Source: Candidatus Poseidoniaceae archaeon
Lineage (GTDB): Archaea > Thermoplasmatota > Poseidoniia > Poseidoniales > Poseidoniaceae
Assembly: GCA_949373095.1 (NCBI GenBank)
Contig: CASIBY010000007.1
Location: 20,087 to 84,086, forward strand
Direction: 5' to 3'
DNA length: 64,000 nucleotides
Shown here: positions 1-64,000 of the stretch, piece after piece
Layout of the letters: each line of letters starts with the position of its first letter
How positions within the stretch are numbered: position 1 is the stretch's first letter
The notes under the pieces: generated by a model
What the model was told of the DNA's origin: nothing
Databases searched by the model: none
Seen by the model: the letters and a program-made list of their open reading frames with translations, nothing else
Position numbers and translations under genes: made by a program

Positions 1-453
1 CAAGACAAATGCCCGAACACACCAGCAGGTTCAGCCACAGATGGTGACGGATGTTCATCCAAACAACGAGCAGAATTACTCGACGATAGTGGAGAGGATA
101 CCTCAGCAGAATCCGGCGAGACTTTCTTCCTTGGGTTGATGATCGGTGCACTCATTCTTTCGGGAGGAGCTTATGTTATTCTTCAAAACAAACGAACTGA
201 TTCTGAAGACATCAAGGATAGCATTACTGCCGAATCCTTCGCCATGGCTCAAATCATGCCTGAAGGAGAGGCTGCGTCATGGGAAGCACCTGTTTTGGAT
301 GCATCAGGGCCGACGATTACACCAGAAATGATGGCATTGGTTCCTGGCTGGACTCAAGACATGGTGAAGGATTATCTTCTCCAAGGATGGACAATGGACC
401 AACTCTCGAAATATTATCAAGAACAGGTTGTTCAACACGGTCAAACAGAATAA
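1..453 (+). CDS. C-terminal part of a larger protein (open at the window edge); Cys/Asp-rich segment, then a predicted TM helix and an ~70-aa tail
   Basis: The reading frame is open from position 1 (QDKCPNTPAGSATDGDGCSS...) with no upstream stop. A hydrophobic stretch FFLGLMIGALILSGGAYVIL is followed by KR. The ATG at 136 listed by the ORF track is internal. Confidence 0.4.
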   Translation, partial: QDKCPNTPAGSATDGDGCSSKQRAELLDDSGEDTSAESGETFFLGLMIGALILSGGAYVILQNKRTDSEDIKDSITAESFAMAQIMPEGEAASWEAPVLDASGPTITPEMMALVPGWTQDMVKDYLLQGWTMDQLSKYYQEQVVQHGQTE

Positions 454-1249
454 CATTCAAACGGGACCGAGTGGACCATTCATCATGGCCATCACGTATC
501 GAAGTAGTAATCCTGTCCTCAACAACAAATTCATGGCAGCACTTACCGGTGTTGAGACCATGAGTCTACAAGGTAGCCTGCGAAAAATTGGTTTGCTTCT
601 AACCTTGACCATCGTTTCTGCATTTGCAACCGCTATAGTTTGTTTGAATGCTGGCGAAAACATGTTCCTCTATGCTGGCATATTCACTGTTGTCGGTGCC
701 ATTTTTGGCTTCATCCTAGCCATTATTACGTTTGTAAGTCGTCCACAAAATCCTGCGGCTTTGATGAGTCTTTATGCACTTTTTCAAGGTATGCTGGTCG
801 GTGGCATGTCACTTGTTCTGGAGACACAATATCCAGGAATTGTACTCCAGGCAGCCTTTGGAACCGTAGGAATTACCGCTACAATGTACGTCATGTATTC
901 ATCCCGAATCATCCGCCCAACACCGATGTTCAACAAGGTCATTGGGGGACTTGTGATGAGTATCATGTTCCTCTACCTAACATCCTTTATTCTTGGAATG
1001 TTTTCCGGGTATGATGTACCCTTCCTCCACAGTTCAGGACCGATTGGAATAGGCCTTACTCTGTTTATTTTGGTAGTTGCCTCTCTCACACTCATCAGTG
1101 ACTTTGGATTTATTGAAGCGGGAGTTAAGAACGGTGCTCCGAAGAATATGGAATGGTATGCTGCATTTGGCATCCTCGTCTCACTCATTTGGATTTACAT
1201 TGAATCGCTAAGACTCCTTTCCAAGATCCGAACCTTCATTCAGGAATGA
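428..1249 (+). CDS. Bax inhibitor-1/YccA-family (UPF0005) integral membrane protein
   Basis: About seven hydrophobic helices. Composition and spacing are typical of the BI-1/YccA family (…LYALFQGMLVGG…YSSRIIRPTP…). The true start may be an internal Met (~482). Confidence 0.5.
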   Translation: MFNTVKQNNIQTGPSGPFIMAITYRSSNPVLNNKFMAALTGVETMSLQGSLRKIGLLLTLTIVSAFATAIVCLNAGENMFLYAGIFTVVGAIFGFILAIITFVSRPQNPAALMSLYALFQGMLVGGMSLVLETQYPGIVLQAAFGTVGITATMYVMYSSRIIRPTPMFNKVIGGLVMSIMFLYLTSFILGMFSGYDVPFLHSSGPIGIGLTLFILVVASLTLISDFGFIEAGVKNGAPKNMEWYAAFGILVSLIWIYIESLRLLSKIRTFIQE

Positions 1250-1256
1250 GACAATT

Positions 1257-2204
1257 ATGGCGAGGGAAATTCCAACCGTTGACTTCACCTTAGCTCAATC
1301 TTCTCAGGAAGACGAGCGGAAGGAGTTTGTTCGTCAAGTAGGAGATGCCCTCCACGACATCGGGTTTTTCGCACTCATAAACCACGGTATTGATACAGAA
1401 CTGATTATGGATGCATATGACCAGTGCGACCGTTTCTTTGAGTTGGATGATGTCACCAAGCGTTCGTATCTACTCCCACATATCGCCCACCAACGTGGAT
1501 ATACCGCATTCGGTGTTGAACATGCAAAGGACAACCCTGCACCCGATCTCAAAGAGTTCTGGCAGACTGGAAGGGCCTATCCAAGCGACGGCCCTGCACC
1601 AACCTATCCACAAAATGTATGGCCGAATCAGCACGCACCAGAGTTCCGAAATGTCATTGACCACCTCTACACCGACATGGAAGTGCTGTCAATGCGGTTG
1701 CTTGAAGCATGTTCACTTTACCTTGACATGCCTGCGGATTGGCTCCCAGACATGGCTGAACATGGAAATACCATCATGCGAATGATTCACTACCCCCCAC
1801 TTGACACTTCGATGCCCAAAGGTGCGGTTCGTTCTGCTGCGCATGAGGATATCAATTTCATCACACTCTTGGTGACCGCTACGGCTGATGGACTCGAAGT
1901 AATGGACCACGACGGTTCTTGGATTCAAGTCAAAGGAGACGAGAAGGCAATCATCGTTGACTCTGGAGACATGCTCCAAAACCTAACGAACGGATTGTTC
2001 CGTTCCGTTACCCACCGAGTCGTAAATCCCAAAGATTCCACTTCCCGCAGATATTCAATGCCGATGTTTGTCCATCCAAGAAACGAAATCGACCTTACGC
2101 CGCACTCTGATTTCGTAGGAAAAAATGGGGGAGTCGTAAACTATCAGAGTATCAAGGCCGGAGATTATCTCCAACAACGCCTCCGTGAAATTGGGCTAAT
2201 CTGA
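1257..2204 (+). CDS. 2-oxoglutarate/Fe(II)-dependent oxygenase (isopenicillin N synthase-like family)
   Basis: N-terminal DIOX_N-like region (VDFTL…FFALINHGI), an HxD…H facial triad context (HEDINFITLL…, THRVVNP) and the RYS motif near the C-terminus. Confidence 0.7.
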   Translation: MAREIPTVDFTLAQSSQEDERKEFVRQVGDALHDIGFFALINHGIDTELIMDAYDQCDRFFELDDVTKRSYLLPHIAHQRGYTAFGVEHAKDNPAPDLKEFWQTGRAYPSDGPAPTYPQNVWPNQHAPEFRNVIDHLYTDMEVLSMRLLEACSLYLDMPADWLPDMAEHGNTIMRMIHYPPLDTSMPKGAVRSAAHEDINFITLLVTATADGLEVMDHDGSWIQVKGDEKAIIVDSGDMLQNLTNGLFRSVTHRVVNPKDSTSRRYSMPMFVHPRNEIDLTPHSDFVGKNGGVVNYQSIKAGDYLQQRLREIGLI

Positions 2205-2213
2205 GGTTGAGAG

Positions 2214-3527
2214 ATGGACGTCGCCCAACTGATAGAATCTGTTGTGGCTAATCAAGGTCAAGACCACGCCCTTCTTGACGCATTTGTGAATGGAGTAGCA
2301 GATGGAGAAGTTGCTGTGGAAGACGCCACGGCGTGGCTCAAAGCCGTACACAGTTTCGGTTGCAGTGTGGAAGATACCGTCCAGCTCACAAAAACCATGA
2401 TCGCTTCTGGAGCCCAACTCAAGTGGGGAGATGGACCCCCTGTTGTCGATAAGCACAGCACTGGTGGAGTTGGTGACAAGATGTCATTGATGCTCGCACC
2501 GGCACTGGCGGCATGTGGACGCAGAGTACCCATGCTCGCTGGAAGAGGCCTTGGCCACACGGGTGGAACCATTGACAAATTGGAATCGATTCCTGGGTTC
2601 AATTGTAAACTTGACCCAGAGGAAATGAAAGCAGCAGTCAACGCCATTGGATGCTGTATTGCCGTGCAAAACGACGCTATTGCTCCTGCTGATGGAGTTC
2701 TATACGCAATACGAGATGTTACGGACACCGTAGATAGCGTTCCACTAATCACTGCATCAATCATCTCAAAGAAAGCAGCAGAGGGACTTGATGCCCTTGT
2801 TCTTGATGTGAAGTGCGGAAGCGGAGCCTTCATGAAAACACTGGCTCAAGCAGAGGAATTAGCCACGTCTATGGTACGAACTGCAAAGGGGCTCGGCATC
2901 AAAACTATTGCACAAATCACCTCCATGGAACAACCGATTGGCAGTCATGTTGGAAATTCGTTGGAAATTATTGAGAGTATCCAAGTCATGCAGGGAAAAG
3001 GCTCAGTTGATACCAGGAACCTTGTCATTCTTCAGGGAGGTGCACTTCTGGCTATGACTGAGGATGGGCTTAGCATAGAGGATGCAATCAAGCAAATTGA
3101 ACAATCACTTGACCGTGGTGATGCCCTTGAAGTATTCCGACTCATGTGCATTGGACAAGGAGTTCAGCCGGAACTTGCTTCTATCCTTGTCAAGGAACCC
3201 AAATCGGTCTTGCCGGTGAGTGAACATCAGACTACAGTTCTCTCACGTCAATTTGGACACGTTGGGGGTATTGACTCAATGGCTGCTGCACTGCTCGCCA
3301 AACAACATGGAGCTGGACGATATGCTCTTGAGGATGAGGTCGTTCCGGAAATTGGTTTCGTGTTCCATGTTGCGCAAGGGTCAACCATCGAAGAAAACCA
3401 ACCTCTACTAACCTTCCATCATAATCAAGAATTAACCGATAAGGAACATACAATCCTACAAAACCTCGTTGAAATGGTGAAAGTGTCAGTGCCGACCATT
3501 GAACGCTTGTTGTCAATCGTGGACTGA
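2214..3527 (+). CDS. deoA: thymidine/pyrimidine-nucleoside phosphorylase family protein
   Basis: The DKHSTGGVGDKMSLMLAPALAACG signature plus a glycosyltransferase family-3 fold. A length of 437 aa fits the thymidine phosphorylase type. Confidence 0.8.
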   Translation: MDVAQLIESVVANQGQDHALLDAFVNGVADGEVAVEDATAWLKAVHSFGCSVEDTVQLTKTMIASGAQLKWGDGPPVVDKHSTGGVGDKMSLMLAPALAACGRRVPMLAGRGLGHTGGTIDKLESIPGFNCKLDPEEMKAAVNAIGCCIAVQNDAIAPADGVLYAIRDVTDTVDSVPLITASIISKKAAEGLDALVLDVKCGSGAFMKTLAQAEELATSMVRTAKGLGIKTIAQITSMEQPIGSHVGNSLEIIESIQVMQGKGSVDTRNLVILQGGALLAMTEDGLSIEDAIKQIEQSLDRGDALEVFRLMCIGQGVQPELASILVKEPKSVLPVSEHQTTVLSRQFGHVGGIDSMAAALLAKQHGAGRYALEDEVVPEIGFVFHVAQGSTIEENQPLLTFHHNQELTDKEHTILQNLVEMVKVSVPTIERLLSIVD

Positions 3528-3570
3528 GGGTGGCGAAGCCGTCATAAAGGGGTGGCCTGTCGCCAACCTT

Positions 3571-3643
3571 GCCGATTTAGCTTAGCTGGTGGAGCGTGGG
3601 ACTGTTAATCCCAAGGTCGTGGGTTCGAGCCCCACAATCGGCG
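3571..3643 (+). tRNA. tRNA-Asn (anticodon GTT); CCA encoded at 3644-3646
   Basis: Manual cloverleaf fold: 7-bp acceptor stem gccgatt/aatcggc, D stem gctt/gagc, anticodon stem tggga/tccca with loop ctGTTaa, T arm gtggg-ttcgagc-cccac, discriminator G. Confidence 0.85.
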
Positions 3644-3667
3644 CCATGATTTTCAATTCAATGGGGA

Positions 3668-4639
3668 TTATTCCCATTCAATTGTACCAGGGGGCTTGTG
3701 CGTAATATCGTAAACAACTCGGTTCACAGCCCCTTTGACGGTGTTGGTAATCCGAGTGCTGATCTTCTGTAAAATACTGTGAGGTATTTCAGAATAACGA
3801 GCAGACATTCCATCTATCGACTGGACTGCACGTACAACAATAGTCTCACCATATGCACGAACGTCACCGTGGACACCTACGCTGCGAACTGGTAGAAGAG
3901 CAGCAAAGTACTGCCATGGAATTTCCATTTCACCACGCTCAGCAGCAGCTTCAAACTCTTCCTCGACAATTGCGCATGCTTCTCGCACAACGGCAACACG
4001 CTCTGGTGTAAGTTCGCCAAGCGTGCGGACAGCAAGGCCTGGCCCCGGGAAGGGTTGACGCTCAGCAACGTTAATCTCAAGATGGCGAGCGAGTTCACGA
4101 ACTTCATCCTTGTAGAGGTCACGTAGTGGCTCTACGACGGTCAGCGTCATGTCCTCTGGAAGACCACCAACATTGTGATGGGATTTGATGGTGTCACGAA
4201 CACCACCACCAGATTCAATCCAGTCCGGGGCAATGGTTCCCTGGACGAGATATTTTGCTCCGCATTTCTTTTGCTCATCTTCAAAAATACGAATAAATAA
4301 TTCACCGATGACCTTACGCTTTTGTTCTGGCTCAGTGACGTCTTTGAGCGCCTCAAAGTATCTGTCGGCAGCCCTCACTGTCACCAAATTGATACCCTGC
4401 TCTTCAAGGAGGGCTTCGATTTGCTCAGTCTCATCTTTCCTCATGAAACCCGTATCAACATATACACAGTGAAGCAAATCACCAACTGCTTGGCTTGCAA
4501 TAACTGCAGCCACTGTTGAATCAACTCCACCCGAGCAAGCGATAATAGCGATGTCGTCAATGGTAGATTTGAGGGATTCAATACTCTCTGAGATGAATTC
4601 CTCAGTGTCAAACATTTCAGGCACCGCCGTTGACATCAC
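3668..4639 (-). CDS. guaA: GMP synthase subunit B (ATP pyrophosphatase domain, archaeal split GuaA)
   Basis: PP-loop SGGVDSTVAA plus a conserved C-terminal GMP synthase dimerisation region. The ORF extends to 4849, but the likely start is MSTAVPEMFD at about 4639, which overlaps the purE stop. Confidence 0.8.
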   Translation of the reverse strand: MMSTAVPEMFDTEEFISESIESLKSTIDDIAIIACSGGVDSTVAAVIASQAVGDLLHCVYVDTGFMRKDETEQIEALLEEQGINLVTVRAADRYFEALKDVTEPEQKRKVIGELFIRIFEDEQKKCGAKYLVQGTIAPDWIESGGGVRDTIKSHHNVGGLPEDMTLTVVEPLRDLYKDEVRELARHLEINVAERQPFPGPGLAVRTLGELTPERVAVVREACAIVEEEFEAAAERGEMEIPWQYFAALLPVRSVGVHGDVRAYGETIVVRAVQSIDGMSARYSEIPHSILQKISTRITNTVKGAVNRVVYDITHKPPGTIEWE

Positions 4640-5123
4640 GGTCTTGGGCTTTAACTCGCTCAATTTGGTCCAATTTGTTTTGTTCCAAAGCTGCTGCATA
4701 TCTGGGGTGAATGAGTGCGAGCATCTGAACTGCAAGATATCCTGCATTGTCTCCACGGTCAACGCCAACGGTGGCCGCTGGGACACCAGGAGGCAACTGA
4801 GCAATGGAAAGAAGTGAATCGAATGGAACCTTTCCACCGCATGGGACACCGATGACAGGTTTGGTGGTCAGAGCCGCAACTGCACCAGGCAGAGCCGCTG
4901 CAAGTCCAGCCATAGCGACGAAGATTTGACATCCGTCATCCAAAGCATCTCCAACGATTTCTTCAACAAACTTTGGAGACCGGTGAGCGGAGGCAACACG
5001 CAATTGGTAAGGAACCTCAAACAGTTCCAAAATTTTAGTACACTTTTGAGCAATAGGTAGGTCCGAAGACGAGCCGAGTAGAATCGTTACATCCATGCTA
5101 CCCTGCCGGCGCGGGTGGTTCAT
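4617..5123 (-). CDS. purE: N5-carboxyaminoimidazole ribonucleotide mutase
   Basis: Typical PurE sequence (…ILLGSSSDLP…RVASAHRSP…GVPCGGK…). Confidence 0.8.
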   Translation of the reverse strand: MNHPRRQGSMDVTILLGSSSDLPIAQKCTKILELFEVPYQLRVASAHRSPKFVEEIVGDALDDGCQIFVAMAGLAAALPGAVAALTTKPVIGVPCGGKVPFDSLLSIAQLPPGVPAATVGVDRGDNAGYLAVQMLALIHPRYAAALEQNKLDQIERVKAQDRDVNGGA

Positions 5124-5157
5124 TTAGATGCCTCTTGATGATGACGGAAGAAATGCC

Positions 5158-5835
5158 TCATTCTTCGGCATCTTCACTGCGAGAAAATGTTGGGAAAGCG
5201 CCCCACTGAACGCCCCAATCGTCTTCAGAAAACGCTTCCCTTTTTGTAGCGAGAAGTTCAATGTTCAGGAACAACTGTTGCTCATTCTTACTGCCGAACA
5301 TGATGGCTGTTCTTTCACCGATTGTTTTTGAAGCCATGATACCACTTTTCCATCGAGCCGAAGCAATATCCCAACCTGTCATGCAATTCTTAACTTGAAC
5401 CAACTCTTTAGCATCCCATGGACGCTGGTACACCTCATGATCACAGGCTGCAAGGCCATTGAGAGATATGAATAGATAGGGTACTGAACCGATACAGAAT
5501 GCGTATCCAAGCCACCACCATTGGGAAAGTTCACCGAGGTAGAGAACAGCAAGAACGAACACTGAGACACCAAGAAGCACACCAGTGATTTGCACTTTGG
5601 AATCAAACTTACTTCCCTTACGCTGAGAATAACCACTGGCGAAGGTCAACAGCAGTAGGGCCTCACTTACTGCTAAAAGGACAAGTCTGAAGGATTCAAA
5701 TCTGTGGAATATCAGCATCATGCACATGAAACCAACTGGTAAAAGAGCCCAAGCGAATAAGAACAAGGTAGCGGTAAAGTCTGCTTTTGGAGGGATTGAA
5801 TCCCACCCATGGCGCTGACGTTCCTCCACGGACAT
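5158..5835 (-). CDS. hypothetical membrane protein (4 TM helices plus a soluble C-terminal domain)
   Basis: Long ORF downstream of gcvPB with four hydrophobic helices. No recognisable family. Confidence 0.4.
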   Translation of the reverse strand: MSVEERQRHGWDSIPPKADFTATLFLFAWALLPVGFMCMMLIFHRFESFRLVLLAVSEALLLLTFASGYSQRKGSKFDSKVQITGVLLGVSVFVLAVLYLGELSQWWWLGYAFCIGSVPYLFISLNGLAACDHEVYQRPWDAKELVQVKNCMTGWDIASARWKSGIMASKTIGERTAIMFGSKNEQQLFLNIELLATKREAFSEDDWGVQWGAFPTFSRSEDAEE

Positions 5836-5881
5836 ATGCCTTGCTGGGGAATTTTCACATTAGCACTTTCGCTTAAACTCT

Positions 5882-7498
5882 TCATTCATCAAAGGGATGA
5901 CGAAGGCAGAGGTTACGAGCAGCATAGACCTCATCAACACGACGGACGGGGGTTGTAGTTGGCGCAGCATGCAAGGTTTCAGCGTCGACCTTGAGGACTT
6001 CTGCAAAGTGCTGTGCGAACGTATCCAGAGTGTCCTTAGACTCCGTTTCTGTTGGTTCGATCATCATACATTCTGGGACAACCAATGGGAAGTAAACAGT
6101 AGGTGCCATGTAACCTCGGTCGAGAAGACCTTTTGCAACATCCATTGCGGATATTCCAAATTGTTCTTTTGCAGGTTGCATGGAAAGTGTGAATTCGTGC
6201 TTTGCTACATCGGTTTCTGCACCATCAACAAACAGATGGTCTACGCCCTCTTCACGAGCAGCTTTGTGGATTGCATACCGAAGGTAGTTTGCGTTCAAAA
6301 CTGCGTGCTCGGACATGGTGGTTAATCCTGAGCCGTAGCGACGGTAATAAGCCCAGCAGCGGATGACTGCTCCCGCATTCCCATGCCATTGCTGAACCTT
6401 ACCGATGCTGTGGACTGGTTCTCTCCAGTGGTACCAGAATTCATCCACAGCAGTAGATTGCTCTCCAGCAGTTGGAGTGCGCCGGTCAGCCAGTGGACCC
6501 GGTAGGAATTCAGCGAGATGGGCTTTGACTCCAATTGGTCCAGAACCTGGGCCTCCACCGCCGTGTGGCTGGGAGAAGGTTTTGTGGAGGTTGAAGTGAA
6601 CCGCATCAAAGCCCATCAATCCGGGGGAAGTAATTCCAAGAATAGCGTTAAAATTCGCTCCATCATAGTACATTTGACCGCCTGCATCGTGGACGATTTT
6701 ACTCGCTTCAGAGATGTCAGCTTCAAACAGACCTAGCGTATTTGGATTTGTAATCATCATTGCTGCTGTGGTTTCATCAGCTACCGCACGAAGTGCATCA
6801 AGGTCGATACGACCATCAACACGACTTGGTATTTCCACGATTTCAAATCCGGCCATAGCCGCACTTGCAGGGTTTGTACCATGTGCTGAATCAGGAACGA
6901 TGACCTTCGTTCTTTTTGTGTCCCCTTTCAGTCGGAAGTACTCTTGGATGCAGCGAACTGCTGTGAATTCACCTTGAGCACCAGCGACCGGTTGGAGCGT
7001 AACTTGGTCCATTCCAGCACAGACTTCGAGCATGTGTTGCATCTCGTAATAGATGGAGAGGAGTCCTTGTAGATGATGTTCAGGCTGATGAGGATGGATG
7101 TCTGCGATGCCAGGGAGTTGTGCAATTACTTCGTTCACACGAGGGTTGTGCTTCATCGTGCAGGAGCCGAGCGGATAGAATCCAGTATCAATTCCAAAGT
7201 TCCTCTTTGAGAGCCATGTGTAATGACGCACCATCTCTGGTTCAGAAAGACGAGGCCAACGTGCTCGCTGGCGGCGAACGAGTCCTTTGGGAATGGAAGG
7301 TTTTGTTGCTGTTTCAATGCTCGGGGGTTGACTGTAACCGGTGTTTGGAGCCCCATTGTGGTTGAAAAGATGACTCAAGCACTCACCCCCTGATGGCTTG
7401 TCCACATTGATAATTGAGCCGATAAGGCTTCGATATCTTGCTGTGTGGTTTGGTCTGTTGTCGTGATGAGAATTTGGTTGGTGATGGATGGATACCAC
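5882..7498 (-). CDS. gcvPB: glycine dehydrogenase (decarboxylating) subunit 2
   Basis: The HLNLHKTFSQPHGGGGPG PLP-lysine region. The N-terminal region matches the GcvPB consensus (…LPEVSEPEVVRHY…), but the start is uncertain because it lies where the ORF overlaps the gcvPA 3' end. Confidence 0.85.
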   Translation of the reverse strand: MVSIHHQPNSHHDNRPNHTARYRSLIGSIINVDKPSGGECLSHLFNHNGAPNTGYSQPPSIETATKPSIPKGLVRRQRARWPRLSEPEMVRHYTWLSKRNFGIDTGFYPLGSCTMKHNPRVNEVIAQLPGIADIHPHQPEHHLQGLLSIYYEMQHMLEVCAGMDQVTLQPVAGAQGEFTAVRCIQEYFRLKGDTKRTKVIVPDSAHGTNPASAAMAGFEIVEIPSRVDGRIDLDALRAVADETTAAMMITNPNTLGLFEADISEASKIVHDAGGQMYYDGANFNAILGITSPGLMGFDAVHFNLHKTFSQPHGGGGPGSGPIGVKAHLAEFLPGPLADRRTPTAGEQSTAVDEFWYHWREPVHSIGKVQQWHGNAGAVIRCWAYYRRYGSGLTTMSEHAVLNANYLRYAIHKAAREEGVDHLFVDGAETDVAKHEFTLSMQPAKEQFGISAMDVAKGLLDRGYMAPTVYFPLVVPECMMIEPTETESKDTLDTFAQHFAEVLKVDAETLHAAPTTTPVRRVDEVYAARNLCLRHPFDE

Positions 7499-8844
7499 CG
7501 CCCAAGGTCAAATCCACCAATAATTCCATTATCGTCAAGATAGGCAAGACAGGCTTCAGCTGAACCTTCAATTTCAATTGCGAATTCGTTGAAGTGGGGG
7601 GCGTCGTGAACAATTCTAACACCTGGAGTTTCAACCAGCACTTCCTTTGCTTTTTGGCAGGCAGCAGCGTTACGATAGGCCAAATCATGCAACCCATCTG
7701 GGCCGAGCAGAGCCATGTGCATGGCGCCCATCAAGGCAATGAGAGTCTCGTTTGTACAGATGTTTGAGGTTGCACGGTGGCGACGGATATGTTGCTCTCG
7801 AGTTGAAAGAGTAAGACAGTATGCTTCTTTTCCGTCAACATCTACAGACCGGCCTACGATTCGACCTGGCATCAAACGGAGGTAGGGTTTGCTACAAGCG
7901 AAGATACCGTAGAGTGGACCGCCTGCAGTCACAGGGCTTCCAAGCGGTTGACCTTCGCCCACCACGATATCTGCTCCATAATGGCCTGGCGCTTCTACCA
8001 TTCCGAGTGAAACGGGCTGGACTCCAACGATAAGGGCAGTATGTTCGCCTATAATCTCCTTTGTTTTAGTTAGGCCTTCATCCAGCACGCCAAGGGGGTT
8101 TGGTTGTTCAAGGTATACTCCACATGAACCAGCAGCCGTCTTCAAGGAGTCAAGATTGAGTGTTCCATCAGCGTTATGTTTCAATGTCTTGATGGTGATC
8201 TCAGCACCTTGGCAGTAATTTTCCATCACCGACATTTTGTCGGGTGAGGTCAATGATGAAACATATACAGTGTTGGGTTGGCTTGCTTTTCTACTGTGAA
8301 CTCGAACAGCGCAGGTCAAGGCTTCAGCGGCCGCAGTAGAGCCGTCATAGAGTGATAGATTGGCGATTGGGAGCCCGACCAACTCAGAGATAAGAGATTG
8401 GAATTCCCACATTGCCTGAAGCATACCTTGACTCACTTCGGGCTGGTAAGGAGTATAGGCAGTCAAAAATTCACCACGAGTTACAAGCTGAAATACGGAT
8501 GCTGGAATGTAGTTTCGGTACAACCCTGCTCCCAAAAAGGAAGTACGACTGCCCATAGAAATGTTAGCTCCAAGAATGCGACGAGCGTCACTAAGAATCT
8601 CTTCTTCAGACTGCGGAGGGCGAAGCGGAAGGGGACCTTTGAACCTCACTTCATCGGGAATATCAGAAAACAAATCTTCCATATCCTGGAGACCCATTGC
8701 CTTCAACATCTCATCTTCTCGGCCAAGGTTTGGAAGTTGGTCAACCATTGCAATCACCTCACCCTGCGGGTGTATGATGAAATCCATGCGCGTCCCGCTC
8801 ATAATGCATTGCTTTGGCCCACATGGGTCAGGGGAACACCTCAT
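7375..8844 (-). CDS. gcvPA: glycine dehydrogenase (decarboxylating) subunit 1
   Basis: Typical GcvPA sequence. The likely true start is an internal Met (MVDQLPNLGREDEMLKAMG…EDLFSDIP, ~8748) or MDFII (~8787). Confidence 0.85.
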   Translation of the reverse strand: MRCSPDPCGPKQCIMSGTRMDFIIHPQGEVIAMVDQLPNLGREDEMLKAMGLQDMEDLFSDIPDEVRFKGPLPLRPPQSEEEILSDARRILGANISMGSRTSFLGAGLYRNYIPASVFQLVTRGEFLTAYTPYQPEVSQGMLQAMWEFQSLISELVGLPIANLSLYDGSTAAAEALTCAVRVHSRKASQPNTVYVSSLTSPDKMSVMENYCQGAEITIKTLKHNADGTLNLDSLKTAAGSCGVYLEQPNPLGVLDEGLTKTKEIIGEHTALIVGVQPVSLGMVEAPGHYGADIVVGEGQPLGSPVTAGGPLYGIFACSKPYLRLMPGRIVGRSVDVDGKEAYCLTLSTREQHIRRHRATSNICTNETLIALMGAMHMALLGPDGLHDLAYRNAAACQKAKEVLVETPGVRIVHDAPHFNEFAIEIEGSAEACLAYLDDNGIIGGFDLGRWYPSITNQILITTTDQTTQQDIEALSAQLSMWTSHQGVSA

Positions 8845-8868
8845 GGCGGTGGACGGTCTCGCAAAGTC

Positions 8869-10014
8869 ATGGTCCGAGTAGCGATGGTAGTGACCAATCC
8901 GTGTGCCCCAGACCCGAGAGTTTTACGTCACGCCAGTTGGCTCGCCAAAGCGGGATACAGAGTCACAGTCCACGCATTTGACCGAACGGAATCCCACCCC
9001 TTGAGTGAAAACATCGACGGTGTCAGAATCATGCGGTATCGCGTTGGCAAGGTCCCCTATGGAGGGAGCATATCAACGCTCATAGGTCTGAAGAAATTCA
9101 CTCAACAAGTTCGAGATACACTCCTCCACGACCCCCCAGGATTGGTGTACTGCCACGATGCAGATACCCTCAAAATTGGAACTGTTCTAAAGCGTACTAA
9201 ATCAGTGCCGTTTGTATTTGATATGCACGACCTTCAACACACCTGGGTTCGTATGGAATCTCCGAATTCCTTGCCTAGAACCCTTGTTAGTCGCAGATTC
9301 AAGCAGAAGATGCTGAACCGTGCAAAACATGCTGAATGCATCATCACATCAAGCGGATGTATTGATGGAGGCACTCAACGAGGATTCGTAGAATGGCTTG
9401 CTCACCACGGCCTTGTGGGAGAGGTTGTGGAAAATCGTCCGATGCCACCTTTCCCTGAACCATCACCGAGGGCCACTGAGGGATGGACTGTTGGGTATCT
9501 TGGTCGGATTCGGGACGTGAGATCGTTTGAATTACTTCTCCGAAGCATCAAGCAATTGCCCGTTTTGGAACGGCCCAAACTCAGAATTGCCGGGGATGGC
9601 ACAGCAGCACCAAAAGTCCGACGAATGATGATGGACGCTGTGGAGGCTGGAGAGATTGAAGCGACGATAACCGGGGCTTTCACGAGCAAGGAGTTTGGAG
9701 AAATCATCCAAGAAATTAACGTGATGTACGCAATGTATTCTCCTCTTAGAGGAAACATTATCCAAGGTGCAATCCCAGTCAAAATGTTCGATGCTGCTGC
9801 CCATGGAGTGCCAAGTGTCGTGAACGATGGTTGCTTGATGGGTGAATTAGCAACGTTAGAAACAATGGGCATCTCAGCAGCATGGGGTGACCTAGATTCA
9901 GTAAAAAATGCCCTGGTAAAGGCCAATGGAATGAGCGTTGGATTGAATCATACTGGAGAACGTGAACAGCTGCGGTGGATGGCGGCAATGGATCCTGTTC
10001 TTAGTCCACTTTAG
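8869..10014 (+). CDS. glycosyltransferase (GT4/GT-B fold-like)
   Basis: A 381-codon open frame starting at MVRVAMVVTNP, with a Rossmann-like N-terminal half and a C-terminal half resembling GT4 (…IAGDG…GAIPVKMFDAAAHGVPSVV…). It lies antisense between gcvT and gcvPA. The upstream 150 codons of the ORF-track frame overlap gcvPA and are treated as non-coding. Confidence 0.5.
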   Translation: MVRVAMVVTNPCAPDPRVLRHASWLAKAGYRVTVHAFDRTESHPLSENIDGVRIMRYRVGKVPYGGSISTLIGLKKFTQQVRDTLLHDPPGLVYCHDADTLKIGTVLKRTKSVPFVFDMHDLQHTWVRMESPNSLPRTLVSRRFKQKMLNRAKHAECIITSSGCIDGGTQRGFVEWLAHHGLVGEVVENRPMPPFPEPSPRATEGWTVGYLGRIRDVRSFELLLRSIKQLPVLERPKLRIAGDGTAAPKVRRMMMDAVEAGEIEATITGAFTSKEFGEIIQEINVMYAMYSPLRGNIIQGAIPVKMFDAAAHGVPSVVNDGCLMGELATLETMGISAAWGDLDSVKNALVKANGMSVGLNHTGEREQLRWMAAMDPVLSPL

Positions 10015-11153
10015 AAAAACGGAGGGCGGACCACAACGGCTCGTACCGATTTGCGCGGGCTCGCAACGATGAGAACTTCATCTCCTTCCTTGACTCCATG
10101 TAGATAGCCGATACCAATCCCGAGGTTGTCTAGGCTAGGGGCTGGAGCTCCAGATGTGAGCCGGCCTACGGATTCACCTGATTCAAGAACGACTTCCTTT
10201 CCTGGACGAGGGAGAGGGCCCTTCTCGACATATTGCACACCCCACCAACGTGCATCATCTGCTGCATGGCCTACAACGCGTTGGCGTCCGATGAATTCAT
10301 GTTCAAGGTCCAGGCCAAATGGGACATTTGTTTCCCATGAATCCCTAGCGAGGAACGATGGGTCAGCCTCTTCGCTAAGCGGCGGCCAACAAAAATCCAC
10401 ACCGGAAAGGAGGAACCCTTTCTCCAGCCTCAAAGTATCACGGGCTCCTAGTCCGACTGGTGTTGCGCCAGATGCAATCAATGCCCTCCAAAGAACAGGT
10501 GCAGCTTCGTTTGGAATGAAAATCTCATATCCTGCCTCCCCTGTATAACCTGTACCTTGAATCCAGCCTGAAATCCCTAATGGATTCTCAGTTAATTCTC
10601 GCCATTTGAACCGAGCAGCATGTTGGTCGTCACCCATGACTGAAGCGAATATTTCTCTGGCCTTTGGGCCCTGAAAGGCTAAAATTGACATTTCATCAGA
10701 AAGATTCTCTAGAACTACCGAACCGTCTTCAGGGAGGTGTTTGGAAAACCAATTCCACATCACATCAATCATTGAAGCGTTGGGAACTCCAAGAAGTTCA
10801 GTCTCACTTACGACTGCGAAAATCATGTCGTCAATCAGGTGACCGTTATCGTCGAGAAAGTGAGTATAGGCGCATCGAGATGGCGTGATAGCAGTCACAC
10901 GCTGCGTAGCCAAACTTTCAAGCCATTCACGCACGTGGTCTCCTTTGAACCTGAATGAACCCATGTGTGACACATCAAATAAACCGGCAGAGCGACGGGT
11001 TTCAAGGTGCTCTTCTTTGATGTTGGAATACCAAATTGGTAGTTCAAAACCATGGAAGTCAACCATGTTTGCTTCAAGTGCGAGGTGTTCATCAAAGAGG
11101 GCGGTCCTTACAGGTGGTTGGTCGCTCATAGCCATCCGAAATCGGCCCGCCAA
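10011..11153 (-). CDS. gcvT: glycine cleavage system aminomethyltransferase T
   Basis: TALFDEHLALEANMVDFHGFELPIWY…GLFDVSHMG is the canonical GcvT N-terminus. Confidence 0.85.
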   Translation of the reverse strand: MAGRFRMAMSDQPPVRTALFDEHLALEANMVDFHGFELPIWYSNIKEEHLETRRSAGLFDVSHMGSFRFKGDHVREWLESLATQRVTAITPSRCAYTHFLDDNGHLIDDMIFAVVSETELLGVPNASMIDVMWNWFSKHLPEDGSVVLENLSDEMSILAFQGPKAREIFASVMGDDQHAARFKWRELTENPLGISGWIQGTGYTGEAGYEIFIPNEAAPVLWRALIASGATPVGLGARDTLRLEKGFLLSGVDFCWPPLSEEADPSFLARDSWETNVPFGLDLEHEFIGRQRVVGHAADDARWWGVQYVEKGPLPRPGKEVVLESGESVGRLTSGAPAPSLDNLGIGIGYLHGVKEGDEVLIVASPRKSVRAVVVRPPFF

Positions 11154-11176
11154 ATAAACATCGGTTCAGTATTCCA

Positions 11177-12607
11177 TCAATTCATTGAAGGCAAACCACG
11201 CAGGATTTCATCCCCATGACGTAGAATTGCCGCAACCAATCTATCAAGACTATCAGTGGTTACATTTTGATTTGAAATGACTGGACGAAGAATAACATCG
11301 TCACCAATATTGCTCCGGCTCACCATAAACTGACCTTCTTGAATCAGGCGATTTCTCAGTTCTCCATTGAGTTCGTTAAGGTCCATATCCGTGTCTGATG
11401 GAGCATATCTAAAACAGACATTAGTCCACATACGAGAGGACATAAGTTCCAACGAAGGATGAGCGTTGACTGAGGATTCAAGATGTGCTGCATGGTCCAT
11501 ATACTGGTCTACCATGTTCGACCAACCAGCATCTCCACGTACTCTCCATTCAAGCCATAATTTGAGTGCATCGTTACGCCTGCCGCATTGAAGCGAATAG
11601 CGTCCCAAGTCATCATACTCAGCATCATCCAAAAAGAGATAGTGAGCAACATTAGCATGGCCGCACAAGGTCCGGAGAACTTGAGGCTTCTTGATGAGGA
11701 AGGTACTACAGATCAAAGGCAAGCCCATCATTTTGTGAGCGTCCCAACAGATACTGTCTGCCTTTTGGATTCCATCCATGAGGGTGCGATGAGTGGGGGA
11801 AAACATGCAGGTTCCGCCCCAGGCTGCGTCTACATGGAACCATAGATTGTGTTCGTGGGCAATGTCTGCAATATCGTTGAGCGGGTCAAATGCACCTCTT
11901 ACGGTAGTCCCAGAGGTTGCGACAACACAAAACGGAGTTCTTCCTTCTTTGATTGTGAATTCTATTTCCTCCCGCAGGCTTTCAGGTCGCATTCGCCCGT
12001 CTTCATCGCAACGCACCTTAATCACATTCTGATGACCAATTCCAATGACATTTGCCGCCATTAGTACTGAATAGTGAGATTCAGCAGAGACGAACGCAAC
12101 CATCTTACTTCCATCAAAGCCAGTTTTGGTTGAACCCGGAATCGCATGCTCCCGAGCGCAAAGCATACCGATCATATTCCCGTTAGAGCCCCCTGTCGTC
12201 AGGGTTCCAAATCCATCAGGGAAGCCCACAATCTCGCACATTCTTTTCAGAACTGTTTGCTCGATGAGGGTGGCGATGGGTGATAGTTCAAACGTATACA
12301 TGGAATTGTTTGTAGCGGCTGCGATGATTTCGCCAGCCAGTGCAGGCAATGATAATCCACCCCAAAGTGGATTCATGAATTCTGCCCTGTGGGTCTTTAC
12401 GCTGTTTGCGATGAAGGTATCCAGGTCGTCAAGCACAGTATCCATACCTAGACCTTCGAGAGGAACTGCAACATCTAACACTCGCTTGAGCGATGCTGCT
12501 CCTTGAGCGGGATTAACCCGTTCGTTTTCATCTTTAGAATCGATATAATGGACCAAGCGACTCGCTATTTCGTTAATGAACGCCTCAGTATCCATGTTGG
12601 TCCCCAT
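11177..12607 (-). CDS. PLP-dependent group II decarboxylase (GAD/DDC/MfnA family)
   Basis: HVDAAWGG and HKMMGLPLICS (PLP-binding Lys) motifs. A length of 476 aa. Confidence 0.7.
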   Translation of the reverse strand: MGTNMDTEAFINEIASRLVHYIDSKDENERVNPAQGAASLKRVLDVAVPLEGLGMDTVLDDLDTFIANSVKTHRAEFMNPLWGGLSLPALAGEIIAAATNNSMYTFELSPIATLIEQTVLKRMCEIVGFPDGFGTLTTGGSNGNMIGMLCAREHAIPGSTKTGFDGSKMVAFVSAESHYSVLMAANVIGIGHQNVIKVRCDEDGRMRPESLREEIEFTIKEGRTPFCVVATSGTTVRGAFDPLNDIADIAHEHNLWFHVDAAWGGTCMFSPTHRTLMDGIQKADSICWDAHKMMGLPLICSTFLIKKPQVLRTLCGHANVAHYLFLDDAEYDDLGRYSLQCGRRNDALKLWLEWRVRGDAGWSNMVDQYMDHAAHLESSVNAHPSLELMSSRMWTNVCFRYAPSDTDMDLNELNGELRNRLIQEGQFMVSRSNIGDDVILRPVISNQNVTTDSLDRLVAAILRHGDEILRGLPSMN

Positions 12608-12959
12608 GCTACTGGCATCACTGGAGACTTATGAGGCTGATTGTGAAACTGGTTCAAAATAGTGTGGAAATATTCCTATTGCACGTGGTAATCCACTTGA
12701 AATCGGGGTTTTCCAAACCAACTCACGGGAGGGGATACTCTTTATGGCTAATTTAGCATTCATTATGAATAAAAGACCCATAGGATACGAATAGAGCAAT
12801 GCTAATTTGATAAAACCTATCCGATCCTAACTGGAAATAAGGGCCATCCATGATTGAATTCAACTGACAGTAAATCAAACATCAGTCGTTATGATTCACA
12901 AGTTATTTGGACAAATATCATCGGATTTGACAATCTTTTGAAGTCTTTCTCAATTCACA
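12608..12959. promoter_or_regulatory. 352-bp AT-rich divergent intergenic region (promoters for the decarboxylase and the thiR-like gene)
   Basis: The longest non-coding gap in the window, between divergently transcribed genes. AT-rich tracts such as catattattt precede the + strand gene. No riboswitch-like conservation was recognisable by eye. Confidence 0.3.
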
Positions 12960-13871
12960 TTGCATATTATTTCAGCAAGTTTGAATAAAGAAGACGTATT
13001 GGGAGAGAACATGCTGGGCACAATTGGGAACAAATGGCTGGACCGACTCCATCAACAACTTGCGAAAGAACTCCGTGCTAACGGATGGTCACAAATGGAG
13101 ATCGCAAAAGCCACAGGATCGACCCAGAGCACGGTATCTCGTCAAATCACCAAAGTAGCTCTGGAACTTGGGGCTACCGCTGATGAGGCCACCATAGACG
13201 GATGGGCGCAAGAACTTGCACATTCAATGACCCAGATGGGGAAAGAATCCGAAGTAATTCGTCAGCGACTAATCATTGAATTCCAATTCACAGGAAACCA
13301 AAATATTCGTTATGACAAAACGCTTACCGGGATGAACCTAGACGCTGATCAAGCATCTGGAGCCATATTAAGGAGACTTGAGTGGTCTGCTGGACGATTG
13401 GATTTGAAACGACTTTCATCCTACATGCCGGCCGTTGGAATGAATATGGCGGCCTGCACAAATCAAGCAACTACAATTGAAGAGGTTGCTGCATATCCTG
13501 GACGGATGACTGTTGTTGAAGGAGTATTGCGAAGACATGAAACACCAGTATTTGGAGCCTCAAATCATCTAGCAAATCTCCTCATGCGTGTGCGTGACGT
13601 TGACAGCAGTAAAACTGCAATTCTGAATTTGCGCCCCCCTATGGTTGATGGAATGGTAGACCAGGGCGACCTTGATTACATTTCTGATGAACTCGGGTTT
13701 GAATTGGGATTAGCACCAAAAGGAGAATTGCAAGACCAACAAGGAACCCTTGACATCCTCATTGATGAAGGTGCTTTTGGCTGGGAGCCATCATTGTACA
13801 TCCTAGCAACAACTACGACAGAGCTCGTGGAACGTTGCCACGTCATCATTGACGCTATGAACACGGAGTGA
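12960..13871 (+). CDS. HTH transcriptional regulator with a C-terminal ThiN-like domain (ThiR-like thiamine regulator), tentative
   Basis: N-terminal HTH (…ANGWSQMEIAKATGSTQSTVSRQI…) and a C-terminal domain resembling archaeal ThiN. It sits immediately upstream of a thiBPQ-like transporter. Confidence 0.4.
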   Translation: MHIISASLNKEDVLGENMLGTIGNKWLDRLHQQLAKELRANGWSQMEIAKATGSTQSTVSRQITKVALELGATADEATIDGWAQELAHSMTQMGKESEVIRQRLIIEFQFTGNQNIRYDKTLTGMNLDADQASGAILRRLEWSAGRLDLKRLSSYMPAVGMNMAACTNQATTIEEVAAYPGRMTVVEGVLRRHETPVFGASNHLANLLMRVRDVDSSKTAILNLRPPMVDGMVDQGDLDYISDELGFELGLAPKGELQDQQGTLDILIDEGAFGWEPSLYILATTTTELVERCHVIIDAMNTE

Positions 13872-13877
13872 ACTGAC

Positions 13878-14996
13878 ATGAAATCACGTGTATTGCCCTT
13901 GATGCTACTGCTCTTGTTCGCCCCATTGAGTGGATGCTTGGAACCTGCAACAAACACTAATGACGGTTGTACGGTCCTAGAAACAAGTACCTCAAATTCA
14001 TCAACAGTTCGAATCCTAACATATGATATCACTGCCTTTTCTCAGTCCATGCTTGATGAATTTACCAATAGTACCGGTTACGAGGTAGAACTCATTCGTG
14101 CCGATGATGCTGGAGGAATTCTTGAACAAATGTTGCAAACCCAAGGAACCCCGCAATCGGATTTGGCTGTTGGGCTCGACAATACCTATCTTCAGACTGC
14201 CCTTGACTTTTGCCTGCTTCAACCTCACTCAACAGTAGCTCCATCGCTTGATTCGTCAGCCATGGAACCGTATTCCGGTACGTACGCTCTGCCCTTTGAC
14301 CAGGGAGACGTATGCCTCAATGTAGATGAAAATGGTCTAAACGAAACCGAGCGAACATTCCCTGAAGATTTGTGGGAACTTACCGGTCCAGAGTGGAACG
14401 GTAAAACCTCCTTTCCATCCCCCGTAACCTCTTCGCCAGGCAGGGCGTTCATGATTGCCACAATAGACTACTTTGAACATGATGAGAACGAAACTACCAA
14501 TGCTTTTGATTGGTGGAAAGCCATGGCTGACAATGATGCACGTTTCACTTCAGGCTGGACTGAGGCATATGAGATTCACTATTCTGGAGGATACGGTGAA
14601 TGGACTGAGGGCCATATTGGTGACTCGCTCCTCACTGTATCATATTGTCATTCCCCTGGAGTTGAAGCATACTTCAGCGGCAACAGCACCCACTCCACCT
14701 CAATTACCCTTGAGCGCTCCACCTTCCACCAAGTTGAATACGCAGCCCTAACAAACGGAGCCACTAATGTCAACGGAGCCAATGCCTTCCTTGACTATCT
14801 TCTTTCTGAAGATGTCAATCGTAACATGCCTGAAAACAATTTGATGCTCTCTGTCCTCCAAAACCCGACCTTCCCCGATACTGATGGTTACAGTTGGCAC
14901 ACAGACACACCCACAATGAATGCAAATGTCTCGATGGAACAGATAGCTCAAGACATGGAAACCTGGCTGAGTCAATGGCAGACCGCAACCCAGTGA
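13878..14996 (+). CDS. ABC transporter substrate-binding lipoprotein (thiamine/Fe3+ ThiB family-like)
   Basis: Lipoprotein signal MKSRVLPLMLLLLFAPLSGC. It is followed directly by a two-domain permease and an ATPase. Confidence 0.55.
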   Translation: MKSRVLPLMLLLLFAPLSGCLEPATNTNDGCTVLETSTSNSSTVRILTYDITAFSQSMLDEFTNSTGYEVELIRADDAGGILEQMLQTQGTPQSDLAVGLDNTYLQTALDFCLLQPHSTVAPSLDSSAMEPYSGTYALPFDQGDVCLNVDENGLNETERTFPEDLWELTGPEWNGKTSFPSPVTSSPGRAFMIATIDYFEHDENETTNAFDWWKAMADNDARFTSGWTEAYEIHYSGGYGEWTEGHIGDSLLTVSYCHSPGVEAYFSGNSTHSTSITLERSTFHQVEYAALTNGATNVNGANAFLDYLLSEDVNRNMPENNLMLSVLQNPTFPDTDGYSWHTDTPTMNANVSMEQIAQDMETWLSQWQTATQ

Positions 14997-15005
14997 GATG
15001 AACCT

Positions 15006-16778
15006 ATGGCGTTGAAGCAACGCAATACTGTCAAAGCTAATGCAATCCATACTGCTCAATGGCTTACTCTAATTTGTGTCATTGTTATTGGAACCGTGCC
15101 CCTAGTTCTCGCTATCCTTCGCCTCTGGAGCGTAACACAAGTCTCCCCCTTGGAGGCGTTACGCCAATTCCCAGAGCAAATCGGTGCGATGGATGCACTC
15201 CGCTTCACCCTCATCGAGGCACTTCTATCAACGATCCTCACTGTCGTTCTTGGCCTCCCCGTTGCATGGTCCTTGGGACGATATCAGTGGCGAGGGATTC
15301 GTTCAAAGCGAGCCCTGTTCTATCTTCCTTTTGTCACTCCACCGATTGTCGCTGCAGCTGGTTTCCTCGCTCTAATCTCACCAGGTGGGCTCTTCAGTTC
15401 ATTTGGATTAGACTTACGGGGCGAAACTGGATTCATTGGTTGGCTTGCCGAAACCACCGGATGGCAACACCCAGGACACATGATCGCTCTTATCCTCGCA
15501 CATGCTTGGTTCAATCTATCACTGATGATTCGCTTTGTTGAACCCGTCATCGCTCAACTCAATCCAACATGGGAGGAGCAACTTATGATGCTCCCAAAAG
15601 GCCAATCCGCTTCGGGGCGTTTACGCCATCTCTGGTTGCCCGTTCTTGGACCTAGTGTGGCTGTTGCTGCAACGTATGCATTCTTTTTCTCTTTCACTTC
15701 TTTCGCACTGGTCAAATGGTTAACACCCGACTTCAACACACTCGAATCATTGCTTGCAGACCTTGGAGGGTCAGCGGGCATCTACAATTACAGAGTTGAT
15801 ACGAGTCTTGGCGTACTGGCAATTGCTGGATTACAAGCTCTTCTAATGCTAACACTCCTCGCTGGTGCGGGTTTCCTTGAGCGAAAACATACCATGACGA
15901 TTTCAATTCACGAGGAGCATACAAACCGCAAGAAACGTGGAACTCCTCCATTGAAGTTACGATTCGTCGTCTATTCATTGCTAGTTGCGAGTATGCTTCC
16001 CTTCGTCTCTGTCGTCGTTGCGTCGTTTAGAAAACGGGGGACCTCGCAGAACGGCACGACCGAATTTAATTGGACGCTTGAGGGATGGCATCGTGCTTGG
16101 GCGGGAGACTCCTCAACGCTTACACTCCTAGAAGCGCTTCAAAATTCGCTTGCCTACGCAGGCCTTACATTGGTGATTGCTCTTCCAATCGGCTACGTTC
16201 TTGCATCCATGTTTCACCGACTTGAAAAAAGCGGAAAGAAACGTTTGGCTTCAATTCTTGACACACTCTGTATGATTCCCCTCTCTGCCTCGGCAGTAAT
16301 GATTGGACTTGGGGTTGTTCTTGGCCTCCTGAGATGGTATCCTGAACTCTTCATGTACCGCTACTTACCAGTGTTGCCTCACGTGATGTTGGTCTTACCT
16401 TTCCTTGTCCGAATGCTACGTCCTGCATTTTCAAGAATTGAACCAGCCTTTGAGGAGCAAGTACGTCTTCTCAGCCTCCCTCCTCTCCAATCATGGTGGC
16501 ATAGCAAAGGAGCCTCAATGGTGGCGCCACTTACAATGGCGGCATCACTCTGTCTGGCCTTTTCACTTGGGGAATTTGGAGCGACTTACCTCCTAATCCG
16601 AGTAGGTTCATGGGATTCGCTATCAATTATGGTCGACCAGTTGCTAGGTCGGCCCAAATTCGACCCACTCATTATGCCTACAGCAATGGCTGTTGCAGCC
16701 TCATTAATGCTAACAACTTTGTTCGTATTATGGCTGAGTGAACAATTTCGAATGAAGCATGGTGATGCAAATGATTGA
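15006..16778 (+). CDS. ABC transporter permease, fused two-domain (ThiP-like)
   Basis: 590 aa with about 12 TM helices and two MetI-like permease domains. Confidence 0.65.
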   Translation: MALKQRNTVKANAIHTAQWLTLICVIVIGTVPLVLAILRLWSVTQVSPLEALRQFPEQIGAMDALRFTLIEALLSTILTVVLGLPVAWSLGRYQWRGIRSKRALFYLPFVTPPIVAAAGFLALISPGGLFSSFGLDLRGETGFIGWLAETTGWQHPGHMIALILAHAWFNLSLMIRFVEPVIAQLNPTWEEQLMMLPKGQSASGRLRHLWLPVLGPSVAVAATYAFFFSFTSFALVKWLTPDFNTLESLLADLGGSAGIYNYRVDTSLGVLAIAGLQALLMLTLLAGAGFLERKHTMTISIHEEHTNRKKRGTPPLKLRFVVYSLLVASMLPFVSVVVASFRKRGTSQNGTTEFNWTLEGWHRAWAGDSSTLTLLEALQNSLAYAGLTLVIALPIGYVLASMFHRLEKSGKKRLASILDTLCMIPLSASAVMIGLGVVLGLLRWYPELFMYRYLPVLPHVMLVLPFLVRMLRPAFSRIEPAFEEQVRLLSLPPLQSWWHSKGASMVAPLTMAASLCLAFSLGEFGATYLLIRVGSWDSLSIMVDQLLGRPKFDPLIMPTAMAVAASLMLTTLFVLWLSEQFRMKHGDAND

Positions 16779-17457
16779 ACTAAAGAATTTGACAAAAACA
16801 TACGATGAACGAACCCTGTTTGACGGGCTGAACCTTCGCTGTGAGGAAGGAGAGATCGTCTCTATACTCGGCCCTAGTGGTTGTGGAAAGAGCACCTTAT
16901 TGCGTATTTGTTGCGGCTTGATTGAGGCCGATGCTGGTGAACGTTGGACCAATGATGGCCTTATTGAAAACGGTGTGATTTCACCAGCAATCGCCATGCT
17001 ATTTCAGCAACCGGTTCTATTCCCCCACCTCAATGTTGGAAGGAATATAGGGCTTGGGGGGGGAAACGAGATGTCCAAAGATGAACTCAGCAGACAAGTC
17101 TCAGCAGTATTGAATTTTGTAGACATGCCCGGGACTGAAGGAAAAAACATTACAACATTATCTGGTGGTGAGGCACAACGTGTTGCTTTTGCACGTGCAT
17201 TATTACAATCACCAGACATTATGTTACTCGATGAGCCCTTTGCATCTCTTGGTTTGGAGCAACGACACCGGCTGGCACGAGATACACGAAAGCGTTTGAA
17301 ATCTCGGGGCATTACAACCATTCATGTCACCCATGATGAAGATGAAGCAGGGATATTGGCAGACCGTGTGATTTCTTGGAAAGAACTTCATTCATCATCC
17401 CAAACCATACCAACTCCTATGAAGGAGGATGGACAACCAATGGATAGTGAGGAATGA
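16759..17457 (+). CDS. ABC transporter ATP-binding protein (ThiQ-like, 232 aa)
   Basis: Walker A GPSGCGKST, signature LSGGEAQRVAFARAL, Walker B LLDEP. Confidence 0.8.
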   Translation: MVMQMIELKNLTKTYDERTLFDGLNLRCEEGEIVSILGPSGCGKSTLLRICCGLIEADAGERWTNDGLIENGVISPAIAMLFQQPVLFPHLNVGRNIGLGGGNEMSKDELSRQVSAVLNFVDMPGTEGKNITTLSGGEAQRVAFARALLQSPDIMLLDEPFASLGLEQRHRLARDTRKRLKSRGITTIHVTHDEDEAGILADRVISWKELHSSSQTIPTPMKEDGQPMDSEE

Positions 17458-17978
17458 TGATAGGAACACCGGCTGATATCATCAAGTACACACGCGCTGT
17501 ACAAATCCTTCTCAACGGATACGGCGGGTATAAGAAAGGAAAACGAGTTGAAACTGACAAACAAATCCGAGATGAAATCGTTCTTACTACGATTCGTGTA
17601 CGGCAACACATGCAAAACATTCACGACCGATCGGTAGATGATGATGACTTGAAAATTGTGCGAAATGCACGGGCATGCATGCAAGAGATTGATGCGCTCA
17701 TCGAGGATGTTGACAAATCTTCATCTGGAACCCAAAATGCATTCTTTTCGGGCCAACGAACGGTCTCAAATAAGGATTTGAAAGCATTGATCGTTCACGA
17801 CCATGAAGTGATTGAAATGGTTACAAACGCAGTTAATCTTTCAAACGACTCTGAACGAGCACAACAACAAGGAAGCGATGAACTGACATCGGTCATTCAG
17901 CGCTGCCAGCAAATGATTTCAAGCTGTAGAGGGTTCTACAGCCAACGTTCAACACTCTTGAATGGACTCAACAGTTAG
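17454..17978 (+). CDS. hypothetical protein
   Basis: A 174-aa ORF whose stop overlaps the next gene's start, suggesting an operon. No recognisable family. Confidence 0.4.
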   Translation: MMIGTPADIIKYTRAVQILLNGYGGYKKGKRVETDKQIRDEIVLTTIRVRQHMQNIHDRSVDDDDLKIVRNARACMQEIDALIEDVDKSSSGTQNAFFSGQRTVSNKDLKALIVHDHEVIEMVTNAVNLSNDSERAQQQGSDELTSVIQRCQQMISSCRGFYSQRSTLLNGLNS

Positions 17979-19137
17979 AGGGGATATTATGACGACATTT
18001 AGATGGAGAGACAGCCCAGAAACAATTGCACGCTTAGTGAAAACCGAGACCATTAAGACTTGGAAAACAAGTGATGTAACTCTCAATCCTAACGAAGCAT
18101 GTGCCTTCATTGAAGACGGTAAGATTGGAGATGTTCTAAGCGAGGAAGTCGTTCGCAACATCGGCGGCGGATTCGCTCGGTTCATGGGAGATTTTCTCGG
18201 ACGGAAGGCTAAGGACCGCCGTATGCTCTTTGCGATGACGGGACCAATGGACATCAGCGTACCGTTTATTCATCCACTTGGGGACGGGCAAACTGCGAAA
18301 GGTGTAGCGCAATTCCGACTGCAAATTCGCAAGGGTGATATCCCCAAGCTGCTCAATCTCTTCGCCAATCGGTCACCGGTTCTTGACCGCGTCAACCTAT
18401 CTCTTATCATCGGACAAGAAGCGTCTCACCGTGTAATAGCTCCAAGCCTTTCATCAGTTGAAACGCTTCAACAACTGAGGGGATTTGAACTTCAAGAGAG
18501 GTTTCAAATGCGCAGCGACAAGGAACTTCGTCCGCTTCTCCAGGCCATGGGGTTGACCATGCTAAGCGCCATGCTAATTACCCATCAAACAGACCTCGAG
18601 CGTCTTTCTGCACTCCAACATAGCCTAAGAGCGGCGACGGATACAGAAGGCGCCCAAGCCGAAGCCGAGGTTCAACGACTTGCTCACCGTGAATCGGTGA
18701 CTCTACGACGTATCGAATGTGAGATGAACATTCAACGTGGAAAGGCAAAGGGTCAAGTTATGATTGAAGTTGAGCAAGAACTCCATGAGTTACGGAAACA
18801 GGAAGCCGTATGGGAAGCAGAATTGAAACGGGACCATGCACGAGCAGAACTTGATGCGAAGAAAATGGAAGACAAGACGGCCGTAGCCATGTCTTTGTTC
18901 AATGAAGTCCAAGAACGGAAAAAAGATCGAATGAAAACTTCCAATGACCTCCAAGAATCCATGATGCGTCTTGCTGCTGAGAACGGCGCTCTAACACCTG
19001 AAGTGATGCAAGAATTCCTCCGTCAACAGGGTGGACAAGCACCCCCTGCAGTACCTCACCCTTGCCCTTCATGCCAGCAAATCGTCCAGCCCGAATGGAA
19101 TGTTTGCCCGCACTGTGGAGCAGGACAACAAGGGTGA
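17962..19137 (+). CDS. SPFH/band-7 (flotillin-like) domain protein with a coiled coil and a C-terminal zinc ribbon
   Basis: An SPFH-like core (LNPNEACAFIEDGKIGDVL… SLIIGQEASHRV…), a long charged helical region, and a C-terminal CPSCQQ…CPHCG motif. Confidence 0.45.
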   Translation: MDSTVRGDIMTTFRWRDSPETIARLVKTETIKTWKTSDVTLNPNEACAFIEDGKIGDVLSEEVVRNIGGGFARFMGDFLGRKAKDRRMLFAMTGPMDISVPFIHPLGDGQTAKGVAQFRLQIRKGDIPKLLNLFANRSPVLDRVNLSLIIGQEASHRVIAPSLSSVETLQQLRGFELQERFQMRSDKELRPLLQAMGLTMLSAMLITHQTDLERLSALQHSLRAATDTEGAQAEAEVQRLAHRESVTLRRIECEMNIQRGKAKGQVMIEVEQELHELRKQEAVWEAELKRDHARAELDAKKMEDKTAVAMSLFNEVQERKKDRMKTSNDLQESMMRLAAENGALTPEVMQEFLRQQGGQAPPAVPHPCPSCQQIVQPEWNVCPHCGAGQQG

Positions 19138-19870
19138 GGCCGTGGTAAAGGGCGTAGCCACATCATCGTGGGTCATTCTCAAGAGATGGTTTCCAAACTA
19201 TTCCTCATGGTCACGGCCCCGAACTGCTTTGTTTCTACTTTGTATCTATCTCTTAACAGCAGCCACTCCGTACATTCTCACGAATCAGATTGCGGCCTGG
19301 AGGGATGTCTCTCTGTTCAATCCTGAAAATTTCATTGATGACATGATACCCTATATGCCTTGGACCATCGTGTTCTACTTTTCTTTCTACCTTTACTTCC
19401 CCATCGTTGCCTGGTACGGTTCTGGAGAAGGGGAACGAAGATTAGAGGGATTTATGTTCCACATTTACCTAACACTTTCCACATGGTTGGCTTGTGTTTT
19501 GTTCATTGCCACCCCCGTGAAAGTGAATCTGCGCCATCAAGTCAGCTTTGGTGATGGTCTCTTTGATCCATTTCTCGCGTCGCTTCACGATGCCGACCCA
19601 CCGTTCAATTCATGGCCGTCTCTCCATGTATTTCAGAGTCTACTCATCATCCTTGTCATGCGTCGATGGATGATGAAGGACAAAAAGTGGACCAAAATTC
19701 ATTCAATCATCGTTGGAATATGTTGGAGCCTTCTGGTCCTCTCGACCATGGGGATCAAGCAGCATTACATGTTTGACGCCGTAACCGGCATAATGTTTGC
19801 AATCGGTGCGTGGTACTTTTGTGTTCGAAGACTCAACCAAGCAAAGCGCCCACTGATTGAGGGTTTGTGA
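19031..19870 (+). CDS. PAP2-superfamily membrane phosphatase
   Basis: PSLHV (PSGH-like) and HYMFDAVTG (HxxxD) motifs with multiple TM helices. The likely start is a GTG at ~19142, 5 bp after the upstream stop. Confidence 0.55.
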   Translation: MDKHPLQYLTLALHASKSSSPNGMFARTVEQDNKGEAVVKGVATSSWVILKRWFPNYSSWSRPRTALFLLCIYLLTAATPYILTNQIAAWRDVSLFNPENFIDDMIPYMPWTIVFYFSFYLYFPIVAWYGSGEGERRLEGFMFHIYLTLSTWLACVLFIATPVKVNLRHQVSFGDGLFDPFLASLHDADPPFNSWPSLHVFQSLLIILVMRRWMMKDKKWTKIHSIIVGICWSLLVLSTMGIKQHYMFDAVTGIMFAIGAWYFCVRRLNQAKRPLIEGL

Positions 19871-21299
19871 GATAAATAGTAAGTCCAACTCCGGCCATAA
19901 TCATCATCCAAGAGCCTACCATTTTGATCATGCCCGTAGCTCTTCGCAAGAAGTTAATCATGACTTGGCGGCCCATACCAACCAGCATGGTTACAATCAC
20001 CATGAGAATCAGTAAGCCAGCCATCAATCCTGCCACACCAAAAGCGATTGCAGTAGTGCCGAGTGTGCCCAAAAAGATAACAAACGGGAGAACGGCTGCT
20101 GCCGTACAATCAATTGACGCAGCTGCATATCCAATGCCATAGAGATACATATTACGGCGGGGAGTGAAGGTTTCGTCCATCTCAGTTGTACTGTATTTGT
20201 CAACCCAGTTCTGAACGAATCCCATCACGTGTGATGTCACTCCAAGAAGCATCATTGAACCGAGCACAATGAGAAGAATTGCGACGAATATAGCGATGGT
20301 GTGGATAATACCGGAGGAAGCAAAAAATTCACCCATAATGAGTGCTAGAATTCCAATAAAGCCGAAGAATGTCCACATCCCAAGCCCTGAAAGGATTCCA
20401 ATGTTGAACGAACTTGGCATGCCGGTTTTCAACTTCCCTTGCTCAATTAATTCATCTTCTCTAGCACCGAGTGAAAGATAGTACGAGATGAATCCAGGGA
20501 GCACTGGGAAGGCACATGGGGAAAAGTAAACGAGAATGGACAATACCATCCCGAGGGCGAACACTGCAGCAACCGAAGTGCTGGGTTCTTCCCATCCAAT
20601 TCTTGAATCGAATGTCTCAGTCGTATCTTCAGAAAGTGCCGTCATGAGGGTGCCTTCAAAGGAAGCCCAACCGTCCGCTGGCGTTCCCGTTGGTTGTTGC
20701 TCGATGATGTACCCTTCTTTGTCCAAAATCATGACCACTGGTATTTGTCCTGCACCTTTCGTAGTAAAAAGACGAACAGGGTCAGTTGTTGAGCCGTCTT
20801 CAAGAATGGCTGCCTCAGTTGAACCAAAGCCTGTTGGATACAATGGGACCGTGTACTCTTTCTTGCTCTCATTCATGTACTCAATGGATTCACTATACCA
20901 AGCACCATATGCAAAAATCTTCAGCGACGTGTTGTTTTCGGCTGCAATCGACTGCCATTCGTTCATGTTCTCCTCAAGATGAGCCTGCACGGCGTGACAG
21001 TTGCTGCAATCTCGGGCCATCAAATCCAATATGATGATACTCCCACGATGGTCATCAAGGTTGAACCAACCTGTCTCGTTGGTCAGACCAGCTTCAACAT
21101 CAGAACGGTTGAGAGATTCAAAGACAAGATTTGGAATTGGAGCTGGTTCTGCATCGGATTGAAACAATTCATCCATGCTGTCAAACATGGATAGCGCAGC
21201 GAAGGAAATGGTTACAAACATGACGAGGGCGATTCCAAATGCCTGCCATGTTGTTTTCTCCTTGAAAACGCCGAAATCGACCTGGTCAAGGAACCCCAT
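19833..21299 (-). CDS. thiol:disulfide interchange protein, thioredoxin-like domain fused to a CcdA/DsbD transmembrane domain
   Basis: An N-terminal TM helix, a Trx-fold region with a CSNC motif, and a C-terminal multi-TM region with a …FSPCAFPVLPGFISYY… CcdA-like motif. Confidence 0.65.
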   Translation of the reverse strand: MGFLDQVDFGVFKEKTTWQAFGIALVMFVTISFAALSMFDSMDELFQSDAEPAPIPNLVFESLNRSDVEAGLTNETGWFNLDDHRGSIIILDLMARDCSNCHAVQAHLEENMNEWQSIAAENNTSLKIFAYGAWYSESIEYMNESKKEYTVPLYPTGFGSTEAAILEDGSTTDPVRLFTTKGAGQIPVVMILDKEGYIIEQQPTGTPADGWASFEGTLMTALSEDTTETFDSRIGWEEPSTSVAAVFALGMVLSILVYFSPCAFPVLPGFISYYLSLGAREDELIEQGKLKTGMPSSFNIGILSGLGMWTFFGFIGILALIMGEFFASSGIIHTIAIFVAILLIVLGSMMLLGVTSHVMGFVQNWVDKYSTTEMDETFTPRRNMYLYGIGYAAASIDCTAAAVLPFVIFLGTLGTTAIAFGVAGLMAGLLILMVIVTMLVGMGRQVMINFLRRATGMIKMVGSWMMIMAGVGLTIYLTNPQSVGALLG

Positions 21300-21449
21300 G
21301 CCTCATACTAGGCGACGGTCGTTCAATAAAGTAGCCCAAGCCAGTTCTCATTAGTGCTTGTCATATTATTCAAGTTTGAACCATTCCCATTGCTGTAGCG
21401 TCCCGATTCAGGTGGTCTTGAATGGTCCGATACATACTCAGGGGACTCC

Positions 21450-21637
21450 TGGTGGGCTCGGTCGGAATTGAACCGGTGTCAGTGAACAAAACGCTTGGAT
21501 TTGAATTGTTCATGACTGGTTCAATTCGGCCTATGGAATCAGATGGTGGGCTCGGTCGGAATTGAACCGACGTCAGTGAACAAAACGCTTGGATTTGAAT
21601 TGTTCATGGCTGGTTCAATTCGGCCTACGGAATCAGA
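21450..21637. repeat. two tandem 94-bp direct repeat units, each containing a copy of the tRNA-Val 3' end
   Basis: Units start at 21450 and 21544; a third partial unit at 21638 is the tRNA gene itself. Unit B shares 29/29 nt (tggtgggctcggtcggaattgaaccgacg) with the tRNA-Val 3' end. Unit A shares 26 nt and then has 2 mismatches. Each unit also contains the hairpin tgaacaa-N16-ttgttca and an inverted partial T-arm copy (ggttcaattcgg). Confidence 0.8.
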
Positions 21638-21640
21638 TGG

Positions 21641-21713
21641 TGGGCTCGGTCGGAATTGAACCGACGATCTTCGCCATGTGAAGGCGACGTCATAACCCCT
21701 AGACCACGAGCCC
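21641..21713 (-). tRNA. tRNA-Val (anticodon CAC); CCA encoded (complement of 21638-21640)
   Basis: Manual fold on the minus strand: acceptor gggctcg/cgagccc, anticodon stem tcgcc/ggcga with loop ttCACat, T arm gtcgg-ttcaatt-ccgac, discriminator A. Confidence 0.8.
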
Positions 21714-21758
21714 TAGGTAATTCTCCGACCCGCCTCACGAATTTAAGCCATACTGTGC

Positions 21759-22883
21759 TCAACGGTGCTGGTTTAGATGGACCACTCCGACTTCGAGTCG
21801 CTCGTGGGTTGGATGGACTTCCACCAGCATCACAGGCACCTCAAGCACCTCAGCCAGTTCCTCTGCGAGCGTAAGGGGCAATTCAATTCGCTGTGTTGTT
21901 CCATCGTAGCGAATCCATCCATCTGCAATCCCTAATTCTTGTTTGAGTTCACTGATGTCATCGTTCGCATCTTGAAGTTCAGCAGGAATGGCTCCAAACA
22001 GAATGGTATCATCATCACTGAGCACTTCGTATGGTCTCAATGTCGCCTGACCACGGCGCTTGAAACGGCTCCTTAACTGACCTGCATCCTTGTATTTTGC
22101 AGTACAGAACTTCAAGTGATACGATTTATCTTCAGCAGCTTCTTTCAGGCGTAGAGCAAGTTCTGCCGAACCTTCAGCCGCAGCGGTAATTCCACCGCTA
22201 AGATTGAATCCTCTTACGTCCATGTTCTCTTGATTGCCGACTGTAATTTCTAATTCATTCAAATTTAGGAATTCTACGGGGACTGTTTCAAGTTCGTCAA
22301 GAAGGGCAAAAAGCCCTTCCTCATTATCGGGCTCACAAGGCAATTCAACACCAACAGTGATGCTATGCAGGCTACATGCTTCCATCGTAGCACGGTATTT
22401 GTCAGTCGTCCCACTCAACAAGTGAAATCGGATTTCATCCAACCCGGCTTCGCCGAAATCCTTTGCACGTAGCGGGTCAAACGGAATTGAAGTGTAGACG
22501 TGGATGTGATGTTCAGGGCCAAATGCGGCCTTCAGTTGTCGGACTGCTTCAAGTGTTTTCTCCAAATCAAGCATCGGGTCACCTCCAGTAATTCCTGTAC
22601 CCGTCGCTTTCATTGCATGGCCTTCCTCAATGACTTCATCCCAACTTGTACATCGGCGCTCATTTGCAAACATGTCTGGAGTCTCACGACGGTTTTCGGA
22701 AAGTGGGCAGTAATCGCAACCCCAATGGCACTTTCCTGTGACAAAGAGAACCAATTTACTACCTTGTTGACATTGAATGCAACCCTCTGCTTCACCGTCT
22801 TCTGCGGGTAGAATCTCGGTAGCCATAGGTAAATTTCGCATCATTCCGCCCCCTTGGTATATTGTGCCTGAGAGAGCAGCCAC
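21759..22883 (-). CDS. radical SAM domain protein
   Basis: A CHWGCDYCP (CxxxCxxC) cluster, a glycine-rich SAM motif GITGGDP, and a C-terminal extension. The likely start is an internal Met (MRNLP or MATEILP). Confidence 0.65.
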   Translation of the reverse strand: MAALSGTIYQGGGMMRNLPMATEILPAEDGEAEGCIQCQQGSKLVLFVTGKCHWGCDYCPLSENRRETPDMFANERRCTSWDEVIEEGHAMKATGTGITGGDPMLDLEKTLEAVRQLKAAFGPEHHIHVYTSIPFDPLRAKDFGEAGLDEIRFHLLSGTTDKYRATMEACSLHSITVGVELPCEPDNEEGLFALLDELETVPVEFLNLNELEITVGNQENMDVRGFNLSGGITAAAEGSAELALRLKEAAEDKSYHLKFCTAKYKDAGQLRSRFKRRGQATLRPYEVLSDDDTILFGAIPAELQDANDDISELKQELGIADGWIRYDGTTQRIELPLTLAEELAEVLEVPVMLVEVHPTHERLEVGVVHLNQHR

Positions 22884-23536
22884 CGATGAAACCGTCGGTC
22901 CAAAGTCAATTCAGGATGGAATGTCAGACCCAACCGCATACCGTCAAGGACTCCAACGATTTCATCACCAAGCATTGCAACTGGGGTACAGGAAATCTCC
23001 TCGGCTACGAACCTCGGCGCTCGGATGAACACTCCCGGGAATCCTTCATCCGTGGATGATGCTGCTTGCGATTGCATTTCCAATGGCTGATGAGCAAAAA
23101 TATCACGATCTGCAGGAGCAACATCAAAGACATCGCCCGAAGGAGTTTCAAGCGTCACATCGACCGTTGATTCAAACGATTGACGTTGACGACCCCAACC
23201 ATTTCGATTGATTGAGGCTTGCAAAAATGGTGTTCGTTCGTCACCAGGTGAAGCCATTAAAATCGCCCCTGCACAGGTACCCAAAACAGGTCGCTCCGGA
23301 TGGGCATTCATCCAATCAAAGAGTGATTCTAAAAGCGATTCATGTTGACTAGCAACTCGCATAGTTGTGGATTCTCCTCCGGGTAAAATCAACGCGTCCA
23401 AATCCGAATTAACATGCGATGCACGACGGCATTCGACGATGTTCAAGTCAAGACCCAGCTCACCTGCAGCACCGCGTAATGCTTCCGCATGCTCATGTCG
23501 AGCGCCTTGAAGCATGGCCAAGCCAACACTGAGCAT
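22841..23536 (-). CDS. pdxT: pyridoxal 5'-phosphate synthase glutaminase subunit
   Basis: The LPGGESTTM signature, a GTCAG nucleophile-elbow motif and an FHPEL motif. The start was chosen at MLSVGLAMLQGA (the ORF extends to 23611). No pdxS is adjacent. Confidence 0.7.
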   Translation of the reverse strand: MLSVGLAMLQGARHEHAEALRGAAGELGLDLNIVECRRASHVNSDLDALILPGGESTTMRVASQHESLLESLFDWMNAHPERPVLGTCAGAILMASPGDERTPFLQASINRNGWGRQRQSFESTVDVTLETPSGDVFDVAPADRDIFAHQPLEMQSQAASSTDEGFPGVFIRAPRFVAEEISCTPVAMLGDEIVGVLDGMRLGLTFHPELTLDRRFHRWLLSQAQYTKGAE

Positions 23537-23592
23537 GGTTGCCCCTAACACCTCTTCCCTATCAGTCCAACGCTTGGTGTTGAAACCTAGAC

Positions 23593-24831
23593 ATGAGTGG
23601 TGGGTGTTCAATTGACTTCAAGAACCGTCATGCCTGCCAACGAATCATGTCCCACAGTGGAGACTGCTTTCTTGTCCCCGGCCCGGTACGAATGAATGAT
23701 GCTTGTTTGCAAGCCATGGCTACACCCGTGATGACTGCTCGTGGGCCGGAATTCCGACAGGTGATGGCAAGTTTGAATTCTGGTCTCCGCTATGCGTTTA
23801 ACCTAAGTCCGTCCGTTCCGGAAATGAAGAATCAATCGTGGACTGGTGAAGACGGCTACAAGGTTGTCGTCGTATCTGGAAGCGGAACTGCAGCGATGGA
23901 AATGGTGATCGCAAATCGCTTTCGACAAAACGACTTGGTTCTCGTCCCTACCAACGGAAAATTCGGAGAACGTGTAGCGCAAATTTGTGAACAATTCTGT
24001 AATGTCAAACACCTCAAATACGAATGGGGGCGCTCCTTTGACCTATACGAATTAGAACAACAATTGGAACGTAAATGCTACGAAGCGGTCTTGATTTGTC
24101 ACAACGAAACCAGCACGGGAATCACCCAAGATGCTGCTGCGATCGCAGAAATGTGTGCACGCCATGAAACATCGTTCATTCTGGACGGAATCACATCTGT
24201 CGGAGGAATGCCGGTTCACCCAGCAGAATGGAAGGCAGAAGCAGTGGTAATGGGAGCACAGAAATGCACGGCGGGGCCTTCGGGAATTGCGGCAATTGCA
24301 GTCAGTCCACACTGCGTAGAACGCATGAACGCGATTCATGCTCAAAACGATAACAACCCTCGGTATTACCTTGACATGATGTCGGCTCTCAAGAAAGGGG
24401 ACGACGACCAAACACCTTGGACTCCTGCAATTAACCTGGCCATGGGTTGGTCGGCATCTCTTGGAACCCTGAAGGAAGAAACTAACGAAGCCCGCTGGAA
24501 CCGTTGTGCAAGTTTAGCAAAAGGAGTTCGGAATTTATTTACTGACTTGGGCTTTGTTCTTCTTGCTGATGAAGGACAGCGTAGCGATACCGTCACTGCA
24601 ATCATGTATCCAGAAGGGATTGACGACTCGTGGCGCTCCGCACTCAAGGACAAGTACGATACGCAAGTCATAGGCGCTCAGGACCATCTTAAGGGCAAGA
24701 TGTTTCGTGTCGGCTCAATGGGTGAAACTCCAGTTGAAGAAATGGTTGAAGGTTGTATCCGAATGCTTGCATGTTTTGAGGAACTCGGACTAGAACTTCC
24801 AGAAGTTGATGTGAAATCCTATTTCCAGTGA
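23593..24831 (+). CDS. class V aminotransferase (serine-pyruvate/alanine-glyoxylate/aspartate aminotransferase family)
   Basis: AGXT-family layout (…LVPGPVRM…, SGSGTAAMEM…, a fold-type I Lys region). The likely start is ~23647 (MSHSGD…). Confidence 0.7.
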   Translation: MSGGCSIDFKNRHACQRIMSHSGDCFLVPGPVRMNDACLQAMATPVMTARGPEFRQVMASLNSGLRYAFNLSPSVPEMKNQSWTGEDGYKVVVVSGSGTAAMEMVIANRFRQNDLVLVPTNGKFGERVAQICEQFCNVKHLKYEWGRSFDLYELEQQLERKCYEAVLICHNETSTGITQDAAAIAEMCARHETSFILDGITSVGGMPVHPAEWKAEAVVMGAQKCTAGPSGIAAIAVSPHCVERMNAIHAQNDNNPRYYLDMMSALKKGDDDQTPWTPAINLAMGWSASLGTLKEETNEARWNRCASLAKGVRNLFTDLGFVLLADEGQRSDTVTAIMYPEGIDDSWRSALKDKYDTQVIGAQDHLKGKMFRVGSMGETPVEEMVEGCIRMLACFEELGLELPEVDVKSYFQ

Positions 24832-24840
24832 GGGGACGTA

Positions 24841-25392
24841 ATGACACGGTGCATCGTATTGGGACGGTTTCAGCCGTTCCATCTTGGACATGCATCCCTC
24901 GTCAAAGCCGCAGCAGAACATGCTGGTAATGATGGGGAATTGATCCTAGCCATAGGTTCGGCCCAAGCCGAATGGGAAGCGAGGAATCCATGGACCTTTG
25001 CCGAGCGGGAGGCGATGATTCGCTCTTGGGCGGAAGCGGAGAATGTCGCCCTGGAAGTGGTTGGCATCGAGGACATCAACGACCCCCAAAATTGGGTGAA
25101 GCATGCCACAGCCATACACGGAGATGGAGTGTTGGTCACCTCAGATGAACCAACTGCTGTTCTCTATGAAGCGAGTGGATGGAATGTTGAACGGGTCGAT
25201 TTGTCCCAACGTGAAGCGCTGGAAGGTTGGAGAGTTCGTCAAACGATACGCATGCTCTCAACAGTTTTTGAGGACGACGCTGCTCGTGAAGTTCTGAAAA
25301 CAAGTGTCCCACAACCGATCATTGAATGGTTGATAGAAAACGATGCGATGTTCCGCTGCTCTACATTTGGCACTGGCGTGCATGCAGGATAA
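24841..25392 (+). CDS. nadM: nicotinamide-nucleotide adenylyltransferase, archaeal type
   Basis: The CIVLGRFQPFHLGH motif at the N-terminus, a length of 183 aa, and the cytidylyltransferase fold. Confidence 0.8.
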   Translation: MTRCIVLGRFQPFHLGHASLVKAAAEHAGNDGELILAIGSAQAEWEARNPWTFAEREAMIRSWAEAENVALEVVGIEDINDPQNWVKHATAIHGDGVLVTSDEPTAVLYEASGWNVERVDLSQREALEGWRVRQTIRMLSTVFEDDAAREVLKTSVPQPIIEWLIENDAMFRCSTFGTGVHAG

Positions 25393-25393
25393 T

Positions 25394-25978
25394 TCAATCT
25401 GAAGCAACGACAACTCGGGCTGCAAGAATGACCTTGGATTTGTACAGGTAGCCCTGTTCTAAAACATCAACAACGGTACCGGTAGGAAACTGTTCGGAAG
25501 AAGGGATGGTCGTAATCGCTTCCATTTTGGCTGGGTCGAAAGAGGCGTTCTTTGCATCGATAACGACAACACCGTCCGATTGTAGTTCATGCCACATTTT
25601 GTTTCGTAGTAATCGCAAACCCTGTGCAATTGGGCTCTCATCATCGGCTTCAATACCCACCATGGCACGGTCAACATCACCAAGAATGGTCAACATTCTC
25701 CGAGCAAGACCCATTCCGCCGTATTGAATCAATTCTGCTTTTTCACCCATCATCCGCTTGCGAACATTCTGAATTTCTGCATCCTTGTAGGCAATTTCTT
25801 TCTCGGCAAACTCAGCACGCTCAAGGGCTACTTCCAAAGGGTCACGCTCTTCTTCAACCTCAATCTCAAGCTCTTCTTCTGCTAAAGGCTCGGAAATCTC
25901 CTCTTCCACTGCTGGTGGAATTTGTGCTTCCACTTCGGTTTCCTCGACAGGTGATTCATCAGATGATTCGTCGGACAT
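25394..25978 (-). CDS. grpE: nucleotide exchange factor GrpE
   Basis: An acidic N-terminus and coiled coil. The C-terminal beta domain …FDPAKMEAITTIPSSEQFPTGTVVDVLEQGYLYKSKVILAARVVV matches the GrpE consensus. The start was chosen at MSDESSDE. No dnaK is adjacent. Confidence 0.7.
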   Translation of the reverse strand: MSDESSDESPVEETEVEAQIPPAVEEEISEPLAEEELEIEVEEERDPLEVALERAEFAEKEIAYKDAEIQNVRKRMMGEKAELIQYGGMGLARRMLTILGDVDRAMVGIEADDESPIAQGLRLLRNKMWHELQSDGVVVIDAKNASFDPAKMEAITTIPSSEQFPTGTVVDVLEQGYLYKSKVILAARVVVASD

Positions 25979-26016
25979 CAGTTGCCGGTCCCGCGCATGG
26001 ATTTTGAACCCCACGC

Positions 26017-26700
26017 TTAGGATGAATGAAGATAGGACGAGAGATTCCATTCTCCATAGCCCCATTTGGTAGCCTCAAGATGTTCTCGTCCCAGAACCCA
26101 TTCCAAATCCTCCTCAATAGCCGCACGGTTCACTGCGTAGACGAGTGATTTCGATGCCCGGCTGTGTGCCTGGAATGTTGGAACGATTTTCGGGTCGTCT
26201 TTTTCATCAATCGATTCACCGAGGGCTTTCCTTCGCCCCATCCAATTCAAGACCACACGGTCAGCATATTCTTCAGCCGCTATACCTTTGAGATTAGCAT
26301 GAACCTTATCCCAAACCTGTTGAGTATAGAGTTCGTGAATGTCCCCCACTTCATTTCGCAAGGCTTCCTCAAGATAGAGAAACGCCCGGCCTTCCCAGAC
26401 TTCCCATTGACCTGGACTTGCCCACTTCATGAGCAAAAGTAGGCCTTCTTCACCGTCTTGACATGACAAGAGTGCGTCCCGGACAGAATCGTCTTCCCCA
26501 ACATCTTGCTCGTCCATCCAGTCCAAGAGTTCAGCCTCTGCATCAATAGCAAAGCTGTTGGTCAACTGATGGTCCTGCTCCGGCCGTCGGTCACGAAAAG
26601 AGCCAGCAGCCATTCCTGTTGCGAGTTCAGCCCAAGAGCAATTCATAAGTAAATCAAGTGTTGGGGTGTGGACGAGAAGTCCAATCATCTCAAGCCCCAT
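26017..26700 (-). CDS. hypothetical protein
   Basis: A 227-aa ORF with no recognisable family. Confidence 0.35.
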   Translation of the reverse strand: MGLEMIGLLVHTPTLDLLMNCSWAELATGMAAGSFRDRRPEQDHQLTNSFAIDAEAELLDWMDEQDVGEDDSVRDALLSCQDGEEGLLLLMKWASPGQWEVWEGRAFLYLEEALRNEVGDIHELYTQQVWDKVHANLKGIAAEEYADRVVLNWMGRRKALGESIDEKDDPKIVPTFQAHSRASKSLVYAVNRAAIEEDLEWVLGREHLEATKWGYGEWNLSSYLHSS

Positions 26701-26801
26701 GGGTTTGTGGAAACAACGGTCTCGTTTGAGGCCATCGCTTCATACATTCCAAGGGAGATGAGTTCGGAAAGTGCTTTGTATGCTGAACACATGGTACAAC
26801 C

Positions 26802-28340
26802 ATGCGCAGAATTCTTACGATACTCTTTTGCCTATCGCTGCTAAGCCTTCCAATGAATGCAAATGCACAAGTTTCTGGCGCTGCTGTATCCCTTGAATGC
26901 TCAGAAACTTACATGCCAACCGACCCCCTTGCTGGAGGAAACGAATCCTTTGAGTGTATCGTATCAAACCCAACAACATACACTGAAAACATCAGTATAG
27001 GAGTTACTGGCGACGGGCTTGAAGTTGACGCTCCAGCCTATCTCAACGTCTCTGCGGGCGGAAATGTAACCTTCAATGTCAGTGTCGCATGGGATGCTGG
27101 AGTTGACCCTGATTCAGTACGCACCATTACAACCACTGCAAGTGTAACTGCAATGAACGAAGTTCCGCCACCCAATTCTGCATCATCATCAGTCAATACA
27201 TTGTTTGACTTTGGACACAACTATTCCGCTAATGGATGCACTACTGAGGCTACTACGACCGCAGAATACATTCAATTCCAAATGGGCAACAATCTTGGAA
27301 GCCTCACATTTGAACTGAATCACTCTGCTGCCCCAATCCATGCAGAGAACTTCGCCCTCCTAAGCCTCATGGGTTGTTATGATGACACAATCTTCCACCG
27401 AGTTATTGATAATTTCATGATTCAAGGCGGCGATTTCACCAACTACGATGGCACAGGAGGACATGCTGCATCATGGCAAGGATTCTGTAACGGCCAGGTC
27501 TCCAATAACTCCTCGTGCAGTGGAAGCGGCTCGGATGCTTGGACCATTCCAGACGAAGCAAATAATGGATTGATTCATTCGCCTTATGTGCTTTCAATGG
27601 CCAAGATGAGTGCCCCAAATACTGGTGGCTCTCAATTCTTTATTGTTGATGATTCTTCACAAAATCATTTGGATGGCACACACACTGTATTTGGCAAAGT
27701 TGTTGATGGCACATCTGTAGTCGATTCAATCAGCGCAATGACCACTGGACAATACGGCCGGCCTGTCGTGGATGTTGTGATTGAGCGAGCAATTGTCGTA
27801 TCCGGTGTAGATTTTGACTCGGACTCTGATGGTATTAACAACGAGGCAGACAATTGCCCCGATGATGCAAATCCAAACCAAGAAGACTTTGACAACGATA
27901 ACATGGGGGACGCTTGCGATGATGACAACGACAACGATTTGGTGAACAATTCTGATGATGCATTCCCATTTGATGTCACTGAGCAATCTGACTTTGACGG
28001 TGACGGAACTGGTGATAACGCAGACGCTGATGATGATAACGACGGATTAAACGACACTGATGACGCTTTTGACAACGACGCCAATGAAACCACAGATACT
28101 GATGAAGACGGTATCGGAAACAATGCTGATGCAGACGACGATGGTGACGGGATAGTAGATGAAAGCGACAATTGTCCACTGGTAGCAAATGCTGACCAAG
28201 CCGACGCAGACAACGACGGAATCGGTTCAGCATGTGACGCTGACGAGGTTGAAGACGAAACCCCAGCCGTGCCAGCCCTCGGTCTTGCTGCGACAGGGAT
28301 GGTCGTTCTCTTAGCCAGCATTATTGCACGACGAGATTGA
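26802..28340 (+). CDS. secreted cyclophilin-type peptidyl-prolyl cis-trans isomerase fused to thrombospondin type-3 Ca-binding repeats, with a C-terminal membrane anchor
   Basis: A signal peptide (LLSLPMNANA). A cyclophilin core (HRVIDNFMIQGGDF…, SMAKMSAPNTGGSQFFIV, HTVFGKVVDG). At least six DxDxDGxxDxxDNCP-type TSP3 repeats. A terminal PAVPALGLAATGMVVLLASIIARRD. Confidence 0.8.
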   Translation: MRRILTILFCLSLLSLPMNANAQVSGAAVSLECSETYMPTDPLAGGNESFECIVSNPTTYTENISIGVTGDGLEVDAPAYLNVSAGGNVTFNVSVAWDAGVDPDSVRTITTTASVTAMNEVPPPNSASSSVNTLFDFGHNYSANGCTTEATTTAEYIQFQMGNNLGSLTFELNHSAAPIHAENFALLSLMGCYDDTIFHRVIDNFMIQGGDFTNYDGTGGHAASWQGFCNGQVSNNSSCSGSGSDAWTIPDEANNGLIHSPYVLSMAKMSAPNTGGSQFFIVDDSSQNHLDGTHTVFGKVVDGTSVVDSISAMTTGQYGRPVVDVVIERAIVVSGVDFDSDSDGINNEADNCPDDANPNQEDFDNDNMGDACDDDNDNDLVNNSDDAFPFDVTEQSDFDGDGTGDNADADDDNDGLNDTDDAFDNDANETTDTDEDGIGNNADADDDGDGIVDESDNCPLVANADQADADNDGIGSACDADEVEDETPAVPALGLAATGMVVLLASIIARRD

Positions 28341-28421
28341 GTCCATCGGCCCGTTGAAGAGCCTTTTTTGTAAGAGCCTTCAAGAACGACGTGCTGAACC
28401 CCGAAGCAGGAGGGTCTTGTC

Positions 28422-29537
28422 TTGGCGACGATTAAGGAGCAAATCGAGTTAATTCGCGTCGAGATCGATAAGACCCAGAAAAACAAAGCCACAAACGCCC
28501 ACATTGGGAAGTTAAAGGCAAAGATCGCCCAACTCAAACTAAAGGAAGAGAAGGTCGCTGCACACTCAAAAGCAAGCGGCGGCGGTAAAGGATTTGAAAT
28601 TCGCAAATCCGGTGACGCTACTGTTGCTCTGGTTGGATTTCCTTCAGTGGGTAAATCGACCCTCATTTCTAAGGTCACGGATGCACACTCTGAAACCGGT
28701 GGCTACGCCTTTACCACGCTCACATGTATTCCCGGAGTGATGGAACATCGTGGAGCTAAAATCCAGATTCTGGACTTGCCTGGACTCATCAAGGGGGCAG
28801 CCGAAGGAAAGGGACGTGGAAGAGAAATTCTCAATGTCATCCGGAGTGCAGACATGGTGCTGTATATCGTTGACCCGTTCCAAGACGGGCACTTTGATGT
28901 TCTTCACAGAGAACTACACAATGCTGGACTTCGCTTGAACGAAGAGAAGCCGCCGATTTTCATTAAGCGAACCGACCGAGGTGGAGTTGAAATCCGCAGT
29001 ACAGTTGAACAAACCCACCTGACGAATGAGGAAATGGCCGACATCATCCGTTCCTTTGGATACACATCCGCTCTAGTCACACTTCGTGAAGATTCTACTG
29101 CTGAACAAATCGTTGACTGTCTAGCAGGAAATCGTATTTACGAAACTGCGGTTATTGCCATTAACAAAATTGACATCGCTACCGACCATGATATCGCAAG
29201 AACACGAGCAGCCTTACCCCATGATTGGCCCGTGATGAACATTTCAGCATTCAAAGACATTGGATTAGAGGAAATGAAAGATTTCATCTATAATAATCTT
29301 GGATTTATGCGAGTCTACCTCAAGCCACAAGGGCAAGATGCTGACATGGAAGACCCCCTCATAGTCAAGGATGATTCTACAGTTCAAAACATCTGTATCA
29401 AACTCCACCGTGATTTCGTGAGGAAGTTCCGATTCGCACGAATTCGTGGACCAAGTGCTAAATTTGACGACCAACGGGTAGGCCTAGACCATCAACTCAA
29501 GGATGGAGATGTCCTGACTATCGTTGTCAAGCGCTGA
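28422..29537 (+). CDS. developmentally regulated GTP-binding protein (DRG/Obg-like, with TGS domain); TTG start
   Basis: A G1 motif GFPSVGKST, G3 DLPG, G4 NKID, and a typical DRG N-terminus (IELIRVEIDKTQKNKAT…). The C-terminal region has a TGS domain (…DGDVLTIV). Confidence 0.8.
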   Translation: MATIKEQIELIRVEIDKTQKNKATNAHIGKLKAKIAQLKLKEEKVAAHSKASGGGKGFEIRKSGDATVALVGFPSVGKSTLISKVTDAHSETGGYAFTTLTCIPGVMEHRGAKIQILDLPGLIKGAAEGKGRGREILNVIRSADMVLYIVDPFQDGHFDVLHRELHNAGLRLNEEKPPIFIKRTDRGGVEIRSTVEQTHLTNEEMADIIRSFGYTSALVTLREDSTAEQIVDCLAGNRIYETAVIAINKIDIATDHDIARTRAALPHDWPVMNISAFKDIGLEEMKDFIYNNLGFMRVYLKPQGQDADMEDPLIVKDDSTVQNICIKLHRDFVRKFRFARIRGPSAKFDDQRVGLDHQLKDGDVLTIVVKR

Positions 29538-29546
29538 GAAGAACAT

Positions 29547-30317
29547 GTGAAGGATAATACCTTTCAGACCTCACGGAGTTTCATGAACGGAACCGGCTTA
29601 GTGCTTACAATCGGTGAGACATCGGAGCATGTTAACACCTCACTTCAATTTTATTCACCTGACAAACTCATATTGTTGACAAGTGAAAAATTCGCATCCA
29701 AGACACGTAGGAGACTGAGTCACTGGAAGAAACAATTCAATCTTGAAGGGGAGGTCTTTGTGATTGAGGATTTATTCGGCAAGGATGCTGCTTACCATAT
29801 CATGGATAAAACATTCAAAGCGATTCATTCTCTTCATGATCAAGAATACAAACCGGTACTTGTGGGGATTACTGGGGGAACAATGCACATGGCGGCGGCG
29901 GTCTCGACTGCCGCAAATATTTCCTATGCACCTGTATTTTATGTCAAACAACCAAGTGGTACGGAAGTTGTCCAACCCAACAAAGATGTAATTGAAATGC
30001 CAACTCTGACAGCCTTCAACAAGATTATGTTAATGCCAACTGAAGCACTTCAGTTGTTTTCAAGAGTTGCGGAAGCAGTGGCAGAGGGAGAAGATGTGAA
30101 CCTTTCTTTATCAGATGCAAAAGATATCAACATGCCAGTAGAATTTTTGGACCACCTGACTGAGATCCGTGTTATGGAGAAGTTAAGCAAAACTGAATAT
30201 GTGTTCACAAATGCAGGGTCAGTAATTGTTCAGATCATTGCAAAAAACCCAAACATCGCCAAGATGCTGGAGTCTAAAAAGAAGAAAAGCGAGGCACCAG
30301 ACCATTTGTATGCCTGA
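29547..30317 (+). CDS. Rossmann-like CARF-domain protein (Csa3-like ligand sensor), tentative
   Basis: The first beta-strand/loop LVLTIGETSEH and the later loop VGITGGTMHMAAAVS resemble the CARF signature regions (compare Csa3 FVTMGFNET / DLTMGMRM). A length of 256 aa. No cas genes are nearby. Confidence 0.3.
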   Translation: MKDNTFQTSRSFMNGTGLVLTIGETSEHVNTSLQFYSPDKLILLTSEKFASKTRRRLSHWKKQFNLEGEVFVIEDLFGKDAAYHIMDKTFKAIHSLHDQEYKPVLVGITGGTMHMAAAVSTAANISYAPVFYVKQPSGTEVVQPNKDVIEMPTLTAFNKIMLMPTEALQLFSRVAEAVAEGEDVNLSLSDAKDINMPVEFLDHLTEIRVMEKLSKTEYVFTNAGSVIVQIIAKNPNIAKMLESKKKKSEAPDHLYA

Positions 30318-30340
30318 TATCGACTTGCCGAGGGATTCTA

Positions 30341-30901
30341 ATGCATATTTTGTACTCATTTCGTCGTTGCCCATATGCCATGCGAGCCCGTATGGCCATT
30401 GTGCGCACAGAATTTGAGGTTGAACATCGAGAAGTGATTCTCCGTGACCGCCCTGCGCATATGATGGACATTTCTCCAAAAGGAACTGTTCCCGTATTGC
30501 AACTAGCAGACGGTACCGTCATTGAAGAGAGCCTCGAAATCATGCAACACGTGTTGAACTGGACCCTCAGCTCGCACGAAAAAGAATGGATTGACCGAAA
30601 TGATAACGAGTTCAAATTCCACCTTGACCGCTACAAATATCCCAACCGCTACGAAGATGTTGACGAGATTGAGCATCGTGAAGCGGCTTGTTCGTTCATT
30701 AAATCGTTGGAGGCAGAACTCCCATCTGGCCATCTAAGCGACGCCATTTTTCCATTTATTCGTCAATTCGCCAATCATGACCGCGATTGGTTTGACAACC
30801 AGCCATGGCCAAAGGTTCACACTTGGCTTTCTCAGCAACTTAGTTCAGAGGAATTCGGCATGTGCATGAAGAAGCACAAACAATGGATGCCGAGTGAATG
30901 A
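30341..30901 (+). CDS. glutathione S-transferase-like / glutaredoxin-2-like protein (thioredoxin fold)
   Basis: LYSFRRCPYAMRARMAI…PKGTVPVL…DGTVIEESLEI, which is the N-terminal domain pattern of GST. Confidence 0.55.
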   Translation: MHILYSFRRCPYAMRARMAIVRTEFEVEHREVILRDRPAHMMDISPKGTVPVLQLADGTVIEESLEIMQHVLNWTLSSHEKEWIDRNDNEFKFHLDRYKYPNRYEDVDEIEHREAACSFIKSLEAELPSGHLSDAIFPFIRQFANHDRDWFDNQPWPKVHTWLSQQLSSEEFGMCMKKHKQWMPSE

Positions 30902-30960
30902 CGGCAGACCCGGTTAATCCCTCACAGATATTCAAATAATCCAATTGGACGGGCTCAAAC

Positions 30961-32360
30961 ATGATCGAAGAGGAATCGCTGTCCAATAGCGCCCTCGATG
31001 ATGTAAAAGAGCCCACTGATCTACGAGAATTGTATGAAGAAAAGCCTCTCTTCAAGGGGTTAAAGGATTACAAAGGAGAGTTATTGTTTGGCTCAACCTT
31101 GCTGATCTTGCTCTATCGGTGGAATCTCCAACCGGTCAATGTTATCCTCATCGTTATGCTTGTATTTTGGAGTAGTATCCGGCTTCTTTCAACTACCAAA
31201 CTTTTTTCATCAAACACTGAACTTTCAGGAAAGAGTTCTAGGATTCGAAGTGCCAAAATAACCGGGTTATTGCTTTCTGTAATCCTAACCTTCCTCATCA
31301 TTTCATCCCTTATTTTCCTCAATGTATCACCCCAAACTGGAGGTGATCCTGTTATGTTTGATTCTCAGAACTTTGAGGAAGGCGCCTTCCAAAATTTGGA
31401 AGAATTTAGTGATGGAAATTCATCTTGGTGGGGTACACTTGGCGAATATATGGTAAGTGATTCAAAACGAGCACCAACCACAGTCCTTCCCACAAAAGAA
31501 TACCAGTCCCTTGAACCCAATGGTGGGGAAATTAGCATCACTTGGTTCGGGCACTCAACCATCCTGATCGAAACCGCGAATGTCACCATCATTACCGACC
31601 CTTTGTTTGGTGAGGACAACACTGACCCGTTGTTCTTCGGACCATCTCCGTTTCCGTATCAACACTCATACAGTCTGAGTGAATTACCTAAAATCGATTA
31701 TGTTTTCATATCCCATGACCACTATGACCACCTTGACATGGACACTATCACAGAACTTCAGTGATTCCACCTTCTATGTCCCATCTCGGCGTCAAAGCAC
31801 ACCTCTTGCGATGGGGTGTTGACTGATGGCCAGCGTCAGTGAGATGAGATTGGTACGAGGAGGCGACCAGTACCGAACGAATTCCAAGTGGCACTCACGC
31901 CGGCGCAGCACTTTAGCGGCCGAGGTTTGGGCAACATGGACACGACGTTGTGGGGTTCATGGGTGTTCCAACTTCACAACAAGTCCACTTTGTACTTCAG
32001 CGGAGACACTGGATACACCGAGGAATTCACAGTCATTGGCGAGCGATACGGGCCCTTCGACCTATCGCGTTCCTATTGAATCGGGCCAGTACGACCCTGC
32101 ATGGAAAGACGTCCATATGTTCCCGGAAGAGGCCATCCAGGCAGCTCATTGACCTCAATGCCCGATCAGTACTCCCCATTCATAATTCAAAATTCGAATT
32201 GGCCCTTCATCCTTGGGACGAGCCCCTTCGAACTCGTCTACATCGAAAGGGGCAAGGAACAACACCTCACCGTCACAACACCGATGATCGGAGAGACCGT
32301 TTCTTCTCAACCAACCCCACCCAGAGTGAACCATGGTGGCGCAAGGGCGTCTCGATAGGA
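30961..32360 (+). pseudogene. MBL-fold (NAPE-PLD-like, UPF0173-type) metallo-hydrolase gene disrupted by several frameshifts
   Basis: The N-terminal 267 codons are intact (ISITWFGHSTILIE…ISHDHYDHLD). The continuation is spread over three frames: STFYVPS…, then …LTPAQHFSGRGLGN…LYFSGDTGY…GERYGPFDL, then …VPIESGQYDPAWKDVHMFPEEA, then …LPIHNSKFELALHPW…. Confidence 0.65.
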
Positions 32361-32659
32361 GACGCCATCCTTTTTGAAAACCAATCCCCTGGTGGGTGAT
32401 TGCCCTAGCGCCTCTCAACCTCGTTGGAATCGTATGGATTGATCGCAGGACGCCAAGCGAAACGAAACAATGGACGATGCTGAAGAATGACCCGCATTTG
32501 GCGGAACATTCGTTCAAGAACTTCTGCGGTTCGTAGAGCGGCTTGAGACCCGGTGACGAACAGGGACTACAAACGTTCCTTAGGTATTACAGCCGAACAT
32601 CATGAAGCGGTCAGTCCCATATGCCCATGTCCATTTTGGCATCTTCGCTCGCATGTATT

Positions 32660-32930
32660 TTAGGGTCCCAGCGCGGCGTCCAAACCAAGATTGATGTGGA
32701 CGGAATCAAGACCATTGGTGGAAAGTGCAGCACGATGAGCTGCCGCCATGATCTCGGGGGCGGCAGGGCAACCTGGAGAGGTAAGCGTGAGGTCGACTTC
32801 AGCGTGAGTGCCTTCCTCTTTTTCTTCTAAATCGAACATCGTAAACCAAACCAAGTTCAACAATCGACAAATCCAGTTCGGGGTCTTCCACTTCATCCAG
32901 TTGCTCAATCACTTCTTCCTTGGTCACCAT
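32660..32930 (-). CDS. sufT: SUF-system Fe-S assembly protein (DUF59/MIP18 family, SufT-like), carrying a +1 frameshift
   Basis: The N-terminus MVTKEEVIEQLDEVEDPELDLSIVELGLVYDV is in one frame and the C-terminus …EEGTHAEVDLTLTSPGCPAAPEI… is in the next. The shift falls in a T/A homopolymer at about 32838. Confidence 0.6.
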
Positions 32931-32932
32931 CG

Positions 32933-33349
32933 TTAATCCCCTCTGTTTTGACGTAGGTCGGTCATCACTTTATCATACATGTTGCGAAACCCATTGGACC
33001 GACTCGGCGTAAGGGTATTGAGCAGGCCCATCTCTTCAGCAAAAGTTGGTGGAATGAGTACGGCCTGTGCCGGCGTAAGACCATCGAGTGCAATGGTAAG
33101 AATTCCCATCAAACCTTGGACCATGCGAGCATCAGATGAAGAAAGAAATTGAATACGCCCCTCGGTGATTCCAATCCTGACATGAGCTTCGGATTGACAT
33201 CCTCTTATCCGTGTTTCATCATCCCACTGGTCTTGAGGTAATTCCACGACTTCATCGGCCAATTCAAACAACATCTCGAGACGTTCACGTTTATCGTCAA
33301 TTGCCTGAAACTCTTCAACCAGTTCTTGAAGCGCTTCTGGATACGTCAT
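32933..33349 (-). CDS. sufE: cysteine desulfuration protein
   Basis: SufE pattern with conserved IRGCQSEAHV, 138 aa. Its position is between sufS and sufT. Confidence 0.75.
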   Translation of the reverse strand: MTYPEALQELVEEFQAIDDKRERLEMLFELADEVVELPQDQWDDETRIRGCQSEAHVRIGITEGRIQFLSSSDARMVQGLMGILTIALDGLTPAQAVLIPPTFAEEMGLLNTLTPSRSNGFRNMYDKVMTDLRQNRGD

Positions 33350-34537
33350 GCAAATTTCTCCACAATGCCTCGTAATTCATCAACAAGGGCTTCGGCTTCT
33401 TCCCTTGTGTTGTAAACGTAGAATGATGCACGAACAGTACCAGAGATTCCAAGGCGGTGAAGCAGAGGTTGGGCGCAATGATGTCCGGTTCGTACGGCAA
33501 AACCTCGTGCATCGAGAAGATGGGCCATATCTTCGCTGTTGATGGTTGGGTGTAGGAACGACACAACCGCAGCATCGTGTTCTCCATGCCGCCCGTAAAC
33601 ACTCATTCCAAGCCCCCGTCAATTGTTCGGCAACCCAAGAAGCAATTGCAATCAACCGTGAATGTTCTTTGTCCAAGTCAAACGATTCCATCCATTCAAG
33701 CGCAGCAGTCCATCCGACGGCTTCAGCGATTCGGGGTGTTCCGGCCTCAAACTTGTGCTCATTGGTTTGGTAGGTCGAACCTTCAATGGTCACGGTTTCA
33801 ATCATATCACCACCTCCCATGAACGGCTCCATTTCATCAAAAGCAGATTGTGTGACCAGTAATGCACCAATTCCGGTTGGCCCACACATTTTATGCGCTG
33901 AAAAAGCCATGAAATCAGCACCAAATGCTTGGAAATCTACGGTGGAATGTGGGAGTCCCTGAGCAGCATCAATGAGAACACGGGCACCAACTGCTCGAGA
34001 TTTCTCAATGATTTCTTCAAGTGGATTTCGGACACCAAGAACGTTGGAGGTGTGAACAACACAAACCAATGCTGCTCCGTCTAATGCATGGTCGAACGCT
34101 TCCATGTCCAGAGTAAAATCCTGTGACACTGGAACATAACGCAACTCGACCCCTCGTTCCTCGGCGAGCATTTGCCACGGAACTATGTCAGAATGGTGTT
34201 CCATTTCAGTAAGAACAATCACATCGCCAGATGTCAATTTAGCTCTCCCCCAAGAATGTGCAACCAGGTTGATTGCCTCGGTAGTTCCACTGGTGAGAAT
34301 TGCTCTGTCTGCATTGTAGCGTTGTTTGAGTTTACTGCGGCATGACTCGTATCCTTCGGTTGCTTCACCCGCAAGGGTGTGGACTGAACGGTGAACATTT
34401 GCATTCGATTTAGAATAGTAATCGTTCATAGCGTCAAGAACAACCTGGGGCTTTTGTGTGGTAGCAGCATTGTCAAGGTAAACCAACGGGTGTCCGTTGA
34501 CCATGCGTTGCAAAATAGGGAACTGATCACGGAGCAT
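33346..34537 (-). CDS. sufS: cysteine desulfurase SufS (class V aminotransferase fold), carrying a frameshift
   Basis: Typical SufS up to …WVAEQLTG, then garbage. The conserved C-terminus (…AVRTGHHCAQPL…RASFYVYNT) is in the overlapping 33346..33606 ORF. Deleting one G from the GGGGG run at about 33604 restores …LTGLGMSVYGR…. Confidence 0.75.
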
Positions 34538-34541
34538 CGCT

Positions 34542-35582
34542 TCACCTCATCAATTCACATTCTAAGTGTACGGTGAGTCGGGTGCGCATTTCGTCAACAA
34601 GTGCCTTGGACTTAAGCGCCGAAAAACCGTCTTGCATGAAGCCTTCAATAATCAGTGCTGTTGCTTCATCGGCTCCAAGTCCCCGACTCATGAGGTAATG
34701 CATTTGTTCCAGGTTGACGGGAGAACTTGCAGCTCCGTGATTTGCAGAGACTTCGTCGGCTAAAACTTCCAATTCAGGAATGGCTTCTGCTCGTGAGCGT
34801 TCGGAGAGTAAGAGATTCTTGAAGACTTGACTAGCGTCAGATTGGTTCGCTGCCTTGGCGATGGTCAACAATCCAGTTGAGATTGAATGACTCTCATCGT
34901 TGCATGCAGCGTGGATGTGAAGGTTAGAATTTGTATGGCCAACGTCGTGATGAATCTCAATGTGATGGTCAACATGGCGTTGGTCATGACCGTGGATTGA
35001 AATGGCTTGAGTCAAACTCCCACCTGCAGCCATCAATCTGGTGCGTAGATCGTTCTTACAGCGGAACCCTCCGATAGAGAGCGAAGCCATTTCGATAGTT
35101 GCATCTCGTTGAACGGTCCAGTCCTCGCAACGAAGCAGTTTGGAATTTGCTGATAGTTCGTTAATGAATCCAATTGCTACGCGAACGTTATTCTTAACAG
35201 ACCCCGTGATGTGAAGCCCCGCCCATTCAGCTTCTCCAGATAGATGGAGGATAACAGTGACATCCTTGTCACAATCAATGTGAAGATGGCCTACGGAGAC
35301 ATGGCCAGAGGCAACAGCACGAATATGAACAACAGGCAATGTGCCGTCAGTAGAGAGCGAGACGCCTGTCTGACCAAGTTCACTCAAGAAGACACGGGCA
35401 ATGTCGCCGTCTGTCATGACTCGGGGCATGCCGTCGGTGAGAACACCTCCGTCATCAATTTCCCAACGGAAAGGGACTGCATTTGGTATGGTTTCAACGG
35501 TTGAAGGGTGAATCCTTTTCCAGGGAGTGTATCTCCACAAATGGTTAGCCCTTGAGGGAAGTTCCATCTTGGAGTACTTCAT
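34542..35582 (-). CDS. sufD: Fe-S cluster assembly protein
   Basis: SufB/D family C-terminal beta-helix. A length of 346 aa. Confidence 0.8.
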
Positions 35583-36985
35583 CCAATCGAACCCTCCATT
35601 TCCAATTCCAGGAGTTTGTTGAGTTCAACTGCGTATTCCATCGGCAACTCTCGAGTAAAGGGTTCAAAGAATCCATTGACGATAAGGCCCATTGCTTGCT
35701 CTTCCGTAAATCCGCGACTCATCAAGTAGAACAACTGGTCCCCTGAGACCTTTGAGACACTCGCTTCGTGCTCGAGGTCGGCCGTAGGATTTCCGACTTC
35801 CATGGTAGGATAGGTGTCGGAGCGTGATTCGCTGTCCAGCATCAAAGCGTCACAAACGATCTTTGAGCGGCATCCGTGAGATTTTGGAGTGACCTGCAGC
35901 ATACCGCGGTAAGAAGAACGTCCTCCGTTCTTAGAGATAGATTTCGACAGAATATTCGACGTAGTATTAGGCGCAAGATGGTGGACTTTAGCCCCAGCAT
36001 CTTGATGTTGACCTTTACCTGCGTAGGCGACAGATATCACTTCGGCGTGGGCACCCTCGCCTTTCAGGAGAACTGAGGGGTACTTCATCGTCAATTTGGA
36101 ACCAATGTTTCCGTCAACCCATTCGATGGTTGCGCCCTCATAAGCGACACCTCGCTTAGTAACGAGATTAAACACGTTAGCAGACCAATTTTGGATGGTT
36201 GAATAGCGAATTTTAGCTCCCTTCATAGCAATGAGTTCAACAACTGCAGAATGCAATGAATCCGTTGAGTATGTCGGCGCTGTGCAACCTTCGACATAGT
36301 GGATACTGCTGTCTTCGTCTGCGATAATCAGTGTTCGCTCAAACTGCCCCATGTTTTTAGCATTGATTCTGAAATAAGCTTGGACGGGCATTTCAACATG
36401 TACGCCCTTTGGAACGTAAATGAATGAACCTCCTGACCAAACAGCCGTGTTCAGAGCTGAGAATTTATTATCGGTGTGGGGCACGATGGTCCCAAAGTAT
36501 TTCTTGACGATTTCAGGGAATTTCTTCAATCCACTGTCCATGTCAAGGAAAAGTACACCTTGCACTTCAAGATCTTCTCTGATGGAATGGTAAACGGCTT
36601 CCGATTCATATTGAGCCGTTACTCCGCCGAGCCACTTCTGTTCAGCCTCTGGAATCCCCAAGCGATTGAATGTGTTCTTGATGTCTTCCGGAACATCATC
36701 CCAATCGTTCTTGGTAGCGTCAGACGAGCGCAAGAAGTAAGTGACGTTATCAAAATTAATTTGGTTGAGCGAGTGACAGTTGCCCCAATCCGGCATTGGC
36801 CGTTCAATAAAGTGATTATAGGCCTTTACACGGAGGTCCGTCATCCATTTCGGTTCGTCTTTGAGTGCAGAGATATCCCTCACTACTTGTTCAGACAGTC
36901 CTTTATCAAAACGAATGGTTGCGTTCTCTGGGTCGTGGAATCCAAATCGGTAATCACCGACTGCATCATTTGCATCTTCATTCAT
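35579..36985 (-). CDS. sufB: Fe-S cluster assembly protein
   Basis: 468 aa, SufB family (…[21 protein letters not shown]…). Confidence 0.85.
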
Positions 36986-36987
36986 AT

Positions 36988-37743
36988 TTAGGCCTCCGGT
37001 ACAGCATCAATCCAATCGTAGCCCTTATCTTCCAACTCGAGGGCCAAATCTGGGCCACCAGTCATCAGAATCTGACCGTCGATCATAACGTGAACATAGG
37101 TTGGCTTGACATGGTCAAGAAGTCGTTGATAGTGGGTAATGATAAGACACCCTGCATGGGGTGCCACTTGGTTGATTCCCTTTGCAACAATTCGCAAAGC
37201 ATCGATGTCAAGCCCTGAATCTGTCTCGTCCAATAGGGCGAGTTTAGGATTCAGCATTAGCATTTGGAGGACTTCCAAACGCTTCTTTTCCCCTCCGCTA
37301 AAGCCGTCGTTAACATACCGTGACAGGACTGATTTGTCCATATCAAGAGTTTTCATGGCTTCATTGAGTTCTTTTCTAAAGGCTCGGCCTTTGATGGGCT
37401 CGTCCCGCACGGATTGTACAGACTTCTTCAAGAATGTCCCAACCTGAACCCCAGGGATTACCACTGGATATTGGAAGGATAGAAACATTCCAGCACGAGC
37501 TCGTTCAAAGACTGCAAGATCCTCAAGAGGTTGTCCCATGTAGTAAATTGAGCCTTCGGTAATTTCGTAGGCTGGATGGCCCATGAGGACGCTTGCTAGC
37601 GTCGATTTGCCGGCACCATTACGGCCCATAATCACATGGATTTCACCCTTGTGAATGGTAAGACTTAGCCCCTTAATAATGGGGGTTCCATCAACACTCA
37701 CATGAAGATTTTCAATACGTAAAATCGCGTCCACTTCATTCAC
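36988..37743 (-). CDS. sufC: Fe-S cluster assembly ATPase
   Basis: Walker [13 protein letters not shown] signature FSGGEKKR. A length of 251 aa. Confidence 0.85.
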
Positions 37744-37884
37744 ACCCGTTACTACGCTCCCGTCCCTCCCTTATGAAGGGATGTTGTGGGTCATATACCC
37801 GACCGGAATTACCGGTGCGAATAGTGGATTGAATACAATTCAATTCCACATTAAGATTCGTCAGATTTTGAGTACAACTCATGT

Positions 37885-38004
37885 TCATTCTTCTTTAGTT
37901 TCGTTCTTGTGTTCTAATAGTTTTTTCTCGTACTCTTCCTTACTGAGACCGTGCCACCCTTTGCACATTCCAGTAGGCGACCGTCCACATCCACATTTGC
38001 CCAT
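37885..38004 (-). CDS. small Cys-rich protein (39 aa; MGKCGCGRSPTGMCKGWHGLSKEEYEKKLLEHKNETKEE)
   Basis: Translated by hand from the minus strand; it is not in the ORF track because it is under 60 aa. It has five Cys in the first 15 residues followed by a charged helix. It lies in the divergent region between sufC and the nfu-like gene. Confidence 0.3.
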   Translation of the reverse strand: MGKCGCGRSPTGMCKGWHGLSKEEYEKKLLEHKNETKEE

Positions 38005-38183
38005 GTTCTTCATTCCTCCTTGCCTTTCTCAGCAATGGGGATTATTAAATATAAGAGGTTTTACTAAAGAAACCATAGTATCACGGACGAAACCACCTTT
38101 GCTCCATTAATTCATTTGAGTTCACCTCCAAACGAAGGGTTCCCCAGACGAGAGTTGATATCCAACCGCTCGCACCTTGTGGC

Positions 38184-38636
38184 ATGGATGATGACTTAGT
38201 GGCGAAATATGCTGCTGAGGCAAAGGCAGCGATGGATGCAGAATCTCAACGCCGAATCGCAGAAACAACGAACCCTGAAGAGGAAGAACGGTTGCAAAAC
38301 ATGTCCATCTTTGACCTCATTGAATCCGAATACCTCATTCCCGCATTGCTCTCCCGCCTGGGTACCGTACGAGCTGCTTTGGACGGGCACGGTGGAGGTA
38401 TTGCCGTAACTCGGCATGCGAAATCCGAAAAAGGTCTTGACATCGTGTTGGACCTCACCGGAGCGTGCCTCTCTTGCGGGGCCGCACCAGGTACGCTGGA
38501 GGGAGTCAAAACAGACCTTGAAGGAGATCCTGAAATCCATTCGATTAAGTTCTCCTCTGCCCTTCTTGATACATTTGATGAACTCGGAAGAGAGTTCATT
38601 TTAGCACATGGAAAAGTAGAATTCGTTGACGCTTAA
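38184..38636 (+). CDS. NifU-like (Nfu-type) Fe-S cluster scaffold/carrier domain protein
   Basis: …DGHGGGIAVT…LDLTGACLSCGAAPGTLEGV… resembles the NifU C-terminal domain (GGD…L.GAC.SC). It is divergent from the suf operon. Confidence 0.55.
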   Translation: MDDDLVAKYAAEAKAAMDAESQRRIAETTNPEEEERLQNMSIFDLIESEYLIPALLSRLGTVRAALDGHGGGIAVTRHAKSEKGLDIVLDLTGACLSCGAAPGTLEGVKTDLEGDPEIHSIKFSSALLDTFDELGREFILAHGKVEFVDA

Positions 38637-38697
38637 ACAGAGTGAACACAACCCATCCCAGCCGAGGCTTTGATAATTCAAGCCCCGAGGGTCGGGC

Positions 38698-40935
38698 ATG
38701 GTCGCATGGAAGGAAGGCACTCGTAAGGACCCAAAGCCATGCCGAGAACAAGACCGTGGTAAATTCGAAGTAACCCAGAGAGATGGTCGCGCTCGCCTTG
38801 GTCGACTGCACACTGAACATGGAGTTCTAGAAACACCTGCACTTCTTCCCGTTGTCAATCCAAACATCCGAACCATTGAGCCACGAGAAATGTGGGACAA
38901 ATACGGCATTGGCGCTCTCATTACCAATTCATACATCATTTGGAAGCATGAAAACCTCAAAACCCAAGCGCAAGAAAACGGTGTTCACGCTTTGTTGAAT
39001 TTCCCCGGCGTAGTCATGACAGATTCGGGTACGTTTCAATCATACATCTACGGAGACGTTGAAGTCGGCGTGGAAGAAATCGTATTGTTCCAACGCTCTA
39101 TTGGTGTTGACATAGCAACGATGCTTGACGTGTTTTCCCGCCCTGACATGACCGAATCCGAAGTTGAGGAAGCCGTGCATGAGACGGTGAAAAGGGCAGA
39201 GGCAAGTATTGAGGCATCAGATGACACCATGCTCAACGGGCCAATTCAAGGTGGCGTATTCCGCAAACTACGCCAACTTTCAGCACAGTTGATGGCTCCC
39301 CATGAATTCTCAGTCCATCCAATAGGTGGCATTGTCCCTGTGATGGAACAACAGCGGTACAAGGATTATGCAAAAATCATGATGGCTACCCTTCCACATT
39401 TGCCACCAAACCGTCCGGTCCACATGTTTGGATGTGGCCACCCCATGCTGTTCCCGATGTCAATAGCCCTCGGGGCTGATTTGTTTGACTCCGCAGCATA
39501 TGCATTGTTTGCAAGAGATGGACGACTCCTCACCCCATGGGGAACCGAGCGGATTGACGATTTGGTCGATTGGCCCATGTTGATGCCCTGTGTTGCTATG
39601 CTGAGCCCGGCTGATGTACGAGCGATGTCTGCTTTAGAAAAAGAAAAGTGTCTTGCCCATTACAACCTTGAGGTTACGCTTGCGGAACTTGCCCGATGTA
39701 AACAGGCAGTCCGTGACGGTAAGATCTGGCAACTTGCTGAACAACGTAGCCATCAACACCCCGCTCTAAGAGAAGCCTTCCTCTGGTTGTCAACCCGGCC
39801 TGCCCTTAACAGCAATCAACGGCCTGACCTCTTCTACAACGATCGAGACGCTGCAAAAGACCTGAAAACCGACCGAGGAATGTGGGAAGATTCCTGGGAC
39901 TGGGTAGTTTGGAATCAACACACTCCAAGGACAGGCGGCGTCCAATGGTCCGGAGATGATACCTTCGTACGCCCGCACATTCAGAAAGCCCGTAGGGCAA
40001 TTCACACGCGTTGGACTTCGAGGGAGGAAACAAACTGTGCCTTCATATTCCATGGAATCAGAGGCCCATTTCGTGACCGGCTTATTGACCAATTTATTTG
40101 GCTTCAACATCATTTCCCTAACGTCCAAACCCTCATGCTAACACCCCTTGGATTGATACCCGTTGCTCTTGAAGATGTGAATCCGTTCGCTCATGTGAAT
40201 GCTCCGGATTGGGTACTCAACCATAGACCAGACGATTTGTGGATTCAACGAGAACTAGAACGACTCGGAATGGGAGATGCTCCATATGTATGCGTAGACG
40301 CAAAGGGTGATGGAATCAAGTCCCGTATGGAAACCGGACTTGAACAATTAAATTTGTCTTCAGAAAATCTTCATACTCCGATGAAGAACGAAGATAGAAA
40401 AAAGATTGATAGTATCTTGAATCAACATCAAGCCATTGAGAAAATGATGGTGATGTTAAACATGGATCGTGTCAGTTCAGAATCCGTCGCAGTGGGTTCA
40501 ACATTTGTAATTAATCGACAAGGACGAGTCAAGAACGTCTTGGATTCTGCTGGAGAACACATGCTAAGCCCAAGGTTGAGAGACGGTGGTCTTTCTCTGG
40601 CTAATGCAGGTGCGCTTCATTTATTCAGCAAGCGTACGGAACCTCTCCCAAATACGATGCCAATTTCTGAATGGAACGGTACGTCAGGAAACGGCCCGGC
40701 TTGCGTGATAGTGGCGAGTGATGCTGAGCCCTATGTTCGTCAAGGAAGAAATGTATTTCACGGATTCGTAATTGCTTGTGACCGATGGGTTCTCCCTGGG
40801 GAAGCGTGCCTCATTCTCAATGAATCTGGAGCTTTGTTAGGCCATGGGATTTCTCAGTGTAATGCCAATGAACTCAGCGTCTTTACCAAGGGAATTGCCG
40901 TTAAGACTCGGGGCGGAATTCTCGCAGAGGAATAA
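38698..40935 (+). CDS. tgtA: archaeosine tRNA-guanine transglycosylase (ArcTGT) with C-terminal PUA domain
   Basis: TGT catalytic core (…DGRARLGRLHTEHGVLETPALLPV…, Zn-binding Cys/His region) plus a C-terminal PUA-like region. A length of 745 aa. The N-terminal 20-25 residues may be an over-extension. Confidence 0.8.
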   Translation: MVAWKEGTRKDPKPCREQDRGKFEVTQRDGRARLGRLHTEHGVLETPALLPVVNPNIRTIEPREMWDKYGIGALITNSYIIWKHENLKTQAQENGVHALLNFPGVVMTDSGTFQSYIYGDVEVGVEEIVLFQRSIGVDIATMLDVFSRPDMTESEVEEAVHETVKRAEASIEASDDTMLNGPIQGGVFRKLRQLSAQLMAPHEFSVHPIGGIVPVMEQQRYKDYAKIMMATLPHLPPNRPVHMFGCGHPMLFPMSIALGADLFDSAAYALFARDGRLLTPWGTERIDDLVDWPMLMPCVAMLSPADVRAMSALEKEKCLAHYNLEVTLAELARCKQAVRDGKIWQLAEQRSHQHPALREAFLWLSTRPALNSNQRPDLFYNDRDAAKDLKTDRGMWEDSWDWVVWNQHTPRTGGVQWSGDDTFVRPHIQKARRAIHTRWTSREETNCAFIFHGIRGPFRDRLIDQFIWLQHHFPNVQTLMLTPLGLIPVALEDVNPFAHVNAPDWVLNHRPDDLWIQRELERLGMGDAPYVCVDAKGDGIKSRMETGLEQLNLSSENLHTPMKNEDRKKIDSILNQHQAIEKMMVMLNMDRVSSESVAVGSTFVINRQGRVKNVLDSAGEHMLSPRLRDGGLSLANAGALHLFSKRTEPLPNTMPISEWNGTSGNGPACVIVASDAEPYVRQGRNVFHGFVIACDRWVLPGEACLILNESGALLGHGISQCNANELSVFTKGIAVKTRGGILAEE

Positions 40936-41002
40936 GGCAACTCGTTCCCACGGAGGCAAAGGCTTCAAGGGTCGCCGTTTATCTCGTATTTCTGTGGCTC
41001 CT

Positions 41003-42013
41003 ATGGATGATGACCTCGTCATTCACAGCAAGGGCCTTACCAAATCTTACGGCCCCCATGTTGCACTGGATAACCTCAACCTCTCAGTCCCCCGAGGAGC
41101 GACCGCTCTTCTCGGACCAAATGGTGCAGGGAAATCTACGTTTTTGAAAACTATATTGGGGCTTATCCAAGCGACGTCTGGTGAAGCAACCGTTTTGGGC
41201 CTCGACATCAAAACACAGGGTGAGGCAATACGTTCTCGTATTGGTTACATGCCGGAATACGATGCGCTGAACCCAGAGATGGATGCGATTCATCAAGTGC
41301 GCTATTCGGGAGAACTCCTAGGCATGAATCCCGTTGTCGCCCTCAATCGCGCCCATGAAGCACTTCAGTTTGTTGGAATGGGGGAACAGCGTTACCGTGA
41401 AATCAAAAGTTTCTCAACCGGAATGAAGCAAGCAACAAAACTGGCTTGTGCCATCATCCACGACCCAGAGTTAATTATTGCTGACGAGCCTTCAAACGGC
41501 CTAGATGCTAAAACTCGGGAATTTATGATTTCAACATTGAATACTATGGTGAATGAAGGCCAACGCTCCGTGCTTATGGCAAGTCACTTGATGGAAGATG
41601 TGGAACGTGTATGCGAAAACATTGTGCTACTCCACAAGGGCAAACTGGCTGCACAAGGTAGAATTGAAGACCTCAAGGCGATTGATAAGGAAGTTGAAAT
41701 TCACGTGTGGGGAGGAGCGACCCGACTTGAGGAACTGCTTCGTGACCGGGGTTTCAAGGTACGTCGAGAAGGGCGTGTGATGCGTGTTGCAAATACCGAA
41801 GAACATACGACCACCCATATCCTCCAAGCAGCGAGCGAAGTCGGGGCACAAATTCGGAGAATGCATGAATACGAAGCGTCACTTGAAGACCTCTTTCTAG
41901 CCATCATGGAAAATCTTGGATATGAAGTGAAATCGAGTGATGACCTCTTATCATCTCCAATTGAAGCACGCCGAGTTGACGCTCCGGAATCTCTTGGCGG
42001 TGGTGCTGCATGA
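41003..42013 (+). CDS. ABC transporter ATP-binding protein (ABC-2 exporter type)
   Basis: Walker A GPNGAGKST, signature FSTGMKQ, Walker B IIADEP. The start was chosen at MDDDLVIHSKG (the ORF-track start at 40844 overlaps tgtA). Confidence 0.8.
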   Translation: MDDDLVIHSKGLTKSYGPHVALDNLNLSVPRGATALLGPNGAGKSTFLKTILGLIQATSGEATVLGLDIKTQGEAIRSRIGYMPEYDALNPEMDAIHQVRYSGELLGMNPVVALNRAHEALQFVGMGEQRYREIKSFSTGMKQATKLACAIIHDPELIIADEPSNGLDAKTREFMISTLNTMVNEGQRSVLMASHLMEDVERVCENIVLLHKGKLAAQGRIEDLKAIDKEVEIHVWGGATRLEELLRDRGFKVRREGRVMRVANTEEHTTTHILQAASEVGAQIRRMHEYEASLEDLFLAIMENLGYEVKSSDDLLSSPIEARRVDAPESLGGGAA

Positions 42014-43026
42014 GTGACGAGCCAGTCAACGAGGCAGAAGCCCCAATTACCGGCCAGGGACGAATGGATGTCGCATGGGGATCTGATAGTGGGGACGAGG
42101 TTGATGTCGCTCAAACGAGTGCTCAAACAGCCCATGGAGGAGAAATTTTTGAACAAAAGTACACCACTTGGAACGGAACGCTCAATCCACGATGGATGAG
42201 AAACTGGGCCATACTGAGGCACCACCTTCTTGGCATCTTCAAAAAAGGGCACCGTCCATGGTCCATGCCAACACGAATTTTTATTCTCATCGCCTTTATT
42301 GGATCGTTAACTGATGCCGCATTTACACTGTTATCCAGCCTCATTGGAAGTGCAGAATTCCACTCATTGTTTGGCGTGAGCCGAGATAACTTGTACGGGC
42401 ACGTACTGGGATTCTTCCCTAGAAATGTCCTGTTTTACCCACTCGTGGCTGCTCTTTTAGTGGGGAGTGTAATTTCAGAAGACCGACAACATGGTACCTC
42501 AGCACTGTACTTCTCTCGACCTGTTTCAAGGTTTGATTATATTGGAATGAAGTACCTCTCGGTTGCGTTGATTCAAGCCCTTGTTATCTTGTTGACCTAC
42601 ATGTTGTATTTCATGGCGGAGATATTAGCATTCGGAAGAGGATGGGCATGGATGGTTGATGTATTCCCAATGTTTCTTTCTGGATTCATTGCTGGAATAA
42701 TCCTCATTATCACCTACACGAGTATTGGACTGGCACTCTCCAGTGTATCACAAGGGAAATTTTTCCCAGGCATTGGACTTATTGCTATCATCTTTGGTTC
42801 CAAGACCTTGGCCTCTATTGTCAAGAACCTCTTTGAACGGGAAATTCTGTATCTTCTTTCCCCATATGATTGTGTAGCACATGTTGGTCAAGCCATAATC
42901 GGGACACAACAAACCTACGACCAGTACCCTTGGACGTATTCCTTGGTAGCACTCGTTGTAATGAATTCTATCGCTCTGTACATTTTGTCATCCAGAGTAT
43001 CATCAATGGAGGTGACCCGTGAATGA
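42010..43026 (+). CDS. ABC-2 family transporter permease
   Basis: About six TM helices. Coupled by 4-bp overlaps to the flanking ATPase genes. Confidence 0.6.
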   Translation: MSDEPVNEAEAPITGQGRMDVAWGSDSGDEVDVAQTSAQTAHGGEIFEQKYTTWNGTLNPRWMRNWAILRHHLLGIFKKGHRPWSMPTRIFILIAFIGSLTDAAFTLLSSLIGSAEFHSLFGVSRDNLYGHVLGFFPRNVLFYPLVAALLVGSVISEDRQHGTSALYFSRPVSRFDYIGMKYLSVALIQALVILLTYMLYFMAEILAFGRGWAWMVDVFPMFLSGFIAGIILIITYTSIGLALSSVSQGKFFPGIGLIAIIFGSKTLASIVKNLFEREILYLLSPYDCVAHVGQAIIGTQQTYDQYPWTYSLVALVVMNSIALYILSSRVSSMEVTRE

Positions 43027-44012
43027 TACCAGACCCAACACAAGAAGGCAAGGGTCAAACTCAAGATTGGAAGCCCGATGTTGATATGCCCGTCGTATAT
43101 TTCCAGAGTGTTTCAAAATCATACGGCCGAATCCATGCACTGAGCAACATAACTCTTGGACTCAGTGGAGGAGTCACAGGAATCTTGGGAATGAATGGTG
43201 CCGGCAAATCCACCCTGCTTAAGCTCCTCATGGGGAAATTGAAACCTTCTGCCGGAGAAATACGTCTTTTTGGCACTGACCCTTGGAAAAACCCTGCACC
43301 CTATGCAAAGGTAGGATTTGTCCCTGAGCATGAAAAGATGCACGATTGGATGACTGCTCTTGACTTCGTAAGCACCTTTGCTCGTCTGCACGGAATGACC
43401 CGGGACCAAGCAAATACTGAAGCAGCCAGAGTTCTAGATTTCGTCGGTTTATCTGATGTGGCCAACAAACAAATTGGAAAGTTTTCCAAAGGAATGCGGC
43501 AGCGAGCAAAAATTGCTCACGCCTTGGTCAATGACCCTGAACTGATCATATTGGACGAGCCTCTACAAGGTTGTGACCCTCTGGCCCGAACTACGGTGAT
43601 GAACGTCATTCGTGAACTTGGTAAAATGGGGCGCACGGTCCTTGTCAGCAGTCATATTCTCAACGAGATTGAACGCATTACGGAACAGATCGTCATCCTT
43701 CACCAAGGCAAACTTGTAGCACTTGGAAACCTTCATGCCATACGTGAACGTTTGGATGAAATCCCACATACCATCCGAATCGTTGGAAAGGATGCTCGCT
43801 CACTCGCCAAAGATATTCTTGAGCATCCCGCAGTCTTTGGATTAAGCTTCCCAAGCGATACAGAACTACTGATTCAGACCTATCATTTTGGTTCTTTTCA
43901 TTCTGAACTGCCTGGGTTAATTGTAAACAACGGTCATGAAGTCTCGCTCATCGACAACCCTGACGATGATTTAGAATCGTTACTCGGACACCTTACTGGA
44001 GGCGGAGCATGA
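43023..44012 (+). CDS. ABC transporter ATP-binding protein (second copy)
   Basis: Walker A GMNGAGKST, signature FSKGMRQR, Walker B ILDEP. Confidence 0.8.
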   Translation: MIPDPTQEGKGQTQDWKPDVDMPVVYFQSVSKSYGRIHALSNITLGLSGGVTGILGMNGAGKSTLLKLLMGKLKPSAGEIRLFGTDPWKNPAPYAKVGFVPEHEKMHDWMTALDFVSTFARLHGMTRDQANTEAARVLDFVGLSDVANKQIGKFSKGMRQRAKIAHALVNDPELIILDEPLQGCDPLARTTVMNVIRELGKMGRTVLVSSHILNEIERITEQIVILHQGKLVALGNLHAIRERLDEIPHTIRIVGKDARSLAKDILEHPAVFGLSFPSDTELLIQTYHFGSFHSELPGLIVNNGHEVSLIDNPDDDLESLLGHLTGGGA

Positions 44013-45313
44013 GCGACAAGCCTACCATTTGGCGTGCCCTGGACCGGAAGGCAATGGCTGTAGCAGAGTTTACCCTGCGGCAGCAGCGAAAACGTTTGTC
44101 CACCTGGGTTGTAATGGGTGTTGGCTTTATTGCAATGGCCGTACTAACGATGTTTTACATCGATTCAATGATGCGAGAATATGATGCCATTGACAACGAT
44201 GGAGATTCAAGAGATTTTGACATGGATGGATATCCTAATGGCCAAGAGAATCTCTACGGAACCGACATCCTCGATTCAGAATCACATCCAGGATTACTCA
44301 ACCCGCCCGTTGCCCCAGATGACCCTTCAAAATGGATCAATGAAGACGGATTTGACATTGAATCACTTTCGGAAGGGAGTTATGGATACGACGATGATGG
44401 AGACTGTCGGACGGAAGAAAAAACAGCCTCACAACAGGATACAAACAACAATAATATCCCTTGTGACGTTCAGATTTACACCGAATCATACTCAAACAAT
44501 TTCCGCATAAACGGAGATAATGATGTCGACGAAGACCCCGATGAAGATGCCTATGCGAAAGAATCGATCCACAGAGCGTTCGTATTAGCACTCGGCAAAT
44601 TCGGATTTGTGTTCCTCATTGGAATCTTTGTCCCCTTATTCATGGCGACTGGACTCATTCGTGATGAGATGTCTTCAGGGACCATGCATTACATGCTCTC
44701 AAAACCCATTGCTCGTTCTGAAGTATTCCTCTACAGAATATTAGGATTCCTTGGTTTGGCTTGGCCGTATATGACGGGCATGGTCGTCCTTGCTGCATTA
44801 GTAACTGGATTTTTCGGGCCAAGTGACGGCTTCTTTAGATTCGGTGACCTTGGAGTTTGGATGGCTGTCCTACTTGCATCATTACTCTCTTTGCTTGTTT
44901 ACGCCATGCTATTTTGTTTACTCGGAGTACTGTGGAAACACGGCATCATTCTCGCACTACCGTTTGCTGCATGGGAATTAGGTATGATCCTCACAACCTT
45001 AGGCGCACCGGATGCTGCAATACTCCGGTTTTCGGTTATTGGTTGGGCCATGAACATTGTTGATGCAGGTGCCGCCCTAACGTGGACGGATACTTCACTC
45101 TTAGTCGCCCTCGGACTTTGGGCTGGAGGCAATACCAGCGGAGGGTCAGAACCCCTTACTGGTTCGCTAGCATTGGAAATTTTTGCGTCCGATTCAGGGT
45201 TGGGAATGACTCCCCTAGTAACGATTATTGTGTCGGTTTGTGTCATGCTCATTCAGGCAGCAACATTCTGGTTTATTGGCGGAGCATTGTTCAAATCAAA
45301 AGAAATTGATTGA
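44009..45313 (+). CDS. ABC-2-like permease with a large Asp-rich (TSP3-like Ca-binding) extracytoplasmic insert
   Basis: An N-terminal TM helix. DNDGDSRDFDMDGYPNG… and DDDGDCRTEE… acidic repeats. A C-terminal multi-TM region. Confidence 0.55.
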   Translation: MSDKPTIWRALDRKAMAVAEFTLRQQRKRLSTWVVMGVGFIAMAVLTMFYIDSMMREYDAIDNDGDSRDFDMDGYPNGQENLYGTDILDSESHPGLLNPPVAPDDPSKWINEDGFDIESLSEGSYGYDDDGDCRTEEKTASQQDTNNNNIPCDVQIYTESYSNNFRINGDNDVDEDPDEDAYAKESIHRAFVLALGKFGFVFLIGIFVPLFMATGLIRDEMSSGTMHYMLSKPIARSEVFLYRILGFLGLAWPYMTGMVVLAALVTGFFGPSDGFFRFGDLGVWMAVLLASLLSLLVYAMLFCLLGVLWKHGIILALPFAAWELGMILTTLGAPDAAILRFSVIGWAMNIVDAGAALTWTDTSLLVALGLWAGGNTSGGSEPLTGSLALEIFASDSGLGMTPLVTIIVSVCVMLIQAATFWFIGGALFKSKEID

Positions 45314-45322
45314 GGCGGGGTT

Positions 45323-46531
45323 ATGGAATCAAAACCTTCAGTTCCGCCTATCTTCGGGGGAGACTTCTCAACAATGTGGGCCCTTGGGCAGAGAAAACCA
45401 TTGTGGCACCTGACATGGGATTGGTGGTGGTGGCTTGTGATGTTGGACGACCCCAACGGAAATCCAAGCGGGCGCCAACTCATGGTCTTATGGTCAACCA
45501 AAGACAATGATTTGGTCGACGTCAATGGAAAAGAATGGACTCCTAAAGGCAGACCAGGATTTGATGAACACGATGGCATGACCATTGACGGAATGGTCTG
45601 TGCTTGGTGGTTTGATGGAACCCGAATGCATGAACCCTACATCAAACGGATTTGCAGAATGATTGCACTCAAGGACACACACCCTGCTTGGCCGGGAAAG
45701 GGTCTCGGTAACGGTGGGGGCGCAGTTGTGCCGTTGCTGGGGGAGGATTTGTCAATGGGACTTACAAGCGATATGACAAAATTCTGGTTGGAGTTGAAAG
45801 GAGATAAAGAGGCTGTTAACAACGGTGCTCCAGCCGACATATCCCTTCAGTTCACTCCTTGGAACCCAGCCATGTCGGTAGCGCGACCCTCAACCGCAAC
45901 CTACGCAGCCAATATGGGCTATGACATTCTTCGAGTTCACGGCACAAAGGTCAAAGGTACCGTTGCTGGTGAAGATGTGAAGGGAAGTGCATACTTCCAA
46001 AAAGTGTGTGTTCAAGCCCCCTCACCTCCGTGGTATTGGGGTGTTTTACACTTTGAAGATGGCTCATATTTGGATTGGTTTTTGCCTCATCTTGCACCAA
46101 CTATCACCGCTCGAAACCCAAGGCCGTGGAAACGTCGGGACATCCAGCACATCGGGCTCTCGCAAGGTGGTTTGTTCCATGATGCACAAAATCAACGAAC
46201 TGAACGCTTTGCAAGAGTTGAAGTCATCAAGACCGTATCACGCAGAGTTGAAGGGAATCATGGACAAAGTCCTGGCTCTCCCTTACCTGAGTTTTCGGTT
46301 CGAATGTGGAATGGTCGCACCTCGGTTCAATTCAGGGTTGAAGCAGTTGACCGAGCTCACTGGCATTTTGACCAACCCACTCGTGGTGGGCTTTGGTCAC
46401 ATCTCACGTATAACGAATATCCGCTTGAACTAAAAAAGTTGGAAATCAAAGATGAATTTGGTCAACGCACACGCAAGGATTACGGCTGGGCAAGAGGAAA
46501 CGCTGAGCACAGTTGGGGCCTCCTTCATTGA
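45323..46531 (+). CDS. hypothetical Trp-rich protein (possibly CrtC/AttH-like lipocalin-fold family)
   Basis: 402 aa with many W and WxW motifs (TWDWWWWL, AWWFDG, PPWYWGV). The family assignment is tentative. Confidence 0.3.
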   Translation: MESKPSVPPIFGGDFSTMWALGQRKPLWHLTWDWWWWLVMLDDPNGNPSGRQLMVLWSTKDNDLVDVNGKEWTPKGRPGFDEHDGMTIDGMVCAWWFDGTRMHEPYIKRICRMIALKDTHPAWPGKGLGNGGGAVVPLLGEDLSMGLTSDMTKFWLELKGDKEAVNNGAPADISLQFTPWNPAMSVARPSTATYAANMGYDILRVHGTKVKGTVAGEDVKGSAYFQKVCVQAPSPPWYWGVLHFEDGSYLDWFLPHLAPTITARNPRPWKRRDIQHIGLSQGGLFHDAQNQRTERFARVEVIKTVSRRVEGNHGQSPGSPLPEFSVRMWNGRTSVQFRVEAVDRAHWHFDQPTRGGLWSHLTYNEYPLELKKLEIKDEFGQRTRKDYGWARGNAEHSWGLLH

Positions 46532-46598
46532 ATTTTAAGCCTCAAACGGGGTAAGGTATTTGTCATAAGTGATTCTAACCTAGAATAGAGGCCTTGAT

Positions 46599-47636
46599 AT
46601 GTCCGAAGATTCACCGGCACCCGAAAAAGACGAAAAGACCGAGGCAACAACCCTCGAATCTTCAGAAGACGCTCGTATGGAAGCCCAAAACAAAAAGTAC
46701 AGATTGATTTCTGGAGAAACCGTTTTGGAAAACGGGGAAGCACGTCCAAGCACACTTGCATTCTTGGGTATGTACTTCATCGGGTTGCTGGTATTCGGCG
46801 TCCACATTCTATTCAGCAATCCCCCCGAAGCAAGCGGAAATGCCTCATTTGGAGTTAAGCTCCTCAGCACAATTCTTGAACTTTCATCTGGAGAGGACCT
46901 TCCAATAGGATTTGTCATCGTCATGGGTGGAATCACATGGCTCAATCGGATGCTCAACCTATCAACCTCTGGCCGGTGGACAACAATTGCTCTCCTCGCA
47001 ATCACACTCGCACCGGTTGTTGTTCAAATTGACCAACTTGTGGCCACAATTGCGAACATCTTCCTGGCGGAAAACATGGAACCCTTCATTCCAATTGATT
47101 ACAGTTACTTTTGGTTTGGAATTGTCTTCACACTTGGATTCTGGGGAGCCACTTGGTTTTACCAGCGCAGTTTTTCCTACGCTGTAACCACGAATGCCGT
47201 GATTTTCCAACATTCGTTTATGCTTTCTCGATCCCACCGACGCATTCTCTTTGACCGTATTTCTGAGATCATGGTCGAACGAACCCCCATGGGTACAATG
47301 CTTGGATATGCCACGGTAACGATAATGACGGATTCTGGAATAGGCCTTGTGGACGAAACCGTCGGCATCAGCGCAGGCACAGCAGCTGGTGGTTCACCCG
47401 ATAATGCCGGCGACTCAAGTGCAACCAAAGTCCGAAAAAGCTTGTTCAAGCGTGTTTTTGCATTCCTCAGTTACCAGCGTACATCTCGTCGTGTTGACCC
47501 AGATCCAAAGCATTGCTTTTACAAAATCCGCAAGTGGGATAATGTGAAATTGATGCTCAACGAGATGCATAAGAAACATTCCTCATCCAACCTTCTTGAA
47601 GACCTGAAGAGCGCCATCACTAACGAAGACGCTTGA
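46599..47636 (+). CDS. membrane protein with bacterial PH-like (bPH_2/YdbT-like, DUF304) domain
   Basis: TM pairs followed by …FYQRSFSYAVTTNAVIFQHSFMLSRSHRRILFDRISEIMVERTPMG…TIMTDSG, which is the bPH_2 pattern. Confidence 0.5.
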   Translation: MSEDSPAPEKDEKTEATTLESSEDARMEAQNKKYRLISGETVLENGEARPSTLAFLGMYFIGLLVFGVHILFSNPPEASGNASFGVKLLSTILELSSGEDLPIGFVIVMGGITWLNRMLNLSTSGRWTTIALLAITLAPVVVQIDQLVATIANIFLAENMEPFIPIDYSYFWFGIVFTLGFWGATWFYQRSFSYAVTTNAVIFQHSFMLSRSHRRILFDRISEIMVERTPMGTMLGYATVTIMTDSGIGLVDETVGISAGTAAGGSPDNAGDSSATKVRKSLFKRVFAFLSYQRTSRRVDPDPKHCFYKIRKWDNVKLMLNEMHKKHSSSNLLEDLKSAITNEDA

Positions 47637-47686
47637 ATGCTTCAAGCGAGGCTTGAAAAGTACTGTGCCCTACGCAGGGCCACGAG

Positions 47687-48214
47687 ATGGTTAAGATGTC
47701 AGAAGAATTACTCCAAGGCCCCATTGAAATGTTCAGTAACGGTGACCTTGATGGTGCGCTTGCGGACTTAGAATTGAAAATTAAAGACCATGCTGACGTT
47801 CCAGAACTCCACCACATGTGGGCTGAGTTTGCAAACATGAAAAATACTGAAGCACAAGACGATGTCATCGCTGGCCGTAAAATCATGAAAGCATACAAAA
47901 CCGCAATGGATCTTGATGAAGAAAACATGGAATACATCGCAGACTTCGCCTCCTTTGCCCTTGAATGCCGCCGAATCCCGGTTGCGGTTAAGGAATTTCA
48001 ACGCTATGCACGACGCCTAGACCTCGAAGACATTCCCGTAGATGAAATCCTTTTCACTGCAAGCCGAAATCTTGTTGACGCTATTGAAGTCATGGACCCT
48101 TCCCGGAAGAACGCTATGGTCCAACCTTGGCTCAAGCAGGCTCTTCAATGGGCAGTTGGGGCCCTTGGCTATTCCATTGAGGACGCTATTGAAACCCTAG
48201 GCTCTGAAGACTGA
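47687..48214 (+). CDS. hypothetical protein
   Basis: A 175-aa soluble helical protein immediately upstream of truA (stop/start overlap). Confidence 0.35.
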   Translation: MVKMSEELLQGPIEMFSNGDLDGALADLELKIKDHADVPELHHMWAEFANMKNTEAQDDVIAGRKIMKAYKTAMDLDEENMEYIADFASFALECRRIPVAVKEFQRYARRLDLEDIPVDEILFTASRNLVDAIEVMDPSRKNAMVQPWLKQALQWAVGALGYSIEDAIETLGSED

Positions 48215-48215
48215 G

Positions 48216-49142
48216 GTGCTAAAGGTGGCCTCCACGGTTCGCCTCTTTTTTCGTATCGGGTATCTTGGAGATGCCTTCCACGGTAGCCAAATCCAACCTG
48301 ATGTTCGAACCGTTCAAGGCGAATTGATTAATGTATTTCGTTCCCTCAAATGGTTGGATAAGGACAATGAGGAGCATCTTCTTGTGCTATCAAGCCGAAC
48401 AGACGCTGGTGTTCATGTTCGAGTGAACGGAGGAATTGTGACCATTGAAAGGGAACTTTGGAATGCCATTACTCCCAAGAAAATGATACGGGCAATTGAC
48501 GACCGTTTGGACAAAAACATTGCATTTCTAACCGTAGAAGAAGTTGAAGAAGATTGGAATCCTCGTATGGCGGCTTTCCGAGTTTACAGATATAGGCTGG
48601 AGGGAATGGAATTTTGGAAAGCCCCTGATGTAGAGAAGTTTAATTCATGGCTTCAGTGTTTTGTGGGGACCTATGATGCACGAAATTTTGCTCGCTTGGA
48701 AGAAGGGAAAAATCCGATGCGGACCATTCTCAAGGCCGAACCTTGGATTGAAAACGGACGCTTGATCGGTTTTGAATTGACTGGAGAGGCATTTTTGTGG
48801 AATCAAGTGAGACGGACTGCGAATGCCCTCTTTCGATTGGCTATCGGAGAATTGGCCCTTGAACAAATTACTGAGGCCATAGAAGAACCGATGAAGCCCG
48901 TTGATTTTGGCGTCGCACCACCCGAATGGCTTGTGTTGTGGGGAGTCTCATGGGAGGAATTCCCACTTCCCGAATCGAGTCACAGTACTTCTTTTTCTGC
49001 TCCACCGACTGGAAGAACTGCTGAGAGAACACGCCGTTCTCGGTGGCAGTGTGCTGCGCAGCATGAGGTCAAGACTATGCTCTACAGTGAATGGGCAACG
49101 ATTGGGAACCTTCCGTTAAGTTATCACAACTCACGGGAGTGA
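48216..49142 (+). CDS. truA: tRNA pseudouridine(38-40) synthase
   Basis: …GYLGDAFHGSQIQPDVRTVQGEL…SRTDAGVHV… (catalytic Asp motif). GTG start. Confidence 0.75.
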   Translation: MLKVASTVRLFFRIGYLGDAFHGSQIQPDVRTVQGELINVFRSLKWLDKDNEEHLLVLSSRTDAGVHVRVNGGIVTIERELWNAITPKKMIRAIDDRLDKNIAFLTVEEVEEDWNPRMAAFRVYRYRLEGMEFWKAPDVEKFNSWLQCFVGTYDARNFARLEEGKNPMRTILKAEPWIENGRLIGFELTGEAFLWNQVRRTANALFRLAIGELALEQITEAIEEPMKPVDFGVAPPEWLVLWGVSWEEFPLPESSHSTSFSAPPTGRTAERTRRSRWQCAAQHEVKTMLYSEWATIGNLPLSYHNSRE

Positions 49143-49598
49143 AAGCTTCACTTCATCCCCATCACGCAGGTCAAAGTGTTCCCGAAGAAATGCTGATGAT
49201 ATCACTTCAATAACATCAACGTGCCGAGTTAAATCTGGAATGAGCAAAGCACATTTGGTAGAAACATCATTCCTTGTGATTGTGGCTTGAAAAGCCGATG
49301 CTCCCCCAAACGAGACGCCGTCCCGTAGGAAGCCACGCACACGTATCAGTTCGTATGCCGAAACATCGTGATGTTGTGCATCTTCCCTGGATTGTTGTGG
49401 TGCGTCTAGAGTATCTATACCCGCTCGCTGCCGTAGAGCGATGTATTGGCTCAGAATACTTGGCTCAACTTTGACGTTGAGTGTACCTGGCCATGCGGTC
49501 TGCCCCAGAATCTCCCTGAATTGTTCTTGATAGTGCGGCTGCGCCATGAAAACATGTGCTCTACCTAGCCCACTGCTTACGGCTCCTACCAGTTCCAT
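49131..49598 (-). CDS. ribK: CTP-dependent riboflavin kinase (archaeal RibK, MJ0056 family)
   Basis: …GLGRAHVFM…PGTLNV… pattern and a length of 155 aa. Confidence 0.6.
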   Translation of the reverse strand: MELVGAVSSGLGRAHVFMAQPHYQEQFREILGQTAWPGTLNVKVEPSILSQYIALRQRAGIDTLDAPQQSREDAQHHDVSAYELIRVRGFLRDGVSFGGASAFQATITRNDVSTKCALLIPDLTRHVDVIEVISSAFLREHFDLRDGDEVKLSLP

Positions 49599-49680
49599 AT
49601 TACATGCGAAAGATTTCCCCTTTTTGAGTATGCGTTCTCAACCATCTCGGGAGTTGATATACTCTTAGCGAATTTAATCT

Positions 49681-50166
49681 ATGGCGAAGATTATGGATGA
49701 ACGTGAAGAAAACCCAGAGGAAAACGATGAGAAATCACATGAAACTGATTCCAAAGTAACCATCGAAGACATGGGGATATTTCTGACTGTCTACAATGCC
49801 TTCATCCAGCAGGTAATGGAACTTGAATGGCCTGATAAGGTCCCATTAAATGAAGACACAAAACTACAGCAAATGTTGTTCCAGATGTTCTGGGCACAGC
49901 GACACCGCCAGCGAATGAGAGACGAACGTGTGGAACGAAAGCGCAATCACAAAACAAGTGATGATGAACAAGAGTTTAATTTCAGAGTTGGGACCAAGGA
50001 CAACTTCAAGCGGTTTCTTCGTCACCAAATGGAGGCCAACAACAACGATGATGAATTTGAGAAGAATACAACGTTCATTGACCCTGGTGAAGCAACACCC
50101 GATGGAGAACATTCAACAGACGAAGCTGTCGGTCGCCGGGAGCGATTTCGAGAAGAGTGGGAATAA
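49681..50166 (+). CDS. hypothetical acidic protein
   Basis: 161 aa with Glu/Asp-rich termini. No family recognised. Confidence 0.3.
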   Translation: MAKIMDEREENPEENDEKSHETDSKVTIEDMGIFLTVYNAFIQQVMELEWPDKVPLNEDTKLQQMLFQMFWAQRHRQRMRDERVERKRNHKTSDDEQEFNFRVGTKDNFKRFLRHQMEANNNDDEFEKNTTFIDPGEATPDGEHSTDEAVGRRERFREEWE

Positions 50167-50169
50167 AAA

Positions 50170-50658
50170 TCAGTTACGAATTCCGGTAGCATAGGCTAAG
50201 AATTCCATTGACGATGTCCTATTTTTCTGATTTTTTGCAAAACTGATGGTCGAAGTTTCGATACGTAGATTGACAATGGATGCACAGCCGAGTTGAGTTG
50301 CTTGTTCCTGCAACCGGCGAGTAACCTCTCTTCGCCCGTATTGAATGACGACATCATAGGAATGAAGTCGTCCGCCAAAAATGGATTTACCCCACATGAA
50401 GAACATCTGCCCTATGGACGGACCAACAACAATGCTTGTATGGAGAAGTACTGAACTCTGTGCGGAAAGAGTGGCCATCTTGCTTGACGTAGAACCAACG
50501 AGGTGACCCCCAAATGCATCATTCTGTTGCTTCTCTTGTTCGTTAAGCGCATTCAAGAGCGTGCCCTGATACCAACGGCCGATGGCCCAAGAAAATAAGG
50601 GAAAAGCAAGAGGTGCGAATAACCCAAGGAGAATAAATAGAATGAGTTCAAAATCCAT
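50170..50658 (-). CDS. YbjQ/UPF0145 (DUF74)-like domain protein with N-terminal TM helix
   Basis: C-terminal …SIVVGPSIGQMFFMWGKSIFGGRLHSYDVVIQ…LGCASIVNLRIE resembles the YbjQ fold. Tandem with the next gene. Confidence 0.4.
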   Translation of the reverse strand: MDFELILFILLGLFAPLAFPLFSWAIGRWYQGTLLNALNEQEKQQNDAFGGHLVGSTSSKMATLSAQSSVLLHTSIVVGPSIGQMFFMWGKSIFGGRLHSYDVVIQYGRREVTRRLQEQATQLGCASIVNLRIETSTISFAKNQKNRTSSMEFLAYATGIRN

Positions 50659-50667
50659 GTCCTCGCC

Positions 50668-51006
50668 TCACTGGACGACGACTGCAGTGCCGTAACAGAA
50701 GAGTTCAGATGCACCCGCAGCAACGTTGGAGGTTGCAAAGCGGACGTTTACAATTGCATTTGCTCCTCGTGAATTTGCGTCAGCCATCATTCGCTGTAGG
50801 GCTTCGTTTCGTGATTCGTTCAACAGTTCAGTGTAGGCTTTGAGTTCACCACCAACGATGTTCTTCAAACCGGCAAAGATATCCTTACCAATATGTTTAG
50901 CTCGCACAGTAGAACCGGTAACAAGGCCAAGAGAAGAGACAACCGAATGACCTGGTATTGTTTCAACATTTGAGAGCATCAACGAGATGGCTTGTGGGGG
51001 TTCCAT
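50668..51006 (-). CDS. YbjQ/UPF0145 (DUF74) family protein
   Basis: …TIPGHSVVSSLGLVTGSTVRAKHIGKDIFAGLKNIVGGELKAYTEL…GANAIVNVRF…GTAVVV. Confidence 0.6.
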   Translation of the reverse strand: MEPPQAISLMLSNVETIPGHSVVSSLGLVTGSTVRAKHIGKDIFAGLKNIVGGELKAYTELLNESRNEALQRMMADANSRGANAIVNVRFATSNVAAGASELFCYGTAVVVQ

Positions 51007-51051
51007 AGAATTCGCAGGAAGAGGTACCCTATCAAAGTTAGGGCTGAGGAC

Positions 51052-52536
51052 TCAGAGCAAGGGTTGCTGGCGAAGCCAATCCAAATCAGAAATGTAAAGT
51101 TGCCGAATATCGTCAAGCCCAAGAACGAGCATGGCGAGGCGTTCAAGTCCCATACCCCAAGCTAGCACTGGAGATTCAATGCCTAAAGGCTCGGTTACTT
51201 CGGGGCGGAAAATACCTGCCCCTCCAAGTTCAAGCCATTTCCCATGCCACTTCACTTCAATTTCAAGACTCGGTTCGGTATACGGGAAGTAAGCTGGTCG
51301 AACACGAACTTCGGGATAACCCATTTTGGCGTAGAAGGTCTTGAGTGTCGTAACCAACATCTGGAGGTTTGCTCCTTCTTCCATGATGATGCCTTCAATC
51401 TGATGAAATTCCGGTAAATGGGTGCGATCAATCGCTTCCTTACGGAATACACGGTCAACAGAAAAGACCCGACATGCTTCTTTTGGATGCTTAGCAAGGT
51501 ACTGAATGGTGTTCACCGTGGTGTGGGTTCGCAAAAGAGTGCGCTGGGCTGTGTCAAATGAAAAGGAGCCACCCCAACCGGTAGACCCTGTCGCTCCACC
51601 GTCTTCATGAATGGACTTCCATTTCCCCATCAATTCCTCCGATAATTCCATTTTTGCAGGCTCTTTGAGGTAGAATGTGTCTTGCATCTCCCGAGCAGGG
51701 TGGTCTTGAGGAATGAACAGAGCATCCATGTTCCAACCCGCCGTTTGAACATAATCATCGACCAGTTCCGAGAATCCCATTTCCAAAAACACTGACCGGA
51801 TACGTTCAATCAACGCTTGCATTGGGTGACTGCGACCTCGACGAGGGGTTGCCGATTCAAGCGTCACATCAAATGCTCTAAATTCTGCTTCTTTCCAAGC
51901 ATCTGTTTGGAGAAGTTCAGGAGTCAGTTCTGAAATAACAACCGTCTCGTTCAAGTGTTCATCATCAACGGAAAGTCCTAAATCTGTAATGGACCAAGTA
52001 CGAGTTGTCTGCTCTAGCGAAGCAATCAACCCTTTGCGTTGACGGAAGTGTTGAAGCAGCCCGTCATCAAGATCCCTCATTTCGATAGGCAGAGCGTTCA
52101 AAAAATCCCGACGTTGCTTGAGAACGGATTCAATGTGAGAGGAGTCTTGCGCCACCAAAATCCCACCCTCAATGCTCACACCAAGTTGTTTGAGCAATCC
52201 CACACCTGGTCCAGCTTCATGACGCTCAAATTCGCCTTGTAATGCTCGCATGGAGGGTTCGCTGCCCGCCGTCATCCAATTCCAGAGTCGTTGTTCAAGT
52301 AGCCCAGATGCAAGGGCATTCTCACCTTCACTGTCCAGTCGGATTTCCGTGGTCACATGTTCCTCAACAGAAACAAAACCATGATTTTCAAGGCCGTGTC
52401 CCGCACCAACGGCGACGGCTTGGTCGGTCCAATCGCATGCAGCCAAGAGTTCTTCAAGCGACCATTTGGTCTGCTCGTTTTGTTGCATCTTGAGCAACAT
52501 TCGTCGCTCCGGATTCAACAGATTAAGAGCATCCAT
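51052..52536 (-). CDS. pheS: phenylalanine--tRNA ligase alpha subunit (archaeal/eukaryotic type)
   Basis: 494 aa. Class II motifs (…FRPE…, GMGLERLAML). An N-terminal extension typical of archaeal PheS. Confidence 0.85.
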   Translation of the reverse strand: MDALNLLNPERRMLLKMQQNEQTKWSLEELLAACDWTDQAVAVGAGHGLENHGFVSVEEHVTTEIRLDSEGENALASGLLEQRLWNWMTAGSEPSMRALQGEFERHEAGPGVGLLKQLGVSIEGGILVAQDSSHIESVLKQRRDFLNALPIEMRDLDDGLLQHFRQRKGLIASLEQTTRTWSITDLGLSVDDEHLNETVVISELTPELLQTDAWKEAEFRAFDVTLESATPRRGRSHPMQALIERIRSVFLEMGFSELVDDYVQTAGWNMDALFIPQDHPAREMQDTFYLKEPAKMELSEELMGKWKSIHEDGGATGSTGWGGSFSFDTAQRTLLRTHTTVNTIQYLAKHPKEACRVFSVDRVFRKEAIDRTHLPEFHQIEGIIMEEGANLQMLVTTLKTFYAKMGYPEVRVRPAYFPYTEPSLEIEVKWHGKWLELGGAGIFRPEVTEPLGIESPVLAWGMGLERLAMLVLGLDDIRQLYISDLDWLRQQPLL

Positions 52537-52598
52537 GCATCTTCCAGCAGAACACCCGACTTGAAATCACCGTTTGAAATGACTCAAATGTAACGAAC

Positions 52599-52976
52599 TT
52601 ATTCTTCCTCTTCCCACAGCGGCATCTTGCACGAGGGACAGGAATAGGATGAGGGTTTGCCTCCTTCAACCAATTCAACATGACCACATGGTCCGCACAA
52701 AACTGATGAACGAATCGGGTCATCAAGAGTCACATCAACTCTGTACATAACGCGCCCTGCATCTGGAAGCATTTCTCCATCAGGCGACCATTCTGCAACC
52801 GCCTCAGGAGACATGCCCACTTGTCGACTTAGCGACATTCCGACCAAGAAAAAGACAATTCCAAACAATCCCACAGTCACGGCCATTGAACCAAGGCCCG
52901 CCACCGTCATAAACGCACCAAAAACGATGCAAATAAAACCGGTAATGAGGAAATTCTCACGTGAGAGTCGGGTCAT
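52599..52976 (-). CDS. small membrane protein with C-terminal zinc ribbon
   Basis: Two TM helices, then CGPCGH…CPSCK. Confidence 0.35.
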   Translation of the reverse strand: MTRLSRENFLITGFICIVFGAFMTVAGLGSMAVTVGLFGIVFFLVGMSLSRQVGMSPEAVAEWSPDGEMLPDAGRVMYRVDVTLDDPIRSSVLCGPCGHVELVEGGKPSSYSCPSCKMPLWEEEE

Positions 52977-52985
52977 GAGATCACA

Positions 52986-54272
52986 TCACTTTTGAGTTGC
53001 TTTGAGGGCTTCTGCAACCTTTGGTATTTGCTCTAGCGGAATGGCACATAGTCCAATCCGAACTCCACCAGAAAGTGGAACAAGATAGACATGCATGTCA
53101 GCGCAAGCCTCTGCAACAGCAACCGGGTCCGAACATTCGTACCATGCAAAGAAACCATCGTGGGTGGGGTTAACTGGAACATCCAATTCGCTACATGCCT
53201 TGACAAATGCATCTCTGCGTTCAATCAGCAAAGCCGCTAGTCGGTCACGCTCTTTACCCCAAGATGCGCCTCCTTCCTCAGAGCCGTGCATTTCACTGAG
53301 AACATATTGAGGAACTCTCGGAGCAGCGGACCATGTTTGCCGGCCAGTGACCCCCATTACTTCACGTAATTTTTCGAGTGTTGCTTCCTCGGGATGGATG
53401 CAAACAAGTGCACCGGTTCGCATGCCGTAAATAGTGTGGGATTTTGAAAGTGAAACTGCAAAACATATCAAGAGATTTTCTGGCCATGGGAGTCCATTTT
53501 CGAGGGCCTCAAGAATGGTTTCTGCCCATCCGTGAGGTTCGTCCGCATAGAGATGATAGGCTGCGTCGATCAACAGCGTGTGGCCAACGTTTTCATGTCG
53601 AGCTGCACTCTCCATGAAGAGATTGAGAAGAGCATATCTGCTATCGCTTGGAAGTGATAATCCGGTTGGATTGTGGGCTGGGTCATTCAACCATGTCATG
53701 ACAGTGGATTGCGTGGTCGCCAATGATTCCAGAGCGTCCTGGAATCCGGCAGCATCAAAATTCGGGTGTTCGGCCGTTTCTTCTTTGGGAAGAAGTGGAT
53801 AGGTTGCTATGTTGAGATCGCATCCTTTCAGAAAACCAGAGTAAGGGCCCCAGTGCCGGTCTCGGAGGAGCACAGCTTCACCACGCTCAGCAAAATTAGA
53901 GGCCGCCAAAAACAAGGCCCCAGAACCCCCAGGACTAGCTGTAGCCATTCCGCTCACACCGAGCTCTTCCAGGGTGCTGCGTTGATCGCCAAGTGCCAGG
54001 GTTTGCGCAAGGTCTAGAAAATTAGGGAGGCCCTTTAGCGGAGCGTAGGCTGCAAATTCCACGGGAGGGGCTTCTCGTAAGGCTGAATCAACAACTGTGT
54101 TGATAGCAAGGCTTCCATCATCCTCAAGTAATGCACCTACAGTTCCATTAACCGCATCTGCTCCTGCAGCAGCAGCATTTTGATAGCGGGCAAACCAAGT
54201 AAAAATGACATCTTTGCCGCTTTTTAATTTGCCATGCGATGACAAAAATTGCATACCTGGTGCATCATCCAT
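52986..54272 (-). CDS. aspartate/aromatic amino acid aminotransferase (class I, AAT-like)
   Basis: 428 aa with the fold-type I AAT family pattern (…AYAPLKGLP…, …SLSKSHTIYGMRTG… PLP-Lys region). Confidence 0.7.
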   Translation of the reverse strand: MDDAPGMQFLSSHGKLKSGKDVIFTWFARYQNAAAAGADAVNGTVGALLEDDGSLAINTVVDSALREAPPVEFAAYAPLKGLPNFLDLAQTLALGDQRSTLEELGVSGMATASPGGSGALFLAASNFAERGEAVLLRDRHWGPYSGFLKGCDLNIATYPLLPKEETAEHPNFDAAGFQDALESLATTQSTVMTWLNDPAHNPTGLSLPSDSRYALLNLFMESAARHENVGHTLLIDAAYHLYADEPHGWAETILEALENGLPWPENLLICFAVSLSKSHTIYGMRTGALVCIHPEEATLEKLREVMGVTGRQTWSAAPRVPQYVLSEMHGSEEGGASWGKERDRLAALLIERRDAFVKACSELDVPVNPTHDGFFAWYECSDPVAVAEACADMHVYLVPLSGGVRIGLCAIPLEQIPKVAEALKATQK

Positions 54273-54371
54273 GCCGCACCGTTGGCCCCATTGTTCTTTG
54301 ACTTGACCCCCCTTTTTCTTGAATGACCATCCGCTTCATTCATCAAGGGGAGCCCACACGCAACGGATGAA

Positions 54372-54445
54372 GCCAACGTAGCACAGTCTGGTAGTGCGTC
54401 TGATTTGTAATCAGACGGTCGGGGGTTCGAGTCCCTCCGTTGGCT
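54372..54445 (+). tRNA. tRNA-Thr (anticodon TGT); CCA encoded at 54446-54448
   Basis: Manual fold: acceptor gccaacg/cgttggc, D stem gcac/gtgc, anticodon stem tctga/tcaga with loop ttTGTaa, T arm ggggg-ttcgagt-ccctc, discriminator T. Confidence 0.85.
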
Positions 54446-54507
54446 CCACATCAGCGTTTGAGTTTTGGAAACAGTCCTTGATATACTCAACCCAGCACTT
54501 TCAGTAC

Positions 54508-54738
54508 ATGCCGGAATGTAACATTGACGCAAGAGGAAAAGTAGCACGCTTTGTTAGTGGAGTAGGTTCGATTGCAGCAGGACTTATTGTCGCCACCTTG
54601 CTGGTCACCGATACTGTTACACTCGGAATAGGATGGCTCGGAGTTGCAGGCCTGACACTCGGTGGAGCATTTGCCATATACGAAGCAAGAGCAGGCTGGT
54701 GTATTGTCCGCGCCATGGGCATTCGCACGCCACTGTGA
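54508..54738 (+). CDS. DUF2892-family small membrane protein (YgaP-like)
   Basis: …RGKVARFVSGVGSIAAGLIV…GWLGVAGLTLGGAFAIYEARAGWCIVRAMGI matches the DUF2892 pattern. The start was moved to 54508 because the ORF-track start at 54394 overlaps the tRNA. Confidence 0.5.
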   Translation: MPECNIDARGKVARFVSGVGSIAAGLIVATLLVTDTVTLGIGWLGVAGLTLGGAFAIYEARAGWCIVRAMGIRTPL

Positions 54739-54777
54739 ACGCCACACTGAAAGCGAACACTCAAAACCCAAAACCCT

Positions 54778-55665
54778 GTGGAATTGGGCATGAGCGCACA
54801 ACGTCTTGATGGAAAAGCATGTGCGGCCGCCGTAGAAGAAGAACTTCTTGAAAGGATAAACTCCCTTCAATCCCATGGACTTGAACCACATTTGGCCGTG
54901 ATCATTGTTGGAAATGACCCTGCATCCCATGTATATGTTAATTCCAAAGTTCGGACATGCAAACGATTGGGAATACGCTCAACTCATCTTGAACTCCCAG
55001 AAGACACTTCTGAAGACATACTCCGAGAACATATACTGGAAATGAATTCACGTGATGACCTTCATGGAATCTTGATTCAATCACCCCTACCGCCACACAT
55101 GAATGAGGGGGCACTTACCGATTTAATTGACCCGACTAAAGATGTAGATGGGTTTCATCCCTCCAACCTCGGAAGGATTGTTCAGGGTCGTCTCGATGGT
55201 ATGATTCCCTGCACACCTGCTGGAGTTATGCGCATGCTCAAATGGGCCAACATTGAACTTTCAGGAAAAAAAGCCGTTGTCATCGGACGTTCGTTTAATG
55301 TCGGCATGACACAAGCCCTTCTACTTGCAGCAAAAGGAGCAGATGCTACCGTCACCATCGTCCACTCTAGAACACAAAATCCCAAAGAGGAGTGCAAGGA
55401 TGCTGATATTGTAGTTGCTGCTGTTGGACGTCCTGAAATGGTACAACCTGATTGGATTAAACCAGGTGCTGTTGTTGTTGATGTTGGAATCAATCGCGTT
55501 GATGATGCAACCAGAGAAAGGGGCTGGAGACTGGCGGGCGACGTTGCCGCAGGCGTATCTAATATTGCATCATGGATCTCACCCGTACCCGGCGGAGTCG
55601 GGCCAATGACCATTGCAATGTTGATGGAGAACACCGTTCGTTCAGCGGAATCACGAATGTTATGA
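54778..55665 (+). CDS. folD: bifunctional methylenetetrahydrofolate dehydrogenase/cyclohydrolase
   Basis: …LAVIIVGNDPASHVYVNSKVRTCKRLGI…, a Rossmann motif VVIGRSFNVGMTQALLL, and PGGVGPMTIAML. Confidence 0.85.
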   Translation: MELGMSAQRLDGKACAAAVEEELLERINSLQSHGLEPHLAVIIVGNDPASHVYVNSKVRTCKRLGIRSTHLELPEDTSEDILREHILEMNSRDDLHGILIQSPLPPHMNEGALTDLIDPTKDVDGFHPSNLGRIVQGRLDGMIPCTPAGVMRMLKWANIELSGKKAVVIGRSFNVGMTQALLLAAKGADATVTIVHSRTQNPKEECKDADIVVAAVGRPEMVQPDWIKPGAVVVDVGINRVDDATRERGWRLAGDVAAGVSNIASWISPVPGGVGPMTIAMLMENTVRSAESRML

Positions 55666-55705
55666 ACGTGCCAATCAATATATCCCCGAACGCTTTGCTG
55701 AGATT

Positions 55706-56692
55706 GTGGCCCACGACCCTCGCGCACCCAAACTCGCTGCAGTGTCTATTTTGCTAGCCCTGATTCTTGGTGCAGCAGCCATCATAAATTCCCAGCTGGA
55801 CTTCATCGGCAATTCGGGTATGGGAATTGAAGAAACTGTGCTTCTGCTTACTACTCTCGTTCTCGTCGGACTTGCAAAATGGGCTAACACCGAACATGCA
55901 ATCCCGGAATTCACGTCTTCAAGCACAAAGACATCAAGCGCTTTCGAAGATTTTGATGATGTTCGAACGCCCATTGCGGCCGGTGGGAATTCATATCAGA
56001 GCACAACTAGCAGAGCGTCCAGTCAAACAACCGCAAACATTCTCTCATCAATTCTTGGACAAGAACAACAGACAAATGAAGAAGATGTGCGCTCTGCAAT
56101 ATCTACCCTCTCTACAGGAGAATTTGGAATGCGTGCTCAACAGGAAGCAAAAACTACAGAGTTTGCGAAAGAGGACAATCATCGACGTGATTCTGCCCCA
56201 ACCAGTGAAGAAACAGGTGCTGTGTTGAAGCGAGTTGTTGTTCAACCCGTCCCTCTACCGGGCCTGGAACAAGAGATATTAGTCAACCCAACAACCATTC
56301 CAGGATTTGAACCCGACCGAGTTTTCGTGACAGAAGGTGTAGATCATGTCCCACTACCGGAACTACCGAACGTCACAACCCAAATCCCGCAAGTAGAACC
56401 CGAGGTCAAGGAAATGCATGTAGAATCCATTTCAACAAGCCTTCCAGAACTTCCAGAGTTCAGCTCTACAGATTCCACCGAACCGTCATTGCCGGAACTC
56501 CCAGAATTATCCACCGAAGTAGCATTGGAACCATCATTACCAGAACTCCCCGACCTACCGAAAGCAACGGTCGCACCACTGCCCCTACCTGAACTTCCGG
56601 ACCTAGACGATTTGTTTGGAGATTCCACTGAGGTTGAGGTTCAGGCGGCTCCAGTTACACCAGACCTTCCTAATCTCGATGATTTGTTTTGA
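55706..56692 (+). CDS. membrane-anchored low-complexity protein with tandem (E)PSLPELPE repeats
   Basis: A GTG start and two N-terminal TM helices. A Ser/Thr/Gln-rich spacer, then at least six LPELP(E/D) repeats and a terminal PDLPNLDDLF. Confidence 0.45.
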   Translation: MAHDPRAPKLAAVSILLALILGAAAIINSQLDFIGNSGMGIEETVLLLTTLVLVGLAKWANTEHAIPEFTSSSTKTSSAFEDFDDVRTPIAAGGNSYQSTTSRASSQTTANILSSILGQEQQTNEEDVRSAISTLSTGEFGMRAQQEAKTTEFAKEDNHRRDSAPTSEETGAVLKRVVVQPVPLPGLEQEILVNPTTIPGFEPDRVFVTEGVDHVPLPELPNVTTQIPQVEPEVKEMHVESISTSLPELPEFSSTDSTEPSLPELPELSTEVALEPSLPELPDLPKATVAPLPLPELPDLDDLFGDSTEVEVQAAPVTPDLPNLDDLF

Positions 56693-56734
56693 AGGACGAA
56701 TCATTCAAAGAGGTTCGCCACCTACATCTAATAC

Positions 56735-57622
56735 ATGTGGACCGAAACTTATGACCTCCATTCACACTCAACACATAGTGATGGAGAGCATCCTGTGGAT
56801 CATGTCGGCCAACTTATGGCGGCCAACGGGGTTCAAACTTGGGCCCTCACGGACCATGATACGGCTTCGGGGTGGCTTGAGGCGTCCCAGATAGCTAAAG
56901 CAAACGGCATGACGTTTATTCCTGGCGTAGAGATCACTTGCACTCCCGCTCATCCGCCCATGGATGAGGAACTTACGAAGCGAGAACGGGAGCGTGCATC
57001 TGCATCATGGCACCTTTTGGCCTACTTCCCAAACCATGTCCCAGGTAAAACAGATGAATCTGTAGCCTCTTTCCTCGAATGGTTGGCACCAAAGCAAGAC
57101 GGGAGAGAACCACGAATGCGCGCCATGTGTGCCCGATTGGAAACATTAGGAATGCCGGTGGATGTGGAAGGAGTTCTAGCGCGGGCAGAAGGTTCTGTGG
57201 GACGGCCACACCTTGCTGCGGCCATGGTTGAAGCCGGCTATGTAGAAAATAAACAAGAAGCGTTTGAACGATGGCTTGGAGATGGCAACCCTGGATTTGT
57301 ACCTCACGAAAAACCTACGATTCAAGACGCTGTGACGGCTATCAAAAAGGCTGGTGGAGTGACCTCACTCGCCCATCCAATTTACTACGGGGTGCCTGTG
57401 AAACGCCTCATTGAAGTTCTAAAGAGTCAAGGAATCAATGCAGTTGAGGCCGTCCATCGCAGCCACAGTGATGAATACAGGTACGAACTCATGACAGAAG
57501 CCACCTCACAAGGATTGGCCATCACAGTTGGTTCCGACTTCCACGGCACGAGTTATCAGCAACATCCTGGACATATGCCGATCATGCTTGATGCTCTGAT
57601 TGAACAAATCAAGCACGCATGA
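56735..57622 (+). CDS. PHP-domain phosphoesterase (histidinol-phosphatase-like)
   Basis: YDLHSHSTHSDG…ALTDHDT…PGVEIT are PHP motifs. Confidence 0.75.
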   Translation: MWTETYDLHSHSTHSDGEHPVDHVGQLMAANGVQTWALTDHDTASGWLEASQIAKANGMTFIPGVEITCTPAHPPMDEELTKRERERASASWHLLAYFPNHVPGKTDESVASFLEWLAPKQDGREPRMRAMCARLETLGMPVDVEGVLARAEGSVGRPHLAAAMVEAGYVENKQEAFERWLGDGNPGFVPHEKPTIQDAVTAIKKAGGVTSLAHPIYYGVPVKRLIEVLKSQGINAVEAVHRSHSDEYRYELMTEATSQGLAITVGSDFHGTSYQQHPGHMPIMLDALIEQIKHA

Positions 57623-58406
57623 TTCGGTCCAATGCCAGAGCGATTTCAAAGAAAACGATAACGGGCATGGCCACGAGGAACAACGAAAGTGGGTCGGGAG
57701 GAGACAACAATGCCCCCATCACAAACGCACTAAACCAGATGTGCCTTCGATACATAACGAGGCTTTTCCGGTCCACGAAGCCCATGCGCAGGGCTACGGT
57801 CGTCAGGACGGGTGCTTGGAAGCCAATGGCGGATGCTAAGGCAAGATTGATGATAAAACCGGCATAACCCGAAAGTCTCCATTCTGTCGAGAGACCTGCT
57901 TGTTGAGCATCGTTTGTCAAGTACTCCAATAACATTGGAGTTAGTCCTTCCCAAGCATAGAACACGCCAAGGCCAAACAGTACCAGACTACTGAGAGCCG
58001 TGATAACAAGGGCGGGCGCTGGCCTTGGAACACGAAGGTCGAGTTCAGACAACCGTGAACGAACAGCCTCATTTTTACTCCCTTTCCAGGCCCCATGTAC
58101 AAGCGCCAAAAAGACGACCAAAGCAAGACCAACAGCACCTGCAATTCTCAACTGCAAAAGTAGAAATTCAACCGGAGTCACTACGATGATGGATACATCA
58201 TCTGGTAAACGCTGGGGGTGAATTAACCATGATATTACTTGTTTTGTGAATGGGAAGGATGCTGAAAAACCAACTGCAAAGAGAACGACATAGAATTTGA
58301 ATGAGCGCTGAAGATAGGAGCGGAAATCATCAATCATGATTCCGCCAGGCGATTGCATCAATCGGTCCACAGTTACTGCAATGGACTCGTCCTGCATGCA
58401 TCTCAC
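57609..58406 (-). CDS. tatC: twin-arginine translocase subunit
   Basis: Six TM helices and TatC motifs (…FAVGFSASFPF…, FSAFVMGALLSPPDPLS). Confidence 0.75.
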   Translation of the reverse strand: MRCMQDESIAVTVDRLMQSPGGIMIDDFRSYLQRSFKFYVVLFAVGFSASFPFTKQVISWLIHPQRLPDDVSIIVVTPVEFLLLQLRIAGAVGLALVVFLALVHGAWKGSKNEAVRSRLSELDLRVPRPAPALVITALSSLVLFGLGVFYAWEGLTPMLLEYLTNDAQQAGLSTEWRLSGYAGFIINLALASAIGFQAPVLTTVALRMGFVDRKSLVMYRRHIWFSAFVMGALLSPPDPLSLFLVAMPVIVFFEIALALDRIMRA

Positions 58407-59857
58407 GCCTCTTCGCTATGGTCTGATGATGAGGCCCATACATATGAGGGCGTGGAATCAATCAAACTCCTTCCTTCTTTCTTCAACCGATACAACCGAT
58501 ATACAACGAATCCGGTCATCCAAAGAGATGGAAGGCTGAGAAGGAGGGCTTGCCCAAGCTTATCGTCGCCATAATCATTGATTACGCGCACCTCCATGAT
58601 CGCATCATCACCTTCATCATGGGCATAATGAAGTCCAACATAATGGAATATTTTTGGAGAGGTGATGTTGAGTGAAAGCGTGGTTTGAGGTCCAACGGTA
58701 TGGTGATCTCCCAATTCAGAAAGGTAGGCCCAATCAATGGAACCTGATTCCATCGCAGGAGCACTTTCTTCGACCATAATAACCACCACCTCAAGGTCAC
58801 CAACTTGGTTAAGATTGGTGATATTGGTCAAGACATAATCTCCAGCAGAAAACTTCTGAATGATTTCCAAGGTGCTGTCATCCGGTCCAAGTTGATAAGA
58901 GACTCTCTCATCCAAGCCCTCTTCTTGAACACTAACTGCCATGAGGATCATGGTTAGAAGAATCAGTGCAATAATACCCTCAACCAAAATATGCCGGCGA
59001 ACCTTGTCTTGAGTCACACCCTTGAACATTGGCCCGTAATCGTTGCGCATACGAGGTTGCAGGTGATGAATGAACAATGCTCCAATTCCACCGATAAGAA
59101 TTCCAAGTGGGATGTCAATGACCCAGTGTATTCCGAGGTACAAGATAGTAAATCCAAACAGGAGTGTGTTGATCAAAACAAAACGATGATACCTCCAGTG
59201 GCGCCAATCTCGGAGTCGCTCTCCACGCTCACGGACATGAAGATAGTTGAGCATCAAGATACCAAAGGGAATGGCCACATGGAGGCTTGGCACAGCATTA
59301 TCAAGCGGGTCATGAAGGGCGTAAAAGGCCGTATACCATCCATCATGGTAAAGAAGAGCTTCCATTCCTGGTATCCAGGAGGATGTCACTTCAACGTTGA
59401 AGAACAGGTAATAGGGAACCGCCAAGGCATAAATGAAGAGATAGTTCAACGTGACCTTATCTGTCATTTCACGGTCGCCTGAAAAGGCAAAGTAAACCGT
59501 TGTGACATAGATTAGGAAGAGGTATACAAAGAGATAATGAAAATTAAGGAAATCGGTTAGTACATCATTTTTGAACGATTCTTGGATCCACTTTGTAAAT
59601 TCACCTTCAAGTCCGTAAACCCAATCAGTCCAATGGCCAGTTCTAATTTTCATCGGCTCGTTCAACTTATCAGTAATCGATTTCCAACGGATGATAACAA
59701 TGTATCCCATAGCGTGGAGATAGTATCGTTTCTCGTGAATTTCACGTGCCCATTCTCTCCAAGGAACTCTGAATTCCTTCTGTGAGCGAGTGAAGTACCA
59801 ACAGATGACAGGAGTCAGAACGAAAATCATGCCCATCATGATATCGTATGGCTCCAT
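58403..59857 (-). CDS. PAP2-superfamily membrane protein with a large C-terminal extracytoplasmic domain
   Basis: Polytopic N-terminal region with VPSLHVAIP and GIHWVIDIPLG (HxxxD) PAP2 motifs. A ~170-aa soluble domain and a C-terminal TM helix. Confidence 0.5.
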   Translation of the reverse strand: MEPYDIMMGMIFVLTPVICWYFTRSQKEFRVPWREWAREIHEKRYYLHAMGYIVIIRWKSITDKLNEPMKIRTGHWTDWVYGLEGEFTKWIQESFKNDVLTDFLNFHYLFVYLFLIYVTTVYFAFSGDREMTDKVTLNYLFIYALAVPYYLFFNVEVTSSWIPGMEALLYHDGWYTAFYALHDPLDNAVPSLHVAIPFGILMLNYLHVRERGERLRDWRHWRYHRFVLINTLLFGFTILYLGIHWVIDIPLGILIGGIGALFIHHLQPRMRNDYGPMFKGVTQDKVRRHILVEGIIALILLTMILMAVSVQEEGLDERVSYQLGPDDSTLEIIQKFSAGDYVLTNITNLNQVGDLEVVVIMVEESAPAMESGSIDWAYLSELGDHHTVGPQTTLSLNITSPKIFHYVGLHYAHDEGDDAIMEVRVINDYGDDKLGQALLLSLPSLWMTGFVVYRLYRLKKEGRSLIDSTPSYVWASSSDHSEEA

Positions 59858-59976
59858 ACCACAGGGGAAATGATACCCGCTTTAGGAGTTCCCGCCCATC
59901 ATCTATCTCAAACCTTGATTGAGAAATCCTACGAGGAAGGGCAAACATTGTTGAGAGGCTCCCATCTGGTGTAAAC

Positions 59977-61140
59977 ATGGAGGCGGACAAGCCGTGGCAA
60001 CAAGCCCCAGAAAACACCCTGATGAGTCTTCAGCACGGCATGAAAACCTTCGATGGAATCGAGTTTGACATTCGAATCAGTGCTGACCATCAACTGGTAA
60101 TTCATCATGACCGGGATGTATCCCTTCCAAAGGAACGCCTTCAAGGGCGCCCGACTTGGGCAGAAGAATGGACATTGGATGAGTTGACTGAAGTTGGTTT
60201 CTTAGGATTTGAAGACCTCTTGAACGACTCTACAATCCGCAATCATTGGGCTGAGAAAGGTAAAATGGGCTGTATTGAAATTAAGCGACCTCACCCAAGA
60301 GCCCCTTCAGGAGGTGGTTATTTCGGGCGTCGTCACCACGTCCAACATATTGCTGATGCGATGAAAATGGCGGAAGACCTTCTCGACCAGCATGGAATTC
60401 CTCGTCAGAACACGGTATTCTATTCATTTCACAAACATATGCCTCAATCGGCTAAAAAATCAGGGACAAAGCGACCTTGGGCTGCATTGATTCCTTACAT
60501 CCCGCCATATGGGAACCGAACTTTTCAGCGAATCAAAGCCTTCCCTAAATACTTGACAACACCGTTTGGTAAACTGGTGAAGACTCATCTCCACCAGGGC
60601 AGTTCCATGCTCCCATGTGCAATAGAATACTTTGACGGCCCAACTCGCTCTCTACCTATCGGCAGGCATGTGTCACTCAAAGGAAAGGGCCTCAACCGTT
60701 TAACTCAAGTTCGAAATGGGATGCCAACATACGTTTGGCCAACTCGTCCACTACTCGAGCATGACCTCCTTCGGGCCGGACTTACCGCACTTACCGACAA
60801 AGCTGACCCCGACCTTCTTTGGCTCCCATCTGGTCATTTACGATGGAAGCAACCTGGCACTCGTCCACTAGATGAATCACAATGGTCCATCTTGAAGCAA
60901 GCAACATACGAAAACCACCGTGAAATTCATACAGAATTATTAGAAACAACTCCTACATGGGAACAATGCGATTCAACACGACGTCGTTTGCTCATCAGTG
61001 AATGGAAGAACAAGTGGAGTTGGAAGGAATCCAATGATGAAGTGATGATGAAATCCGAAGGAGCAACACCCCCATGGGCGGCTCCAAGAATTATTGGTCA
61101 TCGCGGATCTGGAAAAACTTCCAGACCAGTCCTGAACTGA
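59977..61140 (+). CDS. glycerophosphodiester phosphodiesterase (GDPD)-family protein with atypical motif order
   Basis: ENTLMSLQHG…GIEFDIRISADHQLVIHHD (the GDPD beta2-beta3 motifs) are at the N-terminus. The canonical beta1 motif IIGHRGSG is the last ~20 residues before the stop. Confidence 0.5.
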   Translation: MEADKPWQQAPENTLMSLQHGMKTFDGIEFDIRISADHQLVIHHDRDVSLPKERLQGRPTWAEEWTLDELTEVGFLGFEDLLNDSTIRNHWAEKGKMGCIEIKRPHPRAPSGGGYFGRRHHVQHIADAMKMAEDLLDQHGIPRQNTVFYSFHKHMPQSAKKSGTKRPWAALIPYIPPYGNRTFQRIKAFPKYLTTPFGKLVKTHLHQGSSMLPCAIEYFDGPTRSLPIGRHVSLKGKGLNRLTQVRNGMPTYVWPTRPLLEHDLLRAGLTALTDKADPDLLWLPSGHLRWKQPGTRPLDESQWSILKQATYENHREIHTELLETTPTWEQCDSTRRRLLISEWKNKWSWKESNDEVMMKSEGATPPWAAPRIIGHRGSGKTSRPVLN

Positions 61141-61142
61141 CG

Positions 61143-62309
61143 TCACTCAATGTGACGCAAGGATTGTTGCTCAGCAATGTATTTTGGTCGGTAAATGGGA
61201 GTGCCCTTGCCTCCGCGCATCACGGTTCGCTCGTCAATGATTTGTGCTCCGATTCCAGCAACTCGTGCCCAGCCAAAGAAGGTGGTGTAGTAGGTTGGGT
61301 CCTTGAATCCAACATAGTGGAGAAGGGCTCCACTAGCGATGTCAACGTTCGCATTTGGATTGGAAATCTTAGGGTTTTCAGAGAGAACTCTTGGAGCAAC
61401 TTCGCGGAGTGTACGAATGATTTTGAAATTCTCATCATCTGGGCACATCACTTCTCCCAGTGCAAATTGAACGGTAGCTCTCGGGTCCTCCGCCCGTAGT
61501 ACAGCATGGCCAAATCCAAACACTGGGCGCTTGGCTTCAAGTTCGTCGCGTACAAAGGCTTCAACCTCTTCAGGGTCACTGGTACCAATGCTGAGAACGA
61601 ATTCTAAGCAAGATTGGTTTGCCCGGCCGTGAAGTGGGCCAGAGAGTGCGTTCATTGCTCCTGAAATTGACGAAAATACAGTGGCATGACCTGATGCAAT
61701 GGCTTTTCCAGCGAATGTCGAGAGATTGCCGCCACCGTGGTCCATGTGCAGTACAAGGTAGGTCGAAAGAATACGCTCCATTTGGTCTTGGTCAATACCA
61801 TCTAAATCCAATGTACGAGCAAAACGCTTGACCATTGATGCAGAGAGGTCATCTTCAGGAATATCCGCTCCACGGCCCTCTCGTATTCGGAATAAGAGCC
61901 CCATTAAACGAGGCATACGGGCGATGAGATTGAGGGCATCTTCTTTCCAATCTCCAGTGGTATCAAGCATTCCAAGGGTTTGGATACCCACACTTAACCA
62001 ATCCATAGGGTGGCCGTCTTTTGGGAGCGTATGGAATACTGCAGCGACACTGTCTGGAACATGACCACGACCAGCGAGATTTTCTTTAAACGCAGCAGAT
62101 TGGGCAGGTGTTGGAAGCTCTTTGTTAAACAAAAGGTAGACGACGTCCTCCGGAGAAAAACCAGCGAGTTCGCTAATTGGATATCCACAGTAGTGCACAC
62201 CTTCAGCGGGTGTTACAAACGATGTGCGGCAAGTACCAACAGGGATTCCACGAAGACCTGTGTTCAAGTGTTCTTCAGTCACATTGAACAGGCCATTTTC
62301 GTTTGACAT
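61143..62309 (-). CDS. gltA: citrate synthase
   Basis: …LVLHMDHGGGNLSTF… and …GFGHAVLRAEDPR… are citrate synthase signatures. Confidence 0.85.
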   Translation of the reverse strand: MSNENGLFNVTEEHLNTGLRGIPVGTCRTSFVTPAEGVHYCGYPISELAGFSPEDVVYLLFNKELPTPAQSAAFKENLAGRGHVPDSVAAVFHTLPKDGHPMDWLSVGIQTLGMLDTTGDWKEDALNLIARMPRLMGLLFRIREGRGADIPEDDLSASMVKRFARTLDLDGIDQDQMERILSTYLVLHMDHGGGNLSTFAGKAIASGHATVFSSISGAMNALSGPLHGRANQSCLEFVLSIGTSDPEEVEAFVRDELEAKRPVFGFGHAVLRAEDPRATVQFALGEVMCPDDENFKIIRTLREVAPRVLSENPKISNPNANVDIASGALLHYVGFKDPTYYTTFFGWARVAGIGAQIIDERTVMRGGKGTPIYRPKYIAEQQSLRHIE

Positions 62310-62408
62310 TCTCTTCCCTCAAAGACACCGACAAGAGACCCTCGTATAAATGCGGCTCTTCTCTTGGACCATTAGGAAAAAACGGTGTACTAGCAACACC
62401 GCCGCAGC

Positions 62409-62885
62409 CTACCGTTTATTTTGTCTGGCTTCGGGCGGCCATTCTCTGAATCCTTTTGTCGATTCACGGTCTGAAAAGATGTGAAGACGTATCGTGTTTC
62501 CTTCAACAAGGAGGGCATCCTGAGCGTCAATCCCTGGGCACTGTTCCTTGACTTGATTCCATGACCGGTCGCTGACGAGATTTTCACCCCACCACGGGAA
62601 AGCTTTGCATTGCTGAGGACGAACTTGATAGATGGAGCACTGCTGATGTTCATTGAGGTTAATGCATATTCCGTCTTCATCTCTGCTTTTGAGGACAAAA
62701 CGACCGTCGTATGTTTTGCGAGCATCCCGCTCCAACCAATCTTCCACAGATAACCCAGAGTGCTGAGAGATACGCTCGGCATCGGCAATGGAGAGGTACA
62801 CGATTCCACCGGGTTGGTCACAGCATTTTCCGCAACCACTTTGACAAGAAAAGTTGACACCACTCATCCACCATGGAGGTCTCAT
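62409..62885 (-). CDS. YkgJ/UPF0153-family putative Fe-S/zinc-chelating protein
   Basis: The CQSGCGKCC cluster near the N-terminus, plus a second Cys group (CINL…CSIY…C). Confidence 0.55.
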   Translation of the reverse strand: MRPPWWMSGVNFSCQSGCGKCCDQPGGIVYLSIADAERISQHSGLSVEDWLERDARKTYDGRFVLKSRDEDGICINLNEHQQCSIYQVRPQQCKAFPWWGENLVSDRSWNQVKEQCPGIDAQDALLVEGNTIRLHIFSDRESTKGFREWPPEARQNKR

Positions 62886-64000
62886 TCTTCTTCACCCATG
62901 AGAATATTCTTTGGATAGATTCTGCCGAGATGAACGAGCGTGTAATCCGGCACAGTACTGTCTTCAAGGAGGTCTTCAGCAGAAATCCCAATCCCATCGA
63001 TATTCCATTCGCCATCTGGCTCATAATCATCCAATTCATCTACGGTTTGGACCTGAGTAGATGAGGATTTTCGCCCGACTACTCTGCGGTTCTTAGCCGG
63101 CATATCGGGTTCGATGGGAGGCAGAGGTTCTCGGTCCGGATCCAGTTCAACTAACCGTTCCTCAAGTGTTCGTAATTCATCGGCGATATCGATCAAGGCA
63201 TCAATATCAGCATCGACTGCTCGTTGTGCTAACTCTACCATTTGTTCTTCGAGACGATTGAGTTCAAAAGAAGAATCCAACGTATCCTTGGTAGAGCGGT
63301 TCATTCGTGTATCAATTGCGACATCTAAGTCAACCAATATATCGGCAGCTCGTTCCGCATCACCATATTCAATTCGTTCGTTCCGTGCGATGAGATGCCG
63401 GTCTCGCTCATTGACATCGAGAACCGATGGCCGTGATGGTGTAATAGATTCCATGATTTCGCTGACTCTTTGGTCAACGACACGATCTCCATTCAAGATG
63501 AACTCCTTGCCATCCCATTCGGGAGGTTGGTAATCATCTTCCTCCCATGGCTGTATCTCTGAGTGGAGTTCAATACCGCCCGGTTCTACGTTAGAATAGA
63601 CTTGATCGATGGCTTCACTCACTAATGTTGCGGCTAAATCGTCAACACGTTGAGTTTCCAGTGTTTGACTTTGAGATTTAATCGAGCGATGTGTTCCATT
63701 AACGATATCATTGATGTCATCGTGTTTGAGCAAAACTTCACCAGCATCTAAGGCGATAGAAACCTGTTCCAGTCTCCCTTCCATCGCCCGCCATCCAGAG
63801 GGTTCAAGACGAGCCAATCTTGCAAGATGGACGTCGTTTAACAGGAGATTTCGCTGAGCACAACGCCACGAACCGTAGGCCATTAACGAGGCAACGGAAG
63901 GAACGGTGAGAAGAACTGCGGATGCGTTACGAAGGACTTCTTTCAAGCGTGACGGAGGGAAATCATCGGGATGAGTTCGCCCTCCAGCAACGATTTGGAC
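62882..64000 (-). CDS. hypothetical membrane-anchored acidic coiled-coil protein (N-terminus may lie beyond the window)
   Basis: The ORF-track start (TTG at 63946) has no in-frame stop between it and the window edge. One TM helix, then a long Asp/Glu-rich helical region. Confidence 0.35.
   Translation of the reverse strand, partial: VQIVAGGRTHPDDFPPSRLKEVLRNASAVLLTVPSVASLMAYGSWRCAQRNLLLNDVHLARLARLEPSGWRAMEGRLEQVSIALDAGEVLLKHDDINDIVNGTHRSIKSQSQTLETQRVDDLAATLVSEAIDQVYSNVEPGGIELHSEIQPWEEDDYQPPEWDGKEFILNGDRVVDQRVSEIMESITPSRPSVLDVNERDRHLIARNERIEYGDAERAADILVDLDVAIDTRMNRSTKDTLDSSFELNRLEEQMVELAQRAVDADIDALIDIADELRTLEERLVELDPDREPLPPIEPDMPAKNRRVVGRKSSSTQVQTVDELDDYEPDGEWNIDGIGISAEDLLEDSTVPDYTLVHLGRIYPKNILMGEEE

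Follow-up and report, generated by a model that had tools for sequence, protein, structure and literature searches.

A ~94-nt hairpin-forming repeat at the 3′ end of tRNA-Val(CAC) genes in Poseidoniaceae

A repeat of about 94 nt occurs family-wide in Poseidoniaceae, and its restriction to the 3′ end of the tRNA-Val(CAC) gene is well supported by the comparisons reported here. Tentatively, with a probability of roughly 0.4, each unit is read as a resident recombination module of att type at a tRNA-linked hotspot, repeated in an array that would be resized by unequal recombination. The units were analysed in a window of 64,000 nt (the whole stretch of DNA under study) from a Poseidoniaceae archaeon of Marine Group II, as well as in related genomes and metagenome contigs. 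Archaea of this uncultured group are among the most abundant in the plankton, and to our knowledge very little has been learnt about their mobile elements, small RNAs and recombination systems. The unit provides both a concrete, searchable marker of a variable locus gaining and losing genes for STAND-type NTPases and giant ATPase-like proteins, and a defined substrate with which to look for the protein that recognises it, be it a recombinase or an RNA-binding protein.

The array adjoins an intact tRNA-Val(CAC) gene with encoded CCA, located on the minus strand at 21638-21713 and called concordantly by ARAGORN and Rfam (tRNA, 65.7 bits), just as the earlier note had read it; the reiterated sequence is represented by the last 29 nt of this gene (21638-21666). 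Two units of 94 nt follow directly 3′ on the same strand, the proximal unit 1 at 21544-21637 and the likewise built distal unit 2 at 21450-21543. They are 96% identical, were delimited by Tandem Repeats Finder (21450-21666, period 94, 2.3 copies, 96% matches) and score 91.8 and 97.9 bits, respectively, with covariance model R1, for which they are the only matches in the window. For a 25-mer from the tRNA 3′ end there are exactly three occurrences (21450, 21544 and 21638), versus 0 expected in shuffles, which bears out the 94-bp spacing claimed before. Unit 1 ends in an exact copy of the tRNA 3′ end over 29 nt (21544-21572) and unit 2 over 26 nt (21450-21475), both including CCA, in keeping with the duplication of 26-29 nt described initially, and about 65-68 bp of non-tRNA DNA separate successive tRNA-end repeats. 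Apart from these terminal 26-29 nt, the units do not resemble the tRNA. As a separate observation, excising one 94-nt period would restore the tRNA.

Read 5′ to 3′ on the minus strand, unit 1 consists of a 12-nt leader, the left arm GGCCGAATTGAACC, an inner stem-loop and the 29-nt tRNA-end copy. Its left arm (21612-21625, minus strand; GGTTCAATTCGGCC on the plus strand) is an inverted T-arm-like copy with a counterpart in unit 2 (21518-21531, minus strand), and repeat search together with folding recovered at both positions the opposite-orientation T-arm copy, GGTTCAATTCGG(CC), that had been pointed out from the sequence. The inner stem-loop of unit 1 (21572-21610, minus strand) is composed of GCCATGAACAA, a 16-nt loop and TTGTTCACTGAC, where the one-base bulge is conserved and one C.A mismatch is peculiar to this unit; that of unit 2 (21478-21516, minus strand) combines GTCATGAACAA, a 16-nt loop and TTGTTCACTGAC, belongs to subtype A and carries the conserved bulge. 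The 7-bp inverted repeat TGAACAA/TTGTTCA, also noticed earlier, is present in each unit (21577-21583/21600-21606 and 21483-21489/21506-21512) as a portion of a longer stem of 9-11 bp. The units differ at four positions only (21476, 21477, 21515 and 21534), and the T-stem 5′ strand reads ACCGG in unit 2 versus GTCGG.

Upstream of the array lie genes for a radical SAM protein (21759-22883, minus strand, assigned by Pfam) and PdxT. Since homologues of the radical SAM protein, annotated as Ca. Poseidoniaceae or Poseidoniales, measure 360-361 aa, its true start is probably situated about 13 codons inside the open reading frame; this gene served as the query for locating orthologous loci. The downstream neighbour (19833-21299, minus strand) encodes a conserved 488-aa membrane protein, which has an orthologue with a weak DsbD_TM match. 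About 30 nt upstream of this gene in relatives stands TGGGCTACTTTATTGAAC (21321-21338, minus strand in the window), kept in L002, L011, L019, L023, L083, L090, L101 and L210; judged by position alone it is probably the BRE/TATA promoter of the 488-aa gene, and it marks the distal boundary of the variable zone. Repeat search and comparison with L002 and L210 delimit a stretch of about 110 bp (21340-21449, minus strand) that separates the last CCA from the conserved motif TGGGCTAC and is missing in unit-less relatives. Because its first 37 nt are ~57% identical to the unit leader, left arm and beginning of the inner stem, it may represent a decayed partial third unit, a weak call given that covariance model R1 has no match there.

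Units of like build (90-97 nt, in 1-3 copies) stand directly 3′ of tRNA-Val(CAC) in at least seven species genomes and about 22 metagenome contigs; the Poseidoniaceae species genomes with units besides the metagenome loci number six. All follow one plan, in which a variable leader of 10-17 nt and the left arm precede an inner stem of 9-10 bp with a one-base bulge and a variable loop of 13-20 nt, and the 3′ part copies the tRNA T-arm, the acceptor 3′ strand and, usually, CCA. The pattern used to search metagenomes comprised the hairpin only, with no tRNA sequence in it, and its 87 hits resolved into the ~22 genuine loci. Wherever a contig includes the tRNA, ARAGORN calls tRNA-Val(CAC) immediately 5′ of the units, while in contigs starting inside the array the units were recognised by their tRNA-Val 3′-end copies; among metagenome and species-genome hits none was located at any other site. 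Divergence of the units follows that of the neighbouring gene (r=0.82), and vertical inheritance with the locus is well supported. Hairpins stay intact in lineages where the neighbouring protein is only ~70% identical and leaders and loops are randomised.

Within this vertical frame the array is changeable. Units are lost in several lineages, and in the unit-less loci L002-L010 the tRNA-CCA is followed without interruption by the native downstream DNA, the length being less than in L011 by exactly 94 nt. L011 is weak as proof of presence and absence within a species, its downstream gene having diverged; it may come from a recombinant, or from another species that shares the upstream gene. Copy number differs among close contigs with a common distal junction (L020/L024 versus L079), L059 carries just one unit, a hybrid between the two of the window, subtypes are mixed within one array (B-A-B, B-A, C-A), and truncated distal copies lacking the T-arm gather stem-breaking changes, as does unit 3 of L024. 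In L001, a contig related at 97%, the break falls exactly on the tRNA 3′ end. Short-read assemblers break at repeats, and it is of practical value to know that short-read assemblies do so at the tRNA-Val(CAC) array.

Each unit is predicted to fold as a single long imperfect hairpin, where an outer stem, formed by the left arm with the T-loop and T-stem 3′ strand of that same unit, encloses the inner one. RNA folds reach -23.9 kcal/mol (z -2.7) for unit 1 and -27.3 kcal/mol (z -4.6) for unit 2, the DNA fold of unit 2 reaches -14.1 kcal/mol (z -3.7), and folding is predicted for both DNA strands. The same nested hairpin is found in 35 of 37 units, with a mean energy of -28 kcal/mol. The inner helix is 99.3% paired versus 20-47% in slid controls, and compensatory changes affect 3-4 of its pairs, being double in three, with 0 of 500 shuffles matching the covariation score, all within only three stem subtypes and hence few independent events. 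These subtypes (A, B and C) differ in a fully compensatory manner and keep an identical one-base bulge along with an asymmetric internal loop; variation falls mostly on unpaired positions, of which 71-73 vary freely. Since tRNA-type T-stem pairing is lost in many units (ACCGG, GCAGG), the constrained fold is the long hairpin rather than the T-arm. The subtype-A stem sequence is nearly invariant across deep divergence, which exceeds what pairing alone needs, and GAGCCCACCA, outside the hairpin, is near-perfectly conserved. The best fit among the explanations offered in the earlier note is an unrecognised tRNA-derived structured repeat, the units forming a hairpin family tied to tRNA-Val(CAC) with compensatory stem changes.

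In some relatives, cargo genes sit between the array and the 488-aa membrane protein gene and start inside or just after the array (L026, L101, L086, L012/L059); they comprise a STAND NTPase gene, giant ATPase-like open reading frames (ORFs) and a small ORF. Cargo enclosed by tRNA-end copies was found in two loci only: L026, where a 1383-aa NB-ARC/STAND gene lies between two degenerate copies, and L101, where a 101-aa ORF separates unit 1 from a hairpin-deleted unit. The junction in L086, GGTTC|GAGTTCGGGAGTGCGGCCA, may include part of another tRNA's 3′ end, to judge by how it reads. ORFs of 632 and 2045 aa start inside the last unit in L012/L210 and L059. The idea that the L012 island has an integrase gene at its distal end was dismissed, as the extended locus L210 contains just these two large ORFs, with no distal tRNA-end copy, and the island looks like a replacement rather than a clean site-specific insertion. 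PADLOC returned nothing significant for the cargo, and its annotation as defence was dropped.

According to the preferred reading, the first unit would have been born from recombination at the tRNA 3′ end. Unequal homologous recombination between tRNA-end copies of 24-29 nt would then expand and contract the array, sometimes to zero, the downstream copies would act as secondary points of recombination for the entry of cargo while the true tRNA is kept intact, and the conserved palindrome would be the structure recognised, whether in duplex DNA or in a folded single strand, by a putative recombinase encoded elsewhere. This reading is favoured by the exclusive attachment of the units to the tRNA-Val(CAC) site, by a tRNA-end copy that remains almost identical to the resident tRNA while the adjoining leader has diverged past recognition, as expected of a recombination core, by the dynamics of the array (1-3 copies, the L059 hybrid, clean unit-less sites), by mixed subtypes within arrays and by the cargo at tRNA-end copies (L026, L101, L086, L012/L210, L059). 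In the islands of marine Prochlorococcus, repeats of partial tRNAs are the mark of recurrent integration (bioRxiv 10.1101/2020.12.28.424599), and in Poseidoniales the integrase-bearing Charybdis elements integrate beside tRNAs (bioRxiv 10.1101/2025.08.03.668216).

Several observations count against it. No integrase was found near the window array or among the ORFs of the L210 island: Pfam gave no recombinase match for 14 long ORFs at 15.0-28.7 kb, as the earlier note had supposed, nor for the 632-aa and 2045-aa ORFs of L210, and a crude regular expression for tyrosine-recombinase box II, a weak test, had no hit when the whole window was translated in all six frames. Searches of IMG/VR viral contigs found no unit-like sequence and no matching tRNA-end core, and none of the metagenome hits places a unit in a non-chromosomal context; a virus or plasmid attP was rejected after IMG/VR scans returned no site or relative for the tRNA-end core, the hairpin pattern or an L012-island protein. 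A 94-bp duplex circle is implausible as an integrating substrate, co-divergence with the host gene (r as above) points to a resident rather than a recurrent invader, and the L012/L210 island is devoid of a distal tRNA-end copy. Of the attL/attR footprint suggested at the outset, the direct repeats of the tRNA 3′ end stand, while the missing integrase and the shortness of the DNA between repeats speak against it; equally, the cargo context in relatives supports a hotspot, but not a decayed one, the window units being intact and constrained in structure. Nor is a reading of the window units as att-site remnants of a small element supported, for they are intact, have co-evolved with the flanking gene and are uniform in length across species, and random decay of larger elements would not give intact units of uniform length.

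Conservation of the bulge across three covarying subtypes, with positions 71-73 free, favours a folded strand, RNA or single-stranded DNA, over duplex half-sites. A so far unrecognised folded-strand element of this globally abundant archaeal family, being either an attC-like single-strand site for the capture of defence-type cargo genes at tRNA-Val without linked integrase or a new protein-recognised RNA hairpin from the tRNA-Val precursor, is a doubtful proposition as a whole. The main rival to the recombination module is its RNA version, possible and still rather unlikely, in which the units form the 3′ trailer of a candidate structured RNA co-transcribed with tRNA-Val, and protein-recognised hairpins would be released at tRNA 3′ processing; the tRNA-end copy would then persist only by concerted evolution, and the cargo insertions would have nothing to do with the units, belonging instead to a flexible island linked to the tRNA. 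The nearly complete pairing and covariation of the inner helix, the sharing of one nested hairpin with its bulge and internal loop among subtypes, the concentration of variation in unpaired positions and vertical inheritance at one locus per genome all suit such an RNA, as do the shared strand of units and tRNA and the lack of any promoter-like AT-rich stretch within the units. Runs of T6-T7 after the array in one clade (L016, L045, L084, L107) are only suggestive; in the unit-less lineage L200 a T7 run follows the tRNA directly. Against the RNA stand G.U versus A.C mismatches giving no clear signal for the strand under selection (18 versus 7 cells, or roughly 7 versus 6 independent events by hand tally from the alignment) and a depletion of T-runs within units that is not significant (1 unit observed versus 3.0 ± 1.6 expected). 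The subtype-A stem is more invariant than pairing requires, hairpin function leaves the conservation of GAGCCCACCA unexplained, no Rfam family matches the unit, and it is lost in several lineages.

The DNA version of a folded site, in which the hairpin is attC-like, the 94-nt units are "empty cassettes", the tRNA 3′ end plays the role of attI, the ORFs between tRNA-end copies are real cassettes and the integrase acts in trans as in the integrase-less attC clusters called CALIN arrays, appears improbable. It would account for a hairpin that is imperfect, has conserved extra bases on one arm and ends in a variable loop whose length is kept but whose sequence is not, for the folding of both DNA strands, for head-to-tail units at a single site and for the ORFs of L026 and L101, and most reported archaeal integrons are arrays without integrase (PMC9668308). 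Yet no IntI-type integrase was seen at the window locus, the two GAAC boxes of one arm run in direct rather than inverted orientation, which makes the folded site unlike an R/L core site, ATTGAAC/GTTCAAT match the R″/R′ consensus at 6/7 positions in mid-stem, cassette-like cases are only two, and the survey of archaeal integrons names neither Poseidoniales nor Thermoplasmatota in its main text (PMC9668308). Scarcely better is the chance of a neutral by-product, a one-off palindrome by the tRNA copied through slippage or unequal crossing-over, with arms kept by gene conversion within the palindrome. Local duplicates as similar as the window units, strain-variable copy number and dispensability in some lineages are compatible with that origin, but the hairpin persists where leaders and loops have been randomised, three compensatory subtypes share one bulge, and copies truncated of the T-arm do gain stem-breaking changes. 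Mis-assembly or ordinary tRNA pseudogenes, feared in the earlier note, can hardly be the answer. Short tandem repeats may be assembled wrongly and L001 does break at the tRNA end, but 1-3 units at the same site recur in many independent assemblies and species, contigs of 140-660 kb included, and the hairpin beyond the tRNA copy is conserved across Poseidoniaceae. ARAGORN over the locus calls a single tRNA, and neither it nor Rfam calls one in the units even at E≤10.

Other identities were considered and set aside. A second tRNA, pseudogene or split tRNA is contradicted by these negative calls and by the missing 5′ acceptor strand, and a bulge-helix-bulge tRNA intron by two T-loops that, from the sequence, would lie opposite one another in a 7x7 internal loop instead of forming staggered 3-nt bulges. 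In the minimum-energy fold of the whole precursor the 5′ acceptor strand does pair with the unit-1 copy, as a thermodynamic prediction only. Motifs of C/D-box or k-turn RNAs are missing in most species; the array is not CRISPR-like, its conserved part being 75 nt and its variable parts just ~12 and 19 nt; and the resemblance of GTTCCAGT...GAAC to archaeal origin-recognition boxes is limited to one clade and was treated as coincidence. Tan1, an abundant Marine Group II ncRNA of 229 nt from Thalassoarchaea with no reported link to a tRNA gene (PMC5069720), was set aside by this description, in length, host and genomic association.

The repeat has partial parallels among systems already described. 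With MITEs and other palindromic non-autonomous elements it shares a short unit and inverted arms around a small loop; it differs in occupying a single genomic site (two tandem units in 64 kb, all collection hits at tRNA-Val(CAC)), in having one arm made of tRNA sequence and in the absence of a target-site duplication abutting both arms, the left arm being separated from the repeat by the leader of 10-17 nt. attC sites and CALIN arrays (PMC9668308) are similar in their imperfect hairpins with extra bases and variable loops, in conservation of structure and length rather than sequence, in arrangement as a one-site array and in an integrase that is sometimes not nearby; here, R″ (RYYYAAC) and R′ (GTTRRRY) at the hairpin base with inverted L boxes are lacking, radical SAM and PdxT genes stand upstream in place of adjacent IntI and attI, and the 94-nt spacing, almost no cassette content and the tRNA 3′-end anchor are further differences. 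The attL/attR arrangement at tRNA genes, known from Prochlorococcus tycheposon islands (bioRxiv 10.1101/2020.12.28.424599) and archaeal integrated elements, is matched by direct repeats of the tRNA 3′ segment (29 and 26 nt, exact) downstream of an intact tRNA and by a variable-gene hotspot, with degenerate tRNA-end copies on either side of the cargo in relatives. Empty alleles occur in L002-L010 and L200, and cargo between copies in L026 and L101 only. The array is distinguished by the mere 65-68 bp between repeats in the window, by uniform unit length, a covarying hairpin and seemingly vertical inheritance, and by the lack of an integrase gene within or beside the repeat-bounded DNA and of an element body. 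As a structured RNA, the unit has secondary structure with covariation, drawn from three stem subtypes and few independent events, and no cloverleaf of the tRNA family (RF00005). Similar in arrangement only is E. coli tyrT, where Egan and Landy in 1978 reportedly described 178-bp units repeated 3.14 times, each with the last 19 nt of tRNA-Tyr: in both cases tandem, co-oriented, head-to-tail units lie immediately 3′ of the tRNA, in its trailer, and each carries the tRNA 3′ end. The two have no sequence relationship, and the archaeal unit is distinguished as a long palindrome with an inverted T-arm copy, conserved family-wide with compensatory changes.

An intact tRNA-Val(CAC) gene with encoded CCA (21638-21713, minus strand; ARAGORN, Rfam) is followed directly by an array for which Tandem Repeats Finder gives a 94-bp period, 2.3 copies and 96% matches over 21450-21666. 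The terminal 25-mer of the tRNA recurs exactly at 21450, 21544 and 21638 and is never found in shuffled sequences, which bears out the repeat described in the earlier note; both other features reported there, an inverted T-arm copy and a short inverted repeat, are likewise present. Identity to the tRNA end covers 29 nt in the proximal copy (unit 1, 21544-21637) and 26 nt in the distal one (unit 2, 21450-21543), and four positions distinguish unit 1 from unit 2. Read along the tRNA strand, each unit opens with a leader of 12 nt and a left arm (GGCCGAATTGAACC) whose sequence complements the T-loop plus the T-stem 3′ strand; then come an inner stem-loop with one bulged base (GTCATGAACAA, a 16-nt loop, TTGTTCACTGAC) and the tRNA-end copy itself (T-arm, acceptor 3′ strand, discriminator base and CCA), while the last ten bases, GAGCCCACCA, form with the next leader the linker between hairpins. 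The predicted RNA fold of each window unit is one long, imperfect hairpin (-24 to -27 kcal/mol, z from -2.7 to -4.6), and as single-stranded DNA both strands adopt the same kind of hairpin (z about -3.7). When the tRNA is folded together with both units (21440-21720, minus strand), its 5′ acceptor strand is predicted in the minimum-energy structure to pair with the unit 1 acceptor copy instead of its own 3′ strand; by this purely thermodynamic prediction, competition between copies could arise as the precursor folds. A covariance model of the unit matches only the two tandem units in the 64-kb window, no Rfam family matches them, and no similar duplication was detected at the other tRNA genes of the window, Asn and Thr. 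All three genes encode the 3′ CCA (Asn-GTT, 3571-3646; Val-CAC; Thr-TGT, 54372-54448), which many archaeal tRNA genes do not.

The array represents a real and reproducible family of hairpin repeats which carries the 3′ end of tRNA-Val, is conserved across an archaeal family, occupies one locus only, changes size by recombination between its direct repeats and borders a variable-gene slot. A genome search with the inner stem plus T-loop as pattern retrieved units in six Poseidoniaceae species genomes, invariably directly 3′ of tRNA-Val(CAC), together with four bacterial matches, all by chance. The inner stem alone, devoid of tRNA sequence, gave 87 matches in metagenomes, of which about 22 are genuine units; ARAGORN called tRNA-Val(CAC) immediately 5′ of them on every contig that includes the tRNA, and on contigs starting inside the array copies of its 3′ end are still visible. 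The other metagenome matches are chance hits to unrelated DNA, and most of them come from samples of non-marine origin. Arrays contain one to three units of 90-97 nt, most commonly 94 nt. A subtype-B unit at an orthologous locus (L199; such loci and contigs of relatives bear L-numbers) lay outside the reach of the patterns used, implying that the family is wider than our sample. Since L002-L010 and L200 have no unit (in L200 a T7 run directly follows the tRNA) and L202 and L206 keep only a remnant, the units are widespread but dispensable. Viral contigs of IMG/VR yielded neither unit-like sequence nor a matching tRNA-end core, and no description of this repeat was encountered in the literature searched.

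Alignment of 30 units revealed leader and loop essentially randomised between clades and stems conserved. Pairing in the inner helix amounts to 99.3%, with both-sided changes in three of its pairs; its covariation score was reached by none of 500 shuffles, and pairing fell to 20-47% when partners were shifted by 1-3 columns. Compensatory changes define three subtypes, A (GTCATGAAC / GTTCATTGAC), B (GCAACGAAC / GTTCGTTTGC) and C (GCCAAGAAC / GTTCTTTGGC), which have the bulged base in common and carry an invariant GAAC/GTTC at the stem tip; there being only three, independent compensatory events are few. The sequence of subtype A is nearly invariant over deep divergence, suggesting sequence-specific recognition beyond pairing. 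Covariation with the tRNA variant is seen in the outer helix too: C19-G86 is the pair in most units, unit 1 of L012 has T19-A86 paired with a CCAACC T-arm, and the window keeps a C.A mismatch at this position. Free variation (GCC, ACC, GTC, GCA, ACA) is seen at the three positions that immediately precede the T-loop copy and stay unpaired in the long hairpin, and it often breaks a tRNA-type T-stem; thus the long hairpin, not the T-arm, is the constrained fold, and the same nested hairpin was obtained for 35 of 37 distinct units.

The order PdxT - radical SAM protein - tRNA-Val - 488-aa membrane protein (19833-21299, minus strand) is conserved, and the radical SAM protein has homologues assigned in their annotation to Candidatus Poseidoniaceae or Poseidoniales, i.e., Marine Group II archaea. 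Its longest ORF (21759-22883, minus strand; 374 aa, GTG start) overlaps the upstream PdxT-like ORF, and since homologues have 360-361 aa the true start probably lies about 13 codons downstream. Some 30 nt upstream of the ATG of the 488-aa gene stands a conserved motif, TGGGCTAC(A/T)TT(C/A)TT(G/C)AAC (21321-21338, minus strand), found at the equivalent position in L002, L011, L019, L023, L083, L090, L101 and L210 and probably representing the BRE/TATA promoter of this gene; its TGGGCT is complementary to AGCCCA of the tRNA.

Between these landmarks the array borders a variable-gene slot. In the window it measures only about 110 bp (21340-21449), and its start weakly resembles the 5′ half of a unit. 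In L026 it holds, between the array and the 488-aa gene, a single gene for a 1383-aa NB-ARC/STAND NTPase (526-4677, minus strand), bounded by two degenerate tRNA-end copies (near 482-501 and 4720-4740) and suggestive of a defence-type cassette consisting of one gene. In L101, unit 1, with degenerate tRNA end, and a hairpin-deleted unit enclose a 101-aa zinc-ribbon/transmembrane ORF; next comes a 31-nt stretch that includes 14 nt of tRNA-end copy, of a kind also present in L011. The last unit of L086 switches within the T-loop to other sequence, which may be part of the 3′ end of a different tRNA. In close relatives of the window genome (L012/L210, one contig, L210:6447-14484; and L059) everything from inside the last unit to the TGGGCTAC motif is replaced by large AAA/helicase-like ORFs of 632 and 2045 aa with about 40% GC, the first having no domain match and the second P-loop/AAA-like matches. 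This island contains neither a distal tRNA-end copy nor an integrase, and PADLOC made no assignment for the cargo genes. In a lineage lacking units (L200/L201:2820-3092) a 90-aa YgaP-like transmembrane gene between tRNA-Val and the 488-aa gene is further variable content of the same slot.

Copy number differs between close relatives sharing a distal junction (L020/L024 vs L079), the one unit of L059 is hybrid between units 1 and 2 of the window, and unit-less sites are shorter by exactly one period (L002 vs L011), as unequal homologous recombination between tRNA-end copies would produce. Distal copies are often truncated, at differing points, and truncated ones gather stem-breaking changes. 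The 31-nt pieces (L011:7300-7330, L101:2531-2561), composed of 17 nt of leader-like sequence and the 14-nt tRNA-end copy (...TAGGCCGAGCCCACCA), look like units with the whole hairpin excised between GGCCG direct repeats at the stem foot. The resident tRNA of L059 (7898-7973, minus strand) has a completely different T-arm (GAGAG TTCGATT CTCTC) and its unit keeps CCGGTTCAATTCCGACC; hence the T-arm copy was not simply re-copied from the adjoining tRNA. An anticodon-stem base pair of this tRNA is changed as well, and flanks and following unit are nearly identical to those of the window, suggesting replacement of an internal part of the gene.

As the inferred function of the array we tentatively favour, at a probability of about 40%, a DNA-level recombination module of att type. 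This preference rests on the tRNA-end copy, largely outside the hairpin, being conserved far better than the leader, on cargo boundaries falling in such copies in several relatives, and on mixed subtypes within single arrays. However, both a recombinase and a free element were looked for and not found (Pfam reported no integrase among 14 long ORFs from 15.0-28.7 kb, and a crude search of the window for the box II motif returned no match), a 94-bp duplex circle is implausible as an integrating substrate, and conservation of the bulge suggests a folded strand. Moreover, divergence of the units runs parallel to that of the host: for 153 pairs, not independent of each other, the identity of subtype-A units outside their tRNA part correlates with the identity of the adjacent 488-aa protein (Pearson r=0.82), meaning that units diverged together with the locus. 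The main rival, somewhat less probable, is a structured RNA co-transcribed as 3′ trailer of the tRNA, which accounts well for structural constraint and vertical inheritance but leaves the conserved tRNA tail unexplained.

A neutral by-product is improbable, being hard to square with hairpins that persist intact in relatives with only some 70% identity in the adjacent protein. Of all readings, an integron-like single-strand mechanism would account for the most observations, but it has the lowest prior and failed the attC box test, and we rate it slightly more doubtful still. Assembly artefact or pseudogene is effectively excluded, the former as cause of the architecture by recurrence of units across genomes and metagenome contigs. 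One contig (L001, ERZ27250237 k141_196182; radical SAM protein 97% identical) stops precisely at the GAGCCCA of tRNA-Val, as is typical where short-read assembly breaks at a repeat array. Of the interpretations offered in the earlier note, a structured tRNA-derived repeat and an integration hotspot agree with these data, and a decayed remnant does not.

Charybdis elements with integrases insert beside tRNAs in Poseidoniales, the particular tRNA being unspecified (bioRxiv 10.1101/2025.08.03.668216), and in Prochlorococcus islands repeated integration is marked by partial-tRNA repeats (bioRxiv 10.1101/2020.12.28.424599). Most integrons of Archaea are arrays that lack an integrase, and the main text of their survey makes no mention of Poseidoniales or Thermoplasmatota (PMC9668308). 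In its arrangement of tRNA-end repeats the window array is akin to attL/attR footprints and to the tyrT repeats of E. coli; unlike both, its unit is compact and palindromic, shows covariation and is conserved across an archaeal family.
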